A stretch of 64,000 bases of DNA from Tubiluchus corallicola (Eukaryota; Animalia; Priapulida). The position numbers were made by a program, and so were the translations under genes. How positions within the stretch are numbered: the first letter of the stretch is position 1; every line of letters starts with the position of its first letter. Of this stretch, positions 1 to 64,000 are shown one piece after another. Location of the stretch: the NCBI GenBank assembly GCA_030141605.1, contig JAQGDQ010000170.1:186001-250000 (forward strand), written 5' to 3'. Below the pieces are notes generated by a model. The model ran no database searches and was not told where the DNA came from. It saw nothing but the letters and a program-made list of their open reading frames with translations.

Positions 1-18
1 TAAATGATTATGATAGTG

Positions 19-125
19 TACACATTTTTCGAGGAGAATAAGAATTTTTTTCTAAAATGTAACGCCCCTCAAATTTTGGCACCCTAGGCTAGAGCCTAGT
101 TCACATATTGGTTAATACACCCCTG
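19..125. mobile_element. Terminal fragment of a dispersed repeat (DNA-transposon-like, ...cccctg end); second copy at ~19783-19886
   Basis: tacacatttt.cgaggagaataagaatttttt...gcacc....gcta...cctagtt...tattggttaa.ac.cccctg is shared by both loci. Confidence 0.55.
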
Positions 126-267
126 GTTACTCGCAATTGGTAATAATTGTTGTGAAATAAACCGCAATTGTTTATGAACTGTCTGCCATTATTCAAAGAA
201 ATAATCAATGATGCGCAAACATGCCACATTGTATTACATTAATAATTAGCGTGGAAGCAATTATTAC

Positions 268-423
268 CTGCTCTCAGAACTCACTAGCTCCATGTTAGTT
301 ATGGAAGTCATGTTGCTCCAGCGCACAATCGTGACCTTGAATGTAGCTTTTAAAGCCGGCTCGTCGTAACACGGAAACGTTTTCCTAGTATCTGTCGGCT
401 GCATCTGGGAGGTGGCCAGCCAC
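268..423 (-). CDS. Aminopeptidase N-like (M1 zinc metallopeptidase), internal coding exon; gene continues beyond the left edge of the window
   Basis: Bounded by ttccag| acceptor and |gtaata donor. Reads (R)[51 protein letters not shown], containing the M1-family ..AR..FPC.DEP..KATF motif. Its phase-2 junction joins exactly to exon 3314-4028. Too short for the ORF track. Confidence 0.93.
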
Positions 424-1186
424 CTGGAAAAATATTAGTCGAAATTACAGAGGGAATCCTAGCAAAGATTCTTTAATTTCAGTTGTCTTTCTGTTAATAA
501 ATTAACATTGTTTTGACAGTCTGCTATTATATGTAGAACCAATTCTATACAAAATCCTTCATGTTCTGAATTTCACTATAAGGCGGATTTATGGCGTTTT
601 AAGTTGCACAGAAAACCTTCAATAAGCAAGTAAGCCAATGCTTCGCATTCCGGACTAGTCGATTTCCCCAATTTCACTGCCTTTGTTACGTCAGTCGCCA
701 CATTCGAGTAAATTCAACAGACCAGTTTGAATCAATTCAAGCGTGTGGATATTAATACTAAGAGTAATATTAAGACTCCTCAACAGCCATTTGAGCGAGT
801 GAGTGACTGAGTGACTAAAATTTAAATCTTGAACTTGAATTTGAAGAAAACAAATGTGCGGGTGAGTAAGGGTGTGAGCGAGTGAGTGGTCGCAAAGCCT
901 CAAGAAGTGCTGGTAATCTAGGGCTGGACAACAAAATTTTGATCTCGTAGTACCAAATAGGGGACAGACTGAACGGAACCAATTGGTGACGTTCAGACGA
1001 TTGGTTTTAGCCAGACAATAAGCGTAAATAGAGTTATCAAGTGATGTTTTTTTATCATGCGGATGCGTTTTCCACTGCGGAAAGAAAATAAAGAGGATAC
1101 AGCTGCAGAAAAAGAAAAACGCATACGCAATCTGCATAAACGGATGCATTGAAACCAATATAAACCGAATTTAGTTATTCCGCAGC

Positions 1187-1428
1187 TACAAAACGCATCC
1201 GCATCCTCATGGGTACATAAACGCCACTTTAGTCTACAAAACGCATCCGCATCCTCATGGTACATGAACGCCACTTTAGTTTACAAAACGCATCCGCATC
1301 CTCATGCTACATGAACGCCACTTTAGTCTGCAAAACGCATCCGCATCCTCGTGCTACATAAACGCCTCTTTAGTTTACAAAACGCATCCGCATCCTCATG
1401 CTACATGAACGCCACTTTAGTCTACAAA
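1187..1428. repeat. Minisatellite, 47-48 bp unit, ~5 copies
   Basis: Unit tacaaaacgcatccgcatcctcatg(g/c)tacat(a/g)aacgccactttagt(c/t). An inverted copy of the core (atgcggatgcgtttt) lies at ~1037-1051. Confidence 0.9.
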
Positions 1429-1749
1429 AAACTGCAAGTCATAGTCCGGCTGCTTGCGAGCGTCTTGGGCAGAACGACCATGAAGCCAGAAGCCATACGT
1501 ATCCCAAGCATTTCCTGGATATTTTGACATTTTCAGAGACCTTTTTAGCAACTTCTAAATCTAACTTTTGATTTTTTGCACTATAAAAGTCTGTTTCTAA
1601 GCGATCAATTTGCTATTTAATTACGAACAGCTGCAAGCTACATAATTAGAACCAAAACAGTAAAGGACCGCCCAGACAATGATCATGTATAATGATAGTT
1701 GGGGTAATGTTAGTCAGCTTGTATTTATAATTGTGTTATAGCCCACAAA

Positions 1750-1806
1750 TAACCTAGCCACTGGGGGGGGGGGTCCCAAGCCCGGATAAATAGGGAGGGT
1801 TAGGGT
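1750..1806 (+). ncRNA. Twister ribozyme-like sequence (degenerate: lacks AGUGCC after the G run)
   Basis: U|AA CCUA GC CACU (G)n UCCCAAGC CCGG AUAAA UAGG GAGGG. P2 (CCUA/UAGG), L4 and GAGGG are perfect, but the P3 3' strand and part of the P4 5' strand are missing. Confidence 0.7.
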
Positions 1807-2218
1807 CAGGAAGGGCATCCGCCTGTAAAAACTGCGCCAAAACCTTCTATGAATGAGTCGGTGAGAGTTAAAGGTAAAGTCCACAAAGAAGTGGTCAGAC
1901 CCGCTCTAATCTATGGGCTGGAAGCAGCTTCTCTAAAGAAGACCGAAGAGAAGAAAATGGGTGTGGTGGAGATGAGAATGTTGAGATGGATGGTGGGAAT
2001 AACAAAAAGAGATAAAATTAGAAATAATAATATCAAAGGAACAGTAAAAGTAGTGGAAGCCTCGCACGATTGCGATGGTATGGACACCTGAAAAGAAGAG
2101 TCGGTGAAGATCTTGTGGGAAGGGAAGACATAAATGAAGAGATGGTCAACAAGAGGAATGCGTGGAGAAGACTCATTCACAACGGCGACCCCGAATAGGG
2201 AAAAGTTGGGAAGAAGAA
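1751..2218 (+). mobile_element. Non-autonomous RTE-derived retroelement (bipartite LINE derivative), full-length copy 1
   Basis: RTE-type 5' leader, remnant of RT C-terminus (KGKVHKEVVRPALIYGLE...EMRMLRWMVGITKRDKIRN), 3' stem-loop and (GAA)n tail. TSD atagcccacaaataa (1738-1752) / atagcctacaaataa (2219-2233). Confidence 0.9.
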
Positions 2219-3214
2219 ATAGCCTACAAATAATTGAAAACACATTTGCAGATAGGTGCTTTTGTTAAAGTTGCCTTGAACAATTTTATTTCACACTATA
2301 AAACATAAAAATAAAGGGAATATTATGAGATTTGTTAGCTGATGAAACCATTTTTCCTGTTAGCAAAATATTTCAATTGTTTCTAAAGAAATGGTGTTAC
2401 TGGGCTGTGCGTGAGAATGTGGGCAAGTGCGTTGCTTATGAATGCTTAAACAAAAAAAACTGCGAGGTCATCTTTACTTTCGCAAACCTTTTTACTTGTT
2501 GAGAAAGTGGTTTATAAATTCATAAAAAAGATCTAAATAAAATGATGCCAGCAGTTTGAATGCCACTGACTATGTATATAAATTATATAGCGTGTGACAC
2601 TGTGCTGCAGTTCATAACACGTTAGTTTAATTTTCATGCTGAAAAAACTTGAGTACTGTACCTTTATCATATAATTAGGTATCAGCAGCTTTGGCTGTGT
2701 ACCAGATGTCGACCAGCAACTGAGCAAGGAAGAGTTTTTCTGTACTGTACCCGGCATAACTTGGTAATATGAAACTCGTTTAAACACTTGCTGTATCGCG
2801 CAACAATGAGACGGCCACATTGTTATTTGCTTTCTGTGTTTAATCTTCTGGGTTCGGTCTCGCAAGCAGAACCTCTTGAAAACTTTAGATTGTGTATGAA
2901 GGAGTTCGTAAATAGACACACACTTGACCCAGTCGACTACACTAATGCTTACCTTAATTCTTGTTCCGCGCCAGGAAATTTTACCTACCTCGCTGAGACG
3001 CGCTGACAATAGCCGTTTCTCACGTTTTCTGGTAATACTGAGACAGCGTCTATTCTCAGGGCCTATTTGAAGGGGGGGGGATACTTCCCCGGGGCCTCAC
3101 CCTCCAGGGGGGCCTCGCGCCAAGGTAACATTTTTTGCTTTATGCGAACATACTGCCTCTTCTCTCCTCTCTCTCTCTCTCTCTCTTGCCGCACGCGCGC
3201 CGTTTGCCAGTATA

Positions 3215-3288
3215 GAGAAGACTCATGGAGAAGACTCATTCACAACGGCGACCCCGAATAGGGAAAAGCTGGGAAGAAGAAGAAGAAG
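3215..3288 (+). mobile_element. 3'-end fragment of the same RTE-derived element
   Basis: ggagaagactcattcacaacggcgaccccgaatagggaaaagctgg(gaa)n matches the 3' end of the other copies; gagaagactcat is duplicated at its 5' junction. Confidence 0.85.
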
Positions 3289-3313
3289 TTAGAGGTTGTA
3301 AATCTCAACCTAC

Positions 3314-4028
3314 CTAGTTTCCCCTGTGCTAGTCTTGTAACTGCTCCTGTACAGTCCTGCCAAATCGTCAGCAAGTTCACCTTCGAAGTTCATACTCACC
3401 CAGTACCTCATCTCAGGTTGAAGATAACCATTCAGTGTGAAGATGAGGAACTCTACACTTGTATCAAACTCCATGTTTCTAATAGTGGGCACGTCATAAC
3501 CTGGTGTAGCTACACTTAAAGTGTAGTTCGATACTGTTAACTTGTTACTGTGCAATATAATCTCGCTAGTAGCATTCTTACACTCAATTAGAATCTCCAC
3601 ATAACCGTCAAACGTGAACACGGATGGATCAAGATTTGGCCGCAATTCCACATTGTAATGGACGGGCAACAGATCACCCGGTATTCTCACATCTCTTGTG
3701 GGTGGTTCTGGCGTGGGTTCTGTAGTGGATTCAGGTTCTGGCTCGAGGGTGGTCGACATGTCGGTTGCTGCGCATTTGCTCAATGGTTTGCCCGTGTACG
3801 CCACTATAAGTCCAACCGCAGCTAAAGCTGCCAACACTAGAAGCACTAGAAGAACTGCTGTGGCGCGAGATATGAAGAATCCCTTCGTTTCCTTGAACTT
3901 GATGCTGCTCTGACTGTCGGACATTGCAAATTTCTCTTTTTGGATGTCGTTGCCCGTCATGTCGTCTGTGCTGGCGGTGTAGTTTCCAAGTGTAAAATCA
4001 CTATCTTCAAGTGAAAAGTTGCTGTTTC
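3314..4028 (-). CDS. Aminopeptidase N-like (M1 peptidase) large N-terminal exon: cytoplasmic tail, signal-anchor TM, Thr/Pro/Glu stalk, start of N-terminal beta domain
   Basis: Within ORF 3310..4056: KGFFISRATAVLLVLLVLAALAAVGLIVAY (TM), TTLEPEPESTTEPTPEPP stalk, RIPGDLLPVHYNVELRP...IILHS...F.G.L.DDLAGLYRSSY typical of APN. Acceptor tttttcag| at 4029-4030, donor AG|gtaggt at 3312-3313. Confidence 0.93.
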
Positions 4029-4068
4029 CTGAAAAAAAAACAGAATTTTGTATCAAAAACTTGGTGTG

Positions 4069-4282
4069 CTGATGATGATGACGACGACGACGACTATAAT
4101 GATGATGATGACGACGACTATGATGATGATGATGATGGTGGTGATGTTATGATGATGATGATAATGATGATGAAGACTACGACGACGATGACGACGACGA
4201 CTATGATGATGATGATGATGGTGGTGATGTTATGATGATGATGATAATGATGATGAAGACGACGACGACGACGACGATGATG

Positions 4283-4314
<32 letters not shown>

Positions 4315-4392
4315 GAAGATAACGACGACGACGACGACGATGATGATGATGATGTTGGTGATGATGATGATGATGATGATGATGATGACGAA
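4069..4392. repeat. Compound (GAT)n/(GAC)n microsatellite in intron
   Basis: Read directly; produces spurious poly-M/H/I ORFs. Confidence 0.95.
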
Positions 4393-4614
4393 GATGGTAC
4401 TGATAGATGAGAAAAGGAAGACAGTGTGTAATATAATTATAAGCAAGATGTGCACGGAGCTTGTTTGAGAGCAAGTGTAGCACCAAACTTCTAGTACAAT
4501 TTTAAAATACATGTGTGTTAACTATGTATAATACGTCATATGGAATGTACTCGTGCATGTACATGTAACACGTAAATCAGTTTTTATTTCGGAGTTCAGT
4601 GTTTGGTAAACCTC

Positions 4615-5865
4615 TCTTATAATTTGACTGTTGACTGGTTCATTCATTTGTGCAGAATAGTCTTATAATTTGACTGTTGACTGGTTCATTCACTTGAGCA
4701 GAATAGTCTTATAATTTGGCTGTTGACTGATTCGTTCATTTGAGCAGAATAGTCTTATAATTTGGCTGTTGACTGATTCATTCATTTGAGCAGGATAGTC
4801 TTATAATTTGACTGTTGACTGATTCATTCATTTGAGCAAAATAGTCTTATAATTTGACTGTTGACCGATTCATTCATTTGAGCAGAATAGTCTTATAATT
4901 TGACTGTTGACTGATTCATTCATTTGAGCAGAATAGTCTTATAATTTGACTGTTGACTGATTCATTCATTTGAGCAGAATAGTCTTTTAATTTGACTGCT
5001 GACTGATTCATTCATTTGAGCAGAATAGTCTTATAATTTGACTGTTGACTGGTTCATTCATTTGAGCAGAATAGTCTTATAATTTGACTGTTGACTGATT
5101 CATTCATTTGAGCAGAATAGTCTTATAATTTGGCTGTTGACTGATTCATTCATTTGAGCAGAATAGTCTTATAATTTGGCTGTTGACTGATTCATTCATT
5201 TGAGCAGAATAGTCTTATAATTTGACTGCTGACTGATTCATTCATTTGAGCAGAATAGTCTTATAATTTGACTGTTGACTGATTCATTCATTTGAGCAAA
5301 ATAGTCTTATAATTTGACTGTTGACTGATTCATTCATTTGAGCAGAATAGTCTTATAATTTGACTGTTGACTGATTCATTCATTTGAGCAGAATAGTCTT
5401 ATAATTTGACTGTTGACTGATTCATTCATTTGAGCAGAATAGTCTTTTAATTTGACTGCTGACTGATTCAATCATTTGAGCAGAATAGTCTTATAATTTG
5501 ACTGTTGACTGGTTCATTCATTTGAGCAGAATAGTCTTATAATTTGACTGTTGACTGATTCATTCATTTGAGCAGAATAGTCTTATAATTTGGCTGTTGA
5601 CTGATTCATTCATTTGAGCAGAATAGTCTTATAATTTGACTATTGACTGATTCATTCATTTGAGCAAAATAGTCTTATAATTTGACTGCTGACTGATTCA
5701 TTCATTTGAGCAGAATAGTCTTATAATTTGACTGTTGACTGATTCATTCATTTGAGCAGAATAGTCTTATAATTTGACTGTTGACTGATTCATTCATTTG
5801 AGCAGAATAGTCTTATAATTTGACTGTTGACTGATTCATTCATTTGAGCAGAATAGTCTTATAAT
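4615..5865. repeat. 46-bp tandem satellite, ~27 copies, followed by one inverted unit (~5884-5924)
   Basis: Unit tcttataatttgactgttgactgattcattcatttgagcagaatag repeats head-to-tail without spacers. Confidence 0.97.
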
Positions 5866-6250
5866 TCTGCACTATTCTGCACTATAATAGACTATTCTGC
5901 ACAAATGACTGAATCAGTCAACAGATAAATTTCAACATACGTCAGTTTTAGTCAGCACGCAGAAAGTTCATTATTTACAAGAGTTCCACGTTATTGTAAT
6001 GACAAAACGCGTATAATCTGTAACTCCGAGTCAAAAGATAGCACGTCACACAGAATATGCTATATTGCACTCACACGTTATATCCCACATAGTTTACTGT
6101 ACAGGTTTGTATATACATCCAAATGTAGATAACACATTGTGAATAAAACACTCAACCTAAACTTGTCTTATTTCAATGGTTGAATAAGCTTACATGGAGT
6201 AAAAGTTCATACGTGCTGTCAATATTAATACTGGATTTTATCATTTTTAC

Positions 6251-6266
6251 CTGTTTGGTTTGGCAT
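6251..6266 (-). CDS. Probable first coding exon of the aminopeptidase N-like gene (MPNQT-G)
   Basis: ATG CCA AAC CAA ACA G|gtaaaa is a phase-1 donor matching the phase-1 acceptor at 4028, giving MPNQTGNSNFSLED. An in-exon Met at 3958-3960 is an alternative start. Confidence 0.5.
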
Positions 6267-7352
6267 GATGTATCGAAATCTATATATCTTCGAGGATATT
6301 CGACTTTAGATCGTCCAGTCTGGTGAACTTATAGATTTTTAAATGTTTTCGTTTTCGTGAAAATTTTCTACTTTAACTCGATGTGCTATGAAAAGCTTTT
6401 CGTCTTTTACTGTTGAAGCAAAAATGGAGTTTCTCAAACCGATTGAATTAATGCCACATATCAGAATTACATAAATCATATCAGCCACATATCAGAATTA
6501 CATAAATCATACTTTTGAATTTGTTTTGAAAGTATTATTATTTACTTCTGAATGCTAATAATGCAAGATACAGTCTTAAAGTATCAGAGATATACAAAAA
6601 TTCTATTCCAAAGTTCTTCTAAACAGCCATGTAACAGGTATAACAGCTCAAACCATTTTTAAATTCTTTATTGGCTAACAATACATTTATAATTTCGGCT
6701 GCATAGATTTCTTGAACAACTTTAAGCGGGCGCAAATTAGAAATGATTTTGCTCGAAAAACTTTATCGTTCTAATCTTAATTTTAATGTTATCTATTGAT
6801 GATGGAACGATCCCTTAATTACTGAATTTTTGAAACCAAATTTTGTGCGAAGGGAAGTAAGAGCAAGAACTCAGCAGGGATTTGAACCAGGGACTAGACA
6901 CAGTCCCGCCTTTTCACAGTTCTTTCCGTTCGGACCCTGCTTTGAAAACTTTAATAATTAAAGATTAATTCTATCATTGTTTCTGTAATTCTCATATGCA
7001 ATGCATTCTTGATTTTTAATTACGTATTTCACCACTAAATTACACCACTTGGAACAGAAATTTGAATGATCCGTACAGCACAACACGCACATGCACATGT
7101 GGTAGATAAACTGAATGTATCACACCAGTAAAATACGTGATTGATAACTTGACTATCCCTATTGATAAACTTTCTCATGTTTATAGACTAGCCAAGTCAT
7201 CAGTCTACAATACAAGAACTCAACAACAATGACAAACACGTAAAGCAAACCAAATAAGGGCGTTGTAAACTTTCAGTATAAAAAAATCTAAATTTCACTT
7301 TACGTGAAGCACTGCAGGCCTTCACTTCTTCCCTAATTAACCCGTGAGTTAA

Positions 7353-7808
7353 CCCTTTCAGTCCCAAATTATTTTTTAATAAGAAAATTTTTTTCCTTGA
7401 TACTTTTGTTCAGTATGTCCATCTTGTTTACACATAATAATAATTGTTTTCACCTGTACCCGCGTGCTAAATATAGCCTGTATCCCACGGGATACATTGG
7501 GATTCAATAGAAGCATAAAATGTGCTTCATTTTGCAACTGCTGATGATTTTTTAAAGTATTTAAGACATTTAGTATGCACGCTATGCTGATCTGTACAAA
7601 GTCGTCTCTAAGGTACTGTACCTTGCGCAGTTTTTTATGCTATGTAGATTTTCTAGTTTGCCATTTTATCACCATTTTTAGTCTATTGTTATTGGCTTAA
7701 ATCAAAATAACTATTAACAGATCAAATAACTGTCAGTTTTAAAATTTTATTAATTTTAAAGGCAGAAAATATTGTCGTATCCCACGGGATACAACGGGTA
7801 AGAAAGGG
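7353..7808 (+). mobile_element. piggyBac-like MITE, copy 1
   Basis: TTAA|CCCTTTC ... GAAAGGG|TTAA termini; internal gtatcccacgggatac palindromes; near-identical to copies at 13.5, 16.2 and 19.1 kb. Confidence 0.88.
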
Positions 7809-8124
7809 TTAAAAGGCTAATTAACGAAGTCTAATTGTTAAGAGCAAAGGGCTAAAAGAAGAGGACTAATGTACAGGATGCCCCCCCCCCCCACTGCTTT
7901 CTTACGAACCTCTTACTGGAACTACTTCAATAGCCGCCAAGTCTAGGTGCAGATTGTTTACCAAGACTTTACGGATTCCGAGAAAGTTCCATGCTAATTA
8001 ACCTTATTCGCGCTAAAGTGTGTATTAAGCTAAACAGAAAGGAATTAAGTTGTTGTGGTGGTTTTTGTGTTTGTTTTTTTGTGTTTTTGTTGTTTGTTTT
8101 TTGTTTGTTGTGTGGTGTTGGTGT

Positions 8125-8342
8125 TTAGCATAAAAAACTGCGCAAGGTACAGTACTTTAGAGACGACTTCAGCATAAATTTCAGCAGTTGCAAAATGTTT
8201 TGTTGTGTTTTTAAAAAAGTCGGACTTTGTTTTTTGCACATGACAAAGAATGTTGTGTATCCCACAGGATACATTGGGAACAAATGTACCAGGCCCAAAA
8301 TTTTTTTCTTATTAAAAATAATTTGGGACTGAAATGAATTAA
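8125..8342 (-). mobile_element. Degenerate/partial relative of the piggyBac-like MITE
   Basis: Shares tagcataaaaaactgcgcaaggtacagtactttagagacgac and aataatttgggactgaaa with the full copies. Confidence 0.75.
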
Positions 8343-8864
8343 TGGATGCATGTCGTTCTTTGTCATATTCGTCACTAGTGCCACCTGGTCCTAGTCTGTG
8401 TGATATTGTAACATGTGGTTTCAATGCGCTCTAATAACTGAAGTGCAAGTCTCCCTTTTTCAACCGCGATTTTAGTTTTTTGAGCGGCACTGCTCATTCT
8501 ATAGTCATGATGTTAATTTCTACTTCAGTAACACACAGGATTAAAGCGCCTCTAGAAGCAAGTTGCGGAACTAACCTTGATGACTAGCGCCATAAACTGT
8601 TTCAGACGTTCAGAAGCCTAATGTCAAAAAGACTCGCTTTCGATTTCTTAAGCCAGGAAGCCCTGACTTCTTGTCCTAGTGTCGATCAAAGGTTAGCTTC
8701 AATTAATTTCACTAGGGCACCTTAGTTTATTTTTAGTGATAATCTCGCTGGTTTAATCCTTGCAGCTATGCATAATCTGACTATGATTGAAAGAATCGGT
8801 TCATGTACAGTACAGTGCCCTGTTTATAAAGTGAGTGTTACAAACGCAAGAACGCTAAGTCGAT

Positions 8865-9560
8865 AAAAGGGCATGATAAGAACGGCGACGACGACAACGG
8901 TGATGATGATAATGATGATGATGATGTTGATAAAAGGGCGTAATAAGGACGGCGACGACGACAACGGTGATGATGATAATGATGATAAAAGGGCATAATA
9001 AGGACTGCGATGACGACAACAGAGATGGTGGTGGTAATGTGGTAAGGACAATGGTAATGATGATAATGACGATGATGACGACGACGACGATGATGATGAT
9101 GATAATGACGATGATGGCGATGATGACGACATTGACGACGACAACGATGATGATGATAATGATGATGATAAAAGGGCATAATAAGGACGGCGACGGCGAC
9201 AGAGATGGTGGTGGTAATGTGGTAAGGACAGTGGTAATGATGATGATAATGACGATGATGATGATGATGACGATGATGATGATGACGACGACAACGATGA
9301 CGATGATAATGATGATGATGATGTTGATAAAAGGGCATAATAAGGACGGCGACGACGACAGAGATGGTGGTGGCAATGTGGTAAGGACAATGGTAATGAT
9401 GATGATGATGATGATAATGACGACGATGGCGATGATGACGACAATGATGATGACGATTACGACGACGATGATGATGATGATGATGACAACGACGACGACG
9501 ATGATGATGATGATGATCGCAGTTGTAATAAAAATGATGATAGTGATCAACATGTTACGG
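8865..9560. repeat. Compound minisatellite: (GAT/GAC)n tracts punctuated by recurring cores aaaagggcataataaggac and agagatggtggtggtaatgtggtaaggac
   Basis: Cores recur near 8865, 8932, 8987, 9170 and 9328. Confidence 0.9.
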
Positions 9561-10428
9561 CGATAATCAGAAAGATGGTGATCACGAAGTGATCAAAATG
9601 GCACCCATTGGCAAAGTCGATATCAATAAGTGATGATAATGATGATAATGATAAGAATGATGATAGTCGGAGCTACGCAACAACTACAAACGACAATCAT
9701 GTGACAAACACGTGACAATCATGTGACAAACACGTGACAATAACTTACGTGACAATTAATTTCTTGCTTAAACGAAGAGAGGATGATTTTTCACATGCTA
9801 CCCCATTTTCAAGTCGGATAAAAAGTAAACATTCTAACGCATTTAATACAACAAAAGCATCTCTGGTAATTAAATAATAGATTAAAAACTTAACTAACGG
9901 CAGGCGAGCCCAACTATTGATGACGTCACCAACTAACTTCATTTTCAACATCAAAAACATTCCGTGAACGTGTTGCACGTGTTTGTGAAAGTGAAAATTG
10001 AAGTACAGTGCTACTGTAAGATATTCAATGTGTTGTACTAAAACTAGGCAAGTTTTAAAATAAAAATTCAAATTTCAAATTTACCGCTGTGCTCACGCTT
10101 GAGCTGTCGAACGCGTGTAGTTTGTCACAAACTAACACATCTGAACTGAGAGGTACAGCAGCTGTTTTTTGTGCCGTCCGAATATAAATGCAAGCACTAG
10201 AGCCGTCTAACTAGCGAATGGCAAAATGCATGTAACAGCGAAGAACTAGTAGCGCCAACGCGAAATTGTGTTTGTGTGATAATAATTCTTTCACGTAAGT
10301 CGGTTTTGAAAAAAATAGTACGTTTACTTACGATATTTTAAAGGGTAGATTGTTTTGACCTACAGTTGAACATTGGGTCTGGTGTTGCTTTAAGCTATGA
10401 TGCCTTGATAACTCTTTCTGCTTTATTC

Positions 10429-10657
10429 TTCTTCTTCTTCTTCTTCTTCTTCCCAGCTTTTCCCTATTCGGGGTCGCCGTTGTGAATGAGTCTTCTCCAC
10501 GCATTCCTGTTGTTGACCATCTCTTCATTTATGTCTTCCCTTCCCACATGATCTTCACCGACTCTTCTTTTCAGGTGTCCATACCATCGCAATCTTGCGA
10601 GGCTTCCACTACTTTTACTGTTCCTCTGATATTATTATATCTAATTTTATCTCTTCT
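10429..10657 (-). mobile_element. 5'-truncated copy of the RTE-derived element
   Basis: Reverse complement of the 3' half with (TTC)n tail; TSD tgctttattc at 10419-10428 and 10658-10667. Confidence 0.9.
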
Positions 10658-11424
10658 TGCTTTATTCGGAGGTGAAAATCGTCCAGTGATCGATCAATAT
10701 TTTACAGAGTAGATTGCAGTTTAGGCTGGATCCGGTTTTGCTTTGACTGCGTGTCTTTTCAGGTAAAATACAGAACAATATTTGTTCATTTTTTTACCGG
10801 ACCCGTAAACCATGGCGGGACCCGACTACACTAGTAGCGCCATAAAAAGGAACATACTTAACTTTACACAAAAACATTTTTTCGTTTTTACGCTGTTTAC
10901 TTATCAGTCATATTGATTATGTGACAGGGTTTTGTGATTGTTTGAACCATGCCTTAATGGCCGCCCAAATATAACACTTTGCTCACAAACGAATAATGCA
11001 TCGCGTAAACAGTGTACCCATTTGTCAGGTATCAGGATTTGCGGTTTGCAAGAATCTTAATGGAGAACATGGATTTGAAGTATGATGTGATATGACTTGG
11101 AGTGTGAAATATCTGCGAGTTGGTTCTGTAATCCGTAGCAAAAAAGTCAAGTTTCTGTTAGCTTTTCGGATTAATCCGGAATTTCATCGATTTCAGTAAA
11201 CCTACTATCAGAGAACACTTCACTGTCCCGCCGTTGTGGACAGAGTTCCACGTTGTTGATGACGCCTTTGGAATGCAGCCAATCCAGTTAAGAAATGTTT
11301 TTTCTTGGAGGGTTCTCCTCCTTGGTCCAGCGCCGCACAATACCAGGAAAACAAAGGCAAAGACTTCCAAAAATTGAGCTTTTGTTGTTGGGCCTAGAAG
11401 AGCCAACATATTTTACTGGTTCAG

Positions 11425-11662
11425 ACATGAGCGTATAGAGTATAGGTCAGTATCTTGCACATGAGCGTATAGAGTATAGGTCAGTATCTTGCACATGAGC
11501 GTATAGAGTATAGGTCAGTATCTTGCACATGAGCGTATAGAGTATAGGTCAGTATCTTGCACATGAGCGTATAGAGTATAGGTCAGTATCTTGCACATGA
11601 GCGTATAGAGTATAGGTCAGTATCTTGCACATGAGCGTATAGAGTATAGGTCAGTATCTTGC
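11425..11662. repeat. Perfect 34-bp tandem repeat x7
   Basis: acatgagcgtatagagtataggtcagtatcttgc, seven identical head-to-tail copies. Confidence 0.97.
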
Positions 11663-12080
11663 CCGGTCAGGGTCGTAGTGCATAATTTTTACTGAGACAT
11701 AGCGGAATTTCCTGTAAATATATTTAAATAATGAATATCATCCCGTTTTAGGCTACACCATTTTCCCGCATGTACCACTTTATTCACGAAAGAAAATTTG
11801 CGAGAATTTTTTCGGCAGCAGGTTTACTGGGTTTTTTGTTCACTCATCCATTCTCCAGTGTGGGACGATCACATTTAGGTAGTATAAACTGCCAACAGGA
11901 GCGCTCTAGTCGTGGTGTAAAGTTTCACGTGCAGCGATAAAGAGTAAACCCATCTGAAAGACGTAATCAGTTTTCCGTTTTTCAGGTTTAGTCACTAGGA
12001 GCGCTTTGGTCGTGGTGTTAAGCACGTCCACCAACAGCACGTCCTAACGTGCTTAACTTAAAGTTTTCTCAATCCAAGTG

Positions 12081-12480
12081 AAAAAGTCACAGGAAAAAAG
12101 TCACAAGAAAAAAGTCACAGATAAAAAGTCACAGGTAAAAAAGTCACAAGAAAAAAGTCACAGATAAAAAGTCACAGGTAAAAAAGTCACAAGAAAAAAG
12201 TCACAAGTAAAAAGTTACAGGTAAAAAAGTCACGGGTAAAAAACTCACAAGAAAAAAGTCACAGCTAAAAAGTTACAGGTAAAAAAGTCACAAGAAAAAA
12301 GTCACAAGAAAAAAGTCACAGGTAAAAAAGTCACAGGAAAAAGTCACAGGTAAAAAAGTCACAAGAAAAAAGTCACAAGAAAAAAGTCACAGGTAAAAAA
12401 GTCACAGGAAAAAGTACACAAAAAAAGAAACAACCCTAAAACTAACCCCAACCCTAACCCCTATCCCTAGCCCTAACCCA
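12081..12480. repeat. 13-15 bp tandem array (aaaaaagtcaca(a/g)g) followed by degenerate telomere-like (CCCTAA) repeats
   Basis: Array 12081-12420; aaccctaaaactaaccccaaccctaacccctatccctagccctaaccc at ~12432-12479. Confidence 0.85.
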
Positions 12481-13506
12481 CGCCAAAATATATTGCCCTT
12501 TTACTATGAATTTTTCCTTACCTGTCACCAGTTTTTCTGTTTATCTAAAAATACCTGTACTAAACAAGTAAACAGTACGTAAAACTGTTTATCTAAACTA
12601 CCTGTACTAAACAATTAAACCGATCATGTTTTATCAAGAATTTCGCATAACAACAATATTAATAAGCCGTTTGCGGTGATGCTGTAAATAAATTTTGTGA
12701 ACTTATATTTTAATACGTTATGACAGTGTCCTGTACAAGCTGAGTAAACTGAGTAACATAGTTCAAGCAAGTTTTGAAACAAAGCAAGCAAATAATAAGC
12801 CTTTTCACAGTTTCTTTGTGCGCATGCGCAGTTGCTGTAAGTCAAAGGTTAAGTGTACCACAGCAGCGCATCTTAACTACAACCGTCACATGACATGTGG
12901 GTAAAGCAAAATCGTCTGGTGCACCTGTTTGGTAACGTTAGTTGTTTTGCATGGACTTTGTTTAATTATGCATTAGTCTGTGCATAGAGTGATTTACTAG
13001 CAGGATCTTGTTTGGAAACAAAAAATGAACTAGGTAAGGCTAGCTAGCTGTTAAAACTGTTACTCTTACAATAGCATGAGCTGAGAGGCGTTGTCACGTG
13101 TACACAAATGGGTTGTCTGGTACACTTAAACTCTGACCTTTTCACGATCATCATCAATCGCTGGAACTGTTCTTTTCGGGAAATTACATGCCACTGATAC
13201 TGCAGAGTAAAATTACGCTGCGAAGTGTTACGTTTTTCATGTAGCCCATGCAGAGTGCAGACGTGAAAAACATTGCGATTAGCCGGCTAAGATTTTAATT
13301 GCTTAATACATGTATAAGTAAACAGCAGATTAGCAACGGGGCAGAGCTGAAGTGGTAGGTGTGAATTTGCCTCGAAGCATCAGTTAACTCTTTACTTGAT
13401 GTGGAAAATATGCGAAGTATAATAGTTGAAATTTTATTCTCAACAGAAAACATATAAATAATTATTTAAATTGATTTTAATCTCCAAATTCTTACCCCGT
13501 TTTTAA

Positions 13507-13964
13507 CCCTTTCATACCCGTTGTATCCCGTGGGATACAAGAATATTTTCTGCCTTTAAAATTAATAAAATTTTAAAACTGACAGTTATTTGATCTGTTA
13601 ATAGTTATTTTGATTTAAGCCAATAACAATAGATGAAAAATGGTGATAAAATGGCAAACTAGAAAATCTACATAGCATAAAAAACTGTGCAAGGTACAGT
13701 ACTTTAGAGACGACATTGTACAGATCAGCATAGCATGAATACTAAATGTCTTAAATACTTTAAAAAATTATCAGCAGTTGCAAAATGAAGCACATTTTAT
13801 GCTTCCGTTGAATCCCAATGTATCCCGTGGGATACAGGCTATATTTAGCACGTGGGCACAGGTAGAAAAAATAATTATTATGTGTAAACAAGATGGACAT
13901 ACTGAACAAAAGTATCAAGCCAAATGATTTTTTCTTATTAAAAAATAATTTGGGACTGAAAGGG
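13507..13964 (-). mobile_element. piggyBac-like MITE, copy 2
   Basis: TTAA TSDs at 13503-13506 and 13965-13968; CCCTTTC TIRs. Confidence 0.88.
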
Positions 13965-15115
13965 TTAATTGCGCTATATATAAATGTTTTTAATTCTTTG
14001 CGCGTGAAATAAAATTTACCTTTATGTATGAAGCACAATAAACGGTCTTACCTGTCTGTACAGATTAAGATTTCACAGATTAAAATATTCGCGTTTAAAT
14101 TTAATTATCCACAAACACGAGGAAAGCAGCAGTGCACATCTCTCAGGTAAGCTTCCGGTCAGCAGGTGTTGCTCATCAGCATCTCACGCCGAGGGAGGAG
14201 GAGTTACGCCCTTTGCCACGCCCATCGATTCAGGTAAAGTGTGAAGCCTTGACACTCGATTGATTTGATCAATACATCGTATCAATCAATCATTTTCACC
14301 AATTGTTCAGTAAGAAATACAGTGAATAAAGCAAGTTTGTACTTGAACGTTGAGCTAATGCAGTTTTTATAATTTGTGCAGGTAAGTTTTAATTTTAATG
14401 AAGTTTGTACACAAACAACGTAAACTGTTGTAAGTCATCTTTCCAAGGCACACGTCTTGTAAATGATTAGTCTTGCACGACCAGATAAACGCTTGAAGGC
14501 AATATGAGAACGAATGAAACTTTTTATCCATCTCTAAACCTATAAACCTAAGACCCGGTAATATGACTTAAGCCTAATCTTATTCATTTAAATCCGCCAT
14601 CGTTCCAGCCATGTCCAAAACGTTTGTCTGCAGGTCCTGCTGTAATTATAAATAACAGAAAAAACGCACTTTTGCGTAGGTGATTCAATTCCTACAGACT
14701 TGAGACAGGTGGGCATTATTCATTTGCTTGATTTAGGTGCACTAGAATGCGAGTGTAGAACAGGGTACTTGTTGGGTTTAGACACGCCCTTATTCCGTTC
14801 ATACATGTGGTTTCTCTTAGCTTATCATAAACCTCAAAACCTGTGTCGATCCAGTTCATGCCCAGGCTGACTCTGACGTCACAAGTAAATGACCCAGAAG
14901 TACTAAATGCGAATAGAGAGTTACAGATTTTTCCCAAAGTTGTAATCAGTTCATGTAAGCTAAACTCGCTAGTTTATAATCCAAAAATTAAAATATCTAT
15001 TGCCTGGTGGTGATCCGGTGCGCGTAAGGCAACCACAGCAGCTGTTCACACCAGGATCAACGTTGTGGCCGCCCCCATATTTTTAAATGTGAACAGGATA
15101 GCTACCGTATCTAAC

Positions 15116-15403
<288 letters not shown>

Positions 15404-16180
15404 TCTTTTTACTTATCTTGTAAAACATGCACAGTTATAATACAATTAATTTGGTAACAAAAATGTGAAGAAAGGGTAGCGAAAGACCAATTGGTCATCT
15501 AGTCAGCTGCCCTTTGGTTAGTGATGAACATTTTTATAGGCACTATGCTACAGTGTGTTAGTGTTAGTACTGCTTATAATAAAAATTAATTATTACGAAT
15601 GACATTAAATTGATATGCTTATAACGTGTTAGTACAATTCATACACAGTAATAGTAAGTGCATAGTAAAAAAAATCAAACTGAAAATAACTGAAATAAAA
15701 CTGAACTGAAACAAGAACTGAAATAAAAATCTGACAACAGAAACATAATAATTGTTACGATTATAAAAAATACTAGTAAAAATGGTTTATTTAAGTAAAT
15801 GCAATTCACGGTAAAGTAATTATAACTGCATTTATAATTTCAAAATATTTTCTATGTTTAAAACTCTAATATTGGCCACATTCGTCGATACATTTGTGCA
15901 TTCTGAGTTAAAGATACTGAGATAATAATAAATGACATAATACTTTTATAATACATTTACTTATATTATATTTTTCAGAAATTTCTGTTGGGCGTGGCAT
16001 TTCACTTATCTTTACCATTAACCAGTCTAATCACGTGCTACATGGATGAGCTGAATCACTTTTTGCCTGCAGTTCTTAGTATACATCGCAATTCCTAATC
16101 AATCTCCAAAGCTAATTTTCATGGACATCTGATTCCATGCGTACTATTTTCAAAGCCTTTTACCTCAAATTCTTCGTTAA

Positions 16181-16934
16181 CCCTTTCATACCCGTTGTAT
16201 CCCGTGGGATACGAGAATATTTTCTGCCTTTAAAATTAACAAAATTTTAAAACTGACAGTTTTTTTGATCTGTTAATAGTTATTTTGATTTAAGCCAATA
16301 ACAATGGACTAAATATGGTGATAAAATGGCAAACTAGAAAATCTACATAGCACAAAAAACTGCGCAAGGTACAGTACTTTAGAGACGACTTTGTACAGAT
16401 CAGCATAGCATGCATACTAAATGTCTTAACTACTTTAAAAAATTATCAGCAGTTGCAAAATGAAGCACATTTTATGCTTCTATTGAATCCCAATGTATCC
16501 CGTGGGATACGAGATATTTTCTGCCTTTAAAATTAATAAAATTTTAAAACTGACAGTTATTTGATCTGTTAATAGTTATTCTGATTTAAGCCAATAAAAA
16601 TAGACTAAAAATGGTGATAAAATGGCAAACTAGAAAATCTACATAGCATAAAAAACTGTGCAAGGTACAGTACTTTAGAGACGACTTTGTACAGATCAGC
16701 ATAGCATGCATACTAAATGTCTTAAATACTTTAAAAAATTATCAACAGTTGCAAAATGAAGCACATTTTATGCTTCCATTGAATCCCAATGTATCCTGTG
16801 GGATACAGGCGATATTTAGCACGCGGGCACAGTAGAAAAAATAATTATTATGTGTAAACAAGATGGACATACTAAACAAAAGTACTAAATCAAAAAAAAA
16901 TTCTTGTTAAAAAAATAATTTAAGACTGAAAGGG
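16181..16934 (-). mobile_element. piggyBac-like MITE, copy 3, with ~300-bp internal tandem duplication
   Basis: TTAA TSDs at 16177-16180 and 16935-16938; the segment between gtatcccgtgggatac palindromes (~16197, ~16495, ~16791) is present twice. Confidence 0.88.
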
Positions 16935-18067
16935 TTAAAGCATGAAAGATTTAAGCCACTTACGTAAAGCTTAAAAATTCGTCCTGAAATTTTGTACCAC
17001 TTACATACTGCCTCTTTGCATACAGGGCTTGCGTCGGGAGTAACGCTGTATAAAACATGTATAAATTTAAACTCCCGTTAGGCGCAGCCATTTTGAGGAC
17101 AAGTCATTTGAAATAGGTTTACATTTCAATAATCAAAAATAATCAATGTATTCGTAGCGATACGTCACTAAGTAAAATTTTAAATTGCTGTATCTTGTCA
17201 ATAAGATTAAAAATATGTTTTCTGGTTAGTGAGTGGTGCACCCTGGAGGATCAGTCAGCGACATTTTGCCAATTGGTGAAAACATTTTAAATAATTAATA
17301 ATTTTCTTTTCTTGTTACATAAGTCTTTCAGGCAGGTAAGCGAAATGCTAAGTAATATAACCTTGCATGGAAAGTTTAACATAGTTTAACATTGCCTTAT
17401 CTTCCCCTGATTTACGTTGTGCATATATGACGTCATGTAATGGCGCGGTCGGGACAGTATTGCGGGAAATTAAAAATGAAAACAAACAAAAAATCCTTTT
17501 CAGCGCGAGTACGATATACGCATAAAATTGTTATAAAGTAATACAATTTCTTAAGAGGATTTTTCTGAAACCTACTTCAGGTACCCCTCTTCTTGGATGC
17601 ATGTGGCCAGCTACTCTCTAGGCTTTCTAATTCTAAAAAGAAATATCGTTGCTTTTAGTTAAGTTAATTGCTTTTAAACTGAAACTGGACAATTAAGCAA
17701 GTAATTGCAAGCAAACTTGAGTATGAATGTATGATGAATTCTCTTCAAGGCGTTTTATTGCAGAATTATGTACAAGTTGTACGATCTTGATAAGCAGAAA
17801 AGACGGTATTTGCGGCCAGAACCTGCAGAGGTAACCTGACAAAACTAAAGCAGGTAAAAAGTGGAAGATTTAGATAAGAAAACTATTCCGGAATGCGAAG
17901 CATTGACTTACTCGCTTATTTAGATTTTTTCTGCCGAATTAGAAGAATATGTCATTTAGAACATTGTCGCTGCCTGCTCGCTAAACTCTCCAGGTTCATT
18001 TCGATCAAGGTGACACTCGATCGACACTTTTCTATATCTCTCGTTTTCTCTTTCCCTCCCTCTATCC

Positions 18068-18070
<3 letters not shown>

Positions 18071-18156
<86 letters not shown>
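18071..18156. repeat. (CT)n microsatellite
   Basis: Read directly. Confidence 0.97.
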
Positions 18157-18160
<4 letters not shown>

Positions 18161-19055
18161 AAACTAAACGTCTAAAAATCGATAATATCTCAGCCAAAAC
18201 AGGATGTGTTTCTGTAATGGCGTGAATTCGCCTGTTCAGCCCGAGTTTTGTGTGTAACATGTGATACAGTGTAGTGCCCTCTATCGGCAACTGTTCGGTT
18301 GAAATATCCGACCATCAACTTTGATGGTTTGCAATCTGTTTTTAACCACAACAATGTTAATTCTAGCATTGATGCATTAGCTAAAATTTCCCGTACATAT
18401 CATAAACTGTGATATATTACTATGTATTGGTAATTCAGAATATTCACTATGAATTACCAGCTGACGAATTAATGCTGATCGCACGTACGCTTTCTTATGT
18501 AATTGCTACCTTAATTGTATTCGTCAATTCAGGAAATAGTTTTCCAAAAAATGAACGCCTAGCAGGCTAGCATCTGCGTTCCAGTGCATGATGATCAAGA
18601 TGAAATAAAAACTCAGCTGAAATGGTTGTTAATAAACATGCGCGTCTACAGTTGCCATGAATCCAAATTTCGACAAAAATGTACTATGCACTATTTGCGG
18701 CAAAATGATAAAGTCCCACAGTTTTGTAGTACCTGAACGTGAACAACACGGCGAAATGAACGGCTCTATACAGTTACCCTTAAAATAAATCTTTTATAAA
18801 TCAAGAATAATGGGTTTATTGACCAGCTGATGGCGTCAAAACGAAGATTATGCACTAATATATTACAATAGATGTAGGTGACATTATAATATATCTAATA
18901 AACACTGGAGTAATATAGGAGATGCTGGGATGGAGACAAAGCTAAATTTGATTCAGACAAATTTCTTGTGCCACTAGCATAGCATTTCATAATTAGTTAA
19001 GAAAATTGTCACAAAATATCTGTACTGTGCACAGTCATAGGTGAAATCCTTTTAA

Positions 19056-19400
19056 CCCTTTCAGTCCCAAATTATTTTTTTAATAAGAAAAACTTTTTTA
19101 AAAACACAACAAAAGCAAAAACTGTGCTTCATTTTGCGACTGCTGATAATTTTTTAAAGTATTTAAGACATTTAGTATGCATGCTATGTTGATCTGTACA
19201 AAGTCGTCTCTAAAGTACTGTACCTTGCGCAGTTTTTTATGCTACGTAGATTTTCTAGTTTGCCATTTTATCACCATTTTTAGTCTATTGTTATTGGCTT
19301 AAATCAAAATAACTATTAACAGATCAAATAACTGTCAGTTTTAAAATTTTATTAATTTTAAAGGCAGAAAATATTCTTGTATCCCACGGGTATGAAAGGG
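19056..19400 (+). mobile_element. piggyBac-like MITE, copy 4 (internally deleted)
   Basis: TTAA TSDs at 19052-19055 and 19401-19404; lacks about 110 bp present in copy 1. Confidence 0.88.
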
Positions 19401-19939
19401 TTAACTGATAAACTTTATCAGGTTCAACCGGGACGTATCAACGCTTTACGATGCCCTAAGCTAATAGTTCTATCCCGCTTATCTCTAGTGTGAATTTATG
19501 GCTGCTTATGTAATGAGCAAATTAAACAATTACTTGTGGTGTATTAGAAACATATTAACCTAGTTTCTACGTGTCATTATTAATTACTTGCATTTGCATA
19601 GCGCTTATATTCAAGCAGGCTGTGCAACTGCTTGTTGTGTAATACCTTGCACCTGTTCGTTATGTGGCACTTATATAAAAGCTTAGCTGCTATTGACATC
19701 GTTAGTTAACGCCGTTATAAAGTTTGCTTCGTTAACTGCCTGTGGTGTGTTATAAAATGCCCCTTTATATGAATATGAAAGTTACACATTTTCCGAGGAG
19801 AATAAGAATTTTTTCTGAAATGTGATGCCCTCAGATTTTAGCACCCCTGGCTATAACCTAGTTGCCTATTGGTTAAGACGCCCCTGAGTTCAACAGATGA
19901 AGCATAGGGTCCATCTGGCATAGTACTATTACTCCATTC

Positions 19940-20526
19940 CAGATCGCCATGCCAGACAACTAAACTCCTTCCACCTGCGTTGTCTAAGACGACTCCTCAA
20001 GATCAGCTGGCAGGACTTGATACCAGAACCTGAAATCCTCGAGAGAGCACAATCCATCAGTGTCCATTCAATGCTTAAGGCAGCACAACTGAAATGGGTT
20101 GGCCATGTTCAACGTATGGAAGATCACAGACTGCCAAAGAGACTCATGTACTGCGAGCTGAAAGAAGGGAAACGGTCAGTTGGAGGGCAACGGAAAAGAT
20201 ACAAAGACACCCTCAAAGCCAGCCTGAAAGAATGCAACATCAATGTCGACTCCTGGGAAGATGTGGCACAGGAGAGATCTCGTTGGCGGTCCCTCATCAA
20301 ATCGGGAGTGACCAACTATGAGTCCAGGCGCATCCAAGTTAGGCAGGAGAAAAGACAGCTTCGAAAAGACAGACAACGCAATGCCTATCAAGGCACACCA
20401 TTCTCATGTCCTCATTGCAGGAGGAGGTTCTCAGCAAGAATCGGGCTTATAAGACACTTCCGTACACATCCTACGAAGTCAGAATGAAGTCATGGTCCTC
20501 TTCGACTATGAAGGACGAACAACAAC
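19940..20526 (+). mobile_element. 5'-truncated RTE-clade (BovB-like) LINE: ORF C-terminus with C2H2 zinc finger, short 3' UTR and (CAA)n tail
   Basis: RHARQLNSFHLRCLRRLLKISWQD...QLKWVGHVQRMEDHRLPKRLMYCELKEGKRSVGGQRKRYKDTLK...CPHCRRRFSARIGLIRHFRTH. Probable TSD attactccatt (19928-19938) / attactgcatt (20527-20537). Confidence 0.9.
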
Positions 20527-21268
20527 ATTACTGCATTACCAGGGTGTGTCGGCAAACTCTTTACATTCTTTAGCCCGGTTTTAAGGTTTTAAAATGATTC
20601 TTTGGAACAGTCGTGAGCACAAATCATTACTCTTCTGCTACAGAGGTGATAATGTTATTATCAACACAGCCAAACACAATAGTTAGAACAAAAATCCATA
20701 ATTTATTTAAACCAAAAACTTGGCTACATCAATTTATCTGTACAACATTATAACATAGTTCACATCATTGCTCATACACCTATTCAGATTTAGTAACCCG
20801 AGTCTCCAAATGAAATACCGCAAATGATATGAATTATGATTTCTGTTTAAAAAGCCAGACCATAGTTCCAAACGCACACCTACCAAACGTGAATCAGCCA
20901 ACTTTAAAATTGTGAGACATCTTAACGTTAAATTAGAATTACTACAGAGCTATAATAAAATACACCCTATTAACAATGCAAGTGTCTTATTTTTATTACC
21001 TATTTACATCTTAGAAATGTACACCAAAAACGTCAGAGTACTAATATAGAAAACCAACAACACAATGAAGTATAAGCAGACCACCAAATGTGAAAACAAA
21101 TGATATTATGTCATAAACTCAACACGTATCTGATTAAATTTTACTTTGGTTTTTGAATTTCCAAGGAATTAATGCATTTATTGCACAATTTTCACAATTA
21201 TGGCATCACTCAAGGACATAAACTCAATGACTGTGCTTTGTTTTTAGCCATTATGGTTAGTTTTGCGG

Positions 21269-21330
21269 AAACCTAGCCACTGGGGGGGGGAGTGCCGGTT
21301 CCAAGCCCGGATAAACAGGGAGGGTTAGGG
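21269..21330 (+). ncRNA. Twister self-cleaving ribozyme (type P1, RTE-associated)
   Basis: A|AA, P2 CCUA(21272-75)/CAGG(21316-19), T2 GC(21276-77)/GC(21305-06), P3 CACU/AGUG, P4 CCGG/CCGG, L4 UUCCAAGC, AUAAA linker, catalytic G21320-A-GGG (T1). The core closely matches the rice twister core as recalled (GCCGGUCCCAAGCCCGGAUAAAAGUGGAGGG). Confidence 0.82.
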
Positions 21331-21747
21331 TCAGGAAGGGCATTCGCCTGTAAAAACTGCGCCAAAACCTTCTATGAATGAGTCGGTGAGACTAAAAGGG
21401 AAAGTCCACAAAGAAGTGGTCAGACCCGCTCTAATCTATGGGCTGGAAGCAGCTTCTCTAAAGAAGACCGAAGAGAAGAAAATGGGTGTGGTGGAGATGA
21501 GGATGTTGAGATTGATGGTGGGAATAACAAGAAGAGATAAAATTAGAAATAATAATATCAGAGGAACAGTAAAAGTAGTGGAAGCCTCGCAAGATTGCGA
21601 TGGTATGGACACCTGAAAAGAAGAGTCGGTGAAGATCATGTGGGAAGGGAAGATATAAATGAAGAGATGGTCAACAGCAGGAATGCGTGGAGAAGACTCA
21701 TTCACAACGGCGACCCGGCATAGGGAAAAGCTGGGAAGAAGAAGAAG
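21270..21747 (+). mobile_element. Non-autonomous RTE-derived retroelement, full-length copy 2
   Basis: Colinear with 1751-2218; perfect TSD atggttagttttgcggaa (21253-21270 / 21748-21765); (GAA)n tail. Confidence 0.92.
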
Positions 21748-21993
21748 ATGGTTAGTTTTGCGGAAAAAAACACGTTATTTCATTAGATAATGTTCAAGGA
21801 TGCAATACTAACAATTAGCCACACCTGGCGTGAATATTATTCAATATTCTTTTAAATATTCTGAAGTTTCCTATATCTAGTAAGATTCACCACTGCATTA
21901 GAAGCTGAAATATACAAAACCTGAGGGTACCTAAATACCATCAAATCTATAGTATTTTATCGACACAATATCAGTAAACAGATCTAGGTAAGT

Positions 21994-22450
21994 CAGGGGT
22001 GTGCAAACTGCTGCCCGTGGGCCACTTGCGGCCCGCCAAGAGATCTTGTGCAGCCCGCGAAGAGGTTTGTCAACGTAATGAAAGTGCGGCCCGCAAAGAG
22101 GTTTGTCAACGTAATGAAAGTGCGGCCCACGTGATCCAGCTGAAGTCCGCGCCAATATCGCAAAAAGATAGTGCGGGTAGTTTTTTCCTCTAGATCGGAT
22201 GGCATTAACCCTTACAAGACCGTTGTCACTTAATGTAACTGTCGGACATGACGAAATATATGGTTTTTAATATAAATTTTAATAACTTCTAAAATAGTTC
22301 CTTAAGTGTAGTAATGGTGCAGTAATGCAGTAGCAATGATGTACGCAAATCGGATGCAAAAAATCGTTATTAGGTCCTATTGTACTTGGCTCCTTGACCA
22401 AACTGCATGTGGCCCGCAGGAATTGCGGGAAAATTTAATGTGGCCCGGCT
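21994..22450 (+). mobile_element. hAT (Charlie-type)-like non-autonomous DNA transposon remnant
   Basis: Begins CAGGGGTGTGCAAACT...GCGGCCCG with repeated gcggcccg/gtggcccg subterminal motifs and a ~36-bp internal duplication. Right TIR not identified. Confidence 0.6.
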
Positions 22451-23978
22451 AGTCAGTATATAAATACTGAACTGTGATGAAAATTATCACGTACTTACAG
22501 AGTTGGCGAGCGTTTCATGGCTTTTTACAAACGCGCGTGTGCGTCGCTTAAATTAATTCAGAATTATACTGCTTACTTTATGTCCATTCAGAAATATCAC
22601 ACAATTAGCTGTCTAGTTTTTTTTTGCAAAAACTTGACTGCGCGTTGCTTCAACCATTTGGCCAGTTCACTGGCTGAACATGAGCGTTTAACATGAGCCC
22701 GCCCATGGATGAGATACTCGCGACTTTAAAGCAGAACCGAAGCAAAACATGATTGGGTGTCAAAATGTAGGCATTGCTGGTAACCATGTTGAATTTAAAA
22801 ACTGACGAAAGCTTTATACAGACAAAAATATGCTGTATTAGTTTTAGCGTGACGTCACTGGTATCTCTGGCTTATTTAAGCTTTGTGTAAGTTACATAAT
22901 GCAATCCCGCTTCTCTATTCTACGTACTTGCGTTGCCGAACGGTTCTTTTCGGGTTGTCTTTCGGGCAAATGGGTGAGAGGGTGTTGTTCCATCTCACTG
23001 TGATCGCATTTGGTTTACATATATATTTCAAGAAACATTTCAAAATGTGAAGAAAGAGCGGTTACTATTAAATTCGGGAGTCTCCCGATGAAAAAATAAC
23101 GCATCACAGACGACCAAAAGTAGTGTTGGTATATATCAAGATAGAAGGCAATCAGGTTTACGTATTAAGCTGTGACTGTTTGGAAAATGCGACCGGTACA
23201 GTATTCTATTAGTTGAACAGTTGTATGTGCAATTATTATAGTATGCGGGGTACTTCTGGCCGCAAATCAAATCAGTAATCTGAAAGTAAGTTGCTAGCCA
23301 CTTTTTTGATTAAGACATACACATTAATTAAAGGTAATAATTAGGACAAACAGCATGAAAACCATATTTAGCTGCAGTTTCTCAAGCATGCTTTAGTTTG
23401 GACTTGCACAGCTGATGGCTTTTGTGCAGATAAATGAAATATTGTAATTTCAATGCAGGAAAGAAACTCTGTCATGCTGCCTCGGCGTCGAACTCTTTCT
23501 CGCGGATCACACATAAGAACCCACCATGTTCTTACAATTTGGAAAGCGTAAACATGATCGCTCTTTGTCAGAAGCATTATCTGAAGGGCACAATAGAGTA
23601 AGGCCGTGTTGCAACAATAAAAGAGCGAAGCACGAGATACCAATGACATCACGCGTACCGCTTTACTAATATCTTTTCATCCATCACATGTAGTGCAAAA
23701 AGTTGCTGTTGACAAAACTACGATGTCGTTTAACATTAGCAATGTTTTCAGCGCTGCTTCAAAAGTGATTTTACTAATTACACAAGACACTTATTACACT
23801 TTTATTGCCGAATCTTTCTAACAGTTTTCAGGAACATTAAAACAGCCTAACTTCCTGTGAAGCATGCATTTTTATTTTGCACTACAACATGCAGGGTAGA
23901 AGTAAAAGGAGTTATTCCATGCAGATGGATCGATCGCAAAAACGACGATATTTGAACATCCAGATTGAAGATAATTAA

Positions 23979-24480
23979 ATGATCGCGTCCTCGTTTGAAA
24001 GAAGATGTCTTGCCATGTCGTGTTTCTTTGCCTTGTTTGTTATTTATGGTTTCTTCTTATTGATGATGATACGACGACAACATCCCAGTGAAACAATCAT
24101 CACTTAAAATTTAAGATAAAGCTACACCAAGTTTTAGTTCGTCTCATTAAGCTTATCCCTGCCTTCTTTTCCACATCGTTTCAATGCAGCTGGTTTTTCG
24201 TCCTTACGCCATAGTATCCCTCTGACATTCATTTTTCTTCCAAAAAAATCCCATCCGTTAATAATATCAGCAGCTTGTTAACAATAAATTCTTCTAGAAG
24301 AATTTGCGGCGTCATAAACATTATTAAGCGCGCAAGTTGTCACCGCATCTTGCAGCAGTTAGTAGCACTTTGGCGCGCACAATTTGTTTTAGTATGCCTA
24401 AGTGATTCGCGCAGCTGTTGCGAAAACACGAAGCCGGTTTACGATCTGCATGGCTTCGTGCGAACAAATCCAGAAAACCT
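23979..24480 (+). pseudogene. Possible decayed type II membrane protein gene (DUF1647-like)
   Basis: 42-aa ORF with a hydrophobic signal anchor, then stop- and frameshift-interrupted motifs VVTASCSS**HFG (24336-) and VYDL.G..EQIQK (24437-24476). Resemblance is from memory only. Confidence 0.3.
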
Positions 24481-24579
24481 GAGATTGACTTTGGGTACGT
24501 TATGACTAGGTGAAAGTTTTCGTAAGCTACATGCAATAAATAACCATGTAAAGCCAAAACACAGAAACAGAGAAAGAAG

Positions 24580-24620
<41 letters not shown>

Positions 24621-27600
24621 AATTAGGTAGGTACGTAGGTAGATAAATACAGATAAATAGATAGATACAGAGACAACTAGACAGATATACAGATTTGATT
24701 TTGATTTGACACTTCATTTCAAACATAATTTTCATAAGTAGTGCTCAGACTGCATAAGGGCCAGTATGTTCTAACTGTAAACTGTTGTCCCACTATCCAG
24801 GTTGCTGGTTGGGAAACTACGCATTCCACTTCGTATCACCTGTACTCGCTAATTAAATCGTAATTTGACGGCTCGTTCTGATATAATACGAGTCTGTAGT
24901 ATGTACCATCAAAGGCTGATTAAATTATATTAAAATTTGAGAACTTTCACAAAATAATTGAAGTGACAATAATTACAACGTGGTTTATCTTATGAAATTC
25001 TAGTTGAAGTACTCATTTCAATCCAGTTCTATTTCATATTTTAAATTTAAAAATGGTAAGCGTTAGTTGATATCTGTAGTCCTCTCTCATAAGCATAGTG
25101 TTAAGAGAGAGCTTTAATGATCTAACATTTCTCAAGAATGACAATATCAAAAGCATTCTTACCTTTCTTCATTACTGAGAAAAATAAGAAGATGTATCTA
25201 TAGTACCACCACGCTGCAAATAGTGCTGAAGAAGACCTGATAATCTATATTCATGCATGCAATAGAGACAATGTCTTCTTGTCTGGCAAAGGTAACAAGG
25301 TTCATAGCCTGGACAGCAATTTCTATAAGCCAGCCAGCAACCATTTACAGTTGGGTGGTGCTGCAGACACACTTTTCTGTTCTTTCTCGGTAATGAACAC
25401 AGTCAGGAATGCTTTTGCCAGTCTTGAGGAATATTACTGTGTATCACTAAAACCCTGTCTTAACACTATGCTTATGAGAGAGAACTACAAATGTCAGCCT
25501 AAGCTTACCATTTTACAAATTTACGCAAGACAAATTACTGTGTAGTTATTGTCACTTTAGTTATTTTGTGAGCGTAGAATGCTTCCGAAAGCGCTTATAT
25601 TTAATATAATATAATCAATTGTTAATTGAACTTTGTGGAGTGTTTTTTATATTCAGGAAAGTGGAAACCGTGAGCTGAAAATTTTCCTGGTTTTTGCATA
25701 TTTTTAAAATCCAGAGTTAAGATAATGCTGGTACTTTTCTAGCAACTGAATGATCGAAAATAATTAGAGATTAGTTGGTAATGGAAATAATGGAAGCTGG
25801 AATCTTTGATTGAATTGTTTCTGAAACGCAGTTCAGCTCTGTTACGCGAGGCGTCTACTGAACAAAAAAATGAATAACAGGTCTCCTGCATCTGAAAGCC
25901 CTGTCAGAGATGTGGCAGAATTCTCGTCAGCCTAAGCATTCGTCGTTTGATTGGAAACTGAACCAGGGGTGAAACTGCTAATGTGCATTGCTATCGTATG
26001 ACACCGTAAATAATAAACAAAATACACGAATGAACAATATATAAACATTAATTATAACTGTTTCTGTAATTATTTTATCAGAATTTTAAGATTACGCTGT
26101 GAATTTAGCTAATTATCAAATTCAACGTTGGGGGCTTTTTGAAGTCATAAGTCCGCAAGAAATTGTTTGTAGAAAATTTGTGGATTTGAATTTGTTTTGG
26201 AAATTTCAAACCACTAGGACTATTTCATGCGTTTAAATGCTCTTGACTACAGTTTAGCACGTCTTTGAATATTTAAGTAAATTTCTAGATTTTTTGTTTT
26301 GATATCACTAATCTTTACTTATTACTAAACTGTTCTTATCTGAACTCATTATATAAAATACAAAAATGAATGTAAATTATGAACTTGAATATGAAATGAG
26401 TTATGAATTGAAAGTTATGTTTGTATTTTCTTACTTAATTTGTCTGATTTAAATTTCTATTATATCTTGCATTGCCAATTTTCGTGATGTACTGAAAGTA
26501 ATATTTTTACGCTAAATGTCTAGCCGCCATCTTTGTAAATTTCCGGTTTTCAGGAAAGAACGTCTGCATGGCTGTTTCACAATGAAGCTCTCTAAGTGTA
26601 ATAAAAAAATGATAGTTTACTTGAAAAAATATTTTTATAGCAACAGTAAGAACGACGGCGATAACTATAACGACAAGAACACCAACACCAACCATGGCGA
26701 TGACATTTAAAATCGTTTTCGGTGTTTAAAAAACTAGGAAGACGGCGCGCTTTACATCTGTATCATACACTGGCTGCAGTAATCACATTTAGCTGTGTAT
26801 GCAGAACTTCCACAATTTTTACAAATAATTATTATCAGTAATTATATCATTCCAGTCTTACGAACGATTTGTATAGCTGAGTAAGTTTGCAGATAACGAC
26901 CTGTCAAGTATAACAACAAAAATTTGTAAGACTAGTGAATTGACAAATCCTGTAACTGAATCAATACCACAAAGTTGCACAGCAAAATCGACCGCTATTC
27001 ATGAACGAATTCAACAACATTGGCAGGTTTCACCGTGTTAGATTAATAACACTACCATCCTGCTCACACCGTCTTAGATTACACAACGCGTTACACATTG
27101 ACAAAATTTGACAAATCTGCTTTTTAGATAAATGAATTCAGGCGGTTCCATCAATGATCAGTGAACAAATGACACTTGTAGGAAATAGAGGAATAGCGCA
27201 AATTTATCAGTTCGTCCAGAATAAATTCTGTTTGGAGCCGTACAAAAACGTTTGGCTAAAGCGGCGCTCAAAATGTACTGAAGTATATCCTGAAGAACCT
27301 TCCAAACAAAATTATATTACTTAGCATTACGCTTACCTGTTTGAAAGACATATATAATTGAAAAAGAAAATTCTTAATAATTTAAAATGTTCGTGCCACC
27401 TGGTAAAACTGCGTTGCCTCGCTTCCTTAGTTAGCTAAGCATGTGCTTCGAATGTTCTGGTTATTTTTCAAACTTTGCGCAATGTTATCTAAACTTGTTT
27501 CAAAAGACTTTCCGTTAAAATGACTGCACCTGTCGGTCTTGCGGGAGTTACTAGAGCATTTACAGTTACATTATGAGTTTAATACAGTGAACTACCAACG

Positions 27601-30540
27601 CAAGCCCAGTATGCAAGAAGAAGGCATTTAAATGTTCTAAAATTTCAAGACGATTTTTAAGCTTCATTGATGAAGAGTGTTTATGTGTTTTAAACTGTTC
27701 ATCGTGAAGTTATCCGACATCCGTGTCAACATTCCCAATCACACAATTAAAAAACACGTGTACAGATTCAATAAAGATAGAATGCAAGCTAGAAAAATAA
27801 CTGTTCTTTATTTTTCTAATTCAGCCCAATTCGTCTTATTATAATAGTAGTTATAGTAATAGTTATAAAACTAAATAATCATTTAAGAACAAATCAGCGA
27901 AAGCATTTAAGCAAATGTTTACTCACGTGCAGTAAGTTCCCAAAGAAAGGTCTGTTCCGTTCGCAATCTGACTTATTCATTCATAACACTTGTATTCTCA
28001 TATACCTTAGCTTTGGCAGAGCATGTAATGGTAAAACTTGTTAAAGCTTCATCATTTATTCTACATACTTCTTCGGTTTCGTGTTATGGCGATGGACTTA
28101 AAAACACCTGCATGCCCATTCTTTAACCCCGCAAAGAATATTTTGCACTGGATATACGAAGTCAAACAGCAATTTGTCAGAGTGGTCAAAGAGTTGAGTT
28201 AAAAATTAGCTAAATTACTGAAAAGTGAAAGCAAGACCAACAAAAAATTGTTTGTTCGACACGCGTTTTTTCTGTAATCCTACTCTTGCTTATACGTAAG
28301 CGACTACGCAGAGCGATTGTAACACCGTTAGTTTTTCATGAAGCCAAGCTCGAAAGAACTGCGAATAGCTTAGACTGTTACAATGGCTTCAGCAAAAGCC
28401 ACGTGGCCACATACACGCCTACTGTGGCGCGTAAACAAAGTTATAATTTCTGACGTCCTGTGTGTTCCTAGTTCTACTTTTATGTCGCTTGTTGTAAATG
28501 GGTTTTTAAGTTCCTACGTAAGGTCTTACGGTCTTAAGTTTTTTTACGTAAATGCAGTGAAATCCAACAAAATACTCTCTTCTAAAGAATAACTTAAAAA
28601 AGTCATTGGCTGTTATTGGTAACTGTTGCGATGCCACCACTGTAAAAGCTATGCAGCAAAACAAAGATACAGCAGTGCTCAAACCAACAAGGTATTAACG
28701 TGAAAATGGAACTAAACTGATTTATTAAACAGATAATTACAAAAAGCTTAGACAACAGCTCTATTTGTCTACCCAGCCAAGTTTAAACTATTCCTGCCCA
28801 GTCCCTGAGTATGTATCTAACCGGCTTTACTTCCCCTCTATAAAGTTCAAAGTGTCCTACTGCGTACCTAACAGAATAGTCAAGAAACCAGAGCCTCGGG
28901 TAGCTCCGAGCCCCGAGCAAACTAATTTCATTACTTAGATGAAATGTGAATAATTAAAAGTAAGCAGCTTGGTTGGGTTGGTTAGGTTTGTTTTGCTTGC
29001 ATCGAGTTATATTAGATTTCTTTTGGTTATGTTAAATAAAATTAAAATAGGCTAGTTTAGTTTGGGTTCAGTAAAGATATATTAAGTAAGAGGCTAGATC
29101 AAGCTAACTTTAAATTCTTCAAAAAAGTTGTCGATAAGCGAAGCAAACAACTTGCTAGAAACTTTTATTGAAAAGTTGGCTCAGAGAAGCACTTCAGCTT
29201 ATTGTTTACTTGGAGACTATGGTACTAAGAAATACGAAAGGAAAAGACCGCCAAAATCACTAAAAGGCGCAGCATGCATAAGCGAGTTTTCTTTGTAATG
29301 AGAATTAAAAATGATTTGCTACTCCATATCACTCCACAGAATTTTCCTATTTCAGTAAACCGTTTTTGTTATCCTCACTACAGTCACAAGAGGAATTTTG
29401 CTTCCTTATAATATATCTGATGCGGTAGGCTTGTTACATCGACAGGTTTTAGTATTCAGAGTTCTCGAGCAGGCATGATAAGTTGTCTCATATACTTTGT
29501 TTGACATGATGAAATGCTGTGGTATTCACGAGTCTGTGTTTTTTTGCATGCGCATCGTATATCAATGGCGCGCTACTTTGTTAATGCATTTCATATAAGT
29601 AAATGAAGGGCCTAAAAAGTTTCTGACCATAGTAACGATCTGACAGCGATCTTATTATGAGCCACTTGCTGTATTTTTCGGACGTGCCTTTTAGACAAGA
29701 CGTGAAGACGTGCATATTTTAGCAATCATTAAAATTCCTCACTACACTGGTTTGTTTATAAAATTTCCGTCTATAAAAATAGCCAGCCACGTTGCAACCG
29801 CGCACACAACTCAAAATAAATACCTCATCAAATTACAATTAGTCCAAATTGTTTAGTGCAAAAATTCAGCCCACGAATTTAAATTTTGACTTGATAGTCT
29901 AGCAGGTTTAGTTTAAGTTGCACTTTCCACGCTACAATTCTGATTTGCATTGATGTTGTTCACTGTGGCGCAACACTGACGCCGGATGAGCACAACGGGG
30001 TGAGAAAATAGAGTTGTCATGATATGTATTGGTAGCATGCAAAGTCTGCCTGTATTGGTTAGCGCCCGCCGGAGAACTGTTTTTGTGCAGTGTCATCTAT
30101 TATTCTGCGCTAGCTATTGATCTATCCAAATGTGTTCAAAAGACCCCTGTCAGTCCATCATTTAGAGGACTGTTTTTCATAATTAGTTGAATGCTTTAAC
30201 CATCAGCATTAGTTTGCGTATGGCTAAGTGCTGTATCAAGCCACTTATAGAATGACACTTTTCTGGTGTGTTGACAAGTAAAGAGTTGAAATTACATGAT
30301 AGACAAAATCTGATAGAGCATTTTGTGTTAATAATCATATTTTAAAATGAGTTGCGAGGACTTACATAATTATGTATAATTATCATTAACATTTAGTTAT
30401 ACTCATTGAAAATAATGTGTATTCTGTTGTTTCTTTCTGCACTTTGTGCACTTGTAATGTTTTTGTTCTACGGCTTTTCCTGAGATAAGCTTGAAATTAA
30501 ATTAAATTGAAAACATTACAATCTTTTAAACACATAAACG

Positions 30541-31058
30541 ATTACGTTGTTAGTATTCCACTTCAGTGTACATCCCTTTGGTACAGTTTCGAAGTTATTC
30601 TTCTACCTATGTGCTGCACAAATTTGCTTTACTTAATAAGACGTTGAACGATTGAAAAATTAATGTGACATTTTTCATTGGAAAATGTGCAAAGTATGTC
30701 GTAGTAAGACGAAATAAATTGCTGCGTGTAAAAACACTATTGTCATTTGAGGGCTGAGTGGAGGGTGTCGGCAAAATATGATCGTTTACGTCTTTAGGTT
30801 AAAGGTGACAAACCAATCTTGGTTTTATGTTGTTAGTATTCCATGTCTATGCAGACGATTCCTTTGGATCGATTTGTGATCTATTCATCTACCACCGTAT
30901 CGCGCAAATTGTTTTATTTAACAAGGCGATAGGCGATTGATAATTAATGTGACGGTTTTCGTTAAAAATATGCCAAACTATATTGTGGTGAGACGAAAAA
31001 ATTACTTTGCGTAACAACTCTATTATCCTTTGAGGGATGGACGGAGGGTGTGGGTAAA
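30541..31058. repeat. Diverged tandem duplication, ~283-bp period
   Basis: Colinear blocks gttgttagtattcca, attaatgtgac, agacgaaa.aaatt and tttgaggg.tg...ggagggtgt occur twice. Confidence 0.8.
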
Positions 31059-34000
31059 AAAAGTCAGAAAGCGTAGTCTTTATCTTTTGTTTCCTTCTGA
31101 TGAGTGATGGCGTGGCACTATTCTGTCCATTTACTTTTTACTTGATTTTAATTAAATTGGCTTTGCTTAGTAATCGGATGCTAGTGATGATTTCCCCCGG
31201 TTTTAAGTAACAGCGAGATTGCACGTGTTTGTGATTCGAAGGCCGAACTTAGTCGACCTTATCTGTCTGTCTGTCCCTCTATGTATTTGACAGTCTGCCT
31301 GCCTGTTCAAATTATTTCTCGGAGGCCGTCAATCCAGTTCCTCCCACACTTGCACAGCTCAGGTAACTGGGCACTGGTTGTACAGTGAGAAACTTAGTTA
31401 CCGTATTCAAAACAGCTGCTTAGCAACGGTCGAAAAACTTCTAAAACTGCTCCTTCTGTGGCTTCCAAATCTAAGATAGCGAAGACATTGGTACTGTGGT
31501 ACCTCAAACCGTTATTATTTAAAAGATGTCGGAGCCAAATTTTGGAATATCTATCTGTCTGTCCATCCATCCGACCGCCGTTCAAATATCAGCCACTAAG
31601 CTTATAACGAGAAATTCTCGTCTCGTCCGCATGCACATGCACAACGTGTTTCGTATTCTCGTGGATTCTCATGTGAACATGCCAGAATAGCACCTCCATG
31701 GGATTCTCGTTTTCCATCTCAAAAATCTATGATTACACATGTACGCGTACGCGATAACTAGATCGCTAAACATTTTTATATATTACATGTGTACAAAGAC
31801 CAGAGTAAGACGCGCTTAGCAATGTATCAGTAGTAAGTACTAAACCAGGTGATAACGACAGTAATTATTACAAAATGTAGTCCGAATCTGCTGTTTATTC
31901 ATTCCATTTATGTTTGGCTATTTATGTTTGCTATATGTGTGGGTATTAGGGATTGATGCCAATGATTTTACTGCCAAGGATATTCGCTGTCATGTTAGCT
32001 GTTCAAGCAAGTTAAATGTGTTATGTGTGCTAAATGTGTTGACTGTATGCACTTTACCATGTAAAGTTCTTTTTTCTAATGTCATTGAGATTTTGTTCTT
32101 GTCGTGTAATTCTTGTGACTTGCACAGTCGATCATGTCAACTGTACTGTGTAAGTTTCATTGGTTATTTATTTGCGTACGACTGTACGTTACATCATCTA
32201 GGTGTGTGTCACATATTATATAAATATATAAATACTAACAAATTAAACGTTGAAGTTACTAATTTATTAAAACATATGATGATTTCATTATATAGCTGGA
32301 TTAATTATATAAATTACATAAATCTCTCACACATCGCTTAATTAGTTAAACTAATAGTAAAACTTATAATTAGTGGTGCCTGCAAGGTGACCCTACATCA
32401 GCTTTTCCCGCCCCGTCTCAATACAGTTGTGTTAAATTTTGCATTATACATTGTATTATGTCGACGAATAAAATAAATTTAAATCTATATCCGGGTCACT
32501 CAAGTAAAAAACACGTGTCCTTTACCTGATGTTTCTAATCATTTTCAATATGAGTTTTTGTTTGAGAGCTATTATAGAACAGGTACCCCAACAGTCAATA
32601 ACTAGTTTTTATGCTCGGAATCAAACAAAAACTTACACAGCCAATTTGAGTTAGTTGCTCCAACTATATTTAAATGTGTGTCAATAACTGATTGCGTGGG
32701 TGTATGTGTTATAGGTCTTGCCCGTCAGTTTTTTAGAATGCAAAAGGACGCCAATGTAGAAAGCTCGACGGATATTTGGAAAGTAGTTCTTGGTACGTAT
32801 AGAAGTTGTGAGACTGTATTTAATAATCTCACAACTTCTATGGGACAAAAATGTCAACGGCCCATTTTTGAACACAAAAATAATAACAGTTTACAAGTCT
32901 TTTTTTAGACAGCAAAGTACGCAACCTGCACAAAAATCTTACAATGCGTGATTGCAAAATTAAGCGGCGCTATTAACAAAAGTAGTTAGCGATTGCAAAA
33001 ATGAATGCTACCAAACTCTTTAGTTTCCATTTTTAAATTTTCCATCTCTGACATGAGCATATTTTATCTAGTCGTTTCGTTCGTTAGGACCCACTTCCAT
33101 ACGTATACCATACATTTTTGACCTAATATTATATACGACCTAGTTATTTATTTTCATTTCTATTGTTCTATGGGATCACTTAGATACTTAATTTATTAGT
33201 ACGACTCCCTAGACTCGACTCATACCTTAAAAGGAAACTTCCTCGGGAGACAATATTTGTTCTTTAGTTGATATGTTACATAGCGTGACTTTGCATGGTT
33301 AAATAAGAATGCTTTAATAAAAACTGCTGCTACTTGCACTGAGCATTTATCAACAAAGGATTTAAGTGCAAAATGGAAAGCAAAGACTTGTTCACCTCGG
33401 GGATGTAATAGTGTCCAACACAAATAAACGGCGCTGTTTTGTGGTTTCCATTCATTCAGTGGAAGAGCGCAATGTATTTCATAATAACAATTACAATATT
33501 TGCAGCAATTAGATTCCGTTTTTAGCACATTATTAAGATTACTATAGCCAAGAAATATTATTATTTTACAAATTTACGATATACGCTTTACACAGTAAAA
33601 AGTGTCAATTTGCATGTCAGTCATTTCCTCAAAATCTTAAATTCCAATTTTCCTAACTTAAAGTACGCAAACAATTTTTTCAATTAATTTTACTGTTAAA
33701 TTATTAGCAAAATGCCAAGAGCGGGCCTTTGTTAAACTTTGTTTACGTATTTTTAGTCTTTACTATGACGTATTATACAAGGAGAATATAATGTCCTCGA
33801 GCACAAACGTCTCTGATATACATTATGCCATTTTTGATCTGTACCTTATTTTTACCCACTTAACATCATACCTAGGCTTCCCCGTTTTAAAAGACTTCTA
33901 AAAGATATGACAAAAGTTAGTTCATCTTCTGTGCTTCGCGTAAATAGCTTCTGGTCACCTTGGGTTCGACCCTGTCTCTGTGAGATTTCATTTCGTCATG

Positions 34001-34722
34001 CTGGGAGCGTCTGCTTACTTAGCACCGTAACGATGTGCATCCGAACATGGCTAAGACATTTCGACATTGCCAAAGAAAGGGGATTTTGCCATAACTCAGC
34101 AAAAAAGTGTCTAAAAAGGCTAAACTGCATGGTCACCTAAATTCTTAAGGTCAAGGAAGCAATGGTGACTTTCCAAGATTATAAAAACATCCCAGAAACC
34201 TAAAAATGATAATATGCCCGTCATTACCAAAAATGGGAGGTTTCGCCTTGTAACTGACTAATAAAGTGCCTAATAAATGTAGCTAAAGTTGTATCCACAC
34301 CCACGTTTGATCAGAGAATATAATGATCAACTTTTTGTGCAGCAATATTTTCATAACGGTCAGTGCACCATCATTGTCAATGGTGCTTCCACTAGTTACA
34401 GGGCACTGTAATAAATAAATAAATAGGTACTTTAAGTACTTTGATTTCTTGATTTAGTAGCTATAATATTTGGTAGTAAGATTAGTTATTAGTTCTTATG
34501 ATCAGTCTTGAGTCAGATGCAACTTATGACTTGTGAAAATCTGCAGTGTGTATATCAGCCCTGTCCTTTATTAACAAATACGCAAACCATTTTCACATTC
34601 GTGTCATTCAAGCTCTTGAATGTTCCGCGTATATGTTGAACAAAAATTATTCAGATATTGGGGTCATACTTAGACTGACGTGGTTCCATGAACTGCATTT
34701 GTCTTCAAGGGTAATTAATATG

Positions 34723-35800
34723 TACTAGCTAAACCCCGCAAAAAATGCGCATAAACTCACAACAACAACCCACACCACACCACACAACCATCCACCACCC
34801 CACTCACAACGCACGACCCACACCATAGCACACCAACCACACCACTCTACACCACATTATCCACACCACATCACCCACACCACACCATCAATACCACACC
34901 ACACCACACCACCCAGACCAAACTCACCACACCACTCCATCAACACTACACCCACCCAACTTCCCCACCACACCTTCCACAGCACGCTCACCACACTCAC
35001 CACATCACATGGTGATGATGGTGTTGATGACAACAACAATGACGACACCTACAGCACTAACACCAGTAACACAGCATCACAACGAAACCATTCAAAACAT
35101 TTTGCACAAAGTCAAATTGTGTGCTATAATAAATGCTATTAGTCTGTCTACCAATGATCAATAATGCACACACATTCTACATAGTTTTTTATTGTTCCTC
35201 AAATGATAATAGACTAACAGAATTTACTTACATGTAAAATCTATAACACAGTCGAACGGCGGGTGACAACAATGCCTGGAACAGTCACGAAATTTATCAA
35301 ACTTAATGACAGTGGATGTTCCAAATAGCGTGCAGCTTAGGGGGCTGAAAAAGAACTTTGAAATATACGCTTCCCGTTTCGTCTAGTCACTAGTGGACAT
35401 CTCTCCTAGTGAAACCTTGAAGACCGCTTCGTTCTCTTTTTGTGAGTGTGCTTATTTTTTCCCAACATGCCCAAACAGTTGCACAAATTGAGTTTTTCTA
35501 GAGGGTGGTTGAGCAGTTTTTTGCAAAATTTGCGTGATTGGGTCCAGGAAAACGCCCGTCACAGGACGTCGTGGCGAATTCCGAATACACCTACTACACC
35601 CACCATTAAACGGGCTATTTAACCATTGCTGGCACCACCCCCGGGTCCCGTTCTCCAGAAATAAGAGGTATAAGTTTTGCAAAAACTGGCCGAAAATGTC
35701 CATTTTTGGAAGTTTTTCGTCACACATTCGTCCCGATGGGCCCAATTCGAAAAATAAACCCCAATGAGACCACACTAGATCGAGACCTTTCCTTTGATAT
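34723..35800 (+). mobile_element. Non-autonomous repeat (ACTAG start, internal (CCACA)n tract); diverged inverted relative at ~58900-59662
   Basis: Shared blocks actagc.aaacc, gcagtttt....aaaattt, ccaattcgaaaaa.aaa and tcga.acctttc.tttgata, with a CCACA/TGTGG microsatellite at the same relative position. Confidence 0.6.
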
Positions 35801-35812
35801 ATATATATATAC

Positions 35813-36653
35813 CACCGAAATTCATTATACAGATATGGGCCAACGTTAATACTGACCTTAGCCCTAAGTGGCTACCAATCTATTTCACTGAGAAGTTGGG
35901 CCAGTGTTGGTACCAACGTTGGTCCAATACTGCCTGTATATTTCTTCAAATCATGCTGTGCCGACATTAAAATCAATGTTGACCCACTGCAGGTTGTGCT
36001 GGGCGAAAGTTGGTACCAAAGTTGGTCCTGCGCTCTTTATTTCAAGCGGTAAACCAGTGATGTACCAGATGGGCCCATTGAAGGCTGTATATTATGCCTA
36101 AGCAAGTTTCAATGTAAAAGGTGGGCCGATGTTGCATCTGAGAGCAGAATAACGCCGGGACTGCCGTTGGCCCTGTGCTGTCTTCATTCAAGCACATGCT
36201 GGACCAATAGTAACACCGACTTTAGCCAATCGGTGACTATATATAGTGCCTAAGCAAATTTCAGCGAAAAGCTGAGAGACAAGACGATGTTGCATCTACG
36301 GGCAGGTTAATGCTGGGCCAACGCTAAAACCAGTGGGACATGTTGTTCTGATCCAACGTTGGCAACACGTTGACCATGTGCTGTCTTCATTCAAGCATAT
36401 ACATGAACTGGGTCAACGTTAACACCATCGTTACACCGATATCGACCATTGAAGGCTATATATTGTTCCTGTAGGCAATTTCAATGTAAAAGTCGGTCCG
36501 ATATTGGAACCAACGCTGGTCCAACCCGACAATGGGCTGAAGTTGCGCCAATGAACAGAACAACGCTGGACCAACATTGACTGCCCTTAGTGGGCCGATG
36601 TGACAAGTGGCACACACGGCCAACGTTGGGCCTACTAGTAAAAGGTTTCCGTG
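35813..36653. mobile_element. Foldback/MITE-like element built from ggccaacgttgg-type motifs in both orientations
   Basis: Many ccaacgttgg / gggccga / tgggcca motifs and internal ~200-bp repeats (tgtgctgtcttcattcaagca twice); sits next to a (TA)n run. Confidence 0.55.
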
Positions 36654-39466
36654 ACGTAGGCAATATAATTCAACTAATACAATAAAATATAATGCTGATA
36701 GCGCCCTGCAGTGTCAGTAACCTTTGCAAACATTGGCGAGGACACAAATCTAACCATTTTTTATTCATTTCATTACATAGTTACAGCGCAAACCATTTTT
36801 GCTAATGGCGGATGTATTTTTCATTTTTAGAGTTCTGAGGAATTCTGACAATGTAAGAAATATCCGATACCATTGTTTTCTTTGATCTTAAAGGCATGGG
36901 TGTACCCGCAGTTTGACGTTCTTTGGACGCTTTTGCAGATTTACAGTAAAATTCTCATTTTTTGGCAATGGCCGATGGTTTTTCGCAGTTTTAGGGGTTT
37001 TCTGCCGCACAGGCTTTTACTGTGTTGATCAACTTTTTTTCTGTACATGGTATAAGTGAAAACGATGTTGTGGAAATTTCTTCACGTGACCACTTAAAAA
37101 CTGACTGACTGGATTGACTGAGCTAAATTGCCTGAAAATATAAAATAAGTGTAGAATCTTCTAAGCGGCTGTATGGCTTTGCAGCCTCCATGAACAATCC
37201 TTAATTGTAACACAATTATCCTTTTATTAATGGAGGGAAGTGAATGCAAAAACAAGCAGTGGTGCAGAACAATTTACATCATACCCTCAAGTTTGCAGCC
37301 TGGGCAAGACACACACACAAAATTTTGAAGATTCCTAGTACTCTGGTCAAACAAATTGTTCTGTATCACGTTGTTTTGTGCACCATTCCCCATTAACAAA
37401 AAATAGTGTTACATCCTGTATTTCTGTGCATGGACTCGTCAGGCAACGTCATTTGTATGGATACGTGCAATATTGACGCGGATCAGTTTCATTTGGATCG
37501 ATAATCATATGCTAGTTTGTACCCTATGTTCCAATAGCTTGATTGAAACTAAACTAGTTAAATGTAGTGTTACCATCAACTCATGAAAATGAAATAATCA
37601 ATAGAGCAGAAAACCATTCTAAACTATCCACTTGGCGGTCTTTCAAGGTACAGAAGGATGGCAAAATCTTAGAGACAGTTGATGAAACTCTCTACCGGCT
37701 CTTTCATTTTTCAATTATAGTTTTGTGTAAAATAGAGAATATCATTACAGTTTTCTTAACCACAAAAATACGTTTAGGTTTAGTATTTTGCTTTAAGATA
37801 ACGCAGTGAAATTTAACTAAACGAAGTGATGAAGATGGCTGATTTACAGAGAATATGTCAGTGAATCGAATAGCGCGAATGCAAAAAGCACTGTAGACAC
37901 TATAACATTATTGCTCAGTATGTTATTGGTCGAGGCTCGACCAAATCGCTATTCATCTGGATGTTGCTCTTGTTCTCGGGATAACCGTTTTGAAAAAGAC
38001 TGGGGCTCTGCAGTTGGTCAATATAAAACATTACACGAGTAAACAACCTCCATTTTGCATTTAAAAAAGCATAAGGCTTCGTCAACTCGAAATGGATCTT
38101 TGTCAAACTTTACAAGACTATACAAGTATGAATTCAGCTTCGGCCGACAGTCTTGAATTTTCATTTTGCCGTTTTGAATTTAAAATGGAGGCAATACCAT
38201 TATTTCCGAAAAAAGCCTAAGGCACTGCCAACTCGAAATGGATCTAATCGCCATAAAATTTTATAGGAATATACTAAAAGAAATTCCGCATCCACTGATA
38301 GTGTCAGTTTTTCGATCCGTCTTTCTAAATTCAGAATGATGACAAAAACATTATTTTTCAAAAAAGGCTGTTTTCCACCAGTTTTCAACAGATGGTCAGG
38401 AACTTCGCAGGATCATACTAAAGAAAATGAGGGACTGAGGGAATTTTCGACCTGCGATTTTGAATTCAAGAGGGCGGCGTGATATTATTTTCGAAAAGAG
38501 GCATGAAACTCTACGGGAATATAGTAGAACGAGTTTTGCATCGATTCGCAGAGTTGGATTTTTGACGTGCCATCTTAAATTCAAAATGGCGACACTGACG
38601 TTGTTTCTCAGGTCAGCGAGTTCCTCGACCAATAATTCGAGTCAAACTTGTTTTAACCCACTTAAGATCACCACCAACCAATGCAACACTAAATAACACA
38701 AGACTGAAAAGTCATAGGGGCAATCTACGACACTTCTGTTATAGTTACTTCTTCCAGGATCGCTATTTGTTTGTCTATTTCTTCAAGAAATGCCCCCCCC
38801 CCAAACATGTAAAAGGCTGGATTTGATTGACAGTATAGACATTACTGTCAGAACAGTTGTTACGTTATTTCCCCAATTTTGTATTTTTAACAACAATAAG
38901 AGCACTATCTACAGGTGTATAAAATAAAAAATGGTGTTACGTATACAAAACTTTTGCTGTTACGTATATATTCGTAAAAATAGACATAGTTCACGCAGTT
39001 TTGACAACTTAAATTGAAGCACGCTTAATTTCTCTGTTCCACGAATTGCACCTTCCACGAAAAATACACTGGTACTGCGCATTGTGTGGGAGAATAAAAC
39101 GCAATTATCCATTGTAAAATTAATAATTTCGCAAAAACAACAATTTTCCAATATTCGTTTCTTGCACAAAATCAAATCTGTTAACACATTTGTGACAAGA
39201 TGAGCGATTATTGTGTGAGCGTGCTAGACATACATATGAGGCAATCGTAAACTGTATCTGGACACTAGATAATTTTTTTATTAGATAAAAAATGAAAATT
39301 GAGTTGTAATGCTTACGTACAATATTCTGTGTTAGGATAATTATGTATTGCACATTAAACGGGTCTACTAACTTATTGTAACTAATCTTAGCTCGCAACT
39401 CAATTTTGAAAATGTTACAGTCACTCCTGCTGTAGAATTACATACCCATGGAAAGGAGAAAGGAGA

Positions 39467-39471
39467 GAAGA

Positions 39472-39535
<64 letters not shown>
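39467..39535. repeat. (GA)n microsatellite
   Basis: Read directly. Confidence 0.95.
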
Positions 39536-39540
<5 letters not shown>

Positions 39541-41498
39541 GTAATAGCAAGTAAATGATGTGGAAAACAGACCAGAAACTCTTCGAGATGCCACGTACGC
39601 TGCACACAGCACCTCACTGGCTGTTTTGGTCACATTAAAAAAATAAATGAAAGCCATATTATATCGTTCTTCCTGAAATTATATTTGTAGAATTAAATGG
39701 CATTGACATATTCAGTACATATATAGGATTCCAGAGCGATTGCCGTACCAAAGTAATGCACATTATGAAAAAATACGTAATGTAATTACTATTACTCAAC
39801 CTATATGACTGACACCTTTAGCTGATTCATGATACATTTGTAATTCACTTCAAACCGTTTTTCAGATCTCACTCAACATTGCAATAGCTGACAAACTTTT
39901 CCTGCATAATTAATTGTGACAGGCACGAAATCGCTATATAACAGAATAAATTACTCATCTCAGTGCAGAAAAGCCTCGGGCTTCCTCACTGTTCTAAAAT
40001 TTACCGTATCAGTTATGTTTAAAAATGACTCTATTGTAAAATAAATTGATCTGGTAATGTGGTCGATCTACTCCTACAGCTTGGTCGACGTCTTTCCGTT
40101 GCCTATTCGACTTGTTCCTAATCCTGCTCCATCTTTGGAATGAGAGGTAATCAGTCCCCGTAGGCCTTGTCTAGCCGCCAAACAGGCAAGCACCCAGTCA
40201 CCAGGTGCGGCAACACAATGATTTAAATCTTCTAGAAAATTCTGATATTCGAAGACGCGATGTGGTTTTGACAGCTGTTGTTTTGATTACATAGTAAATG
40301 ACCTAATTGCTACTTGATAGGTTAATGCTCAAAAACAATTTTCATAAAAAAACATGCTTGGATTCAGTAACTGACTTCAACATATGTAGTACGGCAGGCG
40401 ATTGCTGTAAGTGTAATCCACCGCTAGAAAAGGAAAATTAACCAAGAAAAATGCGTTTCGATGGCTATGTAAAAGTAATAAACGATAACTATAGCTGTGA
40501 GTTGCTATTGTCTCTGCTGTCGTCATCATGACTATCTGCAGCAGTTACCATTCTTTTCGTCATACAGTAATACTGGAGTCATTTTACATTTACCTATTTT
40601 TGTGGCAGTCTATTAACATTAAAGTCTATTAAACTACTTGGCCGAGTAACCAGCGCGCTCATAATAAATTCAACCATACGGGAACCCGCTTTGCCTACTA
40701 AAACAACAGCCGTTAACTCTTGTGCAGGACGGGTTTTCTAGTGCGTGTAATAATAAAGAACAGTAAAATGTATTATTTTACACTTTACTGCGCAGTTTTT
40801 TTCAGTATTACTTGACAAATTATGTAATATGTTGGCCGTAAGTTAGACTGCCTTGAAAACTCTAGGAAAGTTCATTATTCCGTTGCACGCGTGTATTATG
40901 TAATTAGTATACTGCGTGAGCGAAGCGACAAAGCCTCACAAAGTCAGCATGGTTTCGTGTAATTAACTGACAAAAAGAGACGTGGGCGAAGAAAGCAACA
41001 TAATACAGTAATCATGAGAAAGTAATGACGTCAAAACCGGCCTAATTCATGATGTTAACGTACCTAGGAGTCTATCAAAAGGACAAAATTCTCAATATAT
41101 GCTTATTATTGGTTCTCTTAGTTAGTAGCATCTCCTGCCTAAAAGAACATAACACCTCTTTGGTTATCAATTTGGGCAACAGAACACCAAAGCATTGCCT
41201 GCCGCCCATCCATTTATCAGTAATTCCATCTGGCTCGCCCTTCTCTTCGTCCGCCTGTTTGTGTCTAGTTGTTTGTGTGCATGAATACCTGTTTGTCTAT
41301 TTATCTATCTGTCTACGTATCTCCACCTGTATCTCTAACTGCCTACTAACATATACATTACAATACACGTGCTTGTCTATCGATTTCACTCTCAACCAGT
41401 TTACCTATAGCTTTCGAAATGTTTGTTAATTTGGCTACCTGTCTGTTTGTCTGTCTGTCTGCCTGCCTATCTATCTGTCTACCTACCTACCTATCTAT

Positions 41499-41558
41499 CA
41501 GCAGCAGCAGCAGCAGTAGTAGCAACAGCAGTAGCGGTAGTAGTAGTAGTAGCAGTAA

Positions 41559-41633
<75 letters not shown>

Positions 41634-41670
41634 CAGTAGTAGCAGTAGCAGTAGTAGCAGTAGCAGTAGC

Positions 41671-41723
<53 letters not shown>

Positions 41724-41787
41724 CAGTAGCAGTAGTAGCAGTAGCAGTAGCAGTAGCAGTAGTAGTAGTAGTAGTAGTAGTAGTAGC

Positions 41788-41852
<65 letters not shown>

Positions 41853-41854
41853 GT

Positions 41855-41892
<38 letters not shown>

Positions 41893-41905
41893 CAGTAGTA
41901 GCAAC
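41499..41905. repeat. (AGT/AGC)n microsatellite
   Basis: Read directly; preceded by a (CTGT/CTAT)n tract. Confidence 0.97.
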
Positions 41906-42953
41906 AGACAGCATTTCAACACAAGAATGCTTCGACACATGAAGTTTAGGTACTGGACGTTTGGACACTGGGAATGTGGACGAGAGGGCACACATTGACA
42001 TCCGGAAACCAGCAAAAATATGTAATAATTTTCCTACTACACATGTATTTTCATTGTTTGCGTTGACCGTTTTACTAAATTTTATCACATTTGAGATAAT
42101 ATACACTGTATAATTGCAACTGTATTCCGCTCCATTATGTTCTATTCCATTCTCTTAAAATTCGCTTTTGACTAAAGCTTTGGCACTCATTTTCATTTGT
42201 TCACCCCTTCGTTTTACCACTCTGCATACTACACAAGTATTTTTGTCTGATACAAATTATTGAACAAACTTTTACTGTTGAAAGAAATGCCAATATTAAA
42301 TTGCTTATTATTATTATTATTATTAAAGGGATACGAAGTTATTGTTAACATGTTGGTACGTAAACATTACTGTGTAAGTCTCTACGGGGTCCTGTCTTAG
42401 ATAAACCCCTGTGTGCTTTTAGCTACGCCACAGGAATATCTGATAGGGTGTTACACTACTTTGACAAAATAGTACTGAATGAATCAATTAAGCGATCAGA
42501 AACTAGCATTTTAATAACCTAAACAGCGGCTAAAATAGAACAAACTTAATAGAGATTTTTTTTAACAATAAAATAATGACGAATAAACTGTTCTGTTTAT
42601 TAACAACATTTTATACTTAGACTTGGTAAATTTAACAATGCTGGGCTGCAACTTTGTGACTTGCTGAAAAGAACTGATAACAAAAATGTTGTACATTACG
42701 AATGATCCACCTTCGGCTTTGCATAAATGCACAATACGAATCTGACGCATAATTCCAATATGAAGAATTCTGTAAACTGCATGCTCTAACCTGGTCTATT
42801 GGTTACACTTTCACACTTACAGAAGATTAGGGTAAAATGTTTCAAATTTAGCATGTCCTGTCACAAACCACTGAATTGAACGCCTTTCATAGCGCTCAAG
42901 AAACCAACACCTCGCATACTTTAATGCACCATAAACATTGGCAGAAGATGCTC

Positions 42954-57234
<14,281 letters not shown>

Positions 57235-57755
57235 TTTCCGAAATTTAAAATTACACAGTAAAAATTCTAAAAAACATAGTTTCTTTTTCACAGCAGACAG
57301 CAGCGCTAACTCAGCGCAAAACAACGAATGTCAGGGAGCAACGTGGTCATGGTTTTTCAAACCGCTCAAAAGATCACAGTCACAAAAAATGCATTACAAT
57401 GACAATTAAAGTTAGACCACTGTAAGTAAAAATAAAATAATAATTATATTTACTTCAGCTATGACAAAATCCTTTTAGCTCTGCGTTTGAAGCTCTAGGC
57501 TCCATCTACTCATTTGAGAGTGCTTATTCATTTCTTTATAAAGACAGAGATCGCAAATTTCGAGACAAATACCATTGTTGCTGCTACCCATTCTATCCTG
57601 AACCGTTTAAGATAAAATTTTTATTTTTTTAATCGTTATAGTGTTTACAGTTCAGTACTAGAGCAAATAAATAGTATTATTGATGAGGGTGTAAGGTTTA
57701 AATTTTAAAGTAGTTTCAATTATACTAAACACAACGAGGACATGGACATGGTTGC

Positions 57756-58161
57756 TAAGGGTGAGCATCGAATGTTCGAGTTCGAACGTTCGAATCCTAT
57801 TCGAACAATCGAATTCGATTCGAACGAATTATAGATTCGAATAATTCAGCATTTCGGCTACATACGTTCTTTATAATTAATATTTTTGAAACAGCATGCA
57901 ATTGGCGCAATTTAGCTGCAGTTTCTGTACAAGATCTTTAACAAACTAATGTGGTTTTACTGCACAACAAAATCTAACAATATGCATGATTTTTGTAAGA
58001 CCACTTTTAACTAGTGATTCGCAACCTTGTTCGAAAATCTTTCAAACTCAATTCGAATTCGATTTGGATTCTGAATACTAACATTCGGTTCGACTTGAAT
58101 TCAAAAGTCACAAATTCGATTCGATTCGAATACGTTTTCTGGCAGAGAATGCTCACCTCTA
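57756..58161. mobile_element. hAT-superfamily MITE with TTCGAA-rich subterminal repeats
   Basis: TIRs taagggtgagcat / atgctcacctcta; 8-bp TSD atggttgc (57748-57755) / atggttac (58162-58169). Confidence 0.85.
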
Positions 58162-58899
58162 ATGGTTACATAGTAATAAAATTTAAAATGACAAAAGAAT
58201 GAAAACTTTGTACTCATAATTTACCTTTAGTGTTTTAACATAATATGGATAATAATTATTTTTAATGGCAAGAGGATATTAGTTTGCTAAAATATGATGC
58301 CAATTTTTAATAATGGAATACCTAGAAGATGAAAAACATTAGTCTGATAGACAAATTATAATAACTGATAAAAATGCAGTATGGAACTATGCATAACAAA
58401 CGTGCAAAGTCCATACTAGGTGCTTCCATCCTCGTTCAAAGACTGCCCAAAGAAACTTCGTCAATGTAGGACTTTAGAAGGAAGGGATTGTACGCGAGAA
58501 GCTTTCATTGGGGCGGTGACCAGACTGAGCAAACCCAGAGCATACACACTTGGGAAATCCTGAAGAAGTTTATAACTGTGTTGAATGATCATCAGTAGAT
58601 GGGTCTAAAAACATTTGAAATTTCACTCACTTTCGCAAAATGTATTTGCAGGGTTTCACTAGGCTGCTGTTTTTGTTGCTGTTGCTACTGTTGTTTTTGT
58701 CGCCGTAATTTGCGGTCATTATTGGCGGCAGTGGTGGCAGTGGCTCCGGGTGGTGAGATATGGTCATCATTGGTTCGGATCATCATGTGATGTGGGTCAT
58801 CATTGTGGATTTATGCGCAAAACTCTTCTGCAGGGCTTTGACAATCTAATAATAAAGAATATTATATTTATTTCGCTGGTATGTGTCTGAATTTATTTA

Positions 58900-59662
58900 T
58901 TTATACGATGGTTTTTCCGATTACACCTCCAACGATCCACCATTTTTTGGCCAATTACGTATCAAATGAAAGGTTTCGAACTACTGTGGTTTCGTTCATG
59001 ATTTCTTTTTCGAATTGGGGCTACCGGCGGAACGGGGGCGAAAATCTCCAAAATGGGCGTTTTGGGCCTGTTTTTTTCCACAAAAGTTATACACCATGAT
59101 TTGAGAGAATGTTGACGTACAGGGGCAGTACCTGTAATGGTTGTGTTACTCGTTCAACGGTGGGTTGTAGTAAGGCTATTTAGCCTTTCGTGGTTTCCGG
59201 CAAAAGGCGCTCTCCCAAACCCATTCGCCCAATTTTTACGGAAAACTGCACAAACAGATTCCGGAAACAGATATTTGTGCATCTTGGGAAAAATGAGCAC
59301 ACTACCAGAAAAAGGAAATGGTCTACAAGGTGTGGAAGTTTCGTTAAGAAAGATGTCGTTTTACTGTGTTACAAACAGAGATATAATTGTACATGTAACT
59401 TGTATCTGTTAGCCTTATACCAGCTGAGAAGTAGTACGCAAAGACTGTAGAATGTCCATTCATTATTGATCTTTGGTGGATGAGTCTAACAGCGTTTGTC
59501 ATGGCATACATTTTCAAGTGTTGTGGCCTGGTGTGATGTGATGTGGGTGCTGTGGTATGAGTAATGTGTTGTGGTGTGGTGTGGATGATGTGGCGAGGAT
59601 GGTATTGGTGTTGTGGGTTGTGCTGGGTTAAGGTGCAAAAATCTTTTATGGTTTGGCTAGTT
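58900..59662 (-). mobile_element. Diverged relative of the 34723-35800 repeat
   Basis: The reverse complement shares the same ordered blocks and the (TGTGG)n tract. Confidence 0.55.
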
Positions 59663-62600
59663 TAATCGTAGCAGTTTAATGATTTTTTCATGAGAACCTT
59701 CTCACTGACGTACTACGCTATAAGTGAAAAGCCGTTTCAAACATAAATCCTTCTAGATTGCCTGCTGTTTCTTCGTCGCAAAGTTTTGAAAATGTCGAGA
59801 GCATTATAAGCTGTTAGACAGACATTTTCACGGCTATGCAATTCTTTCTGCTTACCTGGTGTGAATATGCTGCTTTATTGCCAAACGACAAATTTTAATG
59901 GCTGTTTGACGCGTGTAGATTTTCGCTAACTAAAGGGATTAGTGTCTTTCAGTAAGTCATTTAAGCTACTCATGAAGCAAAACTGTGCAACTAGCAGAAG
60001 TAAAACCTTTAAATTATTTTTGGTCATTAGGTCAAAATTTGGCCTTGCTGTCTTATTAACTGAGATGTGCATGTAAACATTGTAGATCTGCTTCTTCATT
60101 TTCAAACATATTTCATTTAGTTAAGCACAGACTGTTATTGTACGGTGATTCCTTTTGCGTATTAATGAATCGTATTTAATAACAATTTAAACACACACGT
60201 ACTGTCCCTCAAATGCGCATGCATATAATAATAATAATAAATATTATTATGGAACTGGTCAAAAGGCACTGAAAAACAAATTTAGTTTAATTATCAGATG
60301 TTAATTAAGTTGTTGTGCACTACAATAACTTTGGACCTTTGGTGCCACCTGTTACAAGAACTAATTATTTTCAGTTAGTGAGCAAGATAACTGGGCAGCA
60401 GGGCAAGAGCTTTCAAGACATTTGGAAAATAGAGAATTGCAAGTTTATTGAGAACATATCCACGAGATATCCTCTTGGTTCCTTTATTTGAAAGTTAACT
60501 TTCGACAACTTACTTCAGGGCCGTGGTGGCGCCTTTACTTCTGCTCATGATTACGTGTGCGTTGATGTCAGTAAAAATACAGTCCGAAACCATACTGTCG
60601 CGAATTGTTTTTTTAACTACTTGTTTCAGATAGATAGTTCGACATTTCGACAGTTAATTTATTTTGTCTCATTCCAGATGCATATAATACTGTTTAATTA
60701 CGATAAGTGCAGATAAGCCGGATGTGTTTTTGCTTGGATGAATAATAAGCTGTATATATAGTGTCCAGAAATTGGCGTTTGAATCCTTTTTTAACGCAAG
60801 ATGTACCAGCAAAAATACAGTTCTGCAACAATTGTGGCAGCTTTAGGTTTTGCTAGTCTTGTCGGTCTACCTAATAGCCAAACCATTTCGCAAAAGTACC
60901 GATTTTCTACTTTAATATCATTAGCTTGAATATCCCTTCTTACGTGAACGGTGACTCCTCACCAGGTCTGTCTTGACATTCAAATGAAAACATTGAATAT
61001 CCTGTCAGCTGTTTGCAGATATTTAGGGCTAGTCTTTATTAGCCACGTCTCTGTGATTATTATTACATGATTTGTTCCATAATTATGCACTGCGCCTTCA
61101 AACTCACCACATTTGTGTTTGCGTGCTCTAGCATTTAATAATAATACTACCGGTAGAAATACTGTAGTTTTGATATAATTTTATTTTCACTACTAACCTG
61201 AACTAAGTTTTTTCTGTTTGATCTATCCAAACTTTGATTACTCCAGAAATTTTTTCATATAGGTGTCCCTGAACGAACACACTAACAACTCTTACTGGGC
61301 TTGTCACACTTTTTGGCTTGCCTTAGAAGTCCGTAAAGTTTCAATTTTTTATAAAAGCGTTGCATCCAAACGAGTGTACTGCGCTTGATCTTAGCAAATC
61401 TTTGACATTGTTGATTAGGGGACGTGGTCAAATAAACTGCAGTAGTATCAAGTTGCTCTATGTTGGTTTTAAAGCTATCTCACAAACTGTAATCTATGCC
61501 TTTTCCCTTTTCATTGAACGCGATGATGATATTGGAATATTTCAAAGAAACTATTTAGGCCCGTCTAAATAAAATAAATAAATAGTTTTGAAATTAATTA
61601 TTTGAAAATAAATGAATAACTAAACTAAACAAACAGCATTGAAACTAGATTGGTTCAATTTGCAGATGATGCCCCAACTGCACTTAAATCTGAAACTAAT
61701 AAAGTCACCGTGGTCGCACTGATGCGTTAACTACTGTGCAAAATTGGTATCAAAATAACGGAATGAAACTTAAAACTGAAAAAACGTAATTTATAATAAT
61801 TGGCAGCACGCAAAAGTTGCACACTTGTGTTACAGATTCGGTGACATTAGACTTTTTGAACACAAAAACTCAACCACGCTAATGCACGCAATCTGGGTGT
61901 AAACTCGTTTCTATAAAATGCACGGGAATTTTAATAATATTAAAAATTGTATACCACATCATTTGTTGATGCCATTTTTTATAAATAGCATTGCATTTTC
62001 GCATGTGCTCTACTGTTTGCCTGTATAAATAGTAATGCTGCAGATATTCATTTAAACAAAATTCAAAAGATTCTAAACTTTGCACTTTGGGTCATGTTAA
62101 ACCGGCGAAAATATGACCACATGTCTGATGTCATTATAAATTTGAAAGATTTATTTGTTAAAAAACAGCTATATTTGCTAATGTTGGCTTGCTCCACAGA
62201 ACATTAGTTACTAAACAACCAACTCACATCTATAATCAGCTTTTTCTTGTCATGGTGCAGCTGCTGTGACAATTATTCAATTAGTTAACAGACGCAACGG
62301 GGCGTTTACTATTGGGGGAACTGAAAACAGAGTGTCTCATACATAACGTAACAGCAAAAGCACAGTTGGGCATCCTGAATAAAAAGCAAGTTAGAAAAAA
62401 GAAAGAATGAAGGACAAAAGGAAGAGAGAAAAGAAGACAACATAAAATACATAAAAATTAATATAGAATGAGAGAAAGGGGAGTGAGAGGTGAGAAACAC
62501 GACTTCTATGACTAATCTCTAGTGCGCTGCCGGGAATGTTCCTCAAGGAAACTATTATATCAGAATAAAACTATATGCTTTGTTAGAAAAGATCAAAACC

Positions 62601-64000
62601 ATTGAAGTTAGCTTGCTTAGAAAAGAACCAGACGTTTTTCCGCCCAGAGCTAACATTTTTCTGAGTTACTAATTGAGCAACTGTACTAGCTTCTGAAGAA
62701 AAATGGGTTATACAGAGTTCATTGTTATAACCGAAATGCCATTATAGTCCTATTACTTCAACATTTTTCCACAGCATTTGTTGCAAACTCAACGATCTGT
62801 TACTGGTCTATTACTATTATTACTTATGAGTTATGATCTGCTTCTTACTGTATCCTGGTCAGCAGGTTAAAGCCTAATTGGGACTAATACCGAATCAATT
62901 AACTTTTTCTTGGTGGCTTTATAAATAGCTGTGTGTTTAACTGTAATAAACATTTAATTATCAGAGTGTTTTACAGATTTTTCTTTCAACTTGCAATATA
63001 ACCATTGAGTTAACTAAACTCAGCTCTGCAATCATATATCTTCGAGCTCAGCTGCAGAACTGTAGAAATAAGTTTTCCCACTTTTCAGTGATTTTAATTT
63101 GTATTCAATATTCTGCCAATCTGTATATTTTACGCATTATGCAACTCCAAATATGATCTAGAAATTCGTTAAATTGTGAAATGTGACACGTTTGATAGTA
63201 AATTACACAAAGCATAACTTAATTACTTATTTTAAAAATACTTCAGTTTACTAATATTGCTTCTGTTTTCTTAATGTCATACACACAGCAAGTACAAGGA
63301 CTTCTTTAAAATTTTGTTAGCATCACTTTTTTCCTGCAGTTTCGGTTATATTGGCTATAACAACAATTTTTCCGTGACCTCACTGTCTCTCCTTTTTTTA
63401 CAAAAGCTTTTTGCATCTCCTATGAATTGAACAAATTCACTAAAATAAAATCACATTTCGCCACGCGACCATTGTTGTTGCAGGTAACATTTTCCACGCA
63501 TGCAGGTGAGTTATTATGCTCGTTAACCATAAAAGGAAGTAGGCTATCCACTTTGCAGAACAATTCTTCGAAAACCTAATCAGCTTTTCTGAAATACGTT
63601 TTTTCTCGTTTATAATAAGCATTTTATGGCATTGAAGGATCTTTGGCAGTCGGTAATCAGCTTTCACTTGTGATATTGCAATCTAAGATTTGTTCCCGTG
63701 GCAGCTCTGCAGGGAGAGACTAAACTACCATTATACGATTTTTTACCCTGCATGCAAAAAATTAGCGTTAATTAATTGTGCATAATTTCTAATAGCGAAC
63801 GCTTCGTTGACCAAATCACCCGACAACTTCATATAATGCGGGTCATTTGGTCAAAGAAATGTTCCCTATATGTATATGTATAATATCCCCCATGCGTTTG
63901 TGGCATATAGCTGACTGCAATTTGGCAGCATGTATTTAACTACTTAGCTATTTCCCAATTAAAAACTTTCAAACCTGTAAACATTTGGAAAAGGTTGTAA

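What the first reader, a model, noticed from the sequence alone, without database searches (positions are those of the whole stretch)
21253..21765. Twister self-cleaving ribozyme caps a non-autonomous RTE-derived retroelement that starts at the cleavage site
Seen: a ~478-bp element between perfect TSDs begins AA-CCUA-GC-CACU(G9)AGUG-CCGG-UUCCAAGC-CCGG-AUAAA-CAGG-GAGGG-UUAGGG. This supplies the type-P1 twister core (P2, P3, P4, pseudoknots T1 and T2, catalytic G21320) but not the 5' strand of P1. The element's 5' boundary falls at the AA just 3' of the predicted scissile bond (within 1-2 nt, because the TSD ends in A's). Known: twister ribozymes process the 5' end of RTE-clade retrotransposon transcripts (e.g. 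Perere-3 of Schistosoma mansoni), and twister variants with little or no P1 can still cleave. Inference: this is a promoter-less, SINE-like parasite with no tRNA head or Pol III boxes. It would be excised from host read-through transcripts by self-cleavage, borrowing the -1 nucleotide and any P1 strand from the target site, and then copied by an autonomous RTE partner.
Basis: partly seen in the sequence, partly recalled or inferred. Interest (0 to 1): 0.85.

Follow-up and report, generated by a model that had tools for sequence, protein, structure and literature searches.

The report
Twister-headed, internally deleted RTE retroposon
This is one copy of an abundant 478-base jumping element made from the two ends of an RTE retrotransposon; it begins at the predicted cut site of a twister-type self-cutting RNA that likely frees it from host transcripts, a combination of two arrangements that are each already known.

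Summary
Observation confirmed. A 478-bp element (21270-21747) lies between perfect 19-bp target-site duplications. It starts with a twister-P1 match (45.4 bits, E 8e-7, below the 67.2 gathering score). A second full-length copy starts at the same AA. The body is the C-terminal end of an APE+RT (RTE-type) ORF with three internal deletions and a (GAA)n tail. 1,607-3,356 contigs per run lie on it, and undeleted relatives show as loose ends. In other genomes, 63 of 78 related heads start at AA+P2, with random upstream sequence and chance-level P1; P2 and P3 vary compensatorily. Five short twister-headed elements with TSDs were found there. Best reading: a ribozyme-headed, internally deleted RTE derivative copied in trans. 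Cleavage, transcription and 'promoter-less' are untested, and a genome-wide 5' pile-up could not be run. The parts are published: Perere-3 twister with TSD-supplied P1, bipartite non-autonomous RTEs, ribozyme-headed R2 SIDEs. Five searches found no paper on the combination, but this scan noted it in three findings on other DNA. New variant of a known kind; modest interest.

The parts
21253..21271 (+). 5' target-site duplication (19 bp at its longest; its last two A overlap the element's first AA); supplies N-1 (A21269) and the two G.U pairs of P1
   Evidence: Rfam alignment
21270..21747 (+). whole element, 478 bp, internally deleted RTE derivative (copy B)
21265..21328 (+). type-P1 twister ribozyme match; predicted cut 21269^21270; P2 21272-75/21316-19 (one A.C), 2-bp pseudoknot 21276-77/21305-06, P3 21278-81/21291-94, P4 21295-98/21307-10, 3-bp pseudoknot 21300-02/21322-24 (one U.G), predicted general base G21320
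   Evidence: 45.4 bits, E 7.9e-7; pair table
21318..21340 (+). canonical four-tract G-quadruplex motif over the ribozyme's 3' half
   Evidence: present in both full-length copies, the only two on the + strand of the window; 0 of 120 related heads
21329..21381 (+). rest of the RTE 5' UTR; 86% identical over 21292-21368 to the UTR of an autonomous APE-RT element (L071)
21374..21616 (+). 80-codon ATG-to-TGA frame, mostly RT C-terminal sequence; likely a relic
   Evidence: a stop variant at 21514 in 5-13% of summed depth
21383..21723 (+). last ~150 codons of an APE+RT ORF, with a frameshifting deletion of about five codons near 21590 and a 29-30-codon deletion near 21652; native stop TAG 21721-23
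   Evidence: loose ends at 21650 and 21655
21724..21747 (+). short 3' UTR and (GAA)n tail
21748..21766 (+). 3' target-site duplication
1751..2218 (+). copy A: full length, 94.9% identical, same 5' start, 15-bp TSD with one mismatch, 6-nt deletion that breaks P3/P4
10429..10667 (-). copy C: 5'-truncated, 10-bp TSD, longer GAA tail
3226..3288 (+). copy D: last ~60 bp only, no TSD found

Best explanation
The element is a repeated, internally deleted derivative of an RTE-type LINE whose twister head likely cuts it out of longer host transcripts at N^AA, after which an autonomous partner's proteins would copy it by target-primed reverse transcription. Shown by sequence: it keeps the LINE's 5' end (twister plus UTR) and 3' end (last ~150 codons, 3' UTR, GAA tail), has lost about 820 codons including APE and RT, is flanked by TSDs, and occurs as full-length and 5'-truncated copies. 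Inferred: (1) a source copy is transcribed by read-through; (2) the twister folds without a real P1 and leaves 5'-OH-AACC; (3) the partner's protein recognises the shared 3' end and primes on a nicked target; (4) the 5' joint is helped by pairing of the terminal AA with target A's; (5) each new site supplies a new N-1 and a random P1 strand. This copy has drifted (A.C in P2, U.G in a pseudoknot, shortened P3) and need not be a source copy.
For: Twister-P1 matches at the first bases of 2 of 2 full-length copies, both starting at the same AA with unrelated upstream sequence. Body hits APE+RT proteins at up to 79% identity; three deletions mapped. Three listed contigs with 6-8 other letters bridge the UTR/RT junction by more than 31 bases on each side (records 2, 10, 18), so the deleted form is a family. 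Loose ends at 21388, 21650 and 21655 translate as the deleted RT sequence, so undeleted relatives are in the same runs. In related loci 63 of 78 distinct heads begin AA+P2; in the 39-member group column conservation rises from 0.31-0.44 upstream to 0.79-1.0 from the AA on. P1 length among the 63 is about chance (0 bp 35, 1 bp 16, 2 or more 12). P2 shows U-A/C-G, C-G/U-A and C-G/A-U swaps; P3 positions 2-5 are paired in 63 of 72 cells versus 39.6 +/- 3.9 in shuffles. An allele at this same locus has the two flawed pairs intact. Literature: Perere-3 twisters cleave in vitro and in yeast to give 5'-AA with any N-1, and TSDs form P1 (PMC8501958). About 94% of natural twisters tested were active, with P1 and P2 flaws tolerated and U.G in PK2 better tolerated than most mismatches (PMC11662667). 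A T-stretch lies ~10 nt before the TSD at B and C, as described for RTE insertions (PMC6007223).
Against: The score is below the Rfam gathering threshold. Energy folding does not give the twister stems (z -0.57 and +0.58) and offers a competing 7-bp helix 21272-78/21323-29 (the program cannot model pseudoknots). A G-quadruplex motif covers G21320. Copy A has lost part of P3/P4. The 5' pile-up rests on two copies of this family: no genome is held and the narrow lay returned only this locus. Recognised host exons are on the opposite strand. P4 was fixed by my search pattern, so its covariation is untested. The rows of the P3 shuffle are related to each other, so it is not a probability.
Confidence: 0.8

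Rival explanations
1. The head is an inherited relic. The 5' end is set by an internal Pol II promoter in the RTE UTR (or simply by where the master copy began), and the ribozyme no longer matters for this family.
For: [quoted passage not shown]
Against: The start coincides with the cut site in this family and in many others; P2 carries a compensatory change relative to the closest autonomous head L071; intact heads exist in the runs; a transcription start would not be expected at the catalytic A by chance.
Confidence: 0.12
2. The element is a mini-gene parasite: after cleavage the folded head drives cap-independent translation of the 80-residue RT C-terminal peptide, which helps its own copying.
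For: The ATG-initiated frame is open in 2 of 2 full-length copies; cleaved Perere-3 twisters supported downstream translation in yeast (PMC8501958).
Against: A versus B differ by 5 non-synonymous and 2 synonymous codons; a TGA variant at 21514 makes up 5-13% of summed depth; no Pfam domain; the five short elements of other genomes gave no tblastn hit to two RTE proteins.
Confidence: 0.05
3. It is a retrozyme-like element that replicates through a circular RNA made by the ribozyme.
For: Short, non-autonomous and ribozyme-bearing, as retrozymes are (search listing).
Against: One ribozyme per element, no terminal or tandem repeat, a LINE 3' end, TSDs of 10-19 bp and 5'-truncated copies; summed depth rises towards the 3' end in run X3.
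Confidence: 0.03

Closest known systems
Perere-3 (RTE clade, Schistosoma mansoni) with 5' twister 'T-variant' ribozymes; Liu et al. 2021, PMC8501958 (read: abstract, Results parts 1-3 of 4 plus section 21, Discussion; supplement searched)
   Same: Type-P1 twister at the 5' end, element starting at the AA of the cut site, TSD adjacent and supplying N-1 and the 5' strand of P1, non-specific insertion, microsatellite tail, host-promoter model.
   Different: Perere-3 is autonomous (single APE-RT ORF). The parts read describe no internally deleted family, though 18.6% of T-variants had no conserved domain downstream. P2/P3 sequence and tail (GAA versus GTAA) differ.
Bipartite non-autonomous RTE elements (Bov-A unit, RTESINE1/2, MAR4_MD, WALLSI3); Kojima 2018, PMC5786205 (read: first of 5 parts and passages)
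   Same: 5' end plus 3' end of an RTE LINE joined by internal deletion, no small-RNA head; the paper notes that such elements usually keep the true 5' end and links this to 5' ribozymes.
   Different: The ribozymes cited there are the HDV-like ones of Ruminski 2011; no twister is named in the passages read. This element keeps ~340 nt of ORF with two further deletions, not only UTRs.
R2 SIDEs and R2/R1 hybrid SIDEs; Eickbush and Eickbush 2012, PMC3414825 (read: abstract)
   Same: 5' self-cleaving ribozyme joined to a LINE 3' end, released from a host co-transcript, copied in trans by TPRT.
   Different: HDV-like ribozyme, site-specific in 28S rDNA; here a twister, dispersed, with many copies.
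Trypanosomatid NARTc/RIME with the Pr77 HDV-like ribozyme (PMC4035085: search listing only; named in PMC5786205 passages)
   Same: Dispersed, short, internally deleted LINE derivatives with a ribozyme-bearing 5' end.
   Different: Ingi/L1Tc clade and HDV-like ribozyme. That Pr77 is also a promoter is recalled, not read here.

Membership tests
Type-P1 twister ribozyme (RF03160) | Covariance-model match over the whole model | tested here: inconclusive
   Model positions 1-68 matched, 45.4 bits, E 7.9e-7, but below gathering 67.2; P1 is target-derived and P3 is short
Type-P1 twister ribozyme (RF03160) | P2, P4, two pseudoknots, conserved AA at the cut and G after P2 | tested here: met
   All present, with one A.C in P2 and one U.G in the 3-bp pseudoknot; both are intact in another allele
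Type-P1 twister ribozyme (RF03160) | Compensatory variation in stems | tested here: met
   P2 and P3 across 17 head types plus the window copies; P4 was fixed by the search pattern and not tested
Type-P1 twister ribozyme (RF03160) | Site-specific self-cleavage at N^A | not testable with these tools
   Needs a cleavage assay
RTE-clade derivative | Homology to single-ORF APE+RT proteins of about 1000 residues | tested here: met
   Hits of 967-989 aa with PF03372+PF00078; that this architecture marks the RTE clade is recalled, and stated for Perere-3 in PMC8501958
RTE-clade derivative | Placement among named RTE references in an RT tree | not tested
   No named RTE reference protein was fetched; no tree was built
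RTE-clade derivative | Microsatellite tail, variable TSD, T-stretch about 10 nt upstream | tested here: met
   (GAA)n tail; TSDs of 19, 15 and 10 bp in 3 of 4 copies; T-rich upstream in the three checked (PMC6007223)
Bipartite non-autonomous LINE / SIDE | LINE 5' end joined to LINE 3' end, APE and RT lost | tested here: met
Bipartite non-autonomous LINE / SIDE | The deleted form itself has multiplied | tested here: met
   Same deletions in copies A, B and (the 3' two) C; diverged contigs bridge the junction
Bipartite non-autonomous LINE / SIDE | An intact autonomous partner in the same genome | tested here: inconclusive
   Loose ends show undeleted relatives; no full ORF was seen and no genome is held
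Pol III SINE | tRNA/7SL/5S head with A and B boxes | tested here: not met
Retrozyme | Ribozyme in terminal or tandem repeats giving circular RNA | tested here: not met
   Single ribozyme, no such repeats, LINE tail; the definition comes from search listings and recall

The most novel reading that the evidence does not exclude
This family has turned its ribozyme head into a switch. A G-quadruplex that is absent from related twister heads covers the catalytic G, so the RNA can cut only in the moment before the fourth G tract is transcribed, and the folded quadruplex then shields the uncapped 5' end. It would be the first regulated ribozyme in a class of twister-headed, promoter-less retroposons that has arisen many times from RTE LINEs.
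Probability: 0.1. Interest if true: 0.7.

Novelty: new variant of a known kind. Interest (0 to 1): 0.35.

Why it matters
It extends the one published role of eukaryotic twister ribozymes (5' processing of Perere-3) to a short, high-copy non-autonomous family. The related loci suggest that such twister-headed deletions of RTE LINEs arise repeatedly, which offers an explanation for abundant twisters with no RT downstream (18.6% in S. mansoni had no conserved domain). A 478-nt RNA with both required ends is a compact substrate for testing what an RTE protein needs in trans and whether a 5'-OH-AA end guides the 5' joint. It does not change the mechanism already proposed for Perere-3 and R2 SIDEs.

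Tried and rejected
No whole genome is held, so no genome-wide copy alignment was possible. No RNA holder was listed for the stretch; the one run guessed to be RNA gave a single 35-base match to a different twister head; neither says anything about expression. The narrow lay on 21225-21312 returned only contigs of this locus (1 in X1, 4 in X2, none in X3 and X4), so it could not test the 5' pile-up. Summed depths were not turned into a copy number. The P2 search was off by one base, so its table and counts were discarded and redone; the script crashed and was rerun. Alignment A1 had one row with wrong coordinates and one cut short, and was not used. In one search, 19 of 120 loci were dropped as duplicates upstream and 23 of the remaining 101 had no recognisable 5' P2 strand (truncated heads or contig ends); 15 of the 78 kept do not start with AA, some of them spurious matches. 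One TSD call there (L018) was a match inside the UTR and was rejected. L090 was left out of the P3 test (P3 too short). Minimum-energy folding does not support or refute a double-pseudoknot RNA. A predicted 3' hairpin (z -2.3) depends on bases private to this copy and was given no weight. Pfam found no host exon between 5.9 and 45 kb (3 of 134 frames hit, all at 45.4-49.1 kb on the minus strand). Literature searches for the combination listed no paper on twister-headed non-autonomous RTEs. The library lacks most subscription papers and Repbase, and the CHiTA supplement, which might hold a tested relative, could not be read. The Perere-3 supplement had no hit for this head. No earlier finding matched this sequence.

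Full report
Observation. The window is animal-like DNA: AT-rich, full of microsatellites, with exon-sized frames of an aminopeptidase N and an EGF/WAP protein. A perfect 19-bp repeat lies at 21253-21271 and 21748-21766. Rfam gives nothing at gathering thresholds. By E-value the two best matches in the 64 kb are both twister-P1: 21265-21328 (45.4 bits, E 7.9e-7) and 1746-1803 (43.2 bits, E 3.4e-6), against a gathering score of 67.2. The alignment places A21269 at N-1 and A21270 at +1. G21320 follows the 3' strand of P2, the position I equate with the general-base guanine (G45/G48 in PMC5408937, passages; the positional mapping is recalled). This copy has three weak spots: A21275.C21316 in P2, U21300.G21324 in the 3-bp pseudoknot, and a P1 of two G.U pairs.

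The family in the window. There are four copies. Copy A (1751-2218, 94.9% identical) starts at the same AA after unrelated sequence, has a 15-bp TSD with one mismatch, an intact P2 and 3-bp pseudoknot, but a 6-nt deletion after the G run that breaks P3/P4. Copy C (minus strand, 10667-10429) is 5'-truncated with a 10-bp TSD. Copy D (3226-3288) is only the last 60 bp, with no TSD found. AA has a frequency of 0.114 in the window, so 2 of 2 suggests microhomology at the 5' joint; this is inference from two cases.

The body. Translation of 21374-21583 finds 81 proteins among 117 candidates at E <= 0.001, the best at 79% identity, several of them 967-989-residue proteins with endonuclease and RT domains. 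The element carries only the last ~150 codons. About 820 codons are missing after the UTR, about five codons with a frameshift near 21590, and 29-30 codons near 21652. The native stop is at 21721-23, followed by a short UTR and (GAA)n. The 5' part is 86% identical over 78 bases to the UTR of L071, an element whose APE-RT frame starts about 85 bases after P4. An ATG at 21374 opens an 80-codon frame in 2 of 2 full-length copies, but with 5 non-synonymous and 2 synonymous differences and a stop variant in 5-13% of summed depth it is likely a relic. No tRNA gene or Pol III box was found. RTE assignment rests on architecture, tail and insertion signature: a T-stretch about 10 nt before the TSD and an A-rich tail matching the TSD start, as in PMC6007223 (abstract and section 16). 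No tree was built.

Abundance and partner. On 21150-21850, 3,030, 3,356 and 1,607 contigs were laid from three DNA runs (two samples), nearly all on the element and most 90-100% alike; 1 contig came from the fourth run. Summed depth is thousands of times that of the flanks; it is not a copy number, but the family is clearly large. Three listed contigs with 6-8 other letters bridge the UTR/RT junction, so the deleted form multiplied as such. Loose ends at 21388, 21650 and 21655 read as the missing RT sequence, so undeleted relatives are present; a whole intact partner was not seen. Loose ends before 21291 (14 contigs in X1, 29 in X2) show that many copies have a longer P3, with a loop like that of L071; this form is not in the window. 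At this locus run X2 holds a second allele in which the two flawed pairs are intact.

Related heads elsewhere. Of 101 with distinct upstream sequence, 78 had a recognisable 5' P2 strand and 63 of those began with AA. N-1 was T 26, A 17, C 12, G 8. Contiguous P1 pairs were 0 in 35, 1 in 16 and 2 or more in 12, close to chance. In the largest group (39 rows) conservation starts at the AA. Fourteen of the 120 loci have RTE protein homology downstream on the same strand; many others end too soon to tell. Across 17 head types plus the window copies, P2 swaps pair types at three of four positions, and P3 positions 2-5 are paired in 63 of 72 cells against 39.6 +/- 3.9 in 5,000 shuffles; relatedness inflates this, and P4 was fixed by the pattern. 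Five loci hold short twister-headed elements between TSDs: L022 (159 nt), L041 (233), L049 (366), L050 (306), L090 (107). L041 is the first 148 and last 87 bases of the 3.3-kb element in L060 (94% and 99% identical). L049 and L050 are 87% alike and look like a family. The arrangement is therefore recurrent.

Mechanism. Most likely (0.8) a source copy is transcribed by read-through, the twister cuts at N^AA without needing P1, and an autonomous RTE protein copies the RNA from its 3' end. Shown: anatomy, multiplication, start at the predicted cut. Inferred: transcription, cleavage, trans-mobilisation, lack of a promoter. Support for cleavage is indirect. Perere-3 variants cut with any N-1 (PMC8501958), P1-less twisters cut (PMC5408937), and about 94% of natural twisters tested were active with P1 and P2 flaws tolerated (PMC11662667, abstract and passages); that paper also found pseudoknot flaws more harmful, and this copy has a wobble there. 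Against activity of this copy: energy folding favours other helices, a canonical G-quadruplex motif spans 21318-21340 in both full-length copies and in 0 of 120 related heads, and the host exons recognised in the window are on the opposite strand.

Comparison. It works like Perere-3 at the 5' end (PMC8501958: abstract, most of Results, Discussion, supplement search) and like an R2 SIDE overall (PMC3414825: abstract; PMC6765202: passages). It is a member of the bipartite non-autonomous RTE class (PMC5786205: first part and passages) on the features I could test. It is not a Pol III SINE or a retrozyme. Five searches listed no paper that joins twister and non-autonomous RTE; Repbase, subscription papers and one unreadable supplement could hold one. 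This scan has three earlier notes of twister-headed short RTE derivatives on other DNA; they are unchecked and were not used as support.

Verdict. Real and correctly read, but assembled from published parts: new variant of a known kind, interest 0.35. The boldest open reading, a quadruplex switch on the ribozyme, gets probability 0.1.

Noticed in passing
window 21254, 21269 and 21764: A second allelic form of this filled site has A>G at the same position of both TSD copies (21269 in X2; 21764 in X2 and X3) and a head closer to the ideal twister. If these are in phase, which contigs cannot show, it would need two independent insertions at one site or conversion between TSDs. Unexplained.
   Followed up: partly
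window 21318-21340 and 1793-1815: Canonical G-quadruplex motif over the ribozyme's 3' half, specific to this family among the heads checked.
   Followed up: partly
window 21282-21290 and 1763-1774: Both full-length copies have lost sequence right after the G run in P3 compared with the longer form seen in reads; the run length also varies between runs (6 G in X1). The G run may be a deletion hot spot.
   Followed up: partly
window 21272-21278 with 21323-21329: A 7-bp alternative helix could compete with P2 and the pseudoknots; L071 can form a 6-bp version with one compensatory change. One event, may be chance.
   Followed up: no
L049 and L050: Short twister-headed family (306-366 nt, 87% alike, ATGG-type tail, TSDs of 9-11 bp) with no RTE protein match; L049 has an internal inverted duplication.
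   Followed up: partly
L041, L022, L090 versus L060, L008: Minimal twister-headed derivatives of 107-233 nt with TTG-type tails; L041 is an exact two-end deletion of the L060 element.
   Followed up: partly
window 19924-20487 (+): 3' fragment of another non-LTR element ending in a C2H2 zinc finger, about 770 bp upstream of the finding on the same strand.
   Followed up: no
window 7349-7814, 13501-13968, 16177-16938, 19052-19405: A different repeat of about 466 bp in five or so copies at 92-96% identity, not identified.
   Followed up: no
window 3310-4146 (-) and 43819-49095 (-): Host gene pieces: aminopeptidase N N-terminal exon; EGF-repeat and WAP exons and a possible Ig-like exon without Pfam hit. 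Copy A lies on the opposite strand just downstream of the aminopeptidase exon.
   Followed up: partly
window 4615-5931 and 12432-12479: 46-bp tandem array (27 copies) ending in an inverted repeat; short telomere-like (AACCCT)n run.
   Followed up: no
run X6, one contig on 21292-21326: A twister core with different P3 and downstream sequence, probably the head of another RTE family.
   Followed up: no
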